Source of the DNA: an uncultured virus (IMG/VR IMGVR_UViG_3300014204_000136)
Lineage: Duplodnaviria; Heunggongvirae; Uroviricota; Caudoviricetes
IMG/VR virus record: IMGVR_UViG_3300014204_000136
DNA: 64,000 bases
Reading direction: 5' to 3' (one strand)
Position numbers and translations under genes: made by a program. Under the pieces are notes generated by a model. The model did no database searches. It was given only the letters and a program-made list of their open reading frames with translations, and was not told the DNA's origin. This document shows, in pieces, positions 1-64,000 of the stretch (position 1 is the first letter of the stretch; each line of letters starts with the position of its first letter).

Positions 1-615
1 ACAACCAACAATTGGTTTACCTGTTAATGCTAATATATCAGTTGCATCTGTCCAGGTTGCAGTAACCCTAGAATTAGGATCAGCGTTTACCAGTGCAGCA
101 AAAGCAGCACCAAATACATGGCAGTCAACAACTACATCAGCAGCAACAGCTGTATGACGGAAAGTCTGTCTGAATAAACCAGGATGTTCATATAAATCTT
201 TGTATACTATATGAAGAACATACTCTCTAGCAAGAGTAGGTGTAACACCAGTAAGGTCTGTTGACCATACCTGTTCAGCTTTAGCAGCAGTTGCTTTACC
301 AGAATATACTTTTACATGTCCAGCTTTAATTGGATCTGAAAGTTTAATCTTACGAGCAGCAATGCTTGTACCAGCTTCATTGACAACAGTGAATGTAACA
401 CTATGACCCATTGCGATGTAGATAGTATCTGAATCAGCAATAGTAGCGCCAGGTGCTAATACTTTCATGTTTTTATCAAGAACAACAAGATCACCGTCCT
501 GAAGTGGAGTAGTACCAGCAGTATTTATCATAGCTGCCAGAGTTACACCGCCAAGAATATCGGCATCCCTTGCAACGTCCTTACCAATGAAGAGTTTTAA
601 AGGTTTTGTAATCAT
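1..615 (-). CDS. crAss-like structural (auxiliary capsid-type) protein, partial (runs off window)
   Basis: ATG at 615 opens MITKPLKLFIGKDVARDADILGG... with no stop seen to position 1; not in ORF track; downstream of MCP in the capsid module. Confidence 0.65.
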   Translation of the reverse strand, partial: MITKPLKLFIGKDVARDADILGGVTLAAMINTAGTTPLQDGDLVVLDKNMKVLAPGATIADSDTIYIAMGHSVTFTVVNEAGTSIAARKIKLSDPIKAGHVKVYSGKATAAKAEQVWSTDLTGVTPTLAREYVLHIVYKDLYEHPGLFRQTFRHTAVAADVVVDCHVFGAAFAALVNADPNSRVTATWTDATDILALTGKPIVGC

Positions 616-639
616 TTTTATTATTTATTAAAATTAATA

Positions 640-1356
640 TTACTCCATTTCAGATACCTTAATCGGGTATGACTGAATACGGGGTGATTCTATACTCTCA
701 AGTGCAATATTGACAGCGAGTTTTACTAACTCTGAATGGACGTGAGTTGGGAAGTCCGGACTCTCAGTACCAAGCAATGTACCGAATGAGGTGGGCTGCT
801 TTATATACCTAATTACATAATTAAGTACACTATAAGTACCATCTGATATTAGTTCAACTATATCTCCCTTAGTTATCCTAAGAGGGGCTGCTGTATTATA
901 ATGCAATAAGTGTGGAGATAATGGATCATGTACTTTCATTATATAGTTATTTGCAGTACATTCCGTAATTGGTTGGATCTTGTTCACACTCGCATGTGAG
1001 ATCCTATCCGTATAAGTAATTGTACATTCTTCGCCTACAGTGTACATGTATAGGTCTGTGGTAAGATCAGTCAAATCTGCTATATAGCAATTTGGCTTTT
1101 CAGATAAAGTACCTGGATCTATTACTGTAGGTAGAGTTGCCTCTACCACCAGTAATCTAAGATCATCCATCCTTTTTTGATTCTGTTCAAAAGAAGTGCC
1201 TGCTGAATTATTACCAGTTACTATAGTCTTTATCTTCTGCTCTTGTGCCCTATCAAAAAAATAAGCCTTCTCTGCATCAGTAAAGTTAGGGTATTGTAAT
1301 GAATCGATTTTATCTAATTCAATATTAAACGCTGTATAGCACTCGTTTTTAGTCAT
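640..1356 (-). CDS. crAss-like head-tail ring/adaptor structural protein
   Basis: 238 aa; FNIELDK...FEQNQKRMDDLRLL...YIKQP...HSELVKLAV pattern typical of crAss ring proteins; synteny. Confidence 0.6.
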   Translation of the reverse strand: MTKNECYTAFNIELDKIDSLQYPNFTDAEKAYFFDRAQEQKIKTIVTGNNSAGTSFEQNQKRMDDLRLLVVEATLPTVIDPGTLSEKPNCYIADLTDLTTDLYMYTVGEECTITYTDRISHASVNKIQPITECTANNYIMKVHDPLSPHLLHYNTAAPLRITKGDIVELISDGTYSVLNYVIRYIKQPTSFGTLLGTESPDFPTHVHSELVKLAVNIALESIESPRIQSYPIKVSEME

Positions 1357-2209
1357 TGGTTTCTTCTTTTTTCGTTACCTTTTTTGTGGGTTTGATATCA
1401 TTTTCTGATATTAAAGATTTAGAAACTTGTTCGTCAGATGCCTCATTTTCCATATATACATCCTTAGTTTGACATGATTTTGCTATAGTCAACCTAATAT
1501 CCTGATTTAAAGGATTTGATAAATAGTCAAGAGTATCCTGAAGATTATGACCTATGATCTCTGAACCATATCTGTAAACGGTCTTATTCTTAGTAATAAC
1601 GTTTTTGGATATTGCTGTTTCTACAAGAACCTCAATTTCACGGGATTTATTGTCTACCCATTTGTCAAGAAATTTCTTTGGATTAGCTTCAACTAAATTA
1701 TACAATTTATTCTCAGCAACCTCAGAAGACATACTTTCTGCATTGTAACCTAATATACGCAAAGCCTTCCTGATTTCAGTAGGACTTAACTTATCGAATT
1801 CCCTAATAGCAGTACGTTTAAGTCTGTTAACACTATTCTCAACCTTAGCCTCTTCATCCTTATTAATAATTACAAAGTTAGCCGAGGGATTATTATCCAA
1901 TAGTGATTTCTTAACCTGTTTGTGATTCTTTAAAAACAGATACTTCAGTTCATCCATAGGATCATCAGTATCTAAAATAATATCATTTGTCGAGGTCCTA
2001 ATGAAAAAATTAATCCAAAAAGGATTATCGTTAGACCTACGTAAATCGACACCTAATAGTGCCCCTAATCTTTTTTCATCTTCCAGTGTCAACCCTGTAT
2101 AGAGTGCACCAGACCTTGTGAAATATGGTCCAAGGTCATCATGACAACCTTTATATTTGCGTATACCTGACCAATTACCTCTGCCCAATGGGCGCAATAT
2201 AACTCTCAT
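1349..2209 (-). CDS. conserved crAss-like capsid-module protein downstream of MCP
   Basis: 286 aa; TGLTLEDEKRL, PFW and LDTDDPMDELKYLFL motifs; synteny. Confidence 0.6.
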   Translation of the reverse strand: MRVILRPLGRGNWSGIRKYKGCHDDLGPYFTRSGALYTGLTLEDEKRLGALLGVDLRRSNDNPFWINFFIRTSTNDIILDTDDPMDELKYLFLKNHKQVKKSLLDNNPSANFVIINKDEEAKVENSVNRLKRTAIREFDKLSPTEIRKALRILGYNAESMSSEVAENKLYNLVEANPKKFLDKWVDNKSREIEVLVETAISKNVITKNKTVYRYGSEIIGHNLQDTLDYLSNPLNQDIRLTIAKSCQTKDVYMENEASDEQVSKSLISENDIKPTKKVTKKEETND

Positions 2210-2231
2210 TATAGTTATAGATTTAAGTTAA

Positions 2232-2266
2232 AAATAAAGAGAGGCGGAGTAGTTTAAACCCCGCCA
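2232..2266 (-). terminator. intrinsic terminator after MCP
   Basis: minus strand GGCGGGGT-loop-ACTCCGCC followed by TCTCTTTATTTT. Confidence 0.6.
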
Positions 2267-2280
2267 CCCCTAATTATTTA

Positions 2281-3759
2281 TTATTCTGCATCGCAGTATA
2301 AGATACCACTTGTAGTAGGATCTGCAAGCATAATACCCTGTTCAGTTAAGAAGTGAACTGAGTATCCGTCTTTTGCATTCGAACGAAGTGTATCAATAGA
2401 CTTAGCGTGTCCCTGATTTGGAGCTACAGAACCAGATGTATGCCATACAACTAATTCACGATCCTTACGAACAACTTTACGCAGGTTAGGTTCACCATCT
2501 CTCATTCCAGCATCAAGAATAATCATCTTGTAGGATTCGAGTGGCTTGCCTGATACTGGATGTAACTTACGATTATGAATCGTGTCATCGAGTATTGGTA
2601 AGTGTTTCAATGTCAGAGAGATACCATTAAGTCCTCTGTATGTGGTAAACTGTCCACCAAGTTCAAGGTTCTGACCTGAACCAGATACGAAGAACGAATG
2701 ATCCATGAATGTATACCCAGATGCCTTATCCCTAAGAACACGGTCAAACTCACGAAGAGCCATTTCCCCACCAAGAGCAATGAAATTACGATCACCAAAA
2801 CCACGAATATTATAGGTAAGATCTGACAGGAAACTGTCGAGGATCTCAAGGGTTAAGGTTGTGTAAGATCTCTTATTTGAAGGAGAAATCTGTTCTAATA
2901 GACCAGCACCAATACGAACTGGACGACCGTTAGTACCTTTAAGTCTAACTGTTCCATCTTCGGCCATATTGTATTTAGAGTATACCTGCCATCTATCTAG
3001 ACGTTCATACCACTGACGCCAAGCAGTCCATTCCTGATAAACAGACCAATATTTAGTTTCTTTCTTTGTTTTGGGATCTCTAAGAGAGATAACCATAACA
3101 GATGAAAAAGCATCACCACTTATGTCATAAGAAGCACGAATAATGCTAATCTGATTCCTCATTTTGAAAGGAGTCTGAGCATTAAAGATATCTGCTTCAT
3201 CTGACCATTCTTCATATGCTGAAGCTAAGCGGCTAACTCTACAACCAGGAAGAAGAAGTGAAGGCGGGGTAAAAGATTCATCTTTACCGTCAGCGCAAAC
3301 CAAGGTATAAACATAATCATTACCATCCATATAAGGTTCGCCGATTACTCTAGCCTGATAGTCGTTATCGTCAAATTCTACGATAGCTCCTGGTCCAAAC
3401 CATTTCTCAGCAGTCCATATTTGGTAGGTTGAATTAGCCATACCCGGCATTACACTAAGGTCGCTAGATGTAATCTCAGAACCATTATAAACTGCACGTT
3501 TGATAAGTATTGCCTTATCATGTTCAATCATGACATCCCATTCGTATGTAGGTCCTTCAACTGTAATAGTTCTACCCATACCGTTTGTGATATAGTCAAG
3601 AACGTTAGTGTTGTCAAAACGACCAAACATATATGAAATGACAGGAGAGATTTTTTCAGGTGCAGTTAACAGCAACCTTGATAATTCATCTTCACTATTT
3701 AGATCTGAGGTCCACTTTGTTTTGTAGATCTGCAGATTGTTAAGAATACCGTCAATCAT
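2281..3759 (-). CDS. major capsid protein
   Basis: 492 aa; crAss MCP-like motifs (GAGLLEQI, LGGQFTTYRGLNG, HPVSGKPLES, DGYSVH); downstream of portal/scaffold. Confidence 0.9.
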   Translation of the reverse strand: MIDGILNNLQIYKTKWTSDLNSEDELSRLLLTAPEKISPVISYMFGRFDNTNVLDYITNGMGRTITVEGPTYEWDVMIEHDKAILIKRAVYNGSEITSSDLSVMPGMANSTYQIWTAEKWFGPGAIVEFDDNDYQARVIGEPYMDGNDYVYTLVCADGKDESFTPPSLLLPGCRVSRLASAYEEWSDEADIFNAQTPFKMRNQISIIRASYDISGDAFSSVMVISLRDPKTKKETKYWSVYQEWTAWRQWYERLDRWQVYSKYNMAEDGTVRLKGTNGRPVRIGAGLLEQISPSNKRSYTTLTLEILDSFLSDLTYNIRGFGDRNFIALGGEMALREFDRVLRDKASGYTFMDHSFFVSGSGQNLELGGQFTTYRGLNGISLTLKHLPILDDTIHNRKLHPVSGKPLESYKMIILDAGMRDGEPNLRKVVRKDRELVVWHTSGSVAPNQGHAKSIDTLRSNAKDGYSVHFLTEQGIMLADPTTSGILYCDAE

Positions 3760-3784
3760 TTAAATTAAAATTTTTATTTATTTG

Positions 3785-4960
3785 TTATTTGTTTAGTAAC
3801 AAAGAACTTAAATCGCTAAGCGGTGAAGATGAAGCTCTGCCAAAACTTGTATTGCCTCCCGCACTACTTTTGCCTTTTCCTGCTTTAAGCTTATTCCTTA
3901 CATCCTTGTAAGCATCATTAGCTCCTTGTTTTTTACTTTCAGTAATTAATTTATTAGAGAACTTCTTGAGAAAAGCGCGTTCTATTAAATTTTCTACTTG
4001 TGCTTTTGGATCTTGAAGATCTTTTTGCATTTGACTTAGACCGTTACGATCTTGTTTGAATATATAATCAAGTACTTCTTTCTTTTGATCTTTTGATACT
4101 TCAACTCCAAGAATAGACTTTGATTGCTCTACAGTATTATATACTGTATCAACAAATGCTTGTTTCGCCTTTTGCTGGTCTAGACTAAACTTTTCTTGTT
4201 CTGCTAATAGCTTTTTTGCCTTTTTATCCCTGGCTTCTTTTACCAAATCTAAGGCTTCTTCGGCCTCATCTTTAAGTACACCAGCGTCTTCATAGCGTTC
4301 TATTGCTTTCTCTATCCTATCCTTTTTATAGTTAGCATTAGATAGGTGTTCACGAAGAATTGCTTTTTGGTCATGTTCACTTTCAAGATCTATATTATCA
4401 ATATCTATTGTACCAACAATTATATCTTTATAATAGTCTTTTAGATTACCACCATCTTCTACAAATTTATTTAGAGATTCTATCTCCTCATTAGCAAATG
4501 TAGGTTTAGAATTTTCCTTGATAACATCTACCATTAGACTAATAACATCTTCTAATTTCTTAGCCTCAAAGTCTTCTGGTAAATCTATATCTAATTTCTT
4601 TGCCAAATCATCAGCAAAGTATTTACTTACAGATTCTTCATATTCATTTAATTCCTCGGAATCTTCCTCTTCTTCTTCCTCAGTCTCTTCTTCTTCCTCT
4701 TCGGAATCTTCTTCAACTTTTGGAGTTTTAACCTTAGGTGGTTTGATATCCTCTAGATCGGGATCATCAACTTCAACTTTAGGTTTCTTTACTTTCTTTC
4801 CTGGAGTAACATCGTCATCATCTATATTATCTATAACAACGGCATCATCGTCAGCATCGTCCTTAAACTTTGCGATTTCCTCAGTACCTCTATCGTCGTT
4901 CCTAACAAGCATTGACGAGATGGCATCAAATCCTCCGAATAGGTTTGTTTTATCACTCAT
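3785..4960 (-). CDS. acidic scaffold-like protein
   Basis: 391 aa, very acidic N-half and helical C-half, between portal and MCP. Confidence 0.65.
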   Translation of the reverse strand: MSDKTNLFGGFDAISSMLVRNDDRGTEEIAKFKDDADDDAVVIDNIDDDDVTPGKKVKKPKVEVDDPDLEDIKPPKVKTPKVEEDSEEEEEETEEEEEEDSEELNEYEESVSKYFADDLAKKLDIDLPEDFEAKKLEDVISLMVDVIKENSKPTFANEEIESLNKFVEDGGNLKDYYKDIIVGTIDIDNIDLESEHDQKAILREHLSNANYKKDRIEKAIERYEDAGVLKDEAEEALDLVKEARDKKAKKLLAEQEKFSLDQQKAKQAFVDTVYNTVEQSKSILGVEVSKDQKKEVLDYIFKQDRNGLSQMQKDLQDPKAQVENLIERAFLKKFSNKLITESKKQGANDAYKDVRNKLKAGKGKSSAGGNTSFGRASSSPLSDLSSLLLNK

Positions 4961-4962
4961 AA

Positions 4963-7344
4963 TTATTTACTATTTGCGGGTTTTTTATTTGCTTGCTTTC
5001 TTTGTATAGCAAGTTTTTGTTCATTCTGTTTTTCCGTAACCTTGTTTTTACGTTCAACTTCCTTCTGTGCACGTTCTGCTAATCTTGCATCACGTTCTAT
5101 TTTAACTTTGTCTAATGATTGTTTATCTTTCTGTAACTCCAATTTTAACCTCTCCATATCATTATTACCTTCCTCTGGTACTGGAGTTTCCTCATTACCT
5201 TGCATAGAAGCTATTAATAATGACGTCTCTGCTTGACGAATAGAGTCTTCTTCTTTAATCCTAAGATCTTCAAGTTTAAGATTATATTCATCTTCATTCT
5301 TTTGCTGTTCTATCTCAGCTTGTCTCTCTGCCATTGCCTGCTCTTGTTCTGCCTGTGCCTGCATCTGTTTCTGTCTATTCTCTTCAATTTCTGATAATTT
5401 ATTCTTTACCATACTCATGTTGTTATTAGTAAGAATCTCTGCAGCATCCACAAGTGTAGCACCATTCTGCATAGCAGCCTGTAATAATGACCTGAGTGAC
5501 TGTATATTCTGAGCATCTTTTGTAGCATCCGTTACAAATATATCAAGATCAGCAAATATAAAATCATCAGAAATATTTATAAAAGTACGTGAACCATCTG
5601 ACAATATAAATTGAATTGACTTATTATCTGAGTTTGCATAACAATATTGTGCAACATTTATAAGTGTATTAAAACACCTCATCTTGCACTGATTATGTAT
5701 CCAGAATATTGGTTCTGTAATATGAGAAGACTGTTGTACAGATCTCTCAACATTACCAACTAATTCACGTTGTCCTATTGAACCTTCACGTTGTTTAGTT
5801 ACACCTACGATCTCACCAATCATCTCTTCAATCTTTTCTAACAAATTAACATAACTGTCAATTGTCCTAATTGTAGATAGATCCTGTGCAGATATAGCAT
5901 TGTAGCCAGCCATTTTACCACCTTCACGACCAGGTACATCCCAACCTTCTTCATATGGGTTTATAAAATTTATACCCAAAGCATTGAGATAATGTAACCA
6001 TTTATCAATATCAATACCATATTTCTTAGGTATCTGTGTGATATCCATATTAAGTATAGCACCCTTATCTTTGGCAATAGCCAATTCTATTCTATAGAAT
6101 ATAACCATGTATAGATACTGAAGAGGTTTCATCAATTCTATCATGGATTTACCATATGAGTTTGTAGCATTATATACTACACCTGTATAAGGTAATCTGT
6201 TGTCATTAAGAGTTTCTAAAGACTGATGCTGATAAGGAATAGGTCTAGCTACATATAGATCTTCACCTATCTTATAACCTTCCCATATCTCAGTTATCCA
6301 TTCCCATTCAATCTTATCATCTGGTGTTTCTTCGTATGATTCATCAACTAATATAGTCTTAATAGAACCATCTTCTTGAGGTACCTTTAGGAAACCCAAT
6401 TTAGTAAATGAACGCCACGTAACATGATGACAATACAATTCATCTGAAGGTGAATCTTTCTTTGTCTCACCCATGAACCTATTAGCAAGATTTGTGTCCC
6501 ATCTAATACCACCTTGTTCTATTGAACTCTTTGAACTAGAGTCAGAACCCCTATTACCTATCATACGAAGCATTTGATCTAAGTCATCCTCGGTCAGTAT
6601 ATCACTTAACCGATTGTGCAACCCATAAGGAGACATATAAAAATCCCTGCGAAACCAATTCTTCTGATCAATAAAGTCTGTAGTAGAATCTATATCAAAA
6701 TCACAATCTCGTGGATCTACTCTCTCAAATACTGGTTTACCAGCAATGACACCCTCATAGTATATCTCCATCCTAGCAGCAATAATATCAAAGAATCCTT
6801 TTAAGAATTCATTTGGCATATTGAGTTTCTGTTTAAGATATTGTAGAATATTAAAGGCTGTCTCTTCAGCTGTGGTTTTATAATTAAACCTCATATATTT
6901 CTGAACATCCTGTATTGTTGCTGGATATTCATCACCTCTAAGTGTAGAATTTAGAACATCTATTAACCGTTTCTTATACTCTTCTTGAGTCTGTGAAACA
7001 GCATCATAATTGGTCTGTACAACTTTTTCATCAGATCCACGTTTAGATTCTTCACCAAGAATAAGGTCTACTTTTGGTCTAATCCTATTATACATCTGCA
7101 TGTTAGCTGGAAAAGTATCCCCAACATCAAATGGATCTGTTACGTATTTAAAATCATTTTTGTCAAATTCAGAATCATATAACCCATAGGCTATATCCAT
7201 TCTTTCATATCTATTGTGCTTACTGTCACCACCACCTACACCTACTCGACCAATGAAGTAGTCAATGGTTTCCTGTTGCCACTTTTTATCCTTTTGTTTT
7301 AGTGACACTTTTTGGTTTGGTAAACCCTGTGGGTTACTTGCCAT
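4963..7344 (-). CDS. portal protein
   Basis: 793 aa; directly after terminase; YNRIRPKVDLILGEE, LPYTG, GVTKQREG motifs; coiled-coil C-terminus. Confidence 0.9.
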   Translation of the reverse strand: MASNPQGLPNQKVSLKQKDKKWQQETIDYFIGRVGVGGGDSKHNRYERMDIAYGLYDSEFDKNDFKYVTDPFDVGDTFPANMQMYNRIRPKVDLILGEESKRGSDEKVVQTNYDAVSQTQEEYKKRLIDVLNSTLRGDEYPATIQDVQKYMRFNYKTTAEETAFNILQYLKQKLNMPNEFLKGFFDIIAARMEIYYEGVIAGKPVFERVDPRDCDFDIDSTTDFIDQKNWFRRDFYMSPYGLHNRLSDILTEDDLDQMLRMIGNRGSDSSSKSSIEQGGIRWDTNLANRFMGETKKDSPSDELYCHHVTWRSFTKLGFLKVPQEDGSIKTILVDESYEETPDDKIEWEWITEIWEGYKIGEDLYVARPIPYQHQSLETLNDNRLPYTGVVYNATNSYGKSMIELMKPLQYLYMVIFYRIELAIAKDKGAILNMDITQIPKKYGIDIDKWLHYLNALGINFINPYEEGWDVPGREGGKMAGYNAISAQDLSTIRTIDSYVNLLEKIEEMIGEIVGVTKQREGSIGQRELVGNVERSVQQSSHITEPIFWIHNQCKMRCFNTLINVAQYCYANSDNKSIQFILSDGSRTFINISDDFIFADLDIFVTDATKDAQNIQSLRSLLQAAMQNGATLVDAAEILTNNNMSMVKNKLSEIEENRQKQMQAQAEQEQAMAERQAEIEQQKNEDEYNLKLEDLRIKEEDSIRQAETSLLIASMQGNEETPVPEEGNNDMERLKLELQKDKQSLDKVKIERDARLAERAQKEVERKNKVTEKQNEQKLAIQRKQANKKPANSK

Positions 7345-9355
7345 ATCTATTATTATAATTTGGTACTTTATTTAAAAATAATGGTTTTGGGAATAAGTAC
7401 ATACTCACTCTTTCTTCGTCTGTTAGTTTCTTTGTACTAATATTATATAATTCTTCCCTATATAATAAACATAAACCAAAAGCGATAACTCTATCAAAGT
7501 TACCATGATTTGGATCATATGCTATAAGTTCTTCTAATAATGGTTCTGAGTTAATCTTTAATAGACTCTTCTTACCTGGTTCATATTCAAATCTAAGATA
7601 TTTATTAATCAAACCATCATCATATTGTTTTATCTGTACATTCATGTGAGTACCCTTACCCCTACTCACAGACATATCTTTAACAATATCTTTTAATTTT
7701 GTAGGTTGATCTGCTAGTAAATACTCACAATGTTTATTGGCAAAGTAAGTAAACAAACCTTTCTTTTCATTTTCATATAATAGTGTAGCACTATAATACA
7801 TTACTAACATCCTAACTATTTCATAAAAACTATCTGCAGATTCAGGTCTACCAGTATATTCTGCAACAAGTGTATCACTCCAGGTATCCATTGCAAATAT
7901 ACGTTTAAATATAAATACAGAACCTAATGAATCAGTTTGAGATGAATCATGGTCGTATGGGTCGCACCCACCTATGTATAAACCCCATGGTGGATCTTTA
8001 ATAGGATGTTCCCATATTACTACGGCACCCTCTTTACTATCACCAGCCTGTAACTTATATTTAGTCAAATCTTTTAATGTAGGATCTTGTTCAAATTTAA
8101 CAAATCCTTTTGAATCAAAATATAGTGAACCAACCTGTTTAATACCCTTTATTGATTCTGAATTCCTGATATCAGCTAGGTGCCTAATCATATCTTTTTT
8201 AGGAAATATATTAGTACTTATATTTAATGTGGCCTCACCAGGTGTTAATGGTTGTTCACAAATATGTCTATCTATAGATGACTTATCTGAAGCATGTTCT
8301 ATAATCTTCTCACGTTCTGCAAGTATAAATGCAGTAGATGCTTCGAAGTCTGTATTACCATCTGAGTCCATAAACTGTTTCATATTGGCAGACTGTGGTA
8401 TAAAGAAACCACCCTCAGTATCCTGGGCACCTTCGTCCCATATATTTCTTAATGGTAAACAGTTGTATGCTATTGGTTCATACCATAATGATTTCAAACC
8501 AGTATAGTCGGCCTCTTGAGTACCACCAGTACCAAAGGCTATCATCAAACCAAATGCTTCACCATCCTCTTCAACAGATGGCCTAGCTACCTGCCACGCT
8601 GTTTTAAGATTTGGGAATTTACCAGCCTCTTCAAATAATATAAGTTTCGCTCGTTTACCACGTGCTTTCTGAGGGTCATTATTAAGAGATACCCCCATTA
8701 TCTCTGACTTATATCCTTGCTCTGTTGGTACACCATTTACCATTTCTATAAAGGATGCACGTCTATATAGAGTACTATTCTTAACCTGCCTATGTTTGAA
8801 CCATGCTGTATTATTGTCCAGAAAGTCCATCATATCCCAAGCCTTAGATAGTATACCGTCCTTTGATAAGAACTCAGTACCAGATGCAATTGCTACTGAT
8901 AGAGACTCCCTAAACATATAGAAGTTCCTTACTAGCATAGATGCTCCCTTAAAGGAATATCCCTTACCACGAGCCTTAATAACGGCTAAGTGACAATGGT
9001 TCTGTTCAGCTAATTCTACTGCCTCATAATATGCCCTATCATAATCCCAGAAATTAGGGAATGATTCAACACGCTCCTTCTTTCGTATTACCTTACCAGT
9101 TGGCATTTTTATCTCTACATCTTTAACTAGGATAATCCTAGAATAATTTAAATAGAAATAGAAATAACCTGGAATCCAATCACCATCCTCTGCTGTGAAA
9201 CCATGCTTACAATATTCTGACTCCTGAGACCAGTGTTGCATATATTCTGTAGTTCCTGGTGGAGCAAATAAATATGTATTATGTTTCTCAAAGAATAAGG
9301 CTGGTTGCCTAAACTTATCTGAATCTATTGTCTTTTTTAATGGTACCTCAAACAT
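7334..9355 (-). CDS. terL: terminase large subunit
   Basis: 673 aa; Walker A KARGKGYS, Walker B LILFEEAG, FGTGG coupling motif, nuclease GCDPYD and GNFDRV. Confidence 0.95.
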   Translation of the reverse strand: MFEVPLKKTIDSDKFRQPALFFEKHNTYLFAPPGTTEYMQHWSQESEYCKHGFTAEDGDWIPGYFYFYLNYSRIILVKDVEIKMPTGKVIRKKERVESFPNFWDYDRAYYEAVELAEQNHCHLAVIKARGKGYSFKGASMLVRNFYMFRESLSVAIASGTEFLSKDGILSKAWDMMDFLDNNTAWFKHRQVKNSTLYRRASFIEMVNGVPTEQGYKSEIMGVSLNNDPQKARGKRAKLILFEEAGKFPNLKTAWQVARPSVEEDGEAFGLMIAFGTGGTQEADYTGLKSLWYEPIAYNCLPLRNIWDEGAQDTEGGFFIPQSANMKQFMDSDGNTDFEASTAFILAEREKIIEHASDKSSIDRHICEQPLTPGEATLNISTNIFPKKDMIRHLADIRNSESIKGIKQVGSLYFDSKGFVKFEQDPTLKDLTKYKLQAGDSKEGAVVIWEHPIKDPPWGLYIGGCDPYDHDSSQTDSLGSVFIFKRIFAMDTWSDTLVAEYTGRPESADSFYEIVRMLVMYYSATLLYENEKKGLFTYFANKHCEYLLADQPTKLKDIVKDMSVSRGKGTHMNVQIKQYDDGLINKYLRFEYEPGKKSLLKINSEPLLEELIAYDPNHGNFDRVIAFGLCLLYREELYNISTKKLTDEERVSMYLFPKPLFLNKVPNYNNRYGK

Positions 9356-9358
9356 ATA

Positions 9359-9898
9359 TTATCTTTCAAATGCGCCTATACCTGTGCCTCCACGAACAGA
9401 TCCTCTCTCCATCTGTTCCTTCTCAACTTTCTCTTTTATTGACTCTAGTGAACCAACTATATCACCTATATCTTTCATAGTATCTCGTACTTCTTTTATA
9501 GTGTATATTGGTTTGCCATATGAGTCCCTTAAGTTAAGGTCAACATTATTTAAATAATCAGTCATCTTATCGCAACAATCCATTGATGCTTGTAGCAACC
9601 TTAATATAGGAGAACTCTGCAACTCTATATATTTCTTTGTTGCTGCCTGTATTTGTTCATCTGGTTGCCACTTTGAATCTTTAAAACAGTCCTGAATTAT
9701 TCTGTGTTCCCTATCATTAGCAGAGTATGCTAAATAAGGTGACCTAAAATCATATAGAAAAACGATGTATGATATTTCATTCACCGCTTTCTCTTTATAT
9801 TTTGATTTGTCTCGCTCCCATAGATCACGAAACTCTGGAATCCACAATATAGTGGGATTCATAACTACTTTACCTGCTACAATGTCGAACAATTTCAT
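9359..9898 (-). CDS. conserved crAss protein, possible terminase small subunit
   Basis: 179 aa directly upstream of TerL; RDKSKYK, SPY and C-terminal RGG motifs. Confidence 0.5.
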   Translation of the reverse strand: MKLFDIVAGKVVMNPTILWIPEFRDLWERDKSKYKEKAVNEISYIVFLYDFRSPYLAYSANDREHRIIQDCFKDSKWQPDEQIQAATKKYIELQSSPILRLLQASMDCCDKMTDYLNNVDLNLRDSYGKPIYTIKEVRDTMKDIGDIVGSLESIKEKVEKEQMERGSVRGGTGIGAFER

Positions 9899-9938
9899 AC
9901 TTAATATACCTTATATTATATAATAATAGTTTCATACG

Positions 9939-10331
9939 TTATATATTTTGTTTTAAAACTAAGCCTTTCTCATAGATATCATCTATAAATCTTATCTTCT
10001 TGCCACTGAAATGATGTCGCAATGAAGATTGGAACTCTTCCTCTGTAGATACATCATAACCAAACTCGGCAACTAAACCTTTAAAATCTTCGTAGTGTCT
10101 ATATATATAAGAAAACTTCCTACTACGTTCTTTAGACTTTTTGGACTTCAATACGAAGCAACCAAAATACCTAATACGTATAGGACGTTCATCATTATCG
10201 TCTTCCATGACACGTTTGGAAAACAGCAAAGGGTGGTATGCTATTTTGCGTATCACCCTGTCTTCTTTCATCGTTAACAGACCGATTGTATGTATCAGAT
10301 TATCCTGCCACTTCTGTTTTGTTAATAACAT
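9939..10331 (-). CDS. HU/IHF-like DNA-binding protein
   Basis: PIRIRYFGCFVLK resembles the HU/IHF IxGFGTF arm motif. Confidence 0.55.
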   Translation of the reverse strand: MLLTKQKWQDNLIHTIGLLTMKEDRVIRKIAYHPLLFSKRVMEDDNDERPIRIRYFGCFVLKSKKSKERSRKFSYIYRHYEDFKGLVAEFGYDVSTEEEFQSSLRHHFSGKKIRFIDDIYEKGLVLKQNI

Positions 10332-10453
10332 CCTTTTTCATAATTTTTTTAATTACTTTAACATCTTCTTTTATGTCATATAATCTATAAGCCATTGTAA
10401 AGAATGTAAACATTATAATTGTATCTATTAATATTAATATAAAATCTCCCATA

Positions 10454-10816
10454 TTATTTATTTATATTATTCCATTCTTTTATTAATATAGTCATATAGT
10501 CTTTCCCCCAGTCATCACACTCTTTTGTTGATTTTTTACAACAAGGACATTCTAATTTATAGTAGTCTACCCAACTACCGCACATTCCACTATGTTCTTC
10601 TCTTTTAATTAAGTTGGGTTTTACATCACACATAGTACAATAAGATATTTTATCATATTGCATATCTATACCATTTGCCTTACATAATTTACATATATAA
10701 TCTATTACATTATCTATTTGTATATATTTGCCAGTATCACTTCCAATTAATTTTGGATATAATTCCTGTAGATCCTCTTCTATTTGTTTTAAATATAACA
10801 TATTATTCCATATCAC
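10454..10816 (-). CDS. hypothetical protein with Zn-finger-like CxxC pairs
   Basis: CTMC and CPCC motifs. Confidence 0.5.
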   Translation of the reverse strand: MIWNNMLYLKQIEEDLQELYPKLIGSDTGKYIQIDNVIDYICKLCKANGIDMQYDKISYCTMCDVKPNLIKREEHSGMCGSWVDYYKLECPCCKKSTKECDDWGKDYMTILIKEWNNINK

Positions 10817-10991
10817 AAATTAATTCTCCAGAACGAGTTGGTTCTGTTAATGCAATTCCTAATCTACTAAGTCCACAATCAAAGTTTACAAAATTATGTC
10901 TTCTCCAAAATTCCTTAGAATCAACTGGAACTTCAAATATCCATTTATAGGCATCTTCTGTTGAAAGACTTATACATTTTTCTCTAGTCAT
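10803..10991 (-). CDS. hypothetical protein
   Basis: 62 aa, overlaps both neighbours as in an operon. Confidence 0.45.
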   Translation of the reverse strand: MTREKCISLSTEDAYKWIFEVPVDSKEFWRRHNFVNFDCGLSRLGIALTEPTRSGELICDME

Positions 10992-12102
10992 CTATACCTA
11001 ATTGTTTTAATAATACCTTTAACTCTGATTTATTCTTTATAGTACCATCAAATATTGTACTACTTAAAGTTTCAATTCTAACTCGATGATTAGTGAACCA
11101 ATATCTTAATTTATAATCGACATTACCACCACTTAAATATTGTATAGGTTTAATAAAAGAATAACCATAGTTTTCAGACATCCCTCTATCCTCAACATTC
11201 TTCCAGCCTAATGATTCTATATCTTCTTTATCTAAGTATTTAACCCTAAAGAACTGTTTATTATTTTCGTAATTTATAAAGTAATCATGGGGAATATTAA
11301 TATCAACAGAATCTGTTGTATCAAAAACTTTCTTCTCCCAGTATCCTTGATCAACTAATTTTGGTAAACACTCTTCATTATCCCAGTTTTCTATTAACCA
11401 ATACTTCTCACCATTAGTACTACTTATTTCATAACATCTTTCATATTCAAATCCTACATGGAATTCCTCAATAGTAGGAGTATAATATTTAGTATCTTCT
11501 TTTGGTTGCCACGATTCTTCTAATACAACCTCCTGTACATTGCCAGTTGGACTTGCTATCTTTTGTGGTTTAGTCAATAATTCATTTACAAAATTTTCTA
11601 GTTCTTCACAATTAAGACTCTTAAAATCTACGTCTTTCCCACCAGTTATTTGTTCTAATAAACCTGCGTGTTCTTTCATATACGTTTCCAAATTATGTTT
11701 AGTGATTGCAATTGCATTGTCATACATAGGATAATCAACTGGTTTAGTACCATTTACCTTAATGGGTTCGCCATTAGTGATTATTACTTTATCTTCCATA
11801 TTAACTAATTTTTTTATATAATCATCACCAATCTCACTAGATATTAAATACAAACCATTTTCCATTGTAGATTCAAGTATTAATTTTTCTTCGGCAAGTT
11901 TAGTATCTATATCTTCTTTTGAGTTACCAAGATATTCACACATAGTTTTAGTTAAAGCAAGATGTGCTTGAATAGCTCCATCCTTACAAGTATACATTTT
12001 AAATATACGTGTTTTTTCTTTCATATTACTAAGTATTCTCTGTATACTTCCTTCCAGATCATAAACCTGAAATGGTGATAATTTTTCCTTACTTTCTATC
12101 AT
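10984..12102 (-). CDS. mosaic hypothetical phage protein (likely start MIESKEK at 12102)
   Basis: C-half YYTPTIEEFHVGFEYE...RVKYLDKEDIESLGW resembles a common phage family; start placed just after the upstream stop. Confidence 0.55.
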   Translation of the reverse strand: MIESKEKLSPFQVYDLEGSIQRILSNMKEKTRIFKMYTCKDGAIQAHLALTKTMCEYLGNSKEDIDTKLAEEKLILESTMENGLYLISSEIGDDYIKKLVNMEDKVIITNGEPIKVNGTKPVDYPMYDNAIAITKHNLETYMKEHAGLLEQITGGKDVDFKSLNCEELENFVNELLTKPQKIASPTGNVQEVVLEESWQPKEDTKYYTPTIEEFHVGFEYERCYEISSTNGEKYWLIENWDNEECLPKLVDQGYWEKKVFDTTDSVDINIPHDYFINYENNKQFFRVKYLDKEDIESLGWKNVEDRGMSENYGYSFIKPIQYLSGGNVDYKLRYWFTNHRVRIETLSSTIFDGTIKNKSELKVLLKQLGIDD

Positions 12103-12103
12103 A

Positions 12104-12478
12104 TTAACTAATTTTTTCTTCACGTGATGCAAATGGCATTTCCTCAAACCTTATTGCCTCAATATTATCTATACCAGATATTATCGCTTTTACAACTCTA
12201 TGCCAACCATCACATATACAACCTTGATCATCAATTAATATAGGAATAGATAAGTCTGAATCCAGCACCCTTTTCATGTGATAAGTAATATCTTTCATAT
12301 TCTCAATATGCCACATCAACTTACTTAAGTCAATACCTTGTAGATCAAGAGTAAATGTTTTATATCCTTTCTCTTTAGCAAATTGAATTAGATTAGGTAC
12401 ATCATAATGAAACTTTGTATCATTATAAATCCTAGTATATTCGTGATCCGATAATTCTAATTTCTTAAAGTTTATCAT
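12104..12478 (-). CDS. ParB/Sulfiredoxin-like domain protein
   Basis: PILIDDQGCICDGWHRVVKA matches the ParB N-terminal DGxHR motif. Confidence 0.75.
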   Translation of the reverse strand: MINFKKLELSDHEYTRIYNDTKFHYDVPNLIQFAKEKGYKTFTLDLQGIDLSKLMWHIENMKDITYHMKRVLDSDLSIPILIDDQGCICDGWHRVVKAIISGIDNIEAIRFEEMPFASREEKIS

Positions 12479-12854
12479 CTACTTTAGGTTTATTAAGGTC
12501 TAACACAAAGTTAAGATTAATCTTATTATCCTTCCCGATTATAGGTTTCATTAGTTCTGGTATTAAATACCGACCATCATTTGATTGCTCTAATATACCT
12601 ATAGATAAGAACTTTTTGGCAGACCTTGTTAGATTAGCTTTAGTAATATTAGCAGACTTCATTATAAGCCTGCGATTGTCTGTGGACATTAAGTTCTTTA
12701 AATCACCATCCATTTTGGGTTGCCACTGAAGATCCAATTTGACGATCACACTATATACGTCTATTTCTCTTGGAGTCAGTTGGAGCAACCCATTTAGGAC
12801 AGTAATGTAAACTCGAACAAAATTATCCTTCGTTACGAATTTCCTCAGGTACAT
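12465..12854 (-). CDS. winged-helix DNA-binding protein (RepL-like)
   Basis: LTPREIDV...ITKANLTRSAKKFLSIGIL HTH plus wing. Confidence 0.55.
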   Translation of the reverse strand: MYLRKFVTKDNFVRVYITVLNGLLQLTPREIDVYSVIVKLDLQWQPKMDGDLKNLMSTDNRRLIMKSANITKANLTRSAKKFLSIGILEQSNDGRYLIPELMKPIIGKDNKINLNFVLDLNKPKVDDKL

Positions 12855-13185
12855 TATCTGCTTCTGGTTTAATTATTTCTGTTACTTCTTCAACTACAGG
12901 TTCCCCTACTAATACTGGTGAACCATCTTCACTAGCCTCTTTAACACGAGCCAGGTTTAAATGAATTTCTGTCTTACAGTTAGGACAAATTATAGATATA
13001 TCATTGTCTTCTGAAATATAAAGGCTGATTGCATTCATACCATCGGGCATGTCGACTGTTTCAATAACACCATCATAACCACATGAACACCTTAGTGATA
13101 ATGTATATTTACTTGTTACTGGTTTTACTTCAGCTCCGTACCTAGTGTCGTCTGCTAACTGTTTTGCTTTCTTTACTTTTTTCAT
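12823..13185 (-). CDS. hypothetical Zn-ribbon protein
   Basis: CSC and CPNC motifs. Confidence 0.5.
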   Translation of the reverse strand: MKKVKKAKQLADDTRYGAEVKPVTSKYTLSLRCSCGYDGVIETVDMPDGMNAISLYISEDNDISIICPNCKTEIHLNLARVKEASEDGSPVLVGEPVVEEVTEIIKPEADNVPEEIRNEG

Positions 13186-13250
13186 TACTTACTTCCCTTT
13201 TTAGTTGGTTTCTTTTTGCCACCTGTTTTCTTACCACCACCACATGCCAT
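13185..13250 (-). CDS. 21-aa basic peptide MACGGGKKTGGKKKPTKKGSK
   Basis: ATG 13250; TAA overlaps the next ATG (TAATG coupling); not in ORF track. Confidence 0.6.
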   Translation of the reverse strand: MACGGGKKTGGKKKPTKKGSK

Positions 13251-13254
13251 AACT

Positions 13255-13404
13255 TTATGCTTTAATTTGTTCAACTTTTAAACCATCTGTTGGTGTATCA
13301 AGTTTACTAAGTAACCATAGTAAAAACTTACGTACGTACTTAGGTGTAAATACACCTGCTAAATACAAGGCAACTAACCCTGCTATTTCCAATGCTATAA
13401 TCAT
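13255..13404 (-). CDS. 49-aa small membrane protein
   Basis: MIIALEIAGLVALYLAGVFTPKYVRKFLLWLL...; ATG overlaps the upstream TAA; not in ORF track. Confidence 0.5.
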   Translation of the reverse strand: MIIALEIAGLVALYLAGVFTPKYVRKFLLWLLSKLDTPTDGLKVEQIKA

Positions 13405-13631
13405 TATTTTATTATTACTTTTACTTTATCAAAATCTTTTTTATTATCTTTAGCCCATGCTACCATAAAACTAGAACCACAAGCCAAACATAAGTCAACT
13501 TCTTTACTAGTATCTGGTGATATATTCCTTGTGGGATTTGGTGCACCACAAACCATACATTCCCCAGCATCATACTGACCAAACCATATCTCTTTACCAC
13601 CTATAGGTAATGTAAAACCATGACTAGCCAT
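13404..13631 (-). CDS. small Zn-finger protein
   Basis: CMVC...CLAC. Confidence 0.55.
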   Translation of the reverse strand: MASHGFTLPIGGKEIWFGQYDAGECMVCGAPNPTRNISPDTSKEVDLCLACGSSFMVAWAKDNKKDFDKVKVIIK

Positions 13632-13634
13632 AAC

Positions 13635-13724
13635 CTATAAGTCTGAATATAAATAAACAAGTTGATTATCAATTATCATTGGAACCAACTCTTCATCAAC
13701 TAACATAAATACATCATCAGTCAT
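13635..13724 (-). CDS. 29-aa acidic peptide
   Basis: MTDDVFMLVDEELVPMIIDNQLVYLYSDL*, first ORF after the 13746-13772 promoter. Confidence 0.35.
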   Translation of the reverse strand: MTDDVFMLVDEELVPMIIDNQLVYLYSDL

Positions 13725-13745
13725 AATAACAACGTTTTTAGTATA

Positions 13746-13772
13746 TACGTATAATGATAACAAAAGGTTTCA
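13746..13772 (-). promoter_or_regulatory. ECF-sigma-type promoter TGAAAC-N17-CGTA
   Basis: minus strand TGAAACcttttgttatcattataCGTA, right after a terminator. Confidence 0.6.
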
Positions 13773-13783
13773 CGTACAGGCAT

Positions 13784-13808
13784 AAAAAAAGGTAACCGAA
13801 GCTACCTT
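13784..13808 (-). terminator. intrinsic terminator
   Basis: minus strand AAGGTAGC-TTCG-GTTACCTT then T-run. Confidence 0.65.
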
Positions 13809-13828
13809 AATTTATTTTGTTAAAATCT

Positions 13829-14167
13829 TTATCTAAGTAAATGACATGTACCTGATTGTTCACATATCCAATATATGGCATCTTCTGGATTATCAAATAA
13901 TTGATTTGCTGTATACCAAAAACCATATCTTATATTCTTATTATCCTCATCAATATCTATACTTAATTTATATTGACAGATCTCTAAATCCTTCCTTTCA
14001 GTACTATCCTCATCAGTAGGAATTTCATCACCATCTGTTATGTCATAGACATAACCTTTCTCAGTACTAATTAAATAGTTCTTTATCTTTACGACCCTAC
14101 CTTTGCATAAACCCCAATTAGTAAATACAAAGAAAGCGTCACCTAATTCTATTTTTCTTTCTTCCAT
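13829..14167 (-). CDS. hypothetical protein
   Basis: 112 aa ORF followed by a terminator. Confidence 0.55.
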   Translation of the reverse strand: MEERKIELGDAFFVFTNWGLCKGRVVKIKNYLISTEKGYVYDITDGDEIPTDEDSTERKDLEICQYKLSIDIDEDNKNIRYGFWYTANQLFDNPEDAIYWICEQSGTCHLLR

Positions 14168-14459
14168 ATCATTATATTTATATATTAAACACTATATCAT
14201 TATCTATATTTCTCATATCTTCTATAATAGAATCTATAAGAGATTTACCAGATAATACTTTGACTATTGCTTCCTTACCGTCATTAGAAAGCAACCATAT
14301 TTCAAGGTCCCTTAAGTCCTTATCCATACTATGATTGTGTTACATATTTAATAACAAGACATAGTATGCCCACAGATGCTGGCACAGCAAAAATAAGTAC
14401 CCAGTCTTTTATGTTCTCTACAGTTACTTTATTCATATTTATACAGTATAAATTAAAAA

Positions 14460-14730
14460 CAACCTTCCCCCTAAGCGAGGAACTGTATCACGCTTTCACA
14501 CTTTAATAAGTAACTTCATATTGCCCGTACGTCAGGATATTTGATCAACCCTTTACACCCATTCTCTTCATTTTGATACGTGTACCCGAAGAGACACAAT
14601 ATTTATATACTTACTTTTTACTGCCTATCGGGGAACCTTATTATTATTTATAACTACTAACCCGACTTCTGAACCACTACTTGCTTTCACACCCTCGTGG
14701 TTGATATGTGAACACGACTTCACATGACAT
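14460..14730 (-). ncRNA. candidate structured late ncRNA or long leader (~270 nt)
   Basis: no substantial ORF, GC-enriched; helices ATGTGAA/TTCACAT, AACCAC/GTGGTT, TCGGG/CCCGA, TCTCTTC/GAAGAGA, ATCAACC/GGTTGAT; starts just after a promoter. Confidence 0.55.
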
Positions 14731-14736
14731 TAACTA

Positions 14737-14763
14737 TACGAACATAATAGTATAAAGGTTTCA
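14737..14763 (-). promoter_or_regulatory. ECF-sigma-type promoter TGAAAC-N17-CGTA
   Basis: minus strand TGAAACctttatactattatgttCGTA, right after a terminator. Confidence 0.6.
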
Positions 14764-14771
14764 CTAAAATG

Positions 14772-14802
14772 AAAAAGGGGATCAAATTTCTTTGTCCCCT
14801 TA
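14772..14802 (-). terminator. intrinsic terminator
   Basis: minus strand AAGGGGA...TCCCCC followed by TTTTT. Confidence 0.6.
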
Positions 14803-14821
14803 ATAGCTTTTCTGATTATCG

Positions 14822-15181
14822 TTAATCCTTAGATGGATATAATTTAACACATGGTACATGTAGCTCATTAGCCAGATCAACAATGGTTGGAGCAGGTTTC
14901 TCCTTCTCAAATAAAATACTACCAGTATATAAGGACCAAGTCATTGGATAATAATATTTGTCTGTGAGTTTTATATCCTTATCCTTAATCTCATACCCAT
15001 TAGATAAAAACCTATTAACAATCCGTTCATATTCACCAGCGGTTATATAATCAAATGTCTTAAGTACTAACTTCTCTGTAAACTCATTACTCTTTATATA
15101 AGGTACATCCATTGGTTCACATTTACATACATCACAATTAGCCTCTGATGTATCCTTTACTTTTGACTTAAACCATTTCAT
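14822..15181 (-). CDS. hypothetical protein
   Basis: 119 aa ORF. Confidence 0.5.
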   Translation of the reverse strand: MKWFKSKVKDTSEANCDVCKCEPMDVPYIKSNEFTEKLVLKTFDYITAGEYERIVNRFLSNGYEIKDKDIKLTDKYYYPMTWSLYTGSILFEKEKPAPTIVDLANELHVPCVKLYPSKD

Positions 15182-15183
15182 AA

Positions 15184-15552
15184 TTATACCTTTTTTATAT
15201 TAGTACCACCCTGCACTACCCCATGTATATCACTACGCCATACCCAATACATATCCTTATACAGGTCCATCTTCTTTGCATTCCTAAAGTCTAATACTAC
15301 CTTATCCCCTACTATATAGTAGTTCTCTTTATCACTAACACCAACAATCTCCACTATCTGATATGCATATGGTATATCAACCTCTTCAATCTTAGTTACC
15401 ATATCATCCTTCATAGGATCTAGACCAGCACTTGCTACCTGATCAACAATACGCTGTGACTGTTTAAACGTCACAAACTTCTTTATCTTTATAATCACCC
15501 TATTTTCACTAGGGGTAAAGTTCAATTCTTTGTATCTATAGTTTTCTTTCAT
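15184..15552 (-). CDS. GroES-like co-chaperonin
   Basis: FTPSENRVIIK, EIVGVS, IVGDKVVL, RSDIHGVV follow the GroES pattern with a long mobile loop. Confidence 0.55.
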   Translation of the reverse strand: MKENYRYKELNFTPSENRVIIKIKKFVTFKQSQRIVDQVASAGLDPMKDDMVTKIEEVDIPYAYQIVEIVGVSDKENYYIVGDKVVLDFRNAKKMDLYKDMYWVWRSDIHGVVQGGTNIKKV

Positions 15553-15583
15553 AACTAGTTACTTATTTAAATAATACTATATA

Positions 15584-15609
15584 TACGTATATATTGATCA
15601 AAAGTTACT
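15584..15609 (-). promoter_or_regulatory. ECF-type promoter variant AGTAAC-N16-CGTA at the head of the leftward late arm
   Basis: about 30 nt upstream of the first leftward gene. Confidence 0.45.
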
Positions 15610-15777
15610 GTTTTATGTATATAAATGACCCCATACCTTAATATATATACAAGTAGCCCCCCATATAAAATTGTGGATATATTACGATATCGAGACCACC
15701 TAAGAAACCACCCCCGGGCTATATCGGCAGAGGGAAGACCCCATATGGGGAGGAAGTATCGCCTCTGAATTACAGTC

Positions 15778-15966
15778 ATGGCAAATTCAGTTAAACGGAC
15801 TCTGTCCAAGAAGATCTCCGGAAAAAAGGGAGATCGTGAGTGGTTTATGCTCGTATTTGAAACAGAACTCATATCAGGTGAGTTATATCCTGATAAGACT
15901 ATGTTCGTAGGTAGGGCAACATTTGATGCACTGAATGAGGGTGATATCGTGCCTATACATGATTAA
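15778..15966 (+). CDS. first rightward (early) small protein
   Basis: 62 aa, followed by a terminator. Confidence 0.55.
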   Translation: MANSVKRTLSKKISGKKGDREWFMLVFETELISGELYPDKTMFVGRATFDALNEGDIVPIHD

Positions 15967-15986
15967 GTGGCTCTGCCACTTTTTTT
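15965..15986 (+). terminator. intrinsic terminator
   Basis: AAGTGGC-TCT-GCCACTT then T-run. Confidence 0.65.
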
Positions 15987-16252
15987 GACATTTAACTATA
16001 AATAGCCAATATCATGGAAGCATACATATTTCCTATGACTGATCATCTTGAATGGTTAGTAAAGACCATAATATACTCTCATACTCTAATTGAACAACCA
16101 TTGTTCTTCAAATGTATCCCAGATGACATACCAATAAGTTATAATTAAAGGATAATCAATCATGAGAAATCATAAATCAACTATTCAATTCATATTGTTA
16201 ATGACAGTAATGACCTCATGTGATACAGTATTAATTCAAATACCATAAACTC

Positions 16253-16498
16253 ATGCCTGTAATAGCTAAAATACAAGACAAAACTCCACCAAAGGAAGAG
16301 ATACACTTCCCTTGCGTAATGATAAGTAAGGATAGAACAACCATTCTCTTAGTTAAAGAGAAAAGTGAAGATGGATATGAAGGAACAAGTTTATACGATG
16401 GGACCTTTACAATAGGTATAGGTTACCATTCAAAAACATGGGAAGAAAGCCTATTCTCACCATTCTTCGGTTCAATCACTCTATTAAACGGAAAATAA
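16253..16498 (+). CDS. hypothetical early protein
   Basis: 81 aa ORF. Confidence 0.5.
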   Translation: MPVIAKIQDKTPPKEEIHFPCVMISKDRTTILLVKEKSEDGYEGTSLYDGTFTIGIGYHSKTWEESLFSPFFGSITLLNGK

Positions 16499-16794
16499 TG
16501 GTTAAACGAATCAAACTCAAAGAGAGTCATGTGACCAAGGCTAAACAGCTAAGGATATACATGTTGTTAATGAAAATGATTGAGGGCAATATAAGAGCAA
16601 GATACTCATATTATATGAACTCACAAAAATTCATTGACCAGTATAATAAACATATTCTCATGCTAAACAATAAATCTTGGCATGGAATGATTCTGATAAC
16701 ATTTTTATGGGGTTCTATAAATGAAAATGAAGAATATTCAAATAAAGATGAAAACGAAAAATGGCATAAAATAGCCACTCATTTCTCAAAATAA
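16498..16794 (+). CDS. hypothetical early protein (likely start MVKRIK)
   Basis: TAATG coupling at 16498. Confidence 0.45.
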   Translation: MVKRIKLKESHVTKAKQLRIYMLLMKMIEGNIRARYSYYMNSQKFIDQYNKHILMLNNKSWHGMILITFLWGSINENEEYSNKDENEKWHKIATHFSK

Positions 16795-17480
16795 TATTAA
16801 AAGGAAATTGAGTCCTTGCACTTATAGTCCAGGCATTAGGTCAAATCCGATTTTATATTAGGACGCAGCCGGATAAAAAAAGTCTGCAAGGACTCTTCAC
16901 ATAGTTCATGTCGATAGCACAGTAAAATGTTTACTAGGGCATGAATGGAATAGTATGATCATTGATCCTTTGAAACGTCTAATGACGAATCTGTAATCCA
17001 TGGCACAATATGCTTACCGAGAAGATAAGTGCTTGTAAAAATAATCCATATCATTGTAATGGAGGATAAATCATGGTGGCAGGACATCAATGAGTCGGAG
17101 TGTAGCACAGAAGGCTTTGCTTAATGTGTCACGAAGGGGAGATCATACTATTTTTACATCAAAACCAATAAAACTAAAGGATATGAAGAAATCAACATTA
17201 TTCACCGCAGCAGTAATAATAGGCTGCATAGTTATGGGTGCAATTATATATTGCAATCCCATGTAACCAGAATATGAATCAAAAACCTCAGAGCGTATGA
17301 ATCCACCGGGTAATTTGGTTTAATAAAGAATAATTGAACCAAAACAACAATGTAAATGAAGAGGGCACTACAGATAATACATACATATCGTGGTGTCCTC
17401 TATTTTATTGATGCTAAGGTCATAGTACGTGCAATCCGTATGTAAACCGTTCAAGTCAATAAATTAAAAAAAAAGGATAA

Positions 17481-17996
17481 ATGAAAAAGAAACTAACATG
17501 GAGTACAGTCATAGGACTAATACTCCTATTCATGTCACTTATTTGCTTTGGTAAAATGGTAGCAGATACTCAATTATCAGATGCATATGACTACTACATT
17601 CTGAACTACGAAAGATTACCAGATCTTCAGAATCCAATGTCTCCTTATCTAATATCTGCTATAGTATTTATAATACTTGGTAGTGTATTAGTTATAACTG
17701 GCACAAATGAAGCAGAAAAATCATACATCACACCAATTCTCTTAACAAAAGAAGAAATGGAAGAACTACTAACACAGGATGAGTTCTTAAGTAGTGAACC
17801 ATATGTAATAGGCTTCTTTGAAAAAGCAAGGAATTCAATTGGATATATAAGATGCTACAAATTCTTTCATAATTATGATGAAGCTGACATATGGCACAGA
17901 AAATGGATGAGAGAAAATCCACAATTACCAAGTAAATTCTGGATAAATCATACCTTACTAATAAGGGATGAGGAATTTGAAAATATAGAAGGATAA
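17481..17996 (+). CDS. membrane protein with two TM helices
   Basis: hydrophobic segments at about aa 6-24 and 57-72. Confidence 0.55.
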   Translation: MKKKLTWSTVIGLILLFMSLICFGKMVADTQLSDAYDYYILNYERLPDLQNPMSPYLISAIVFIILGSVLVITGTNEAEKSYITPILLTKEEMEELLTQDEFLSSEPYVIGFFEKARNSIGYIRCYKFFHNYDEADIWHRKWMRENPQLPSKFWINHTLLIRDEEFENIEG

Positions 17997-18174
17997 TACA
18001 TACCCTAAATGGGTCAAATAAAATAAATCGAGTGAGTGGTTGTGGTTCTCATATTCAGTATGAATTTCAGGCATCGCTACTTACATGGCTCGCTCATATC
18101 CAAGCCACTCACTCTTTTTTCTTATCAATCAATCGAAAGTAAACAAAGTAAACAAGTAACAAATTATTATCATC

Positions 18175-18888
18175 ATGACAGAAAAATTAACAAGATCCAT
18201 CTACAACGTAATAGTTGTAGGAGAGTTTGTAAAGAACTCGCAAGGGAAAGAAGAATTAAAAGATGGTAAGCCTATAATTGAAAACAATTATATAGGTCAC
18301 AATGATCCACCAGAAGGATTTCTGGATGTGTGGCCAGATGGCACAAACCATTACTGGTGCAGGATAGTAAAACCAATGGAAACCCGTGGTGGCAGAAAAA
18401 CACTGTCCGGTTCAACAGCCCCTATTACATGGCTGATCAGTGAAAAAGGACAAAGTATCGTGTTTAATGCCATAAAAGATGCAATTGAAGCTGGTGAATT
18501 CACACCTGCCCCTGGATTTGCAAGCAATGCAAAAGAAATCTTACTTAAACTTGATGTTGAAGGTGCAGCATTCACATTTGATACTCCACCACATCAAATC
18601 AGGAGAAGAGTAAATGGAAAAAGAATACTTGTACCAGGTAAAAGCATTGATCCCGCAACAGGAAAAATGGTAGAAGCACCAAACTGGGTAAGAAAAGAAA
18701 CAATATTCTTATTCAGTGACGAATGTGATAACCCTGATGTATTTGCAGATGCAAGAATCAGGCGAATCAGAAAAGATAAAGAAGCTCTTTTCAATCCTGA
18801 AGATGCAATACCAGCTGATGGAGATTCATCAAAAGATCCTATTGAAATGGATCAGACAGACAAACCACCCGTAGCACCAACAAAGTAA
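18175..18888 (+). CDS. hypothetical early protein
   Basis: 237 aa with A-rich leader. Confidence 0.65.
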   Translation: MTEKLTRSIYNVIVVGEFVKNSQGKEELKDGKPIIENNYIGHNDPPEGFLDVWPDGTNHYWCRIVKPMETRGGRKTLSGSTAPITWLISEKGQSIVFNAIKDAIEAGEFTPAPGFASNAKEILLKLDVEGAAFTFDTPPHQIRRRVNGKRILVPGKSIDPATGKMVEAPNWVRKETIFLFSDECDNPDVFADARIRRIRKDKEALFNPEDAIPADGDSSKDPIEMDQTDKPPVAPTK

Positions 18889-18897
18889 CTATGGAAC

Positions 18898-18966
18898 GGG
18901 CCGATAATCAAAACCGAAAGCGGAACCACTTTTAGTGGTATGAAGGTGCCAAACCCTTCCGGCCTA
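18898..18966 (+). ncRNA. degenerate tRNA-like RNA (possible UUU anticodon loop)
   Basis: GGGCCG/CGGCCT acceptor-like stem, ACCA-CTTTTAG-TGGT arm, GAAGG-TGCCAAAC-CCTTC arm; 4 nt before the next tRNA-like gene. Confidence 0.35.
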
Positions 18967-18970
18967 CTAC

Positions 18971-19056
18971 GAACTTATAGCTCAGCACGGTAGAGTGCAT
19001 AACCACATCCTCGGGAGACAGTTATGAGGTCATGGGTTCAAATCCCATTAAGTTCA
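18971..19056 (+). tRNA. tRNA-like gene with expanded anticodon arm (identity undetermined)
   Basis: acceptor GAACTTA/TAAGTTC, D-arm GCTC/GAGT, T-arm ATGGG-TTCAAAT-CCCAT; anticodon stem CATAA/TTATG encloses 19 nt. Confidence 0.7.
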
Positions 19057-19218
19057 CAAACTCATTCTTTTTTTTTTCACGGAGAGTCAATTGCAAGTAA
19101 CATACATTTAACGCCATTGACTGTATTTTTTATTGGTTTAATGACTCTCCGTGTTTTTTTACTTTTAAGTCCCTAATTTACAAACAACACATCTCTAATA
19201 GTCAAACAAATACATAAG

Positions 19219-19755
19219 ATGTTCAAAGAAAATAATGCATTACCAAGAGGATGTATGCATATGTTATGGCAAAAAGCAATCTATGCTATTATCCTATTAC
19301 TAATTACAGCTTGTGCTGTATTTGGACAACCTAATGTTAAACCAATATACCCTAATGCTATATCCATAGCAATAACACCAGAAGATAAAGGTATTGGTTT
19401 AAGATACGATCGATTCTTCAGTAATAATTACATTGGTATTGGTATATATAATACTACTACATATGGTAACTATAAACTACCAAATGAAGGACATATATAC
19501 AATCATGTACGTAATGTAATTGGCATATCTATGAGAATGTTTGGTAATTCATATGATCATACTTGTATTAATTTTGGTACAGTATATCATTATTATGGTT
19601 ACGCTGATTATGTAAAAGGTACATTAAATGAAGATGTATTTTTTCCATTATCATTAGAAATAGGTGTGCAAGGAGTTATTAAAAGAGTTAACTTTGGTTT
19701 TGGTATTGATCTACTGAAATCAGATGGATATGTTGTAATAGGTACATTATTCTAA
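19219..19755 (+). CDS. secreted outer-membrane beta-barrel-like protein
   Basis: signal-peptide-like AIYAIILLLITACAVFG, alternating beta-strands rich in G/Y, C-terminal Phe; true start may be ~19261. Confidence 0.5.
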   Translation: MFKENNALPRGCMHMLWQKAIYAIILLLITACAVFGQPNVKPIYPNAISIAITPEDKGIGLRYDRFFSNNYIGIGIYNTTTYGNYKLPNEGHIYNHVRNVIGISMRMFGNSYDHTCINFGTVYHYYGYADYVKGTLNEDVFFPLSLEIGVQGVIKRVNFGFGIDLLKSDGYVVIGTLF

Positions 19756-19766
19756 ATCAAAATACA

Positions 19767-19988
19767 ATGAAAGAACTAACAATTGAACAGAAAAAAGAAA
19801 TTTTACTAAAAGACAAAATAGTAAAATTAATATACAAAAAAACAGCTAAACAAATGGGCTACTCTGAATATATTAATTACAGAGGTAATGCCTTAGGTAA
19901 AGTTGTTACTGTAATTTGTAACTGTGATTTAGGATTCTGTGTAAAAGAATTCGATTACGTTCTTGATTACAAATTAATCGAAAAGTAA
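19767..19988 (+). CDS. hypothetical protein
   Basis: 73 aa ORF. Confidence 0.5.
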   Translation: MKELTIEQKKEILLKDKIVKLIYKKTAKQMGYSEYINYRGNALGKVVTVICNCDLGFCVKEFDYVLDYKLIEK

Positions 19989-19989
19989 T

Positions 19990-20325
19990 ATGATAAAAGT
20001 GTCAAATACACCTAATCACAAAATGCTTGTTATATCTGCAATCGTTATTGCATTACTATCATTAATGATAATGATAACAGGCTGTTCTAAAACATCATAT
20101 GCTGGACCAATGCAAGATGATTCTGCACCACCAGCACCAATGATGATTCAACCAATAGATACTAACAGAATAATTAGACATCTACATGAATCAGTTATAT
20201 ATGTATATCCATGTGACAATGGTAAACGTATTATAGCTGAATATTATAGAGAACGTCCATGGAATAAATGGAAACTATCTGTATATAAACGCAATTGCAA
20301 ACGTAAACCTCTTAATAAAAATTGA
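19990..20325 (+). CDS. putative lipoprotein
   Basis: hydrophobic leader ending in the lipobox-like ITGC. Confidence 0.55.
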   Translation: MIKVSNTPNHKMLVISAIVIALLSLMIMITGCSKTSYAGPMQDDSAPPAPMMIQPIDTNRIIRHLHESVIYVYPCDNGKRIIAEYYRERPWNKWKLSVYKRNCKRKPLNKN

Positions 20326-20326
20326 G

Positions 20327-20809
20327 ATGGAACGTGAACAATTTACAAATATAAGATTCAATAAAAACCAAGAAGAAATAGGTACATGCACAATATGTAA
20401 TAAAGATCCAATACTATTATCAAGTAGCCATAATTGTCTTTATCCAAAAAAGATGCAAATCGGTGAAGTAGCAATTATGAAAAATGCACCTGAAGAAGTA
20501 TTATTGGCTGCGAAATACATACGTCAGTATTCTAAAGCTTCAAGCAGAAAAATACCATTTACCTTATCATTTAGGAAATTTAAACAGTTAATGAAAATTA
20601 AATATTGTCAGTATACTGGTGTATTATTGGATAGAACAGATAAAACCTCTCCAAATTATCCATCTCTTGAACGAATAAATTCTGATGAAGGATATACAGA
20701 TAGTAATACTATTGTTTGTGCAGAATTTATTAATAAAGGTAAAAACAATCTGTCTCCAAAAGAGATAGAATCAATTTATTTGAGTCTTAAGAAAAAAGGA
20801 GTTATCTAA
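20327..20809 (+). CDS. HNH-like (His-Me finger) phage protein
   Basis: CQYTG...PSLERINSDEGYTDSNTIVC...NKGKN family motif. Confidence 0.55.
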   Translation: MEREQFTNIRFNKNQEEIGTCTICNKDPILLSSSHNCLYPKKMQIGEVAIMKNAPEEVLLAAKYIRQYSKASSRKIPFTLSFRKFKQLMKIKYCQYTGVLLDRTDKTSPNYPSLERINSDEGYTDSNTIVCAEFINKGKNNLSPKEIESIYLSLKKKGVI

Positions 20810-20912
20810 AATATACCAATAACCCACAGTGGTACAGTGGTCAGAAACAGAACTGATATCAAGTGAAGATCGGTTTGTGATGCTTCAAAGCATATGAGGT
20901 ATATAACAATAT

Positions 20913-21236
20913 GGGGATGACATGGATTTGACTGGTAAAATGAAGTACTTATTGCAACACGTATAGTATTATTACGTTAAAGAATGCACAAAATAAAAGG
21001 CGATAACAAAATTATCTCCATTGATCACAACCAGTACCTGCTAAGGCAGGCTAGTTAATCAATCTGGCTACGGAGCCATGGAACATAACACCGCACAGTT
21101 TATTGGTGTCGTAAACCAATTGGTGGAGCGGCTGACGAATTAAGACAGTCCCGGTTGTCTGTTAGAAAACAGTCTATTGTTGTAGGTATAAGTAAATAAG
21201 TTACACAGGACTCGGGTTCGATACCCGACATCTCCA
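20913..21236 (+). ncRNA. ssrA: tmRNA
   Basis: 5' GGGGATGACATGGATTTGAC; 3' GACTCGGGTTCGATACCCGACATCTCCA with G3:U alanine identity pair; tag ORF 20999-21058 GDNKIISIDHNQYLLRQAS*. Confidence 0.92.
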
Positions 21237-21260
21237 CATTTTTAATTAATAATCAAAACA

Positions 21261-21581
21261 ATGGCAACAAAATTCAAAAACAAAAAAGCAGCAATGGCTT
21301 TTGCAATGAAATTGCAAACCATTCCAACTAATACTCCTCTTGTAGTATTAAAAGCAAAAGGAGTACAGGATAGTTATAATGCAATATGTGATAATAATTT
21401 CTGCGATACTTGTATTGTAAATAATCCTACATTACATCCACATTGTATATTTGGACTTAATAGTGAGAACATGGAACTACGTCGTAGTAATCATACACAG
21501 AAAAGTCTTATAAAGGCTTGTAGAGCATTTGCTAAAGTACTAAGAGAAAGGATAAGATACAATGAAACTCATCTTGATTAA
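21261..21581 (+). CDS. hypothetical protein
   Basis: 106 aa, Cys cluster CDNNFCDTC...C. Confidence 0.55.
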   Translation: MATKFKNKKAAMAFAMKLQTIPTNTPLVVLKAKGVQDSYNAICDNNFCDTCIVNNPTLHPHCIFGLNSENMELRRSNHTQKSLIKACRAFAKVLRERIRYNETHLD

Positions 21582-21999
21582 TCCAGGTGGTAGTAAACTA
21601 TTTATAGTTAAACTTACCAAAGATATAACTGGTTTGAGTTTAAAAGAAGCAAAAACTCTTATCGATTGCGCACCTTCTGTAATAAAAGAAAGTGAAGATC
21701 TGAAAGAATTAAGATCTTTAAAGAAACAATTTGAAGGAGTTGGTGCAAGAATGGAAATAGTAATGAATAGTACTAAAGTTCCATCTTTCAAACAACGTGC
21801 TATCATTCAAGCTTTTGAAGAAGAATTGGCTCATCTCAGTGTATGCCCCGATATTAATGCAAAACAGCATGTAGGCGAATTGAATCCAGTATCTAACATA
21901 CTTGGACCAAATTCACATGATCCTATTCTTAATGAAGAGGAATCAGGTAAAATGGAAGATATATTATGTCAAATATATACTTTCTTAAGAGATCTTTAA
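21562..21999 (+). CDS. ribosomal protein bL12 (L7/L12) C-terminal-domain protein with C-terminal extension
   Basis: KLFIVKLTKDITGLSLKEAKTLIDCAPSVIKE...LKKQFEGVGARMEI matches the L7/L12 CTD (TGLGLKEAK). Confidence 0.8.
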   Translation: MKLILINPGGSKLFIVKLTKDITGLSLKEAKTLIDCAPSVIKESEDLKELRSLKKQFEGVGARMEIVMNSTKVPSFKQRAIIQAFEEELAHLSVCPDINAKQHVGELNPVSNILGPNSHDPILNEEESGKMEDILCQIYTFLRDL

Positions 22000-22028
22000 A
22001 GGATAACACATTTTAATCAAATACAGAA

Positions 22029-22235
22029 ATGACAAAAATTGAAGTTGGTAAAAAAGTAAACTGCACATTGACTGCAGAACAAAGGAACAAACTCGGTATC
22101 CAGAACGAAATCCAGAATCCTTGTACAGTAGCAGGTCATTACACAAATGGTGTAGCTGGTTATTATCTTACTGATGCAAATGGTAAAGGATTTGCTGTTG
22201 CTGATCGCTACGACGCATTAAAGGAAATAAGTTAA
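22029..22235 (+). CDS. hypothetical protein
   Basis: 68 aa, followed by a terminator. Confidence 0.55.
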   Translation: MTKIEVGKKVNCTLTAEQRNKLGIQNEIQNPCTVAGHYTNGVAGYYLTDANGKGFAVADRYDALKEIS

Positions 22236-22267
22236 TTCAAGTTAGCGATATTTCGGGAATTAACTAA

Positions 22268-22303
22268 AAGGGGAGTTGTCTACAATCCGACTCCCCTTAT
22301 TTT
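22268..22303 (+). terminator. intrinsic terminator
   Basis: AAGGGGAGTTG...CGACTCCCCTT then ATTTT. Confidence 0.65.
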
Positions 22304-22323
22304 ACTAACTATAATCCTAAATA

Positions 22324-22896
22324 ATGGAAGATATAGAATGCATAAAACAAACATTGAATGGTGATATTAATGCATTCAGAGGTTTAGTTGTTAAATACAA
22401 AGATGCCTTATATCTACACATTCTACGAAAAGTTCATAATAACATAACAGACACTGAAGATATTCTTAATGAAGTGTTCATAAAGGCCTATAGTAAATTA
22501 GATAGTTACAAAGAATCAACTGGTGGTATATATCCATGGTTATTAACCATAGCAAATAATCATATTATTGATTTTGCACGTAAAAAGAATAGAATACCAA
22601 AAGGTGATGATATTAACTACTTTAATGATATTGATCCTGCAACTAAAATTGCATCAGAAGATATGACTGTAGAAGAATTTATGATCAAATCTGAAGATAA
22701 TAAACTCGTGAGAGAAGTTATTGAGGAATTACCTTTATTTCAAGCCAATCTTATTAATATGTACTATTATAGAGATATGTCATATGAAGATATGGCTAAA
22801 GAATTAGGTAAACCAATTGGTACAATCAAAACTGGTCTACATAGAGCTAAACTTAAGTTGTCTAAATTGTTAGAAAACAACAAAAACATAAAATAA
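22324..22896 (+). CDS. ECF-family RNA polymerase sigma factor (SigW/RpoE-like)
   Basis: region 2 GDINAF...EDILNEVFIKAY...WLLTIANNHIIDFARK; region 4 MSYEDMAKELGKPIGTIKTGLHRAK. Confidence 0.9.
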   Translation: MEDIECIKQTLNGDINAFRGLVVKYKDALYLHILRKVHNNITDTEDILNEVFIKAYSKLDSYKESTGGIYPWLLTIANNHIIDFARKKNRIPKGDDINYFNDIDPATKIASEDMTVEEFMIKSEDNKLVREVIEELPLFQANLINMYYYRDMSYEDMAKELGKPIGTIKTGLHRAKLKLSKLLENNKNIK

Positions 22897-22897
22897 A

Positions 22898-23254
22898 ATG
22901 GAACTATCAAAAGGATTTAGCATTGATCCATCGTGTATATGGTATGATAATCATATTCATATTAAAGTAACCAAACTTGAAGAAAGCCCAACTGCTGAAG
23001 TTACAGACAATATTAAGATTGGTGAAGAAAGAAAAGGTTGCTGTACTATTGATTCATTACCATCAAAAGATAAAGCCTTTATGATGAGTGTATATGAAAG
23101 AAATGGTAGATCTCAAGAAGTAGGATCTTGGTTTCATACATCAGATGTACAGGATATAGTTGATTATCAAGTTGAGGCAGGTATTCTTAAGAGTATAAAA
23201 TTCTTAACAATCAATTCTATATATCTATTAGAAATATTGAAAGTTGAGAATTAA
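22898..23254 (+). CDS. hypothetical protein
   Basis: 118 aa; [10 protein letters not shown]...TINSIY resembles a phage family motif. Confidence 0.55.
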
Positions 23255-23267
23255 AAAAAGGAACAAT

Positions 23268-23350
23268 GCCCAGATGGTGGAATGGTAGACACGAAGGACT
23301 TAAAATCCTTTGTCTTAACAGATGTGCAGGTTCAAGTCCTGTTCTGGGTA
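23268..23350 (+). tRNA. tRNA-Leu(UAA)
   Basis: full cloverleaf, AAGGA-CTTAAAA-TCCTT, long variable arm, GCAGG-TTCAAGT-CCTGT. Confidence 0.92.
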
Positions 23351-23386
23351 CTAATCAAAAACTAATATAAAAAAAAAGAAAATAAT

Positions 23387-24172
23387 ATGTGTTGGTCAGA
23401 AACAGGTATGTCAGAAGGAGGTACTCCTATATATACAAGAACTCTATGGAATGGTGAATATGGAAGAAATAGAAGTCATTCTAGTATTAAAGAGTGTTCA
23501 TCGTCTTCAGAATTAGAGGAAAAACAAAGAAAGTCAAAAATAAAAAATAATTTAATAGTTTCTTTGAAAAGTAAAGAAAATATATCTTATTATTTACCTT
23601 TTGGCAAGAATTGTTTACCTTATGCAACTTCATTTTGTACTGAACATTGTCTTTTAAAAGAATTTCCCTTTAAGTCTAAAATGCAAAAAAGGATTCAAGA
23701 GATAAGTTTACAAAAAATTGAAGTAGATGATTTAATTAATAATATGGAAAAAAGTAAAAGTACATATTTTACATTATTTGCTTCAGGATGTATTGAAAAT
23801 ACTAATATTTCAATTAAATCCCTTATTTATAAGTTTAATAAAAAGTTTCCATCAAAATATTTAAGAATTTTTTTGAGGAGTTTTCAAGAAATAGATAAAT
23901 CGACTGAAAAAATTAAACTTATAACCTCAATTGATCATACAACTCCAATTCAAGAAATTACCAAAATAATATCAGGTAACACTTCTATTGCTATTATAGA
24001 TCATCCTAAAAATAAAGATTTAATTCTTTATTTACTACTTAGTATACAATTTAATACTTCAAAGTTAAAAAAAAGTATAAATTGTTCAGAATGTCATGGA
24101 CATAATCTTTGTTTCAAAGAGCCTAATAATTTCCTTTTAATCCAAGAACTAAAACAAAATAAATCAAAATGA
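23387..24172 (+). CDS. gp88-like / degenerate radical-SAM-like Cys-rich protein
   Basis: CLPYATSFCTEHC cluster, FTLFASG, C-terminal CSEC...C; very AT-rich. Confidence 0.4.
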   Translation: MCWSETGMSEGGTPIYTRTLWNGEYGRNRSHSSIKECSSSSELEEKQRKSKIKNNLIVSLKSKENISYYLPFGKNCLPYATSFCTEHCLLKEFPFKSKMQKRIQEISLQKIEVDDLINNMEKSKSTYFTLFASGCIENTNISIKSLIYKFNKKFPSKYLRIFLRSFQEIDKSTEKIKLITSIDHTTPIQEITKIISGNTSIAIIDHPKNKDLILYLLLSIQFNTSKLKKSINCSECHGHNLCFKEPNNFLLIQELKQNKSK

Positions 24173-24335
24173 ATGAAGATCTAAAACAACAACTAACTAA
24201 TCTACTAAATTATGCTCATGTTAGAGGAGATACATATTCTATTCTAGCTGCAAAAGAATTTGAAAATTAGGTTAAAGAGGTAATAAAAAACCTCGATGAA
24301 GATTTTGATTTTACAAATGTAAAAAGGAAAGAATA

Positions 24336-24728
24336 ATGACAGATCAATTAATATCATTTCCAACAGCTAAATTAGCTAAAGAAAAAGGATTTCCACAAGG
24401 AAATAATAATGGTATATATCATACTGAACCAAAAAATCACAATACTGGAGATAGAGGACAATACATAAATCATGAACGATTTTTAATAATTACTCAATCT
24501 CTACTTCAAAGATGGCTAAGAGAATATAAGTTTCTCCATATTAGTATTACATATAAAGAAGTTAAGGGTAAAAAAATAGAAGGTATTAATTCCGTATACT
24601 TTGATATTGAAATATATCGGTTGACTGGCGGGGATGCTTGGAAAACGTATAAATTTGAGGGTTACTCTGATAATTATGAAAAATGCCTTGAAAAAGGATT
24701 ACAAGAAGCATTAAACTTAATACCATAA
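24336..24728 (+). CDS. conserved Bacteroidota-phage protein
   Basis: ISFPTAKLAKEKGF...TQSLLQRWLRE...YEKCLEKGLQEAL. Confidence 0.6.
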   Translation: MTDQLISFPTAKLAKEKGFPQGNNNGIYHTEPKNHNTGDRGQYINHERFLIITQSLLQRWLREYKFLHISITYKEVKGKKIEGINSVYFDIEIYRLTGGDAWKTYKFEGYSDNYEKCLEKGLQEALNLIP

Positions 24729-24732
24729 AATC

Positions 24733-24927
24733 ATGATAAAAGGACTAATATTAATAGTACTTGCATCAATGTCTCTATTTGGTGCTATATCTGAATATCC
24801 TAATTGGGATACAATGTTTGGACCATTACCGTCTCAAAAACCTATTATTAAAGTATGGGTACTACGTTTAATATGTGTTTTATTATTCACAGTACTGTTT
24901 ACTATAATAAATAGTATGATCAAATAA
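24733..24927 (+). CDS. small membrane protein
   Basis: two hydrophobic segments. Confidence 0.5.
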   Translation: MIKGLILIVLASMSLFGAISEYPNWDTMFGPLPSQKPIIKVWVLRLICVLLFTVLFTIINSMIK

Positions 24928-24937
24928 ACTAACTATC

Positions 24938-25267
24938 ATGACAGATAAAGAATTTTGTGATCTCTATAACTCTTATACTGGAGAAGGAAGTATGATGAGT
25001 GGTATTGATAGTTTAACACAACTAAAACAACATACCTTTAATGGTGAAGAATTAAAAGAATTCATTGAACATTGTATTTCTCAGTATCAACATACACAAT
25101 ACAATCCCTGTTCTAATTGTAAAGATGATCCATGTCCTGGTAGAAACAATTGTAAGAAGATACCATGGAATATCTACCATAAAGAAGAAGAACTACTTAA
25201 ACTTGATGAAGCAAAACCTATGACAACACAGTGTGAGGAAGATGTTGATCCCTCAGATGATGAATAA
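24938..25267 (+). CDS. hypothetical protein
   Basis: 109 aa, CSNC...C...C. Confidence 0.5.
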   Translation: MTDKEFCDLYNSYTGEGSMMSGIDSLTQLKQHTFNGEELKEFIEHCISQYQHTQYNPCSNCKDDPCPGRNNCKKIPWNIYHKEEELLKLDEAKPMTTQCEEDVDPSDDE

Positions 25268-25422
25268 AAATATTAAAAGGAAAAAAGAAATACTACTACA
25301 AAACACGATAAGCTCAGCCTGTTAAGTTATATCTCACGTGACATTGAAAAAGGGTTAACACTAGATGTTTCACCGCAGTCAGATATAGAATCAGTAACCC
25401 TGCGTAGTAGTATTTCCCATAT

Positions 25423-25496
25423 TGACATGTATATCAGTTGGTTAGATAGCCTTCCTGATAAGGAGGAGGTCGTAGGTTCAAGTCCTACCATGTCAA
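25423..25496 (+). tRNA. tRNA-Ile(GAU)
   Basis: TGACATG/CATGTCA acceptor, CCTTC-CTGATAA-GGAGG, GTAGG-TTCAAGT-CCTAC. Confidence 0.9.
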
Positions 25497-25610
25497 CAAA
25501 TCACTAATCCCTTAAGTGTAATACAATGAAAAATTTGGCAAAAGTTGTGGAGAAACTTGAAGAAGAAACTCCATTAAGAATCAAAAACAAAAATCGTAAA
25601 AACGAACCAA

Positions 25611-26201
25611 ATGGAACTGAAATCGTGGCTAAAGGACACTCTCATAAGCGTTCTAAAGCGTTTAAACGAAAAAAGCACACCGATCGGATCAGGCCGACTT
25701 AAAAAAGTCCCAATCTCTAAAGTGACATATGGTGTAAACCAAAATGGTAGCATCAATGTATGTCATATAGGAAGAACTGTTTTAACTGATGATGGTGTAG
25801 GAGTGCTTGACTCAAAATCAGGAGGTGGTAGGTATTCAAGCGACCAAACAGGCAAATATGTCTATGTTAGGTTAAATGGTTGTAAGACAACTACTCAGTA
25901 CAACAAAAATGTAGTGTATATTCTAGAAGTAGAAGACAACACAACATTTGCTAGCGTACCTCTATCCCCCATACATTATAACTTTGCTGTACCTTTTATA
26001 AATAAGGAGATAAAGTATCATTTGTCAAAAAACAATAATGCTATGCTTCTAAAGAAAGATACAAATAAGTTAGAAGGAATAGGTATTATCAGTAGTTCTA
26101 AAAACGGTAATGCCATTATCCAACGCCTTGATAAGGCTGGATATCTTGTATTTTTATTTCAACCAAAATCAAAAGTTAAAACAATCAAAAATGGAAAATA
26201 A
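25611..26201 (+). CDS. hypothetical protein
   Basis: 196 aa ORF. Confidence 0.55.
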   Translation: MELKSWLKDTLISVLKRLNEKSTPIGSGRLKKVPISKVTYGVNQNGSINVCHIGRTVLTDDGVGVLDSKSGGGRYSSDQTGKYVYVRLNGCKTTTQYNKNVVYILEVEDNTTFASVPLSPIHYNFAVPFINKEIKYHLSKNNNAMLLKKDTNKLEGIGIISSSKNGNAIIQRLDKAGYLVFLFQPKSKVKTIKNGK

Positions 26202-28362
26202 TACAGCACGAAACTTAGCAGACTTAGTAGTAGTTAAAAATTTGGATGAGAACTCATTCAATGCTATCAAATATGCATTACTTGTATCTCCTGAAGAGAT
26301 TACAAATGAAATGTCATGGTGGCAAGAACAGTTAAAGGGAGCAAACAACGAATACAAAGCTGAATGCGAACTTATGCTTAAAAAACTACGAGCTATCAGA
26401 ATTAATAACATCAACTTAACTTGCCGTGTATACGACTTGGATGTTGATGCTACAGCTGATAAGTCTACTGCAAAACCTGCAGAAGATAAGAAGGATAATA
26501 AAAAGTCCGATGTTAAACCTGCAACAGGTAAGGTTGAAAACAACCAGTCTGCTCAAAATGTAAATACCATAGAAGGTACACCAGTTTGGATCACCGATCT
26601 TTATACTCCTAACAAAAAGACTGTTGAAGAGTTGAAGGTTGAATTGAAGAAGAGGACAAAAGATGAAGCTATTGCTGCTGCAACCATTATTTTAGGTAAA
26701 GCCAGATATGCAAAAAGTCCTGGGCAAAAGGTAAAACCTTGGAATCCGGAACGCATAGCTAAATTCGTTGATGGTATCTTCGAATTAGATGCACCTGCCA
26801 ATAAGGATACCAAAGAAACAGAAAAACCAAAAGAGTCTGAAAACAAAAAACAGACTATTGAGGAAACTTATGCTACAGACAAGGATAATATTACAATACT
26901 TGGTGTAACAAAGAAAATCTGTGAAATGATTACAGCCGGAAAAGATCCAAAAGAAATAAGTGAATTTGCTACCTATATTCTTGGCGGTGGTTTCTATACC
27001 GATAAACAGAAAGAAGATGATTTCTCAACAGCAGACAAGATTGCTGAGTTCATTGCTCAGTCAGCTAAAGATCTTGAAGATAATTCTGCATCTACAGCTA
27101 AAGAAAAAGACATAGAAAAGAAATTTGATATATCTTTTGCTGATGCTGTAAGATTAATGGAATCCCTTGTTAATCAAGGAAAATCTTCAGATGAGGTTAA
27201 GAAACATTTCGAATCATTAAATAAAGTTATTGAATCATTTAGTGATGCAGTAGCAAAAGATGGTTTCGAAAGCGCTTGGAATACTTGCTTTAAACTAACT
27301 ACTGAAAACAGAGTAGAAAGTTATAATAAGGCAAAGGAAAATTCTAATAAACCTGAAGCTAAACAGGAGGTTATCAATGAAGTTGAAAAAGAACTCAAAG
27401 ATAAGAAAGAGGCTATTGAATCCGGAGAAGAAAGTCTTCGTGAAGCTCACCTCACATCATCTATCCTGAAAAAGTTAAGGGAAAAAGGATTTAGTCCAAC
27501 TGTACCTGAAGGCAAAGCCATTCTTCATGATCTTGCAGTTAAGATCGGATTAAACGTAAAATGGTTGAAACCCAAAAGCGAATCTCAGCTTCCTGCTACA
27601 GAAGTTAAAACTGAACCAAAAGCAGAACAAAAAGCTGAGCCAGCAAAAGAGGATAAAAAGGAAGAATCTAAAGAATCTCCTGTTATCGGCGATAACAGCA
27701 CTCTTGATACAAGTAAATACCCTGAAATAGCAACTGAACTTGGTGAGAAACAGACTATGTTGTCTGCATCAATAATCATTCGTAAGTATGAATCAGATGC
27801 TGATAAGAAATCAGTGGTATGTCAACTCGTAACCAAGATGTTCGCTGAGAAAAAGATTTTCCCAACTGATAAAGCTGATGCTAAACCTATGGATTGGGAT
27901 CAGAAGAGAATTGAAAGTTGGATAAACAGTGTACTTGCTAACAAGCAAGCTGTTGATAAAACTCAGAAGCCAAAAGAGCCTGAAGTAAAGAATGAGGACA
28001 ATAAAGAAGATAAGAAGGACGAAACTCCTACTGAACCTGCTGCAGAAACTAAAGTTGACCAACCTAAGCCTGCTGAAAAGAAAGTTAACTTTCTTGATAA
28101 ACATCCTATATTCAAAACTACAAAGACTGCTGATGAGTTCAAGACCGCTGTTACTAATACTCTCAACAAACTCTTAACAGAGGAAAAGCTCAACCAGGAA
28201 GATGCTCTCAAAGAGCTTATTGGCACTGTAAGAAAAGCTACTGACATGAAGAAAACTTATGCTCAGCAGCAGTACAAAAATAAGTCTAATGACATCATCA
28301 AAGCAGCAATTGTAAATATTGCTGAAAGTGCCGGAATAACTTTAGTACCAGTGACTGAATAA
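26191..28362 (+). CDS. large charged, low-complexity protein (likely start MENNTAR)
   Basis: K/E-rich linkers and repeated helical modules; A-rich leader before ATG 26191. Confidence 0.7.
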   Translation: MENNTARNLADLVVVKNLDENSFNAIKYALLVSPEEITNEMSWWQEQLKGANNEYKAECELMLKKLRAIRINNINLTCRVYDLDVDATADKSTAKPAEDKKDNKKSDVKPATGKVENNQSAQNVNTIEGTPVWITDLYTPNKKTVEELKVELKKRTKDEAIAAATIILGKARYAKSPGQKVKPWNPERIAKFVDGIFELDAPANKDTKETEKPKESENKKQTIEETYATDKDNITILGVTKKICEMITAGKDPKEISEFATYILGGGFYTDKQKEDDFSTADKIAEFIAQSAKDLEDNSASTAKEKDIEKKFDISFADAVRLMESLVNQGKSSDEVKKHFESLNKVIESFSDAVAKDGFESAWNTCFKLTTENRVESYNKAKENSNKPEAKQEVINEVEKELKDKKEAIESGEESLREAHLTSSILKKLREKGFSPTVPEGKAILHDLAVKIGLNVKWLKPKSESQLPATEVKTEPKAEQKAEPAKEDKKEESKESPVIGDNSTLDTSKYPEIATELGEKQTMLSASIIIRKYESDADKKSVVCQLVTKMFAEKKIFPTDKADAKPMDWDQKRIESWINSVLANKQAVDKTQKPKEPEVKNEDNKEDKKDETPTEPAAETKVDQPKPAEKKVNFLDKHPIFKTTKTADEFKTAVTNTLNKLLTEEKLNQEDALKELIGTVRKATDMKKTYAQQQYKNKSNDIIKAAIVNIAESAGITLVPVTE

Positions 28363-28555
28363 CATTCTTGAATAATATATGGAAGTGGCGTTTAAAAAAT
28401 CCAAACTCGAAACTAGACTAGTTAAATCCTTTTCTACGACAGTAGCGAGAGACATCTGGCCTAACTTATCTACATGGTAAGCATAGTCAATGTCTACAGA
28501 GGACTAATATTATAGAAATATGATAGACGTCACTTCCTTTTTAAATTATTAACCA

Positions 28556-29095
28556 ATGTGCGAAAGAGAGTTAGATATAGGAAAACCACAATCGTTTTGT
28601 GAATTACTAATTAAGGAAAATGAAGAAGCATTAACCTATAAATTACTAATTCCAAAAGTGAAAGAACTAAAATATCTATTGTCGAGATTACGAAGTATAC
28701 CACCATCAATATCATGGCTCAGCGAAATTGAAACTGAGTTAAAATTACGAAGTGACAACATCTATAATAATATATCTGGACTCATGAGTATCATTTTTGC
28801 GAATTCCGAATTTGCAGACAAACAATTTGATATAAAATGGAATGAATTCTCCAGTAATGATCTAAAATATGGATATGTTGAGATATCCGATGTCGATGGT
28901 AATGATTATCTATTATTCCTAATTAGTTTTGACAATGGAATACTATCAGTAAAAGAAGGAACTTTGTTAAAAGATGATGGAGAAGCAAGAGTTATTGCTG
29001 ATCTTATGACAGAAACAGTAGTTAAAGTCAATATCAAAAAGAATTCCCTCTTATACACATTATTGAACCCACCAAATAAACGAAAATCAAAATGA
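28556..29095 (+). CDS. hypothetical protein
   Basis: 179 aa; ATGA overlap with the next gene. Confidence 0.6.
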   Translation: MCERELDIGKPQSFCELLIKENEEALTYKLLIPKVKELKYLLSRLRSIPPSISWLSEIETELKLRSDNIYNNISGLMSIIFANSEFADKQFDIKWNEFSSNDLKYGYVEISDVDGNDYLLFLISFDNGILSVKEGTLLKDDGEARVIADLMTETVVKVNIKKNSLLYTLLNPPNKRKSK

Positions 29096-29478
29096 ACGGT
29101 GATAAATCACAAATAAACGATGTCAATATCGCCATGCTTTCTACGATGTTCAGAAAAGTAGCAGCAGATGGTACTGATAACATAGAAGAAGGAGTAGGTA
29201 CACTCTCAACTTCAAGTACGGTTCTACAAACCAGAGATGACTTAATACTCTTCTTAAAGGATCAAAAACACAGCAATTGTTTTTTCTATATCTATACTGG
29301 TAGTTTAGATGAGAGAAATTTAGTTCTTGTTATGAACACTGTTGCTGAAAGAAATGAACAAACCAGAGATTTTGCAATAGTAATTGCTAACAGCTGGGAT
29401 AAGTTTGATGTACGTCAAACAACTGTAAGTTCAAAAGTATTAACAATTGTAGCTACGTATGACCAAAGAGCAAAATAA
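29092..29478 (+). CDS. hypothetical protein
   Basis: 128 aa ORF. Confidence 0.6.
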   Translation: MNGDKSQINDVNIAMLSTMFRKVAADGTDNIEEGVGTLSTSSTVLQTRDDLILFLKDQKHSNCFFYIYTGSLDERNLVLVMNTVAERNEQTRDFAIVIANSWDKFDVRQTTVSSKVLTIVATYDQRAK

Positions 29479-30910
29479 AAGATTCTTCCTGTTTGAGATA
29501 ATGAATTCATTCTCAGACAAAGAATTAAAGTTGGTAAATCGTTATATAGGGTATTATAATTCGGTAAAACAGCAAGATGTTATATTGCTGATAAATAATA
29601 CAACTACGTTTCTCTATTCGCTAATTGCATGTCTTAATGTAAAGCGAAACATCTACATCATTAATCCAAATGAATCAAGAGACTATATCTGGGGTATCAT
29701 AACTAAGCATTTAAAGGATAAAGTTGTAATAACTGATTCCCCTTCATGGTATAAAGACATTATTCAATCTGAATTTTGTCCAATCAAAATGATTACATTA
29801 TCACCTGATGCAGATCCTTACGAATGTTTATCACTTGAAAATATAGCGATAGTACATACATTCGATCCAAATAGTAAACCATTCATCTTCAATACATTAT
29901 CATTAGATGATATCTATTTTGGGATAAAAGATTCTTTTGCAAAACACAAGATTTTTGTTGATAAAGATTTTTGGGTTTGGACTAAGAATCCGCATGATTA
30001 TTTTATGTATTATTTTGTATTAAAAGAACTAAGATCAGATAGGGAGATAGATATGAAACCTTCTCTTCCAGCAACAGATAAAAGTACGATATTCTTGGAA
30101 TATCAACTACTATTAAATATCTGGGATAGTATAATGTCCGATTTTCTACAAAATAAATTGTTCTTTAAGTGGATCTTTAAGAAGTATATTGGAGAAATAA
30201 TACTCAAAATTTTGAGATGGAAATTAAAAAGACATTTCAAAAGATACTCACACATTGTGATTTTGGGTATAGTAAAAGACACTTTATTAGCAGAAATGCT
30301 TATGAAATGGAAAGACAAGAAAGTGTTTAATATTTACGGTGAATCAAATAATCTGATGTTTTTAAATATATCAGACAAACCTGGCACTGTAGATCTCACT
30401 TCCATTGATGATTATTTATTTAATCTTCATGATAAAATACAAACAGAAAAAGGAACAGTAGGAAGATTAGCTTCAAGAGATTGGAATAATCCTTTAAGTA
30501 CTGTAATTTCTTCAATTTATTTCTTGTTGGAATCGAACAAAGAAAGGTATGCTACCTATTATGGATATAAGTTTAAAAACTTACCAATTTTTCCACATAA
30601 GGTAGAATCTCTAATGGATATTATTCCATTCATCAAAACAAGTTTATTTGTTCAATATATGAACAGAAATATCTTGTTATATGATCCTGATATGGATATG
30701 TTAGACAGATCCAATTATACTTTAAAACAATTGGAAGGATGTGCGGAATATGAAGGTATTTTACCTAAATATATCAAACATTTAAATTCCAAGATTCTGT
30801 CTAAGAATGAACAAATTACTGAGTTCAGGAATATTCCTAAACTTATTAATAAATACAATAGATTTGGTGAATTGAACAAACAAGCAGCCTACGCTGTAGA
30901 ATTACTTTAA
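29459..30910 (+). CDS. highly diverged adenylate-forming (ANL / acyl-CoA synthetase-like) protein, probably inactive
   Basis: ILLINNT...LIACL...IINPNES (N-domain), NIYGESN (YGxTE), PIFPHKVESLMDIIPFIKTSL (NIYPEEIE); P-loop position reads HTFDPNSKP. Confidence 0.45.
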   Translation: MTKEQNKRFFLFEIMNSFSDKELKLVNRYIGYYNSVKQQDVILLINNTTTFLYSLIACLNVKRNIYIINPNESRDYIWGIITKHLKDKVVITDSPSWYKDIIQSEFCPIKMITLSPDADPYECLSLENIAIVHTFDPNSKPFIFNTLSLDDIYFGIKDSFAKHKIFVDKDFWVWTKNPHDYFMYYFVLKELRSDREIDMKPSLPATDKSTIFLEYQLLLNIWDSIMSDFLQNKLFFKWIFKKYIGEIILKILRWKLKRHFKRYSHIVILGIVKDTLLAEMLMKWKDKKVFNIYGESNNLMFLNISDKPGTVDLTSIDDYLFNLHDKIQTEKGTVGRLASRDWNNPLSTVISSIYFLLESNKERYATYYGYKFKNLPIFPHKVESLMDIIPFIKTSLFVQYMNRNILLYDPDMDMLDRSNYTLKQLEGCAEYEGILPKYIKHLNSKILSKNEQITEFRNIPKLINKYNRFGELNKQAAYAVELL

Positions 30911-30920
30911 CCACCAAAAA

Positions 30921-32530
30921 TATATAGCCGAAGACGATTAAGAATTCCGTCAATATCAACACTGTTGGGTAGGTCCTCTCATAGCGACGACTGATGATCC
31001 ATAATTTGTTTTTACACGGGGTACTCTATCGAAAAATTGTACAATCACGAAAAGTCTGATACTGGAATAGCTTTTTAAATGTCAAACTTATTACGATGTT
31101 CGAAATAGCTGGGAACTGCTATTAAACCTTTAGGTTAGATTCTAAGGAACTAGTTCGTTTTTGAACTTTGGAACGAAATCTCGGTCGTAATAAAGTGTAT
31201 TTATACACAACATACTAAGTATTCTTCTGGGTTACAAACCGCAAATTTGTATTGAGGATTCTTTATGATAAAAGAACAAGATCATGTATCAGTACAATAA
31301 AAGTAAATAGTAATTCTTAATTAATACCAAACTGATACTTGCAATAAATGGGAGATATATACTATTGCACTGAGTATATGTCTTTGCTGTGATGTCCCTA
31401 AAAATAAAATAGTCTTCAAGATTGCAAGAGGAGAATTGTTATCTATCAAATAATGGAAAATAAAGACTTTATCAACCCAGATCAAACTCGATATCCTACC
31501 TAGATCACAAGGGAAATTATGATGATAAAGACAGTTATTTGTATAGTTAACTAAATTATGCCAGAAATGAGAGCAAAGACAATGGTTGGGCTATATAGAT
31601 TGCGAATGCCCCACGTAAGTGTAAAGGAAACGAAATCATAATCAAATGTCGTAACGCATCGTGCTTGCGCCCTGTCACGTTAAAATGAGGGAATCTACTA
31701 CCAGACGATAGAATCTGGGTTGAGAGAAATCTTGGGAATTTAAACTGAGAGAAAAGAATCAGTCAACTGCAAAACTGATGTAGAAAAAGTTATCTAACTG
31801 TTAATAGGTATGTGCGGTAAGTTGGTTGCTGTAATGGCTTGAAGGGTTCGAATCCCACCTCCAAAAGAGAGTATCCAAGAACGTAATTACTAATAGTGTT
31901 CTACTGAAATACAACAGATAGTTTTGAACTGTACAGAAACTGTTGAAAATAAGTATATGAAGGTTTAGTAATGATACTAGATGTGCGCAAATCGTCTAGG
32001 GTAAAAGGAGACCAATGTTAGTGTGTTAAGCTCCATGCTAATCCTCTGCCAAAAGCTGAATGTAACTGTATTTATGAATTCGATTATTGGATTCTCTATT
32101 TAACCACAATGAAGAGTATTTAATATTCCAAACTGCACAGATAAATGATCTTATGGGGAAGCTCAGACGTATAAAAGCGGATCATTTACAGTAAGTGGTA
32201 CTAAAATAGTCGAAAAGCTGGCTTGAGTCGAGATAGTATACTCAAGATGGTCATATGATGGAATGAATTATTATTTTATTAAGAGAGAGTGCGAAAGTTC
32301 GCTAGTCGAGCTACATTTCTCGTACTAGTGGCGCTAGTGTTAACCTGTAGAAATCTATATATACAAAATATGTAGGTAAAGTAGGATCATTAAGCATCCG
32401 TCTAGTCAAGTAGCTACCAAGATGAAATATGGACAGCATCCGTGTAACGTAATAACTAATGAAATCGACCATTAAACAACGCTGAATGCGTTAAATAATT
32501 TTAAATTATGTTCATAGAATAATGAACACA
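30921..32530 (+). ncRNA. candidate giant structured ncRNA (one ~1.6-kb RNA or two tandem RNAs)
   Basis: no ORF of 60 aa or more in 1.7 kb; TATATAGCC(30921)/GGCTATATA(31589) closing helix, many internal helices, tRNA-like T-arm GGG-TTCGAAT-CCC at 31843-31855. Confidence 0.65.
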
Positions 32531-32636
32531 TTTCTACGCTGTAACAATACATGCTAGTTATTAACAGATCATATCAAAGTTATTAACAAAATTCAAGGTA
32601 TGAATTATTATAGTAGTAGGGATAGATAACAACCGA

Positions 32637-33209
32637 ATGAGTAGTGTATATTATTTATTCAAAAAGCGTAAGAAGGAAAGACGAGGTTCAACTATCGAAG
32701 TGAATGATAACGCAATTCCTGATTATTTATCTCTCTACTTTTTTATTAACAACTTAATCCAATATCACATGGAAGGCTATGAATTTAAACTAATACAAAG
32801 TTATGCGCCAACAATGGATGGGAGAATAGTTGTTGAAGATTCTAACGTAGGTGGAATAAAAAACACATATCGTATTAGTTTTATAAAATATATCTGTATT
32901 GGTAAATTTACTATCATATTCTCCAGAAAAGTTCTTGGGGTTAAAGGATTTTTAAAACCTTATAAGAAAGTATGGAATAAATATACCAACAGATTAAAAA
33001 AACCGTATTGGGGTAAAAAGAATTCACCCTTTACCAATTTGTGGATAGTATTAACATCAGATTACAAAACGCTGGGAAACAGATTTATAAACTCTGAAAC
33101 AACTACCCAGTCTTTTAAAGTTAAAGTTTTAGGGATCTCATTTAGATCTACAACCTTAGGTAAAAATCTTAATAAATGTTCAAATTTTATCATTAATCAA
33201 AAAAATTAA
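32637..33209 (+). CDS. basic hypothetical protein
   Basis: 190 aa, Lys-rich; start uncertain. Confidence 0.5.
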   Translation: MSSVYYLFKKRKKERRGSTIEVNDNAIPDYLSLYFFINNLIQYHMEGYEFKLIQSYAPTMDGRIVVEDSNVGGIKNTYRISFIKYICIGKFTIIFSRKVLGVKGFLKPYKKVWNKYTNRLKKPYWGKKNSPFTNLWIVLTSDYKTLGNRFINSETTTQSFKVKVLGISFRSTTLGKNLNKCSNFIINQKN

Positions 33210-33213
33210 AATT

Positions 33214-33627
33214 ATGGCACAAAAAACTAGTAAAGTAATCGGACGCAACGCTATGGATCGCATACCTCAAATGATGAGTCAGTTTTGGATGTTGAAACCA
33301 AGCTTCGTAAATACCAAAGCAGAAGAAGTCAATGAAAATGATCCTCATGTTATTGGCATGGTAGTCAATGTAATTACCGATAATGTAAATTCATTGGTAA
33401 GGACTGGTGATGTCGTCCGGGTAAACAATGCCATCGATATTCCTCTCGATGATGAAGAGTGGAGTAACATGGATATTACCAGAAAACCATTCACAGATGC
33501 TGATGCTGCTTATGCAAAATGGGAAGAAATGACCAAACTCGCATTAGCAGAAGCTACAGCAAGACGTGATGCCCTTACAGGTTTAGTTGATTTACTCGAC
33601 CATAACCTCACAGAAAAACTTCGTTAA
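33214..33627 (+). CDS. hypothetical protein
   Basis: 137 aa, followed by a terminator. Confidence 0.65.
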   Translation: MAQKTSKVIGRNAMDRIPQMMSQFWMLKPSFVNTKAEEVNENDPHVIGMVVNVITDNVNSLVRTGDVVRVNNAIDIPLDDEEWSNMDITRKPFTDADAAYAKWEEMTKLALAEATARRDALTGLVDLLDHNLTEKLR

Positions 33628-33636
33628 AGGATTCCA

Positions 33637-33667
33637 GGAGGGGATTAGTATAATCCCTTCCTTTTTT
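33637..33667 (+). terminator. intrinsic terminator
   Basis: GGAGGGGATTA-GTA-TAATCCCTTCC then T6. Confidence 0.7.
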
Positions 33668-33689
33668 CATTACAATCAAAAACTTACAA

Positions 33690-34250
33690 ATGAAAAAGAT
33701 ACTAGTATTTTTAGTAGCACTAGCGCTTGCTACATTATCAATTGGAGCACAATCCACATATGCAGTAGATAATAAACAATCTACACTAACATTAAGATTT
33801 GAGACTCCTCGTTTCCCGGAAAGTGCAAGTGAGAAAGCTGTTGTAGCACTCACAGATGCAACAAAGACTTATTCAGAGAACTTAACTACAATTAGTAACC
33901 AAATAAATACATTACAAAGGGGACTGGATGTGGTTGCCAACAAGGAAGCTGAAACAAAACTGTCATATTATGCCAGCAAATATAACAAGACTTCTGGCGA
34001 TATTCTTAAGGCAGTTAAACGAAACAATCTTATTTTCATACTATCTCTAATTATACCACTATGTTTAATGATAGACAGGTGGTTATGGATATATCGAAAA
34101 AAGAGAGATCTCGTAATAAATGAATTTCTAATGATAAGTTTTGCCCTGATATTAATAGGCGGAGCTACATTTCTGATTCTATACTTCGGAGCAACACATT
34201 GCTTCAATGAAGACTATACATTATTAAAGGATTTGAAGGCTTTCTTATAA
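33690..34250 (+). CDS. membrane protein (signal peptide, coiled coil, two C-terminal TMs)
   Basis: MKKILVFLVALALATLSIGAQ leader; hydrophobic helices near the C-terminus. Confidence 0.65.
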   Translation: MKKILVFLVALALATLSIGAQSTYAVDNKQSTLTLRFETPRFPESASEKAVVALTDATKTYSENLTTISNQINTLQRGLDVVANKEAETKLSYYASKYNKTSGDILKAVKRNNLIFILSLIIPLCLMIDRWLWIYRKKRDLVINEFLMISFALILIGGATFLILYFGATHCFNEDYTLLKDLKAFL

Positions 34251-34263
34251 AAAATTAAACAAG

Positions 34264-34836
34264 ATGGTTTCATTCGCGCGACTAAATAAAGTCAACAAGA
34301 AAAAGATTCTTATTATGATATCCAATCTTAAGGATACTAAGAGAATGCGATATCATCTTGTATCCAAAGATGGTTTAAGAATAAGGTATGGGAATAATAT
34401 ACTCTCGTACCTATTCAAATCAAAGACAATATTAACATTACTGTTCTTGTCGGAACATTTGGATATAATGATAGACGCCAGACAAGTAGAAGATCTTAAC
34501 GAATTAGTGAGATCATTATACCCAATCTACAACTTGCGAAAACATAAACCATCAATTGATGATCTTCCAAAAGAATCCTTTATTCGAGTATTTCGGAGAA
34601 AAGGTATAAAGGAAGATGTGATACTTGCTAATTTCAGTAATCATTTATTCAAATATTTAGAGAGAAGAGAAACACTACTTTCTAAGTTAATGGAATTATT
34701 TACTCTTGAGAAGAAATATACATTATTTCCAAAGATTACTGAAGGTAGAGTTATCGCACTCATCGTTGATGGCAAATCACTATTGAGAGCACCACCCAAA
34801 ACACGGATATTTCAAGGTCTCTTGAACGCCGCTTAA
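34264..34836 (+). CDS. basic hypothetical protein
   Basis: 190 aa ORF. Confidence 0.5.
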   Translation: MVSFARLNKVNKKKILIMISNLKDTKRMRYHLVSKDGLRIRYGNNILSYLFKSKTILTLLFLSEHLDIMIDARQVEDLNELVRSLYPIYNLRKHKPSIDDLPKESFIRVFRRKGIKEDVILANFSNHLFKYLERRETLLSKLMELFTLEKKYTLFPKITEGRVIALIVDGKSLLRAPPKTRIFQGLLNAA

Positions 34837-34843
34837 GGGTTAC

Positions 34844-34887
34844 AGTATAGGTGGTAGTTAGTAATAATTACCATCTATACTTATTTT
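34844..34887 (+). terminator. intrinsic terminator-like hairpin
   Basis: AGTATAGGTGGTAGTT...AATTACCATCTATACT then TATTTT. Confidence 0.5.
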
Positions 34888-35036
34888 GATTACATTCAAT
34901 GCCAAGAATTATTCAAATTTTCAGAAACATTACATTAAAAGAGACGTATTATACGTTACCTGTTCTTATCAAGGATTTTGGGGTAGTTAGCATATCAACT
35001 AAAGAGATATGCTTAAGTTAAACCAAATCGACTATT

Positions 35037-35714
35037 ATGAAGAAGCTTTTAATAGCTCTTTTAATGGCCTTTTACTCATTGAATTTGTTTGCTCCGGCAC
35101 CAGATAAAGTGTTTACGGCTCATATGAAAGAGTTTGAAAAAGTGGCAAGTATTAGTGATTCGATTGATGTTAACCATATAGGTGTATTAACTATACCCTT
35201 ACAACCTTTTGTAGAAATATCTGCAGATAATCATACACCATTCTCAATATCCAGTAAATATGGATATAGAATGCATCCAGTATTAAGAGTAGTATTACTC
35301 CATACAGGAATAGATGTAGTTGTAAGGAAAAATGAACCAATTTATGCATCTGGAGATGGTGAAGTCGTCAAAGTAGTTTGTTCTAAATTTGGTTATGGTA
35401 ACCATATAGTTCTTAAACACAAGAATGAGTTTAAAACACTTTATGCTCATTTAAATAAAATACTAATCAAAGAAGGAGACTATGTACACGCAGGAGATAT
35501 GATAGGACTAGCAGGTCAAACTGGTCTAGTATGGGGTAAAAACTGTCATATTCATTTTGAATTAATGTATAAGGGTCAAAAAGTTAACCCTTTACCATTC
35601 ATAAATGCAAAGAATTCTAAAGAATTCGGCGAAAATATGTGTGTACTAACAAATGTTAAGAACTATTATTTGGAGCAATTACAAACCAACGAGATTTTCA
35701 GGCAATCTCAATAA
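35037..35714 (+). CDS. M23 family peptidoglycan peptidase
   Basis: YGYRMHP, HTGID, GYGNHIV, TLYAHL and HIHFE motifs; signal peptide. Confidence 0.92.
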   Translation: MKKLLIALLMAFYSLNLFAPAPDKVFTAHMKEFEKVASISDSIDVNHIGVLTIPLQPFVEISADNHTPFSISSKYGYRMHPVLRVVLLHTGIDVVVRKNEPIYASGDGEVVKVVCSKFGYGNHIVLKHKNEFKTLYAHLNKILIKEGDYVHAGDMIGLAGQTGLVWGKNCHIHFELMYKGQKVNPLPFINAKNSKEFGENMCVLTNVKNYYLEQLQTNEIFRQSQ

Positions 35715-35726
35715 ATCAATACTAAC

Positions 35727-36269
35727 ATGACCTTTAAAAATGAGATTAAGAATCTTGGATCACTTTTAAAAAGCAAAGAAGAACTTGAAGATCATATAAA
35801 AATAGAACAAGTTAAGTTATTATCAAAGTTTTATAAACGAGATATGACTGATGCTGAAGTTCTAGAAATTCAAGAGAAAATTGCCACAAAAGACACTCAA
35901 CTTCGTGAAGTTAAGCTGTCTATTCAGTTAGCCAATTCGACAATCATTGATGATGAAGGTAATAGTAATAATTATTACATTTATCAATTATCAATTTTAA
36001 ATCGGAAGCTATCTGTACTACGTGAAATTGTTTACAGAGGTGAACAAATATTTGAATCCGATGACAAGAAAAAAGTCAAAGGTGCCACATATCACCAGAG
36101 TTCCTTAGTTACCAAGAAAACTTATAATGCAAAGAAGAAAGACGTAGAAAGTCAGATCACTGCTGTAGAAGCAGAAAGAGCTGAATTAAATCAGAAGTTA
36201 GCAAAATTTAACAAATCTACCGAAATTTCCGTAAAGATTTACGAAGGCTTTGAGAACTTTATTAAATAA
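35727..36269 (+). CDS. coiled-coil protein, DIP1984/septicolysin-like
   Basis: KLSIQLAN...QLSILNRKLSVLR...AELNQKLAKFNKSTEI pattern. Confidence 0.4.
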   Translation: MTFKNEIKNLGSLLKSKEELEDHIKIEQVKLLSKFYKRDMTDAEVLEIQEKIATKDTQLREVKLSIQLANSTIIDDEGNSNNYYIYQLSILNRKLSVLREIVYRGEQIFESDDKKKVKGATYHQSSLVTKKTYNAKKKDVESQITAVEAERAELNQKLAKFNKSTEISVKIYEGFENFIK

Positions 36270-36361
36270 TTATATAGCAGGGTACGTATTTGATAGACCC
36301 AGTTTAAAAGACTAGAGTGGTTATTTTCAATACGCCCTGCTATTTTTATCTCTATACACAA

Positions 36362-38347
36362 ATGAAGAGTTTTGAATTATCGGATAAATTTGTTAAACAA
36401 TATAAGAATAGAGACCCCAAATTTGGTTTCAATGGTTTAGGTGAGATTACATTCTTCCGCACTTACTCCAGACAAAAGGAAAATGGTGTTAATGAACAAT
36501 GGTATGAGGTTGTTCGCAGAGTAGTAGAAGGTTGTTTCTCTATGCAAAAAGACCACATACAAGAATATAATCTTGGTTGGGATGAATCTAAAGCACAGAA
36601 ACAAGCCCAAATAATGTATGACAAAATCTTTACCATGAAATTTCTACCAAGTGGCAGATCTTTATGGGTAATGGGTACTAGTGCTATATATGAAAGAAAA
36701 TTATATGCTGCTCTAAATGCTTGTACATTTGTATCTACAAAGGATATAGATAAAGAGATGACTAAACCATTTGAGTATCTAATGGATATGTCAATGATTG
36801 GTTGTGGTGTTGGTTTCGATGCAAAAGGTGCTAATAAATTAATGATTCGTAAACCTAAAGGTGAATACAATGTAATCATTCCTGATACACGAGAGGGTTG
36901 GGTTGAATCTATGAAACTTATATTAGAAGCATTCCTTATAGGATCTTCACTACCAATATTTGATTATAGTCTATTAAGAGAAAAAAGTGCTCCTATAAAA
37001 ACTTTTGGCGGTGTATCATCAGGACCAGGTCAATTAATAGTATTACATAAACAACTAATTAAAAAATTTACAAATCGACAAAATACGTTATTTAATGAAA
37101 CTGATATTGTCGATGTGATGAATATGATTGCTTGTTGTGTAATAGCTGGCAATGTAAGACGTACTGCTCAAATAGCCTTAGGTGATCCTACAGAGGAATA
37201 TCTAAAGTTAAAAGATTATGTATGGGATACAGACACAATGTCCTATAAAGGTACCAATGCTAAAAGATCAGAATGGGGATGGACATCTAATAATACAGTA
37301 TATATGAAAATAGGTGATGATTATACTAACTTAGCAAAACAGGTATCCCTCAATGGTGAACCAGGTTTCTTTTGGTTAGAAAATACTCACAACTATGGTA
37401 GGATGAATGAACAATTTGATCATTTAGACTATCGTGTTGAAGGCACCAATCCTTGTGGTGAACAACCATTGGAATCATATGAGATGTGTTGTTTAGTTGA
37501 AACATTTCCTACACGACATGAATCTCTTGAAGAGTTTAAAGACACTCTTAAATATGCATACTTATTTGCTAAAACAGTTACATTAGGTAAAAGTCATTGG
37601 TCAGATACAAATAAGATTCAAATGCGTAATAGACGTATTGGTACATCAATTAGTGGAATTGCCCAGTTCATAGGTGAGAAAGGCTTAAACACGCTAAAAA
37701 CATGGTTAGAGGAAGGATATGCTACTATTAAGAAGTACGACAATGTATATTCTGAATGGTTATGTGTACCTAAGTCTGTAAGGGTAACTTCTATTAAACC
37801 ATCTGGTACAGTTAGTTTATTAGCTGGTGTAACACCAGGTGTACATTTTCCAGAAAGTAATTTCTATATTAGGAGAATAAGATTCTCTGCTAATTCTACA
37901 TTATTGACATCTATAAAGGATGCTGGTTATAAAGTTGTAAAAGATGTAAATGATCCAGATAATACTGTAGTGGTAGAAATACCAGTAGAAGTTAAGAATT
38001 GTAAAACAATTGATGATGTAACATTATGGGAACAATTAGCAATAACAGCATTCCTACAAAAATATTGGGCAGATAACCAAGTATCATCTACAATAACATT
38101 TAAAGCTTGGGAAAAAGATCAGATTAAAACTGCTTTAGATTTTTATCAATACCAGTTAAAACTTATTAGTTTTCTTCCAAAAACAGATAGCAAAATATAT
38201 CCACAAATGCCATATGAAAAAATTACCAAAAAGGAATATGAAGAAACTTTAAGTAAGATTAAACCTAATAGGTTGATCTTTAACAATATAACTGATAAAG
38301 CAGAACCAGAACTATACTGCTCAAACGACAGTTGTGTACTAAAATAA
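36362..38347 (+). CDS. nrdJ: class II (adenosylcobalamin-dependent) ribonucleotide reductase, monomeric type
   Basis: FFRTYSR, PSGRSLW, GNVRRTA, TNPCGEQ, SIKPSGTVSLL, DNQVS, C-terminal CSNDSC; likely start ATG 36362. Confidence 0.93.
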   Translation: MKSFELSDKFVKQYKNRDPKFGFNGLGEITFFRTYSRQKENGVNEQWYEVVRRVVEGCFSMQKDHIQEYNLGWDESKAQKQAQIMYDKIFTMKFLPSGRSLWVMGTSAIYERKLYAALNACTFVSTKDIDKEMTKPFEYLMDMSMIGCGVGFDAKGANKLMIRKPKGEYNVIIPDTREGWVESMKLILEAFLIGSSLPIFDYSLLREKSAPIKTFGGVSSGPGQLIVLHKQLIKKFTNRQNTLFNETDIVDVMNMIACCVIAGNVRRTAQIALGDPTEEYLKLKDYVWDTDTMSYKGTNAKRSEWGWTSNNTVYMKIGDDYTNLAKQVSLNGEPGFFWLENTHNYGRMNEQFDHLDYRVEGTNPCGEQPLESYEMCCLVETFPTRHESLEEFKDTLKYAYLFAKTVTLGKSHWSDTNKIQMRNRRIGTSISGIAQFIGEKGLNTLKTWLEEGYATIKKYDNVYSEWLCVPKSVRVTSIKPSGTVSLLAGVTPGVHFPESNFYIRRIRFSANSTLLTSIKDAGYKVVKDVNDPDNTVVVEIPVEVKNCKTIDDVTLWEQLAITAFLQKYWADNQVSSTITFKAWEKDQIKTALDFYQYQLKLISFLPKTDSKIYPQMPYEKITKKEYEETLSKIKPNRLIFNNITDKAEPELYCSNDSCVLK

Positions 38348-38353
38348 TAACAA

Positions 38354-38914
38354 ATGAAAATTAAAGAAATAATAAATAGTATTAAAGGTGTATTTAAATT
38401 ACCTGTAAAGAAATATTATTTCGGTAAAATAAAACACGGTTGCCCCTATTTTTATCCAACAAACTTCAGTTCTTCCATAATAAAAATTAGGAAAGTAACA
38501 AAAAAGACTGAAGAAGAAATCAGTAAACTAACTAAATGGCAAAAAGAACAAAGATCTAATATTTATAACTTACCAATGGTTTTAAGATCTAAATATTGGG
38601 TATTAAAACTATTTAATAGTTATTATTGGATTGAATTAGGATTTCCTATCAGTTTCAGAACTGTTGAGTTAGGTTGGAAAGATAAATGGAATAGTCCAAG
38701 ATTTGAGTGGTCACCATCATTTCAAATATATTTCTTTAAATGGCAATTTTGTGTGTGGTGGACTGCTCCTTGTAAAGATGAGGATAACTATTGGGAAATG
38801 ATATTATGGTATCTAAATTATGCCGATAAAGATATAACCAAAGCCGAAAAAACTTGGGGATGGCAAAATTATAATACCAAAGAATCTACTTGGAATAAAG
38901 AATGTTTAATATAA
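38354..38914 (+). CDS. Trp-rich conserved phage protein
   Basis: LGWKDKWNSPRFEWSP...YWEMILWY. Confidence 0.6.
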   Translation: MKIKEIINSIKGVFKLPVKKYYFGKIKHGCPYFYPTNFSSSIIKIRKVTKKTEEEISKLTKWQKEQRSNIYNLPMVLRSKYWVLKLFNSYYWIELGFPISFRTVELGWKDKWNSPRFEWSPSFQIYFFKWQFCVWWTAPCKDEDNYWEMILWYLNYADKDITKAEKTWGWQNYNTKESTWNKECLI

Positions 38915-38920
38915 AATAAT

Positions 38921-39913
38921 ATGGTAAAATCAAAAACACCTAATTATAAGAAAAAAATAAATCTACTCGAAAAAGAGTTAGATGAAAAGAATAGGATGCT
39001 ATTTAATAAAGATAGCATAAGCCTCGATAACTTAACTGATTTTGAGGCTTTTACTATTAAACCAAATAGGTCCCTAAAGGAACAATGTACTGCTATAACA
39101 CAATTTGGAGATGGCCATTTTGATGAAATCGTAAATCCAAACGTGACAAATGGATTAAATGAATATAATCCAGAAATAGCACGAAAACGTACAGAAAGAT
39201 ACGCATCAAGATTAATTTATATGTTACGCCTCTATAAACGAGCTGGCATAAAAATAAATAATCTTGTATTACATCTTGTTGGTGACTTTATATCAGGTTG
39301 GATACATGAAGAATTAGTACAAACTAATGCAATGTCTCCTGTTCAAGCTACTTTGTTTGCAGAAGAATTGCTAATAAAATGTATCAAAACAATCGGTGAA
39401 TATGAAGGTCTTAATAAGATAGTAATAGTTTGTAATACAGGTAACCATAGTAGGATAACAAAGCGAAATCAATTCAAAAATTCAGTTGAGACTTCCTTTG
39501 AATATCTATCTTACAAACATATTGAAGAACACTTCAAAAATAATGGATATCAAAACATCGAATTTATTATCCCAGTATCACCAATCATATATTATAAAGT
39601 ATATGATAAAATGAATTTGTTTACTCATGGTAACAGATTTCAATATCAAGGTGGCATTGGTGGTATAGAAGTCCCATTAAAGAAATGGTTACATCGAGAA
39701 AATACCGTCATGCCGTTTGATATGGCATGGATGGGACATTGGCATCAATATTTATGTGGTACCAAAATACGTATAAATGGTCCTGTTATAGGTTACAATG
39801 AAATGGGTAGGTATTATGGCTTTACTCCAGAACCACCTATGATGCAATTCCAGTTACTTGATGAAAAAAGAGGTTATACCTGGAATTGTCCTATAATCTT
39901 GGAAGATTTTTAA
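38921..39913 (+). CDS. calcineurin-like metallophosphoesterase
   Basis: GDGHFD, GDFISG, GNHSR, THG and GHWH motifs. Confidence 0.85.
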   Translation: MVKSKTPNYKKKINLLEKELDEKNRMLFNKDSISLDNLTDFEAFTIKPNRSLKEQCTAITQFGDGHFDEIVNPNVTNGLNEYNPEIARKRTERYASRLIYMLRLYKRAGIKINNLVLHLVGDFISGWIHEELVQTNAMSPVQATLFAEELLIKCIKTIGEYEGLNKIVIVCNTGNHSRITKRNQFKNSVETSFEYLSYKHIEEHFKNNGYQNIEFIIPVSPIIYYKVYDKMNLFTHGNRFQYQGGIGGIEVPLKKWLHRENTVMPFDMAWMGHWHQYLCGTKIRINGPVIGYNEMGRYYGFTPEPPMMQFQLLDEKRGYTWNCPIILEDF

Positions 39914-40002
39914 AATATACATTATCTTTTATTGCCAAATTTTAGATGATGTGTAAAAAGGGAACATTTAATCAATAATTATTTATTAAAATCAAAACAA
40001 CA

Positions 40003-40461
40003 ATGGGAAAAAACGAAAAAAGAATAGCTTTATTAGTAAATGCTATTCGTTTATCAGAACTTGAAGACAATGAAGTCTTCTTCGTAGACAAAGCCATATA
40101 TCAGAATCGTCGTCGCACTCTTGTAGGAGAAATCCGCAGGATTGCATCAGAACTCAACATGGGTTATGCAGACATGAAGAAGGTCGTGACTGTTACAATT
40201 CCTCAGGAAGTAATTGACAGCCGCAGGTCAAGTGGTAAGATCTTTATCACTGAAGATGAACTTCTTAACAGAAACATAGGAGAAATCACAGGTCTTGGTA
40301 TAAGAGCTGGTTATAAGGCTGATCATCAATCAGAAGATGGTTTCGGTAATATTTCATCAGCACTTGCCAGTTTCCTTGGACAGAGAAATTTCGTCCGTGA
40401 AATACCTGAACTTAAACAGTATCTCGTAAGGGATGTACCTGGATTCCTTGTACAGGAATAA
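40003..40461 (+). CDS. hypothetical protein
   Basis: 152 aa, followed by a terminator-like hairpin at 40471-40502. Confidence 0.65.
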   Translation: MGKNEKRIALLVNAIRLSELEDNEVFFVDKAIYQNRRRTLVGEIRRIASELNMGYADMKKVVTVTIPQEVIDSRRSSGKIFITEDELLNRNIGEITGLGIRAGYKADHQSEDGFGNISSALASFLGQRNFVREIPELKQYLVRDVPGFLVQE

Positions 40462-40516
40462 GGATATAGTTATGAGGGGGATCAAGTATTCCCCTCATAC
40501 TTAATATACATACATT

Positions 40517-42985
40517 ATGAATCTAAAATCACCATATCGAAATAATTGGAATCCCAAACCACCATTCAAAAATAATAGGAGAATTTGTCCAAACGATATA
40601 CCTTATACAAAACCTTTAACATATTGGTATGTATTTGCGAATGGTGATAGAGATATTGATAAATACTGGGTTCAGAATACAATAAATCCAATTATTGACT
40701 CAAACGCATCTTATACTGAATGTAGTAGACGTTTAAGGCAATTTCATAACATTGTAAATAGAGAAGATCATATCATACAAACATCATCCCGATATACAGT
40801 CGGTATATATAGTAATGATCTTGAGATACATAGAGTTCATCCTGAACTGGTACAATTTAATTACACTAAAGGTACTTACAAACTATTTGAACCTATTTAC
40901 TATGTCACATACAAAAATAAAGTACATTTTGTTAAAGAATCAAATCTTAAAACACTGATGGAAAATATGAAAGATCGACCTATCATAAAAGAAATAGGTT
41001 ACTGTTCTGCTGAAGATTTAAAATTTTGGACTACTCGGGTAAAAATTCGGGTAGCTTTCAATTCAAAAGACAGAAAATGGGGGCCAAAACAGGTACTGGA
41101 CTTCCTAAATGATCCAAATAGATATAATACTCTTAAAGATTTTGGATTTAATATAGGGCCTGATAATAAAAAGTGGAAAATATATTGGGAAAAAGAAATT
41201 AATTTGACGGAGTATCAACATTTTTATAACCAACCTCGTCTACAAAGTTGTTGGGAAAGTAATAATCATACAAATAAAGTACCAACTCTTATAATATATG
41301 TACCATATCGTAAGATTAAATTACATAAAATACATCCCGAAAATTCCGCTATTTCTAGGAGAAATCGCATTTCTCATAGGAGCAAACAACGTAATGAATA
41401 TGCAAAGATGATGAGTTATAACCCAAGTGCGGGTAAATTAACTTATATTCAGATTGGTTTAGGACCAATTAGAGGTGTACCAGCATCACAAGCTGATAAA
41501 CTAATCGAGAAACATGATCATATTCATATTTGTACGTTAAAAGAATACACAAATTATATTGCCTTTCGATATGGTAAAATGTGTCGTAAAGTAATAGATG
41601 GTAAAAAAGTTCTTGTGAGAAAAGAACCAAAATATACCACTATGCATAAGGATGGAAATCGCAAACAACGAAATCATCACAAAACAACCAAAGGTAATAC
41701 TGACATTAGAGGTATCCATGTAAAGGTAACAGAACAGATTGTTCCTATGCCTATTGTTACTACTGATAAAGAAGGTAACATTATTTATACTAAGGATACT
41801 ATACGTAATAAACATGGTCAAAAATTTAATCCTACATTTACAGGTGAAAAATTCATTACTAAATCAACAATTACTGGTTCAAAAACCATAATAGGTCGTA
41901 AGAACAACAGAGCAATAATTGCTGATAATGAACCCATGAAACGTATTTTACGTGTTGAAGGTGTTACCAAAAAAGGTGATTTACTTCCAATCTATACAAA
42001 AACAAGACATAATGCCAAGCCTAATCCAAGAGAAGAATTAAAAGAGGCAAGAAGAAATTTCAAAAAGAAATGTAGTTGGGACCCACGATATACTAAAGCT
42101 AATGGTGGTCTGTTCACTGATCGTATCTTCTGGGAAATCTTAAAAATGATCAATAACAAAGAACGACATCCTCGTCATAAAAAGATATTAAAGTATGTAA
42201 AAAATGCACTTAATTGTAGTACAGAACATGCTGAAATAATAATAAAATATCTTCGTATGACCAGGCATGGTGACCCAACTATAACACATACAAAAAGTGA
42301 TACTCGTAGAATAGAGAAACAAGTTGTAACCAAAGACCATCTCTTAATAAAATTACCATATCCATTTAAGGATACCGTAATTATTCAACATGAGTTCTCA
42401 AACAAAGACACTGGTAAAATAGAAACAAGGATTACTGGTGAAACGTATATGAATTACCAGAATAACTTCTTCAAACAAGATGAAGAAAAGAAACAGGTAT
42501 TCATTAACAAAGCACGTAATGTGTTTAAATGGATGTTGCAAGAAGAGTACAACAAATCAATTAGTAACATGTCTATAGATGACATTAAGAAATTTAATGA
42601 GTCATCCGAGGGTTGGCAAAAGGTTGCTATTCCATCTACAAAGAATGTTACAAAGATAGTAAAGACTTATAAGAAGTTACCTAAAAAATCATCAGCAATT
42701 GTACACAAAAAGTGGAAGACACCTATGAAAGATGTCAATAAACTGGTTGATAAAAGAATTGAGACCTTGCAAAAGTTAAAAGGTATTGCGTTATTTAATT
42801 ATATACGTCATATAATAATACCATCTCAACTTAAGGGTAGTGGATCTTATTCTTTACTTGTTGATAAGTTGTACCAACAACATATAAAGTACTCCAAAGA
42901 ATTATCCTCTTACATACTGAAACGTACAGATGAAGAAGAATGGATAAGATTCGCAGATGCAATCGTTGGGGTACCATTCTCATAG
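40517..42985 (+). CDS. large, very basic hypothetical protein
   Basis: 822 aa, rich in K/R/H. Confidence 0.65.
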   Translation: MNLKSPYRNNWNPKPPFKNNRRICPNDIPYTKPLTYWYVFANGDRDIDKYWVQNTINPIIDSNASYTECSRRLRQFHNIVNREDHIIQTSSRYTVGIYSNDLEIHRVHPELVQFNYTKGTYKLFEPIYYVTYKNKVHFVKESNLKTLMENMKDRPIIKEIGYCSAEDLKFWTTRVKIRVAFNSKDRKWGPKQVLDFLNDPNRYNTLKDFGFNIGPDNKKWKIYWEKEINLTEYQHFYNQPRLQSCWESNNHTNKVPTLIIYVPYRKIKLHKIHPENSAISRRNRISHRSKQRNEYAKMMSYNPSAGKLTYIQIGLGPIRGVPASQADKLIEKHDHIHICTLKEYTNYIAFRYGKMCRKVIDGKKVLVRKEPKYTTMHKDGNRKQRNHHKTTKGNTDIRGIHVKVTEQIVPMPIVTTDKEGNIIYTKDTIRNKHGQKFNPTFTGEKFITKSTITGSKTIIGRKNNRAIIADNEPMKRILRVEGVTKKGDLLPIYTKTRHNAKPNPREELKEARRNFKKKCSWDPRYTKANGGLFTDRIFWEILKMINNKERHPRHKKILKYVKNALNCSTEHAEIIIKYLRMTRHGDPTITHTKSDTRRIEKQVVTKDHLLIKLPYPFKDTVIIQHEFSNKDTGKIETRITGETYMNYQNNFFKQDEEKKQVFINKARNVFKWMLQEEYNKSISNMSIDDIKKFNESSEGWQKVAIPSTKNVTKIVKTYKKLPKKSSAIVHKKWKTPMKDVNKLVDKRIETLQKLKGIALFNYIRHIIIPSQLKGSGSYSLLVDKLYQQHIKYSKELSSYILKRTDEEEWIRFADAIVGVPFS

Positions 42986-43106
42986 TAATGAGGTAAAAGA
43001 GCCGTTTTAAGACACTGTATTATCAGAAATGATTAATACTATTCCTTAAGAGATAAAATGTCTTAGAATGGCTCTAAATGCCTTTAAATCAAAAATATAT
43101 ATCTAT

Positions 43107-43460
43107 ATGAGACACAAGAAAATACGTGGGGCCATTAAGACCTTAAAAAAAGAACACATTATTATAACAAGACAATCCAGGAATTTCCAAAGAGGTTATA
43201 AACCTATTCTCAGACAAAGAAATAAACATAAATTATATTCTGTATTTAAAAATGAATTCACAATTGATGCAAAAGATTGGATACCAGAATATAAATTCTT
43301 TATGGGAGATTTATCAGATGTAGATGTTACTACAGATGAAAGATTTTATGAGATTCCAGGACAAAGAAAGCAAGCAATATATATGGGTAAAGGTAAGGTA
43401 TCTTTCCCAGTTGTATATCCTATCTTGTTAGATGATGGAATAACACTTAATAAAATATAA
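43107..43460 (+). CDS. hypothetical protein (likely start MRHKK)
   Basis: upstream ATG 43068 lies inside a 17-bp stem. Confidence 0.45.
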   Translation: MRHKKIRGAIKTLKKEHIIITRQSRNFQRGYKPILRQRNKHKLYSVFKNEFTIDAKDWIPEYKFFMGDLSDVDVTTDERFYEIPGQRKQAIYMGKGKVSFPVVYPILLDDGITLNKI

Positions 43461-43506
43461 ATGAGTTCTGGGGTATATCCCCAGACTCTTTTTAATAATA
43501 AATAAT

Positions 43507-43728
43507 ATGGAAAACACTGATTATAAAATAATCGAATGTTGTAAGAAGTTATCAGAAGCTTTAGAAGGTGAAATGTTTGATATAATGGATAATGAACCAT
43601 TTTTATCAGACAAGATAGAACCAATTTTAGTTGTTTTATCCGACGGTGGACATGGTGGAATATGTCCTATTAAATTCTGTCCATTTTGTGGAAAGAAAAT
43701 TGAAATACTTAAACCAGAACTATTCTAA
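43507..43728 (+). CDS. small Zn-finger protein
   Basis: ECC...IKFCPFCGKK. Confidence 0.6.
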   Translation: MENTDYKIIECCKKLSEALEGEMFDIMDNEPFLSDKIEPILVVLSDGGHGGICPIKFCPFCGKKIEILKPELF

Positions 43729-43733
43729 TAACA

Positions 43734-45572
43734 ATGAACATTTACGTATATGATATTGAAGTAATGATAAATTACTTTGCTGTAATATTCAAAAACGTAA
43801 ATAATCAAACACTACATGAATTCATAATCTATAATAATAGAAATGATATTCATGAACTATATAACTTCCTTAAACAACATAAGAATGATTACTTGGCTGG
43901 TTATAATAACTTTAATTATGATGATCAGTTAATGATATTCATATACTACAATTATCATAGATTATTTAAGGATGCTGATAGTTCACAAATAACAGCAACA
44001 CTACATGCTTTATCAACTAATATTATAGAAGAAAAGCATACAAAATTATATAATCCACCTTTCATATCTATTGATTTAATGAAGGTGAATTATTTATACA
44101 AATCTTTAAAGTTAGTGGCAGTTAACCTTAACTGGTCTAAAATACAAGATATGCCATTGCATCATACTCATTTTGTAGTAGATGAGGATTTAGAGATGAT
44201 GCATAAGTATAACCTAAATGATGTACTTATAACTGAACAATTATACTACGCTTCAAAAGATGAAATTGCTTTACGTTGGGAAATAGGTAAGAGATACGGA
44301 GTAAATGTTATATCTGAAAGTAGAAGTGGTATTGCTAATAGAATACTAGAAAAACTATATTCAGATAAAACTGGTATACCTATAAAAGAACTCAAAGAAA
44401 TGAGAACTGATAGGAATATCATACATTTTGAGAATATAATATACCCCAATGTACATTTTGATACACCTGAATTAAATTCTGTATTGTATAAATTACTAAG
44501 AATGGTATATTATAAAGGTCAACCTTTTATAAAAAAGAATATACTATTTAATGGTATGATATATCGAACAGGTAGAGGTGGTATACATTCTGACGACAGA
44601 CCTGGATTCTTTGAATCAAATGATAAGGAAGATATTATTGATTGTGATGTTACATCTATGTATGCTAATAACATGATTATCAATAACCTTATACCAGCTC
44701 ATTTGGGACCTGCTTTTATGGAAATCTACAAAGATATCACAAAACGTAGAATAGATGCAAAGAAAAGAGGAGATAAATTAGAAAGTGAAGCATTAAAAAT
44801 TGTTATATTAAGCGTATGGGGTAAAACCTTTAAGGCAACTCATTGGTTGTATGATCCATTAGTTGGATTACGTTTAGTTATTAATGGACAATTATACATA
44901 TTAATGTTAATTGAAAAATTAGTAACAAATAATTTTAGAGTTATATCTACAAATACAGATGGTATAGTCACAATAGTACCTAAAGATAAAAGAAATCAGT
45001 ATAATGAAATATGTGCAAATTGGTGTAAAGAAACAAAATTCGATTTAGAATTTACAGAATATAAAAAATATATAGCAAAGGATGTTAATAACTACATTGC
45101 AATAAAGAAAGATGGAGATATCAAAGTAAAAGGTGATTTTGTCCAACAAATCGATCTTATAAGAGGTGTAGACAAACCAATTGTTTCAAAAGCATTATAT
45201 GACTATTTTATTAAAGGTATTAAACCAGAAGATACTGTTCGACAATGTAAAAACATACTACAATTTTGTACAGCTAAAAAGACTGATGATAAGTTTGATA
45301 ATTATAGATTCTATATTGAAGACTATGAAATTAAACGTGAGAAATTACAAAATACAGTCAGATTCTTTGTAGCTAAAAGTGGTGATCAATTATACAAAGT
45401 CGATAAGAAAACTGGTGAAACAATAAACTATTGTGCAGGATATAATATTGAAATACTGAATGATGTAGATGATACAAATATCAGTAAATTTAATGTTAAC
45501 CATAATTACTATATATCAGAATGTTATAAAGTAATTAATCAAATTGAAGATAAACAACTCAAATTATTTTAA
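43734..45572 (+). CDS. polB: family B DNA polymerase (crAss type)
   Basis: exonuclease YDIE, GYNNFNYDD, YNLNDV; polymerase DCDVTSMY, KIVILSVWG, NTDG, DVNNY. Confidence 0.9.
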   Translation: MNIYVYDIEVMINYFAVIFKNVNNQTLHEFIIYNNRNDIHELYNFLKQHKNDYLAGYNNFNYDDQLMIFIYYNYHRLFKDADSSQITATLHALSTNIIEEKHTKLYNPPFISIDLMKVNYLYKSLKLVAVNLNWSKIQDMPLHHTHFVVDEDLEMMHKYNLNDVLITEQLYYASKDEIALRWEIGKRYGVNVISESRSGIANRILEKLYSDKTGIPIKELKEMRTDRNIIHFENIIYPNVHFDTPELNSVLYKLLRMVYYKGQPFIKKNILFNGMIYRTGRGGIHSDDRPGFFESNDKEDIIDCDVTSMYANNMIINNLIPAHLGPAFMEIYKDITKRRIDAKKRGDKLESEALKIVILSVWGKTFKATHWLYDPLVGLRLVINGQLYILMLIEKLVTNNFRVISTNTDGIVTIVPKDKRNQYNEICANWCKETKFDLEFTEYKKYIAKDVNNYIAIKKDGDIKVKGDFVQQIDLIRGVDKPIVSKALYDYFIKGIKPEDTVRQCKNILQFCTAKKTDDKFDNYRFYIEDYEIKREKLQNTVRFFVAKSGDQLYKVDKKTGETINYCAGYNIEILNDVDDTNISKFNVNHNYYISECYKVINQIEDKQLKLF

Positions 45573-45954
45573 CATGGTAAACGATTTCACATTTTCTTTG
45601 TTGAAGAATGAAGTAAACAGAGCAAAGACTCGCATCCAGGCCGAAGAAGAGGCTAAGAAAAATAAAGTCATTCTTGATATGATCGTAGATATCCTTGATA
45701 AAAGGAAAAAACAACCAAACAGGAATGATGCCAGATTATATTTTGACATTGCAGCAGAACAGAATCCTTTGTTTATAACAAATGGTAATGATGCTGATGT
45801 ACGTCAAATATTTGTAGACATGGGAATAACACCCAACGAATACATCGAAGAGGTGATAACACGTCGCCCGCAACAACGTCTTGTTACATTAGGTAATGGG
45901 ACAACAAGAGTAATTAGTTTAAATACTAAACTCAAACCTTTATTATTATTTTAA
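45573..45954 (+). CDS. hypothetical protein
   Basis: ORF after PolB; likely start MVNDF near 45574. Confidence 0.5.
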
Positions 45955-45957
45955 AAT

Positions 45958-46527
45958 ATGTTGATTACATTTGATACAGATTCTTTGAGAGAACACAATC
46001 TGTCTGCAGCACAATACTTTTATTTAATATTGATTGCAGAAAATAAACAGGATCTACTAAAAGAATATTTAGATAGAAATTACCCTGCCGAAGATTGTAC
46101 GATAGATCCCAAAAAATTACATAAAGAACTTCTTGAAAAAGATCTTTTTATAGAACCTGGATCAGATTGGATAGCAACAGAAAAAACTAAAAATATCATC
46201 TTTGGAGATAACTTATTTAAAGAATTCGTAGCAGAATTTCCACAATCAGTTACTCGTACAGATGGTACAATCGATTTCTTAAGAACTGATTTGTCCAACG
46301 CCGAAACGGCATATAAGTGCTACATTGGACGTAGCAGAGATAAGCATAACCATATCATGAAATGTCTGAAAGCTGAAATAAAGAATAGAACCAGTAATGG
46401 ATCTATGCCTTATATGAAGCGAATCTTAACTTGGATTACCAGTAAAGCCTGGACATCCTATGAAGATTCTTTAGATGCAATATTAACACCTAATAAAGAC
46501 TTGGGATATGGCACAAACCTCATCTAA
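45958..46527 (+). CDS. putative replication initiator / helicase loader-like protein
   Basis: N-terminal wHTH-like region, FKEFVAEFP, YMKRILTWI...W; directly upstream of the helicase. Confidence 0.5.
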   Translation: MLITFDTDSLREHNLSAAQYFYLILIAENKQDLLKEYLDRNYPAEDCTIDPKKLHKELLEKDLFIEPGSDWIATEKTKNIIFGDNLFKEFVAEFPQSVTRTDGTIDFLRTDLSNAETAYKCYIGRSRDKHNHIMKCLKAEIKNRTSNGSMPYMKRILTWITSKAWTSYEDSLDAILTPNKDLGYGTNLI

Positions 46528-48426
46528 CGACAGTACTCCAGAAATAAAGCATATAAGTAAAGCTTCAGATGAAATAGTGACATATATTGACAATCGCCGT
46601 AAAGGTATTGTCAAGTCATTACGGACAAAATGGGCTAAGTTTAATCATGCTGCAATGGGGGGGATTGAACCAAATATCATAATGACCATAGCTGGTATAA
46701 GTGGTAGTGGTAAATCATCATTTGTAAACAGTTTAGAAACCGATATTGTTGATTTAAATAGAGATCAGGAAATCATTGTATTATCTTTTAATTTTGAGAT
46801 GCTTTCAAGCCGTCAAGTTGGTAGGAAGTTATCTTATAAATTAACAAAGACAACTGGTGAATTATATTCAACAGGATATGATGGTGAACCTGTTTCAGAC
46901 GAACTATTCAATGAAGTAGTTAAAGAAGCAGAACACATTAAACATTACCCAGTATATTATGTAGATGTCCCCTGTACTGTCGATCAAATCGGTAGTATAA
47001 TAAGACGTTTTCAGTTTAGTGAGAATACAAAGAATAAATGGTTGGTAGTAATACTTGATCATACTTTACTAACAAGAGGTAAGTCCGGAGAACAAGAAAG
47101 GGAAACCTTGGCTAACCTTCAGAAACTTTTTATGGAAGTTAAGAAAACTGGAAGAACTACAATAATACAATTAAGTCAAATGAATCGAGAGATTGAGTCG
47201 TCTGAAAGGATAACCAACCCTACTATGCACTTTCCTATGCGTAGAGATCTTTTTGGATCAGATTCATTATTTCAAGCTTCAGATTACGTCATTGTCTTAC
47301 ACCGACCCGAACTATTAGGAATTAAAAGTTATTCTCCAAATAATTGGCCTGTACAAAATAAAATATACATGCACTTCCTAAACAAAAATGAAACCTTTTA
47401 ATATTTTTTACGTATAAGTATAAAATACTTAATAATGGAAAATATTAAAACTTTAAATATACAAAAAAATGGTAAACCTTGTATTTATAAAATTCAGAAT
47501 AAAATAAATAATAAAATTTATATTGGTTCTGCAATTTGACATTATAAAAGAAAAGGTCAACATTTTTATTTACTACGTAATAATAAACACTTTAATAGTC
47601 ATCTTCAAAATTCTTGGAATAAATATGGTGAACAAAATTTTATATTTGAAGTGTTAGAATTTATTCAAGATCCTTCTACTTTAAAAGAAAGAGAAGAATA
47701 TTATATTAATATATATACTTCTAATAATCCAGAAATTGGATTTAATCATAGAGTTTTTTGTACTACTAATTTAGGTATAAAAAGATCTTTAGAAAGTAGA
47801 TTAAAACAATCGCGTAGTAAAAAAGGAATTACTCCAAATATTAATTATGTAGTAGTATCTAAATTAAATAGTAAACAAGTAACTGGTATAAATAAAAATA
47901 CTAATGAAAGAATATTATTTGATTCTATTAAACATGCTGGAGAGATTTTAAAAATACAAAGAACAAGTATATCCAAAGTTTTGCACAAAAAATTAAAGAG
48001 TGCAGGAGGTTATTATTGGGACTTTATTGAGCAATCAATATCGAATAATCCAGTGAATTCAGTGAAAACCTGTGATGGCAACACTGAGCCAAGTTCATCG
48101 AATAGTATAATAGTAGATGAAAAGGTGCAACGACTAATAGGTGAGGAACTTACCAATAATCCTAACACGAGCGCTGGACAACCTAAAGATGGATATGAAG
48201 TAAAATTTGATTATGAAATGGGAGTTAAATTATCAATACCAGATTATTTCAAATTACTTCAAGAAATACAATAGGCTGATGATATAGTCTAGTCTTATAA
48301 TAATAAGAATTATAAGCAATAGTATTAAAAAACTATTGATAATAAAAACGAAAAGTGAGAGAAGGTGAACCAAAAATACTAAGTTTTGTAAATAATCTTA
48401 AGTATAACAGAATTGACGAAGTTTAA
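46508..48426 (+). CDS. dnaB: DnaB-like replicative helicase, spliced: join(46508..47379,48351..48426)
   Basis: AGISGSGKS, ILDH, LSQMNR, LFGSDSLFQASD; splicing restores HFL-KVREGEPKILSFVNNLKYNRIDEV* (KxRxG arginine finger). Confidence 0.88.
47389..47414 (+). promoter_or_regulatory. ECF-type promoter TGAAAC-N16-CGTA inside the intron
   Basis: 20 nt upstream of the homing endonuclease ATG. Confidence 0.55.
47435..48274 (+). pseudogene. GIY-YIG homing endonuclease with in-frame TGA
   Basis: MENIK...PCIYKIQNKINNKIYIGSAI*HYKR...HLQNSWNKYG..F.FEVLE; TGA at 47537-47539; NUMOD1-like C-terminus. Confidence 0.8.
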
Positions 48427-48450
48427 CAAATTTATCAAAATTATTATATT

Positions 48451-49005
48451 ATGAACAGAACACTTACGATTGTTATTGAAGATAAGAAAAAAGCTACAGA
48501 AGCAGGTCTTATACAGAAAATCGGTACTTATCTTAAAAAGAAACTTGCCCCCAATAAATATATTGTTGATCAGTTACGTAATGGTGATGCCATTATTGTT
48601 GACTTGGGTAAGAAAAGTTACCAGGTGGAACAACAATTTGTAGAGTTTATAACTCCTACAAGTTACCGGAGAACGCCAAGATCTCAGAACGTAGCATTAG
48701 AAGATACACTATTTCTAATGAGAGATAATCAGAGAATATTTAGCATGCTTGAGGATTTACTTGACATAGCTAACGACGAACGCACAGTAATTCGTGTTCA
48801 GGTTGAACCGAAGAAACCAACAATACAGAAGGTTAACATCCGTACAGTTGACAGGATTTATATCCATGGAAACTATGTACGTGTTGGCTGGAACTCTTAT
48901 GCCATTAAATACGATTGGATGACTGGTAAGAATTTTGTGACCATTGATGGTTACACTTACGAAGTTAAGACCGATTGGTTTGGCCGAAGATATTTGAGTG
49001 AATAA
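48451..49005 (+). CDS. hypothetical protein
   Basis: 184 aa ORF. Confidence 0.6.
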   Translation: MNRTLTIVIEDKKKATEAGLIQKIGTYLKKKLAPNKYIVDQLRNGDAIIVDLGKKSYQVEQQFVEFITPTSYRRTPRSQNVALEDTLFLMRDNQRIFSMLEDLLDIANDERTVIRVQVEPKKPTIQKVNIRTVDRIYIHGNYVRVGWNSYAIKYDWMTGKNFVTIDGYTYEVKTDWFGRRYLSE

Positions 49006-49170
49006 GAGTAATCAGTATTAGACCACTTATATAGCGGCTACGATTAAGATTACTTACAGCCTTCCGAAAGCACCAAGTAAGCCACCGAGGGATATTGACA
49101 GCCGTCAATGTTACCCGAACGCAATTTATCGGTTACTTAATCAGGTGGTATAACAAAATTAATTTATATT

Positions 49171-49827
49171 ATGTCAACACCATACCAGATCGCCGTAGTA
49201 GGCATGTCTGGTAAGGGGAAAACAATGTCTTTACGCAATATGAATCCAGAGAAATGTGGATTTATAAATGCAGAAAGCAAGCCGTTACCATTTATAAATA
49301 AATTTAAATTTTACTGTACTCCTAACAGTTGGCAAGAAACTTATCAGAAACTTATCGAATATGGCAAAAATCCGGATATTACAGAAGTGGTACTGGACAG
49401 TTTTTCCGCTTACTTAGATAGTTTGCTAAAAACAGCCAGAGAAATAAAGAAAGGTTTTGATGTCTGGAATTACTATAATGAAGAGATAGGGAAATTGATG
49501 TTCCTTATTAAGAAGTATCCAAAAGATATTATTGTTACAGCACATTCCGCTAATGTTGAAACAGATGAGGGTGTAGCAGAAAGACGCATTGCTGTTAAAG
49601 GCAATGAGTGGAATAAAACAGGTGTAGAAAAAGATTTTACTATTGTAACATTTGCAGAAGTGCGAATGGGTAGTGGTAAAAGAGAATATGTATTAGATTT
49701 ACTATCAGATGGTAGAACTAGTGCAAAAACTCCACCAATCTTCTTGAAAGAAGGTGTCGAAACTATGACTAATGATGCTAACGAATTATTACAACACATC
49801 AGAACAATATTGTCTAACAATAAATAG
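49171..49827 (+). CDS. AAA ATPase (Sak4/AAA_24-like)
   Basis: GMSGKGKTMSLRN, VVLDSFS, TAHS and AKTP motifs. Confidence 0.8.
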   Translation: MSTPYQIAVVGMSGKGKTMSLRNMNPEKCGFINAESKPLPFINKFKFYCTPNSWQETYQKLIEYGKNPDITEVVLDSFSAYLDSLLKTAREIKKGFDVWNYYNEEIGKLMFLIKKYPKDIIVTAHSANVETDEGVAERRIAVKGNEWNKTGVEKDFTIVTFAEVRMGSGKREYVLDLLSDGRTSAKTPPIFLKEGVETMTNDANELLQHIRTILSNNK

Positions 49828-49838
49828 GAGATTAAAAG

Positions 49839-50480
49839 ATGTCCAAATACAACGTAACAAAAGATATTAATTCAGAAAGCCGCCAGAATAATTTTATGGG
49901 GCCTGGTATTCACGAGAATGTAGAATTAAAACATCTCGACCCTGAAACATATCCTATTGTATATGGAGAATCAAAAAAAGGTAACAAGTTTGCAGCTTTT
50001 CATTTTATTAACGAAAAAGGAGAAGTACTGATTCACACTGAATATGAACCTTCAGATCCAGATCAGGAAAAACTTGAAAACAAAACATTAAATCAGATCA
50101 AGAGGTTTAAACATATCATTACAAAATTCATTCCTGAAGATGATTTCATCTTTGAAAGTGAAAACTTTGAAGATTTTGTAAAGAAGAGTATACAAATACT
50201 AGGTAACAAATATGTAGGTAAGAAAGTCAGAGTTAAGGTAACTCTTAACAATAATGATTTTACCTCATTACCAAATTATGTTCCTTTCATAGAATTGATG
50301 AGTACTGAAAAGAGTAAACTCTCAATTAATACAGCTATGGATAAAATGGTCAAAGGTAAAGCTGACGTGGAAACATCCAACAATACTAATCCTTTTGCAG
50401 GTACTGTAGAAGAAGATACCATTCAGGCAACTATGAATTCTGATAACACAATGAATGACGTAGAAAATATGCCATTCTAA
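49839..50480 (+). CDS. putative single-stranded DNA-binding protein
   Basis: between ATPase and primase; acidic tail ending MPF. Confidence 0.55.
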   Translation: MSKYNVTKDINSESRQNNFMGPGIHENVELKHLDPETYPIVYGESKKGNKFAAFHFINEKGEVLIHTEYEPSDPDQEKLENKTLNQIKRFKHIITKFIPEDDFIFESENFEDFVKKSIQILGNKYVGKKVRVKVTLNNNDFTSLPNYVPFIELMSTEKSKLSINTAMDKMVKGKADVETSNNTNPFAGTVEEDTIQATMNSDNTMNDVENMPF

Positions 50481-50546
50481 CATATATAGGTAGAAGGGGG
50501 AGAAGGAGATGATGTCTCCTATCCCCTAACTATCATCTCTACAATT

Positions 50547-51653
50547 ATGATTTATAACACAAAAAATGTTATAGAAGAACTAACATTAGATGAGTTACTC
50601 AAACGAGTTACTGAATATGATATATATCATTATTATTTAGGTAACAAATTTAAAGTAAATCATGTGATGTCTTCACCTTTTCATGAGGACAAACATCCCT
50701 CTTTTGGAGTATTTAAGTCTGATACAGGTGCATTATTATGGAAAGATCAATCTACAGGTAAGGTAGGTAATGTAGTTACATTTGTGAAAGAAATTGAAGA
50801 TTTTTACCATAATAAACAAGCACTGAAACATATTTATAATAAATTCGTAAAAGGAGAGATAGTAAGTACTAAGGAAGGATTGAGGGTTAAAGAATATTTT
50901 AATAGATTACGTAGAAATATTTCTATTAAAAGGCAGAACTTTACAAAAAATGATGATGAATATTGGGGAAAATACCAAATTTCACGAGAAACTTTAAAGA
51001 AATTTAATGTTTTTCCTATAGAATTCTTCTGGGTTGATGATATGTTACAAACTTTTAGATATTCTAAAGAGCAACCTATGTATGCTTATAAAATATTTGA
51101 TAAATTTAAAATATATCGACCATATTCTGAATATAAAAAAGATAAATGGCGTACAAATTGTGCATCAATTGATATTCAAGGATATGAACAACTGCCAGAT
51201 ACAGGTGATCTACTAATATTAACAAAGTCATTAAAGGATGTCATGGTTTTTTATGAACTAGGATATACTTCTGTAGCACTCCAATCTGAAAACGACAAAC
51301 TAAATCATAAAATTTATACAGATTTATCAGAGAGATTTAAGAAGATCGTTATATTGTTTGACAATGACAGACCAGGAATAGAAGCTGCTATAAAATTAGC
51401 AGATGAATATAATTTACCATATACTATGATTGATTCAAGTAATTTAACATTATATAATGTTAAAGATATTAGTGATTATATTAGTATGTTTGGTAAAGAA
51501 CAAACAATAGAGTTACTTAAATCTTTATTTAACATGGAAGAAGAAAAGAAATTAACACCTGAGGTAGAAATCATTAAGGATGTATTTGCTACGTTAGAAT
51601 CTTATTTTAACTTAGATGGAAACAACGACAAACAAGAAGATAAAAAATGCTAG
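50547..51653 (+). CDS. DNA primase (DnaG-like, Toprim)
   Basis: SPFHEDKHPSF, TKSLKDVM, LFDNDRPG, KDISDY. Confidence 0.85.
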   Translation: MIYNTKNVIEELTLDELLKRVTEYDIYHYYLGNKFKVNHVMSSPFHEDKHPSFGVFKSDTGALLWKDQSTGKVGNVVTFVKEIEDFYHNKQALKHIYNKFVKGEIVSTKEGLRVKEYFNRLRRNISIKRQNFTKNDDEYWGKYQISRETLKKFNVFPIEFFWVDDMLQTFRYSKEQPMYAYKIFDKFKIYRPYSEYKKDKWRTNCASIDIQGYEQLPDTGDLLILTKSLKDVMVFYELGYTSVALQSENDKLNHKIYTDLSERFKKIVILFDNDRPGIEAAIKLADEYNLPYTMIDSSNLTLYNVKDISDYISMFGKEQTIELLKSLFNMEEEKKLTPEVEIIKDVFATLESYFNLDGNNDKQEDKKC

Positions 51654-52083
51654 TCGTGTTATTTACGATGGAGTCACTTTCCGTAGTAAATTAGAAGTAT
51701 ACTGTTATAAAAAGTTAAAAGAAGCCAACATAGATTTTACATACGAAAATAATACCTACAATTTGATTCCAGCATTTAATTATGGTGGTAGTTTATATGA
51801 ACCTTATAAGAAACCAAGAACTACAAAATGGTTATTTGAGGAAAAGGATAGTAAGATACATGGCATGTCCTACAAACCAGATTTTGTTGGGGACAACTGG
51901 ATAATAGAATGTAAAGGTAAAGCCAATGATGCTTTTCCATTACGTTGGAAATTATTCAAATATCTACTTACTCAACTACATTTAAACTATGACCTATATT
52001 TACCAAAAAATCAGACTCATATAGATGAATGTGTGAGATTAATAATAGAGAAACAGAATGCCGGAAGAAAAAGATTACTTTAA
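51616..52083 (+). CDS. PD-(D/E)XK endonuclease (Holliday junction resolvase-like)
   Basis: FRSKLE, YKPDF, IIECKG. Confidence 0.75.
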   Translation: METTTNKKIKNASRVIYDGVTFRSKLEVYCYKKLKEANIDFTYENNTYNLIPAFNYGGSLYEPYKKPRTTKWLFEEKDSKIHGMSYKPDFVGDNWIIECKGKANDAFPLRWKLFKYLLTQLHLNYDLYLPKNQTHIDECVRLIIEKQNAGRKRLL

Positions 52084-53017
52084 AATTAGAGGTGTATCTT
52101 CTCATACATTACAATACTTTGAGGAATCTCCATTAAGTTTTAAAAAGAAACTTGATGAAGAGCTTGAAGAAGATGACAAGAAATACCTTGAGTTTGGTAA
52201 ACAGGTTCATATGAGAATATTAGAACCCAAACGATTTAAACAGTCATATACTGTATTAGATTACGATACACCAAAGTCAGAACAACAAAAACAATTTTGT
52301 GAAGATTATGTAGGAAACAATGATCTTTTAGTATCATATAGTAATAATTATAAAGTTACTACTAGTGATGAAAAAGTCTTGGTACAGGCAACGTTATTAA
52401 AAGATAAACTATCTAAGTATATAGAATATCTTAGTAAACGGAAGAAGTATAAAGACATTTTAACATTTGCTAAAAAACAGAAAATAGATACCTGTTATGC
52501 TGAATGTGTTAAACATAAAGCAGCAAGCAAATTATTATTTGATAATGAATTCTCTACTGATAAGACTTATAATGAATTAGAGATACTATGGAAACACCCA
52601 TTATATCCAGAAATGCAATGTAAGTCTATGATTGATAGATTAATAGTAGATGAGACCAATAAAGTTATAAAGATAGTTGATATTAAAACAGCAATATCAT
52701 TCAAGAATTTTAAGGATCAATTTAAGGAATTTAACTATGCTAGGCAGATGTCATTCTATATATTTGCTGCATTCTATTATCTTATGCACATTGAAAAGAT
52801 CAATGTAGAAGATTATCATGCAGAAGTATATTTAGTGGTAATAAAACATCAACCACATACAGAGGTTAAAATTATACAACTATCTGAAGAGTCAATAAAT
52901 AAAGCAATCTATGATATAGAAGTTTTATTTAGAGATATCTATTGGCATTGGACTGCAGATCTATGGGATTACAGTAAAGAATATTATGAAGGAAACGGTA
53001 TTGAAAAAATAGAATAA
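52058..53017 (+). CDS. PD-(D/E)XK exonuclease (RecE/ExoVIII-like)
   Basis: FGKQVH, KSMIDRL, VDIKT, YARQMSFY. Confidence 0.75.
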   Translation: MPEEKDYFKIRGVSSHTLQYFEESPLSFKKKLDEELEEDDKKYLEFGKQVHMRILEPKRFKQSYTVLDYDTPKSEQQKQFCEDYVGNNDLLVSYSNNYKVTTSDEKVLVQATLLKDKLSKYIEYLSKRKKYKDILTFAKKQKIDTCYAECVKHKAASKLLFDNEFSTDKTYNELEILWKHPLYPEMQCKSMIDRLIVDETNKVIKIVDIKTAISFKNFKDQFKEFNYARQMSFYIFAAFYYLMHIEKINVEDYHAEVYLVVIKHQPHTEVKIIQLSEESINKAIYDIEVLFRDIYWHWTADLWDYSKEYYEGNGIEKIE

Positions 53018-53018
53018 A

Positions 53019-53525
53019 ATGGAATTACTAAGTTTAAATAATAACCAATCATGTTATTTTTTAGTCCCATTATTATTCTCAAAAGATACAAAAAGTTCTC
53101 AGATTTTTAATGAAAACTTTAAAAATGCATATATTGCAGATTTTAAAAAGATACAGCATGATGATAAAGTGTTGCTTGTTTACAATAAATATTCAATTGA
53201 TATTCCTGTAACCACAAGAGATGACAAATACAAGTTTGAAAATAACGATGTACTGGTATACAAAATACCAGAAGAATTCTCTGACGATTATGGGAAATTT
53301 TTACGTGGTGAATGGTCGAAGATATCAGATAATGCTAAGAAGTTAATCCTTAGTTTCTGGGATCAAGATGGCAAGTCACTACTATTTGGTATATTACACA
53401 AAACAATTACACCAGGATTAAAGTCTTTCTACTCCAAACTTAAAGTAAACCCTAAGAAGGATTTTCAGAAAGATGAAGAATACTGGTACAATCCACAATT
53501 AACAAAAGAGGTGTTGGGACTTTAA
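53019..53525 (+). CDS. conserved crAss-like hypothetical protein
   Basis: 168 aa; DYGKFLRGEWSKIS. Confidence 0.6.
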   Translation: MELLSLNNNQSCYFLVPLLFSKDTKSSQIFNENFKNAYIADFKKIQHDDKVLLVYNKYSIDIPVTTRDDKYKFENNDVLVYKIPEEFSDDYGKFLRGEWSKISDNAKKLILSFWDQDGKSLLFGILHKTITPGLKSFYSKLKVNPKKDFQKDEEYWYNPQLTKEVLGL

Positions 53526-53563
53526 TCCCAACACTCTCTATAACTCTCTAACAATATCAGATT

Positions 53564-54013
53564 ATGAGTACACTTTTAGATTCACAGGTACAGACAATGT
53601 ACAACTATTTAGTAGATATTTATGCTACTAAAATTGAAAATTTAGTAAATCAAGAAATAAAGAGAATCAAACAATCTGATGAATACGTTACTATGGATAG
53701 TATAATTCGTAATGCTATTATCACTACAACAGGTGAAATTGGTGTTGCAAATGATTATACTCCCATGATTATTAATAGGAAATTTCTGAATATTAATAGA
53801 ATAAATTCGACTTATTCCTTTAAAAACTTTATTTATAAGAAAATTAAAGCAATCCTATCAACTTTAGCAGATTCTGCTACATTTGAAGAATTGACAGAAT
53901 CCGTAGAATCAAAATTAGGATTTAATGAACTATTTAATCTATTCAAAGCAGGTAAGTCTTATGAATCTTATGATTTAGATGAAGACGAATTTGTTGATGA
54001 AGATGATGAATAA
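53564..54013 (+). CDS. hypothetical protein
   Basis: 149 aa, acidic tail. Confidence 0.55.
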   Translation: MSTLLDSQVQTMYNYLVDIYATKIENLVNQEIKRIKQSDEYVTMDSIIRNAIITTTGEIGVANDYTPMIINRKFLNINRINSTYSFKNFIYKKIKAILSTLADSATFEELTESVESKLGFNELFNLFKAGKSYESYDLDEDEFVDEDDE

Positions 54014-54057
54014 CAATAATTAAAAAGCATTAAATAATAATATAAAATTTTACAGAT

Positions 54058-54924
54058 ATGGCAAACGAAACAAATGCAGTTAATGTTGTAAGTGTAAGTT
54101 TAGATAAATTCGAAGCTAAAAACACTGAAAATCTCACTTTAAATAATGAGATTAATAGTCTTAGAGAAACAGTTGCTGGACTTAAAGGTCAGGTAGAACT
54201 TGAAAGAGTATTGCGTGGGAAAGCTGAAGAAGAAGCAGAAAAGAACAAACAGACAATATGGGTACGTAAGGATAGGTGGTTAAATCCAACTAATGGTGTA
54301 CAGTTTGATATAAATTCTCCTGAATTAATTACTATCTTAAAAGAAGCTACTGATAAGACTTTAAAAGAACAAGTAGAAACATTGCAAGAATCTAATAAAC
54401 AGTATCTTGCTGACATAGAAGATATGCGTTTCAATAATGATCGTGATATTACAAGAATGTCACAAGATCATTTACTTAAAGTAGATAGTATTGAAGATAA
54501 GTATACTAAGAAAGTAAAGAATCTTCAGGACGAAATATCTGATTTGAAGAAAGATTATGAAAATCTTAAACTTGATAAGGCAGAAGAAATTCTTGAGAAA
54601 GAAAGAATTGCTGAAATCGAGAAATTGAATAAGGAAATAGCAGAACTTAAGGGCAAACAAGAAGTTATTGAACATTCTGGATTTTTGTATTGGTTATTTA
54701 AGAAGTATATTGATCGCAAGGCTGACGAATTAGTAATGGATCGGGAATGGAGAACTAATCGTAATATTAATAGAGTAGATGAATCATCTGCTATTAAGAA
54801 AGCTCGTAAGTTCCTTCAGTCTTTTACATCACTTTCTAAATCATCTAATGATTGTTGTGAACCAAAGGTATGTAGAGAATCATATCCAACAAGTTCATAC
54901 GAATGGATATCACGTCCTTGGTAA
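54058..54924 (+). CDS. coiled-coil protein
   Basis: 288 aa with heptad pattern. Confidence 0.6.
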   Translation: MANETNAVNVVSVSLDKFEAKNTENLTLNNEINSLRETVAGLKGQVELERVLRGKAEEEAEKNKQTIWVRKDRWLNPTNGVQFDINSPELITILKEATDKTLKEQVETLQESNKQYLADIEDMRFNNDRDITRMSQDHLLKVDSIEDKYTKKVKNLQDEISDLKKDYENLKLDKAEEILEKERIAEIEKLNKEIAELKGKQEVIEHSGFLYWLFKKYIDRKADELVMDREWRTNRNINRVDESSAIKKARKFLQSFTSLSKSSNDCCEPKVCRESYPTSSYEWISRPW

Positions 54925-54956
54925 TACTCCATTAAGTATAAATGATAACTAATAAG

Positions 54957-55017
54957 AAAGGGGACAATCGTCCCCTTTTATGTATATAAAGAAGGGGGAT
55001 TCAAAGTCCCCCTTTTT
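54957..55017. terminator. tandem bidirectional terminators at the convergence of the two arms
   Basis: AAAGGGGAC-AATC-GTCCCCTTTT and AAGGGGGAT-TCAAA-GTCCCCCTTTTT. Confidence 0.75.
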
Positions 55018-55028
55018 GTCTGGCCCAT

Positions 55029-58000
55029 TTATCGAGCAAATATTGGTATTTGTGTGTCTATATTCTTTAATCGATATCCTTGTCTTAGTACAGGAGTTAA
55101 ATTAACTAAATCTTTGTATAGTTTTAACTGACCTTCCCAAGGTCCCCGCTCATAAGTCTCTAAAGGATTAAATGCTTGCATTATAAATTTCATAGCATTC
55201 TCAAACATTGACATTGATGCCATTGGGGATCTTAATATATTACTTGCTTGTTTAGGACTTATATAAAACATAAGTTCAGACTTTAACCTAAATAATTGGT
55301 ATATTAAAAAGTTATCAGCATATGTAAGTTCTTCGTCATCATCCCCCTCTATAAGTCTTGTTAAGGTTATTATTAAGGCTATATTAACTAATTCAAGTAA
55401 AGTACGAATACAGTTAGCTTTTTCAAAATCAGATAACTCTACCCATCGCTCTCCCCATGTCATAGTTTTCATTTCAGATAATTTAGACTCTAAATCTCTT
55501 CTTAATAAATTAACATTTACAAAGTCCTTAATATCCCCAAATGCAGGTTTAATAATTTTTTTCCATGTAGTTACATACATTCCTTCTACACTCTTTTGAA
55601 TTCTTTCTTCATATCTTTCCTTACCCCAGTGTCTACGAATACCTGGTACCATAAATCTACGGAACATATATGCCATTGCTAATAATGCATTCTGTTCTGC
55701 TGCTACTTTAGCAAGATTGGAATAATCCCCATGTATACGTCCTAATTCACCTTCTACTTTTAATTTAAAGTTCTCCCTATCTTGATGTTCAGGAGTATCT
55801 TCCCATTGTGATCTAACTAAATCTACTTTACCATCTTTGTCAAAAACTAATTTACCATTTTCATCAAGTTTGTAAAAATCCCTAATAGAACCTATATCTT
55901 TACCATCTTTATCATACGCTCTCTTATGATATAACATAGCATCTAACATCTTAACTCTCATAAAATATTCACCCCATGTATTTGTTAAGGAAATAAAATC
56001 TTGTAAATCTAAGGATGCCATTCTTGATGCCTTTCCGAGTTCACCTGGACTTGGCATTTCTGTTATATCAAAATGTTGTGCCAATAAATTGAGTTCATTG
56101 GTAGGAGTACGAGTACCTATATCTGTCATTATACCTACTAAGTTCTCAGCAAAGTCTACGTGTGCTTTACCATATGATTTAGGATCTATAAGTTCGCCTG
56201 CAATTGATTCTATCCATTGTGATATTTCTCCTAATGATACGTTACTTACACTCATTATTGCATTTAAACCCATTAAGTTAGCTGCTGTATATTTCTTAAC
56301 AAATTTCAACATCTTACCTATGTCTATACCAAATAAGGTACCCATGTCTTTTTCTGCTTGACCAAAATGCGTAACTTCAAGCCATATATTTAACATCTGA
56401 GATATATTACCACCAACTACTACTGCACTATCATTACCAGATATATTCAATAGTTCCTTCATCTTTTTCTTAGCCTGTTTAAGTGTACTTGTAGTACCAC
56501 TCTTTGAAACTTCACGTTGCGCAATAATATTTCTAAACATATCAATCTCAGCAAGATTAGTATGTTTCATTTTATAATTTATAGCAGAACTTAAATAAGA
56601 AAAGTAGATACCTAATAAATCAAAACTTTGATTATCTTCATCAAATACCCATTCTTCACCTTCTTTTTTTAATACTTTATTGGTAAAATGAGTTGGTATC
56701 CAATATAAGGCTTCTCCTTTTTCATTTATAATTTCCTTACTTCTATGAGTATCATCTACTTGAAAAGTAAAAGTTTTATTTAGAGAGTTAGTTATTATAG
56801 CCCATAGATTTTGACCAGATGCAAATCTTTCATTCTTTTGTTTTATAACACCAGGTAGGTGTGTTCCTATTGCTAAACTTGAAGGTATTCTTGAATCACC
56901 TTCTCTTTGCATTTCTACAATCGTATTATATACTTTAGTACGAACATCATTAGGATCACTTAAGATCTTCTGTAATTCATCCCATTGTTTATTCTCAATA
57001 CCCTCACCAAGTTCCCTATACGAATTTCTATTCTTTTTTATCCATTCATATACTAAGTTACCAGTTTCTTCTGTTATATTACCATCAATAATGAACTGTT
57101 TAACATCAAAATATTTATCTTTTACTAATAATTTACTATTTAAGAAATCAACTTCATTCTCAGTAATTTTCTTAGTTGGATCTGTAGACTCAAAAGACTC
57201 TACTAAAAATTTCTGTAAACCTTCTATATAGGCATCTTCATTTAGTGGCATGTTTATTTCATACCAGGCGTTAACAAAGGCACGTCTCATTCTTGAATTA
57301 GTGTAAAATTCGGCAGCCAATAATATTCTTTTGTGTTCCTCAAGTAAATAAGATGGAAATTTAGTTATTATATGACCAGTAAGTTTATGTGTTTTGGAAT
57401 CTCTCTCTAACATAAAATCGTATATATCTGAATAATCATTAAATGTCTTACCACTAGTCCTCATATAATCCTCAAACTCTCTTGCTATTTCAACACGTTT
57501 AAGTCTTTCTTCTTCTACTTTAAACCTTACCTCATCATCTAATATAGATAACTTTTTAACATAGGCACCTATAACTGGATCAGCACTATCAAGAATGTTA
57601 TCAAATAACATCTCTAAATAGTTAACATCCTGTTTAGCCATCTTTAATTCTTTACGTATGGCCAATTTAGTTTCTGAATCTATAGTATCTTTATTTACTA
57701 AATATCTTTGAGATACATATTCATCTTGTGTTAAATCTCTATTAAAATTATCAGGTACCTTCTTATCTAATAACTTACCTTTAGCCTGTTGTTTTATCCA
57801 GTTATGATATCTTCGGTATTCTCTTTTGTAACTTTCTATCTGTTCAACCTTAATTCTACTATAATATGGTACAATAGCATCAACTAATAATTCTATAGAC
57901 CTATTCTTATATTCTATTTCAACATAGGCTAAATGTTTTATTGATTGAGATAACATATCTCTATTCTCAATACCACCTACATTACCAAAAGTATTAGTAA

Positions 58001-61000
58001 GGTATGTTTCTATATCTTTTAAAACTGCAAATGAAGCAGTCATATTCCTATACCTATTAAGTCTTTGTTTAGTAATTGTTGTAGTACCTTTATTTGCCTT
58101 CCTTAATTCTTCCTCTGCATTAGCCAATAAACCATAGGCATAATTAACAACATCTGTCATAGCTTGTGCAGGTTCATCAAAATTAGTTATTACAGATTTG
58201 ATAAGATCTTGTATATCTAAAGCATTTATTTTGTTACCATATATTTTTTCTACATTCATTCTTCGTGATAAACTAGTAAGAGTTTTCATTAGAACTTCCT
58301 GTATTTCAGTCAACGCCTCTTTCTGTTCACGTACATGTTTAGTATAAAAATCCTCATACTGTTCCATTACTAACTTATTAGTAATGTCATCACTATCTAC
58401 AACATCAGAAGCATATTCTTCTTTACGACTCTCTGCAAATATATCTGAGAATAATAGAGAAGACAAAGGTGATCTCTTTAATTCTATTAATGGTTCATTA
58501 TTACCAGTTAAATCTGAAGTATAAGTATTATTATCTTTAGTATATACTGGCATAGTAAATCTATACTTAGGATCTACATTAGCAAATCTTGTATTAAATG
58601 TACCTACAATATAATTTAACCTCATAGTGTGACGATCCTTTTCGGATCCTGGTAAGAATAATCCCCTTTCTTCTGGCATTTTGAGTTTCTCAAAATCACT
58701 CATTTCGCCATTAGTATCATTTAATTGTACTACAGAATATACAACACTCTTCTTACCATCTTCTGTTGGTGCCGTATGAATAATAATAAAATCTATAATA
58801 TCAAAGTTACCCTGTGCATAGTTATGTACATGAGCATTTAATATAACATAGGCATCTTTACCAAACTTATCATGAAATTGATTCACTATCATTTGTTTAG
58901 TTGCATCATCAAGATTATACCTACCATTATAATTCTTCATAGCTTTATCTATAGAACTAAATCCCCAGTTCAAAGTCATGTCTGGTAATGGTTTCTCTTT
59001 AAGTCTTAATGTTGAACCAGCACCACCAAAATTAATTCTATTGATAGAATGTTCTACTGTTTCAAAGTTTGTGGGATCTATAGGATTATTACTACGTTCT
59101 TTAAATTTAGTATGTAAAGCACTAAGATATTTTAATACGTTTTGAGTATTCTCAGCAATACTACCTACATTAGTACTTGTACTTAACCATATATTAGAAA
59201 TATACTTTTGTAATGCTATTTCCTTATCATCTATATTATTCTTAAGACCTATCTTAGTATTATATGACAGTAATGAATCAAATAACTGATTGTAATAACT
59301 CTTAGATGGACGTATATCCTCTGCTAACTGTGACCATTTACCAGTAAAGAAGTCTGTAATAAGTTTAATAAAACGTTCCCACCAGTTATACTTCATCTCT
59401 TTGAGTTCCTTGATAACTGCATTATTAGCCAAACCTTCTACAACAAACTCTGCTAAGGATGTATAACCGTATGTGCCCACCTCAGCTAATTTGGACTGCT
59501 TTTTAGCCATTCTATATAGTTGGCTGACCTTTTCCTTGAACTCAAGATCGGCTTCGTTAGAAGGGCTTAAAATGGCCTCTGCGGTGTTTTGGTGACCTAA
59601 CTCATGTAAGATAGTTTCAGTAAGTAAGTCATATGAAAAGTTAGGTAATAGTATATTATCTTTAATTAGATATACTATTCGTGTATTTGTTTTAGGGTCA
59701 TAATACATGAATGCAGGACCATCTATATATTTCTTATAGAAACCATTGTGTATAGTATCAAGATCCTTTCTCTCTATAACTTTAAGTGTAGTATTACTAA
59801 CTCTAGTATTGTCTTTGAATAACTCTAATAGATCTCTTTGTTCATTAGATATACCAATCATTCGTTGTATCTGATCTAACCAATTGATTGCATCTTCATT
59901 ATTACGATTCTCATTAAAGAATGTAGTCATGTGTACTAATGTAGCATGCATCAAAGATGGATAGAATGTACCTAATTCCTCATTATTGATATCATCATAT
60001 TCAACAGGTACTGTGTTAATCCTACCCTTGAATATCTCTGGAAATCGTAATTCTAGTTGTTGACCTGCAGTAACTAAATCTGAACCCTTTATATTATTAT
60101 TATGATCTTCTATTGCTTTCTCACTAATAGTAATAGGATACCAATTGTTACCATACATGGGATCTTTAGGACCATACTTCTTAGGAATAGTATTCATTGT
60201 AATAAGACCTGGAATGGCACCATTTATAATTGATATAAAGTGATTCATCATCCTTGTCCTATTCAAGTCATCTTTAGTGGTTGGTTCTGCTTTACGATGT
60301 ATAACACCTTGATATTTAGTCTTAGCAATAGTATCACCCCAACCAAGTATTAATGATTCTACTTTTTCAACTGTAAGTTCATTATCTGATAACAATGCAG
60401 ATTTAATTTGTTGTAGATGTTCTTCTGGTAATAATTCTTTTGCCAATATAATTGATCCTTCTTTTATACCAACAAAATCATATAGTGTACCAGTATATTT
60501 TAATTCTGGAATAGATAATTTAGTATTACTTACTTTTTTTGTTAATGATTTTGCTGCATTATATAACACCTCAAATTTATATTCTTTTGTATCTTTATTA
60601 TTTGATTTTTCTAAAAAGTTATCTATATCATATTCTAATCTAACAGTATCTTTAATATAAGATATTTTAACTCCTTCGTAATATGGTTTACCAGTATTTC
60701 TAATCTTATCCAAATATTCAAAATAGGCATGTTCTCCACCACCAGTTCGTGCTTCAAGTTCATCATGAATATTGTTAAGGTAAGAATATATATTTTTAGA
60801 AGATATAATAATATTATCAGATACTGAATAATAAGCCTTACCCTGCAATTTTGGACCTAACCATTTGAGTGTTTGGTCATCATAGGTTACTAACTTTTCA
60901 ATATCATTTAATTTTGATAATTTATTTTGTTCTTCCTCTTGTTCTATATAAAATAATAAATCATTTGATAAATCAGATTGTAAATTAATTAATTCTTCTT

Positions 61001-61307
61001 TTGATAAGTCATTTATTACTAATTTTTCATAATAATTTTCATCAAATGGAGTAAAATTTTTAGATTGTTCATAATTATTAATACTATAATTTAATAAATC
61101 TAATTCATTTATAAGTTCATTAATTTTATTTTGATTAGAATTACCTATTTCTTTTAGTATACCTAATTGTTCAAGAGTAGGCCATTCATCAGTATTATTC
61201 TGTTCCATCCATACACCCATCTTAGCAGATAATAACATTGGTTCAAGACCACTATCATCTGCTAATCTCTTAAAATCTGGATGTCCTATATTTATACATT
61301 TCGCCAT
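55029..61307 (-). CDS. giant virion (ejected cargo) protein with zincin-like motif
   Basis: 2092 aa, downstream of the RNAP-like gene; HELGH...AEFVVEG motif. Confidence 0.7.
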   Translation of the reverse strand: MAKCINIGHPDFKRLADDSGLEPMLLSAKMGVWMEQNNTDEWPTLEQLGILKEIGNSNQNKINELINELDLLNYSINNYEQSKNFTPFDENYYEKLVINDLSKEELINLQSDLSNDLLFYIEQEEEQNKLSKLNDIEKLVTYDDQTLKWLGPKLQGKAYYSVSDNIIISSKNIYSYLNNIHDELEARTGGGEHAYFEYLDKIRNTGKPYYEGVKISYIKDTVRLEYDIDNFLEKSNNKDTKEYKFEVLYNAAKSLTKKVSNTKLSIPELKYTGTLYDFVGIKEGSIILAKELLPEEHLQQIKSALLSDNELTVEKVESLILGWGDTIAKTKYQGVIHRKAEPTTKDDLNRTRMMNHFISIINGAIPGLITMNTIPKKYGPKDPMYGNNWYPITISEKAIEDHNNNIKGSDLVTAGQQLELRFPEIFKGRINTVPVEYDDINNEELGTFYPSLMHATLVHMTTFFNENRNNEDAINWLDQIQRMIGISNEQRDLLELFKDNTRVSNTTLKVIERKDLDTIHNGFYKKYIDGPAFMYYDPKTNTRIVYLIKDNILLPNFSYDLLTETILHELGHQNTAEAILSPSNEADLEFKEKVSQLYRMAKKQSKLAEVGTYGYTSLAEFVVEGLANNAVIKELKEMKYNWWERFIKLITDFFTGKWSQLAEDIRPSKSYYNQLFDSLLSYNTKIGLKNNIDDKEIALQKYISNIWLSTSTNVGSIAENTQNVLKYLSALHTKFKERSNNPIDPTNFETVEHSINRINFGGAGSTLRLKEKPLPDMTLNWGFSSIDKAMKNYNGRYNLDDATKQMIVNQFHDKFGKDAYVILNAHVHNYAQGNFDIIDFIIIHTAPTEDGKKSVVYSVVQLNDTNGEMSDFEKLKMPEERGLFLPGSEKDRHTMRLNYIVGTFNTRFANVDPKYRFTMPVYTKDNNTYTSDLTGNNEPLIELKRSPLSSLLFSDIFAESRKEEYASDVVDSDDITNKLVMEQYEDFYTKHVREQKEALTEIQEVLMKTLTSLSRRMNVEKIYGNKINALDIQDLIKSVITNFDEPAQAMTDVVNYAYGLLANAEEELRKANKGTTTITKQRLNRYRNMTASFAVLKDIETYLTNTFGNVGGIENRDMLSQSIKHLAYVEIEYKNRSIELLVDAIVPYYSRIKVEQIESYKREYRRYHNWIKQQAKGKLLDKKVPDNFNRDLTQDEYVSQRYLVNKDTIDSETKLAIRKELKMAKQDVNYLEMLFDNILDSADPVIGAYVKKLSILDDEVRFKVEEERLKRVEIAREFEDYMRTSGKTFNDYSDIYDFMLERDSKTHKLTGHIITKFPSYLLEEHKRILLAAEFYTNSRMRRAFVNAWYEINMPLNEDAYIEGLQKFLVESFESTDPTKKITENEVDFLNSKLLVKDKYFDVKQFIIDGNITEETGNLVYEWIKKNRNSYRELGEGIENKQWDELQKILSDPNDVRTKVYNTIVEMQREGDSRIPSSLAIGTHLPGVIKQKNERFASGQNLWAIITNSLNKTFTFQVDDTHRSKEIINEKGEALYWIPTHFTNKVLKKEGEEWVFDEDNQSFDLLGIYFSYLSSAINYKMKHTNLAEIDMFRNIIAQREVSKSGTTSTLKQAKKKMKELLNISGNDSAVVVGGNISQMLNIWLEVTHFGQAEKDMGTLFGIDIGKMLKFVKKYTAANLMGLNAIMSVSNVSLGEISQWIESIAGELIDPKSYGKAHVDFAENLVGIMTDIGTRTPTNELNLLAQHFDITEMPSPGELGKASRMASLDLQDFISLTNTWGEYFMRVKMLDAMLYHKRAYDKDGKDIGSIRDFYKLDENGKLVFDKDGKVDLVRSQWEDTPEHQDRENFKLKVEGELGRIHGDYSNLAKVAAEQNALLAMAYMFRRFMVPGIRRHWGKERYEERIQKSVEGMYVTTWKKIIKPAFGDIKDFVNVNLLRRDLESKLSEMKTMTWGERWVELSDFEKANCIRTLLELVNIALIITLTRLIEGDDDEELTYADNFLIYQLFRLKSELMFYISPKQASNILRSPMASMSMFENAMKFIMQAFNPLETYERGPWEGQLKLYKDLVNLTPVLRQGYRLKNIDTQIPIFAR

Positions 61308-61310
61308 ATC

Positions 61311-64000
61311 TTATAAGCAATTAAGTTCGTGTCTAAGTTCTTCATCTGTCATCTGACTTACTATTTCCCTTGTCTGTTCTGGCATAGTACCATATTTTTT
61401 ATTTAAATCTGCCCACTGACGTACTGTTGGTGTAGGTCTTGTTAATATAATATTTGTTTCATTTAATATATCAGACAATGCGTGAGCTTGATTTATTTCT
61501 GTAGTAGAAAACATATCTGTTAATACTCTACCATAAGCATTATTGCCAAGTTCTTGTATTAAGTCAGGATTTTCATTTGCCCATTCTACCCATAAAGCTT
61601 TATATTTATTCCACGATTCTTCTTGAGACATGTTATTTAAAGGTGGCTTACCCTTACCTTCTTCCCTTGTAGAATAACCTTTTATATCTGTTTGATATAT
61701 ATCTTCTATAGATCTATTGTTATGAGATTTTAATGTAGCATTAAAAGCACTAAATCTTTTATCACCTTTAGTAGTTACTTCATAACTATTATCTGATTTT
61801 CTAGACCAAGTATAAGTATTTTTATTACTAGTAGTATTAAATAAGTTACCTTGAGTATATGTAGTTGGTATAGTAGTATCTTGTTTATTATTATCAGTTG
61901 GCTCACCCTCAGTGTAATCAAGTATAATATCCTTAACTACAGTATCATAAGGATTTGCGGTTGTAGGATATATATCATCGAGATATAAAAACTCACCACC
62001 TTTCAATGCATCATTACTGTTAATAGCAGACATAACTAAGTTATTTTCAAAGTATTCATATTCCTCACCATCACGAATATATTCACCTCCCTCATTATTA
62101 CTAGTAATTATACTTTCATTTATAAAGTATTCCTTAACAGTTACAACACCACGTTCACTACTTTTCCTTGGTATAGTCTTATATACAGGATATGTTAATG
62201 TACCTGTATGTTTACCATCATCACTTGTATATTGTTTCTGTATCACACCTATGAATTGCATAAAGTGTGGATATAGAATATTGTCAAGTGACTGATATCT
62301 TGTAGCAAATTTCTTGAATACTGGTATACCTGCCCTATTAACACCCAAGAATAAACTAGAAGTTTTAGTTCTCTTCTCTAAGTCATGAGGATTACCAATA
62401 AATACCTTAGTTAATTGTGCTAACTTGTCTGTATATTCACCATTCTTCTTTACTATAGATAACTCTAAAGTACTATCATTATTATTAATAGATGGCACTA
62501 TACGTTTATTATACCAGTTATTCTTGAATACTTCATCTATATACTTTGATAAACTAGGTGTGGCTAACTTATCGGCTAACTCGGCTTTCTTATTGTAAAT
62601 ATATTCATTAAATGATACGATACTACCATCCTTAAGTTTCAATTCCTTGAACATAATTGGTGGTAAAATATTGAAAAATGAATTTAATTTATTCCTAAAA
62701 CCACTGGTAGCAAATGAGTACATAAACAGTTGTACTGCAAAATTATGCACACTCTCTGCTAATGCAACTTCCTCAGGATTCTTTGGATCACCATGAAATG
62801 TCAATAGATCAAGTATAGCATACATGTAATCATCATTATTGAGTTTATCTTTAAATGATTTACGTGCTACTGCAAGATATGAATTGAATGGCATCTCTAA
62901 TGAAGTATCAACATTTAAGGTATTAAATAATTTAATGATAGTATTTTCAGATAATAACTTTGATAATGGTTTGTCTGAATACTTAATGATAGATAACATC
63001 TTAGGTACATTCTGTAGATTATATATAAGATTACTATCACTATAACCAAAACCATTCTGTAATGCAGGATCAAAGAAGAACTCACCACACATCGAAGCAA
63101 ATACTTCATCTGCTATAGTATTAAGTAACTTACCATCAAGAGTAGTAGAGTTACCACTTATATCAAGTATAGCACTAACTATATCTTTAAAACCATCAGT
63201 AGCATATATTGTTAACTTAGGCATTATCTCCATTAAGAACTTAACAGAGTTACGGTAATAAGGACCTATTAAACTCTCACCATTAACTATTTTATCAGTT
63301 GGGAATAGTTTGCCCTCATTTATAAACTTGTTAGATGCCATAAAATCTTTGATTCGCTTGTCGAAGTTAATTACTTCTGTAATGCTACTACCATACTTCT
63401 TTGTATCTATCTTAGATAATTGGACTAGAGTATTAAGATCTTTACCAATCTTATCAAAATATTCAAATAAATTTAACATCTGTAACTGATGTATTATTTG
63501 ATTCCTATATTTATTCTTTATTTCATTCTGTTTTGCAGTTGTTTCTTCTGTAGATAAATTTGGATCTATAGAATCTAATTCTGATTGTATGTCATCTATG
63601 TTAAATTTAAGATTCTTTTGTAACAAATCATCTGCTGTTAATTCTTTAACTATATTATTTGAGAAACCACGATCAAGTACTTTATCCTTTTCCATAACAC
63701 CTTCTGGTGTAAGAAAACTCGTATATCTGGCCCTTAGTTCATCCATAACGTACCATTTAGTCCTATACAGAGCAAGTTTATTATCTCGTTCTGTATTGTT
63801 TGCCATGAATGCATATTCTTTTAAAATAGGTTGAGTAAGTATCTTGAATGTCTTAAGACCACAACCACCACGTAACATCAATGCTACAAAGTTATATGTA
63901 TTTTTATTTACATTTAACCTCATTATATAGTTGTCTTTGGCTAAGTCAACATGAGAGTCAATCATTGCAGATAACCACCCAAGAATACTTAAACCATCCT
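61311..64000 (-). CDS. C-terminal part of a giant virion protein, probably the crAss virion RNA polymerase (partial)
   Basis: frame stays open to the window edge (DGLSILGWLSAMIDSHVDLAKD...); VDLAKD..I..LNVN..T motif recalled from crAss RNAP; catalytic DxDxD not in window. Confidence 0.6.
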   Translation of the reverse strand, partial: DGLSILGWLSAMIDSHVDLAKDNYIMRLNVNKNTYNFVALMLRGGCGLKTFKILTQPILKEYAFMANNTERDNKLALYRTKWYVMDELRARYTSFLTPEGVMEKDKVLDRGFSNNIVKELTADDLLQKNLKFNIDDIQSELDSIDPNLSTEETTAKQNEIKNKYRNQIIHQLQMLNLFEYFDKIGKDLNTLVQLSKIDTKKYGSSITEVINFDKRIKDFMASNKFINEGKLFPTDKIVNGESLIGPYYRNSVKFLMEIMPKLTIYATDGFKDIVSAILDISGNSTTLDGKLLNTIADEVFASMCGEFFFDPALQNGFGYSDSNLIYNLQNVPKMLSIIKYSDKPLSKLLSENTIIKLFNTLNVDTSLEMPFNSYLAVARKSFKDKLNNDDYMYAILDLLTFHGDPKNPEEVALAESVHNFAVQLFMYSFATSGFRNKLNSFFNILPPIMFKELKLKDGSIVSFNEYIYNKKAELADKLATPSLSKYIDEVFKNNWYNKRIVPSINNNDSTLELSIVKKNGEYTDKLAQLTKVFIGNPHDLEKRTKTSSLFLGVNRAGIPVFKKFATRYQSLDNILYPHFMQFIGVIQKQYTSDDGKHTGTLTYPVYKTIPRKSSERGVVTVKEYFINESIITSNNEGGEYIRDGEEYEYFENNLVMSAINSNDALKGGEFLYLDDIYPTTANPYDTVVKDIILDYTEGEPTDNNKQDTTIPTTYTQGNLFNTTSNKNTYTWSRKSDNSYEVTTKGDKRFSAFNATLKSHNNRSIEDIYQTDIKGYSTREEGKGKPPLNNMSQEESWNKYKALWVEWANENPDLIQELGNNAYGRVLTDMFSTTEINQAHALSDILNETNIILTRPTPTVRQWADLNKKYGTMPEQTREIVSQMTDEELRHELNCL

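Follow-up and report, generated by a model that had tools for sequence, protein, structure and literature searches.

A candidate large structured RNA gene in an intergenic gap of an environmental crAss-like phage

The stretch of 64,000 nucleotides analysed here (hereafter, the window), which derives from an uncultured virus (IMGVR_UViG_3300014204_000136), is a portion of a crAss-like phage genome: the open reading frame (ORF) at positions 2281-3759 of the minus strand falls in the Crassvirus major capsid family (E = 5.5e-166). Since that capsid protein is less than 60% identical to the capsids of all 136 matching phage records, the window belongs to a distant, environmental lineage; DNA nearly identical to it is present in a landfill DNA-sequencing run, possibly the source, and in a groundwater one, with no variation in either. 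Between 16.4 and 54.9 kb the genes are tightly packed on the plus strand, and that block encodes a protein with an L7/L12 C-terminal domain, a sigma-70 family protein, ribonucleotide reductase (RNR), and replication genes, in addition to three tRNAs and a tmRNA, the last being also retained in the relatives considered below. The subject of this study is an ORF-free gap in the same block—the largest in the window, the runners-up measuring some 570-690 nt—situated 5-12 kb downstream from the tRNA/tmRNA island and 3.7 kb upstream from the RNR gene. Table 1 lists the positions of the gap, of its parts, and of the RNA genes in the surroundings.

The gap is bordered by the TAA stop codon of a 483-aa ORF (30908-30910) and by the ATG of a 190-aa ORF (32637). 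An initial annotation, made by inspection of the DNA without database searches, had considered the interval to be free of ORFs of 60 aa or more and densely paired, and had proposed that it carried an unusually large noncoding RNA or two such RNAs in tandem. The absence of ORFs was borne out: no ORF of at least 60 aa occurred in the gap under code 11, under code 4, or with either TAG or TAA read as Q, the longest being one of 54 aa on the minus strand, while the plus strand contained a single ORF of at least 30 aa (35 aa); nor did any frame span the gap when TAG, TGA, or TAA was read as sense. As to the protein upstream, the ESM Atlas pointed, for the 483-aa product, to an AMP-binding (ANL) fold at a TM score of 0.6-0.67 on a low-confidence model; its AlphaFold model was poor (pLDDT 44.9), and the Pfam and PDB sequence searches with that protein gave no match.

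Dense pairing, for its part, exceeded chance only weakly. Perfect inverted repeats were modestly enriched in the gap, with 58 at k = 8 versus 38.6 ± 8.5 in dinucleotide shuffles (1 of 100 shuffles as high) and 8 at k = 10 versus 2.6 ± 2.0 (2 of 100 as high); the minimum-free-energy z-scores, however, did not reach significance, at -0.62 over 30911-31610 and -0.45 over 31590-32480. Every complementary string cited in the initial annotation is present where it was said to be, but any one 9-bp complement such as TATATAGCC/GGCTATATA would be expected to arise about 11 times by chance in a stretch of that size. The single-sequence energy we regard as uninformative in AU-rich RNA, because the part that proved to be conserved and covarying also had a z-score of -0.45. 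Iterons and tandem repeats were searched for in the gap and none found, and no promoter was identified.

We compared the gap with known RNAs. In a cmscan search with all 4227 Rfam families the gap remained unmatched at the gathering scores and, with E-values of up to 10 allowed, received only matches at chance level plus a 13-nt match to the T-arm of the tmRNA model, whose positions 349-361 align to 31844-31856 at 9.7 bits; the gaps of the relatives gave no match at E-values of up to 5. The 3' part of the gap had been thought reminiscent of GOLLD, which resemblance failed with the Rfam GOLLD model (RF02032; 416 positions, gathering score 150 bits): in three records of relatives this model produced a single 13-nt match of 4.5 bits, located outside the gap. 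The ROOL model (RF03087, gathering score 99.1 bits) found no match either, though in one dedicated search the control genomes were silent as well, so that that particular search was weak. The group I and group II models, including a group II domain model, were likewise without a match in the gap, and the intron search is known to work because it found the group I intron farther downstream in the window. ARAGORN recognized neither a tRNA nor a tmRNA in the gap or in the six loci of the relatives. As the searches for Rfam families, GOLLD, ROOL, introns, and tRNAs all came out empty, the RNA proposed here cannot be assigned by such means to a described family.

Among 50,697 phage records there was no match to the gap itself (blastn) or to the three nearest proteins (tblastn), and the flanking proteins, when searched against IMG/VR, found either nothing or solely the two contigs already known; the nearest record (G001) stops at window position 39436, short of the gap. 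The RNR gene led to IMG/VR contigs whose RNR was 75-79% identical; the two that extend far enough upstream, L005 and L004, both have some 1.3 kb free of ORFs immediately following their counterpart of the 483-aa ORF. Motif scans of metagenomes returned 30 stretches, four of them true, and added L102 and L113; a scan of viral contigs yielded three contigs only and one of genomes a single match, the relatives L115 and L116 having joined the set through such scans. L115, which is assigned to a Clostridiales metagenome-assembled genome, is 97% identical to L005. The resulting comparison set comprises seven sequences, the window included, from approximately four lineages. In the six related contigs a gap of 1.2-1.3 kb occupies the same syntenic position, and in L005, L004, and L113 this ORF-free gap follows a homologous ORF of 480-504 aa. 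At its downstream end, what looks like the gap in the relatives includes some 120 nt that correspond by homology to the first 40 or so codons of the window's 190-aa ORF and form a separate small frame there, so that the noncoding stretch in the relatives amounts to approximately 1.2 kb.

When the gap was compared by blastn with 80 loci, only L005 and L004 matched, over some 300 nt at 62-65% identity, and nhmmer profiles run over the same loci found no copies beyond those two. Shared words nevertheless provide collinear anchors across window positions 31546-32460, with the anchor motifs in the same order in all seven sequences. Profiles built from the six relatives located their middle block at 31639-31878 of the window (E = 2.6e-12) and their 3' block at 32119-32445 (E = 1.8e-22), the last block matching weakly (E = 3e-4) and the profile of the relatives' 5' domain finding no match in the window; the full-length profile aligned 31556-31878 and 32119-32752. 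Of two covariance models, the one for the relatives' 5' domain (R1) returned nothing significant in the window, its best match (E = 0.44) falling in the wrong place, and the other (R2), when run against 98 sources (1.18 Mb, the six loci of the relatives excluded), recovered the window's own copy only. DNA-level similarity to the relatives is detectable across approximately 31546-32560, and the alignments show a core of about 950 nt (approximately 31546-32500) to be conserved at the level of the DNA, even though the flanking protein has nearly dissolved, the 483-aa product being just 27% identical between the window and the relatives. A word at the conserved start of the gap, CCGTCAATA, is likewise common to the relatives.

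Table 1. Positions in the window of the gap, its parts, and the RNA genes outside it
Feature	Position	Strand	Basis or remarks
Three tRNAs and tmRNA	18971-25497		Rfam cmscan, ARAGORN
The phage's real tmRNA	20913-21239		
ORF-free intergenic stretch (gap)	30911..32636	+	Between the 483-aa ORF and the 190-aa ORF, both +
Conserved gap start	30930..31050	+	Alignment A13; nhmmer match weak, E = 3.4
Blocks GGTAGGTC, GA(C)TGATGAT, ACGGG.TAC	30930..31050	+	A13; common to relatives
Small hairpin GACG...CGTC	30933-30951	+	Within conserved gap start
Window-specific variable region, ~500 nt	31051..31545	+	No homolog in ~1.2 Mb of loci
Conserved core start	31546..31730	+	Shared words, alignment
Invariant AGAAAUGAGAGCA	31563-31575	+	Core start
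Helix GACA/UGUC	31578-31581 with 31647-31650	+	Equivalent helix 14 covaries in relatives
Window-specific 64-nt insertion	31583-31646	+	In loop of GACA/UGUC helix
Helix CUAC/GUAG	31695-31698 with 31780-31783	+	CGAC/GUCG in relatives, compensatory
Hairpin CCAG/CUGG	31701-31704 with 31715-31718	+	Conserved in relatives
Junction	31821..32016	+	Closed by 7-bp helix; relatives' helices 23, 24, 26
7-bp helix GUUGGUU/GACCAAU	31821-31827 with 32010-32016	+	Window pairing read by eye
GCU./.GGC hairpin	In junction 31821..32016	+	
T-loop hairpin GGG-UUCGAAU-CCC	31844-31856	+	Inside junction
Window-specific insertion, ~118 nt	~31884-32000	+	Inside junction
Conserved 3' domain	32100..32460	+	nhmmer E = 1.8e-22; z = -10.6; 11/11 double changes kept in relatives
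Invariant blocks of 3' domain	CUGCACAGAUAA (32133), UUACAGnAAGU, AGUGCGAAA (32288), GCUAGUGU (32333), AAAGUAGG (32378), CCGUCUAGU (32398), AGUAGCU (32409)	+	
Helices of 3' domain	32142-32150 with 32180-32188; 32222-32228 with 32240-32246	+	
Hairpins of 3' domain	~32352-32377, 32384-32399, 32416-32433	+	
Terminator-like hairpin AACGC-UGAAU-GCGUU, then A/U-rich tail	32478..32502	+	Sole such site in scan; weak
Tail, running up to next gene	32505..32636	+	RNA part or next gene's leader
Hairpin UGUUCAU...AUGAACA	~32509-32527	+	Conserved; helix 43 of relatives
Group I intron	48002-48309		Rfam group I model

We obtained consensus structures with RNAalifold from the 3' domain of all seven sequences (alignment A5) and from the whole gap of the six relatives (alignment A6). 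The former contained 84 pairs, with 94.5% of the cells paired. Of these pairs 31 were changed on both sides, a number attained in 0 of 500 shuffles (14.5 ± 2.4); slid partners gave 2-5. The latter contained 261 pairs, with 96.6% of the cells paired and 56 pairs changed on both sides, versus 28.7 ± 3.4 in shuffles and 3-9 with slid partners. These counts are inflated because the structure was chosen on the same data, and the identical recipe applied to 900 nt of downstream coding DNA gave 33 compensatory pairs out of 184, as against 40 out of 205 in the gap. Since the naive counts were thus nearly equal in coding DNA, only the held-out and slid-partner controls carry weight.

In the held-out test the structure was predicted without one lineage, the substitutions of that lineage were then scored, and the four hold-outs were summed. 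Double changes kept the pair in 29 of 41 instances in the gap, as compared with 36 of 107 for slid partners and 7 of 16 in coding DNA; for one-sided changes the corresponding figures were 48 of 100, 350 of 854, and 30 of 124. By regions, double changes kept the pair in 11 of 11 instances in the 3' domain (one-sided changes in 19 of 24), in 10 of 16 in the middle, in 5 of 6 in the 5' domain of the relatives, and in 2 of 2 in the tail; the predicted long-range helices lacked held-out support, with 1 of 6 double changes kept. The column-shuffle z-score of the consensus fold was -10.6 for the seven-sequence alignment of the 3' domain, as against -2.3 to -4.9 in coding blocks; the relatives' 5' and middle blocks, at -3.9 and -4.0, were indistinguishable from coding DNA. 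The alignments accordingly show the compensatory pairing of the relatives to be clearest in the predicted structure of the 3' domain (window 32100-32460). Together with the conservation, the outcome of the held-out test relative to slid partners supports the earlier proposal of a large structured noncoding RNA at this locus.

The fit of the window itself is weak. It satisfies 60 of the 84 consensus pairs, but when it was held out, 7 of 14 double and 5 of 26 one-sided changes kept the pair, which proportions did not exceed those of the slid partners; this poor fit is probably due in part to uncertain alignment at such a distance. Certain individual helices predicted in the window are convincing even so, namely UAAAUGAUC/GAUCAUUUA, which reads UAAUAUAUU/AAUAUAUUA in L005 (four compensatory changes), CUUGAGU/ACUCAAG (one compensatory change), CUAC/GUAG, and the 7-bp junction helix, in which one G-C has become U-A with respect to the relatives.

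The details of the folding that had been proposed for the window fared unevenly. The eleven elements in question consisted of ten helices and a tRNA-like T-arm, and four of these are conserved: the helix TAAATGATC/GATCATTTA, with four compensatory changes in the relatives; the helix CTTGAGT/ACTCAAG, with its single compensatory change; the CCAG/CTGG hairpin; and the T-arm, which persists in the relatives as a T-loop hairpin but belongs to no tRNA or tmRNA according to ARAGORN. The other seven—all five helices of the 5' domain plus ATCAGT/ACTGAT and CTAGATG/CGTCTAG—lie in window-specific sequence. The 675-nt 5' domain, postulated as a unit closed by a long-range helix, is not a conserved entity: only its first 120 nt or so align with the relatives, some 500 nt lack any counterpart in about 1.2 Mb of loci, and the 3' arm of the closing helix falls in the 64-nt insertion restricted to the window. 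The variable region, which contains four of the five helices of that domain, stands where the relatives have a stretch of about 220 nt that is unrelated to it in sequence and yet covaries among them.

Several properties bear on whether the conserved object is an RNA. In the seven-sequence alignment of the 3' domain 65 cells are G-U versus 7 that are A-C; the consensus energy is lower in the forward than in the reverse direction (-121 versus -99 for A5, -360 versus -310 for A6), the plus-strand fold being the more stable in all three alignments; and the substitutions have no 3-base periodicity nor do the relatives share a reading frame. The gap therefore displays what is generally expected of a structured noncoding RNA: compensatory pairing beyond that of the controls, on one strand, and in noncoding sequence. 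Because G-U pairs are tolerated, the plus strand folds better, and neither codon periodicity nor iterons are present, an RNA read in the direction of the flanking genes is favoured over a site in the DNA or a dead gene. The AT-richness, the modest excess of inverted repeats, and the unremarkable single-sequence folding energy would be consistent with a decayed gene or with an element acting as DNA (for instance, a replication origin or packaging site), but the pairing tolerates G-U and not A-C, none of the relatives has a frame or a periodicity, and the sequence is better conserved than the neighbouring protein gene; we judge either of those explanations to be very improbable. Still less credence is due a self-splicing intron or some other ORF-less mobile ribozyme: such an element does exist elsewhere in the window, in the form of the group I intron, and the gap contains a GUGCG motif that we take to be reminiscent of the 5' ends of group II introns, yet no intron model matches, the C-terminus of the upstream ORF is conserved in the relatives, and the following ORF has its own ATG. 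With their own conserved end and start, the flanking ORFs indicate that the gap lies between two genes and not inside one. That the gap could be a very divergent member of the GOLLD or ROOL families is suggested by its phage origin, its position downstream from a tRNA/tmRNA island, its T-loop hairpin, and the combination of a variable 5' and a conserved 3' part; since, however, no Rfam family matches either the window's gap or the relatives and the GOLLD model attains its 4.5 bits elsewhere, this kinship seems to us scarcely probable.

A more substantial alternative, which we nevertheless consider unlikely, is that a compact conserved RNA of approximately 360-950 nt, made up of the 3' domain and perhaps the middle part, adjoins unrelated noncoding material, including leader hairpins that belong to the next gene, a terminator that belongs to the previous one, and a 500-nt spacer that evolves fast. 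In keeping with this arrangement, held-out support is strong for the 3' domain only, weaker elsewhere, and absent for the long-range helices, the variable region has no counterpart, a raised G+C content and a positive GC skew begin only near 31350-31500, and the terminator-like hairpin precedes the hairpins of the tail. Against it, conservation extends to the first part of the gap as well, the relatives' 5' domain maintains its pairs in held-out tests, and GOLLD likewise joins a conserved 3' half to a variable 5' half. The terminator-like hairpin is a possible 3' end of the predicted RNA; it was the sole such site in the scan, but the evidence from it is weak because shuffles alone give 0.9.

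The explanation that we favour, with a probability of roughly 0.6, is that the gap carries a previously undescribed gene for a large structured RNA on the plus strand of an environmental crAss-like phage. That a real, functional structured RNA is present we hold to be very probable, while it is doubtful that one molecule extends across the entire 1.6 kb. Under the favoured reading the RNA would begin with a short conserved leader (30930-31050), followed by a region particular to the lineage (about 500 nt in the window and about 220 unrelated nt in the relatives), then by a middle part with the T-loop hairpin within the junction that the 7-bp helix closes, and finally by a highly conserved 3' domain of multiple hairpins interspersed with invariant single-stranded blocks. 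Such an RNA would most likely be made together with the rightward early or middle genes, perhaps being cut from their transcript, and might end near the weak terminator-like hairpin. By analogy with what is thought of GOLLD and ROOL, it could act in trans as a folded scaffold, and the single-stranded blocks that stay invariant from one covarying hairpin to the next resemble sites of tertiary contact or ligand binding rather than spacers.

The likeliest partner would be the translation or tRNA machinery of the host, a proposal that we put forward weakly because genes for three tRNAs, a tmRNA, and an L7/L12-like protein lie in the same block. A link between the RNA and translation, weakly suggested by that neighbourhood in a collinear phage genome, we hold to be rather unlikely. 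In its fullest form—namely, that the gap gives rise to one transcript of 1.2-1.7 kb forming a multidomain particle, possibly a homo-oligomer, whose T-loop junction and 3' domain would engage the host tRNA or ribosomes as part of a translation-takeover module along with the tRNAs, the tmRNA, and the L7/L12-like protein—the proposal is frankly improbable.

Very few classes of large, intricately folded noncoding RNAs are known outside the ribosome, RNase P, and the introns, the phage-borne ones being GOLLD and ROOL. Our literature search, which covered few subscription journals, encountered no description of the gap RNA, and in that same literature crAss-like phages had no earlier link to RNAs of this kind; the family is in our view genuinely new and occurs within a rare crAss-like lineage. 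If confirmed, it would constitute an independent third family of large phage RNA, bigger than GOLLD or ROOL, and one sharing its neighbourhood with a tmRNA and an L7/L12-like gene; if the gap proved to be one transcript of 1.2-1.7 kb, this would be the largest structured nonribosomal RNA known from a phage or a bacterium. The present results put forward one more candidate for the small group of giant nonribosomal RNAs and, upon confirmation, would provide a new subject for structural work and a fresh angle on the role of such RNAs in infection. A methodological lesson also follows: naive counting of covariation gave nearly the same result for coding DNA as for the gap, and held-out tests alone separated the two.

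Among known systems, GOLLD and ROOL have recently been shown to form RNA-only cages, whose purpose is unknown. GOLLD in particular self-assembles into a closed 14-mer cage. The gap RNA differs from GOLLD in that some 950 nt are conserved within a gap of 1.2-1.7 kb, as compared with about 800 nt in GOLLD; in that RF02032 is unmatched and no complete tRNA lies inside the gap RNA; and in that the host phages are environmental Crassvirales. ROOL measures about 570 nt, contains other motifs, and has a model (RF03087) that likewise finds no match here. With the tRNA and tmRNA the gap hairpin has in common the 7-nt loop UUCGAAU (UUNRAAU in the relatives) on a G-C stem, but it lacks an acceptor, a D, or an anticodon arm. 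Kretsch et al. describe GOLLD and ROOL as large ornate phage RNAs near tRNA islands, GOLLD, which occurs in prophages too, being conserved in its 3' region and variable in its 5' region, with tRNAs sometimes in the linker; ROOL has neither a known function nor a known protein partner. The gap RNA resembles GOLLD in being phage-borne, in its conserved 3' and variable 5' parts, and in its vicinity to a tRNA island—an arrangement that other large RNAs share and that does not by itself define a family—and in having a conserved T-loop hairpin at the place in the middle that tRNAs sometimes occupy in GOLLD; it resembles ROOL as a large structured phage RNA near a tRNA island. In kind, GOLLD and ROOL are the closest to the RNA proposed here.

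The two reading frames that adjoin the ORF-free gap, the site of the candidate large structured RNA, are listed in the table below with the other features. The upstream 483-aa ORF keeps its synteny in every relative that reaches that far, at an identity of just 27%; and the ESM Atlas model of its product suggests a resemblance to the AMP-binding (ANL) adenylating enzymes (TM 0.6-0.67). Sequence searches for this protein returned no match in Pfam or in the PDB, and its AlphaFold model, with a pLDDT of 44.9, was too poor for checking the ANL resemblance.

Downstream, the 190-aa ORF is a single frame in the window, whereas its counterparts in the related phages—L005 and L004 among them, both IMG/VR contigs with the gap at the same syntenic place—consist of a short frame, about 20-37 aa in length, with the conserved pattern ...YLS-D/E-DE-x-AF...L-x-LY-x-FF, plus a separate main ORF, which begins at a Met equivalent to residue 44 of the window's protein. 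A run of T lies at the break between the two, and this split may represent a pair of genes, a fusion, or a site of frameshifting.

An imperfect direct repeat (window 30889-30905 and 32534-32550; 14 of 17 letters matching, with CTACGCTGTA in common) flanks the entire gap; by a rough estimate, several exact 10-mers of that kind would be expected by chance, given the size and composition of the stretch. A further relative, L115 (contig DHFP01000006.1), is assigned to a 'Clostridiales bacterium' MAG and shares 97% identity with the locus of the crAss-like L005; L115 is probably a mis-binned phage contig, whose MAG assignment constitutes no evidence of host.

Coordinates of the features considered here
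Feature	Location	Strand	Remarks
483-aa ORF	window 29459-30910	+	adjoins candidate RNA
190-aa ORF	window 32637-33209	+	after gap
190-aa ORF counterparts, split	L005 4324-4880; L004 about 4290-4869		
tmRNA, full-length	window 20913-21239	+	Rfam 93.9 bits; ARAGORN
145-aa protein, ribosomal L7/L12 C-terminal domain	window 21562-21999	+	E 1.2e-14; immediately 3' of tmRNA
Sigma-70 family protein, regions 2 and 4	window 22324-22896	+	next after L7/L12-domain protein
Group I intron	window 48002-48309	+	Rfam 77.8 bits; overlaps ORF 47651-48274

Elsewhere in the window, the 207-aa ORF overlapping the group I intron bears a weak NUMOD-like homing-endonuclease domain (E 8e-5), a match that falls short of the Pfam cut-off. 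The phage tmRNA, whose tag peptide is read by ARAGORN as GDNKIISIDHNQYLLRQAS, is retained in relatives, with 82 bits in the L005 record and weaker matches in two others; and together with the tRNAs, the L7/L12-domain protein and the sigma-70 family protein it looks like a block for the takeover of translation and transcription.
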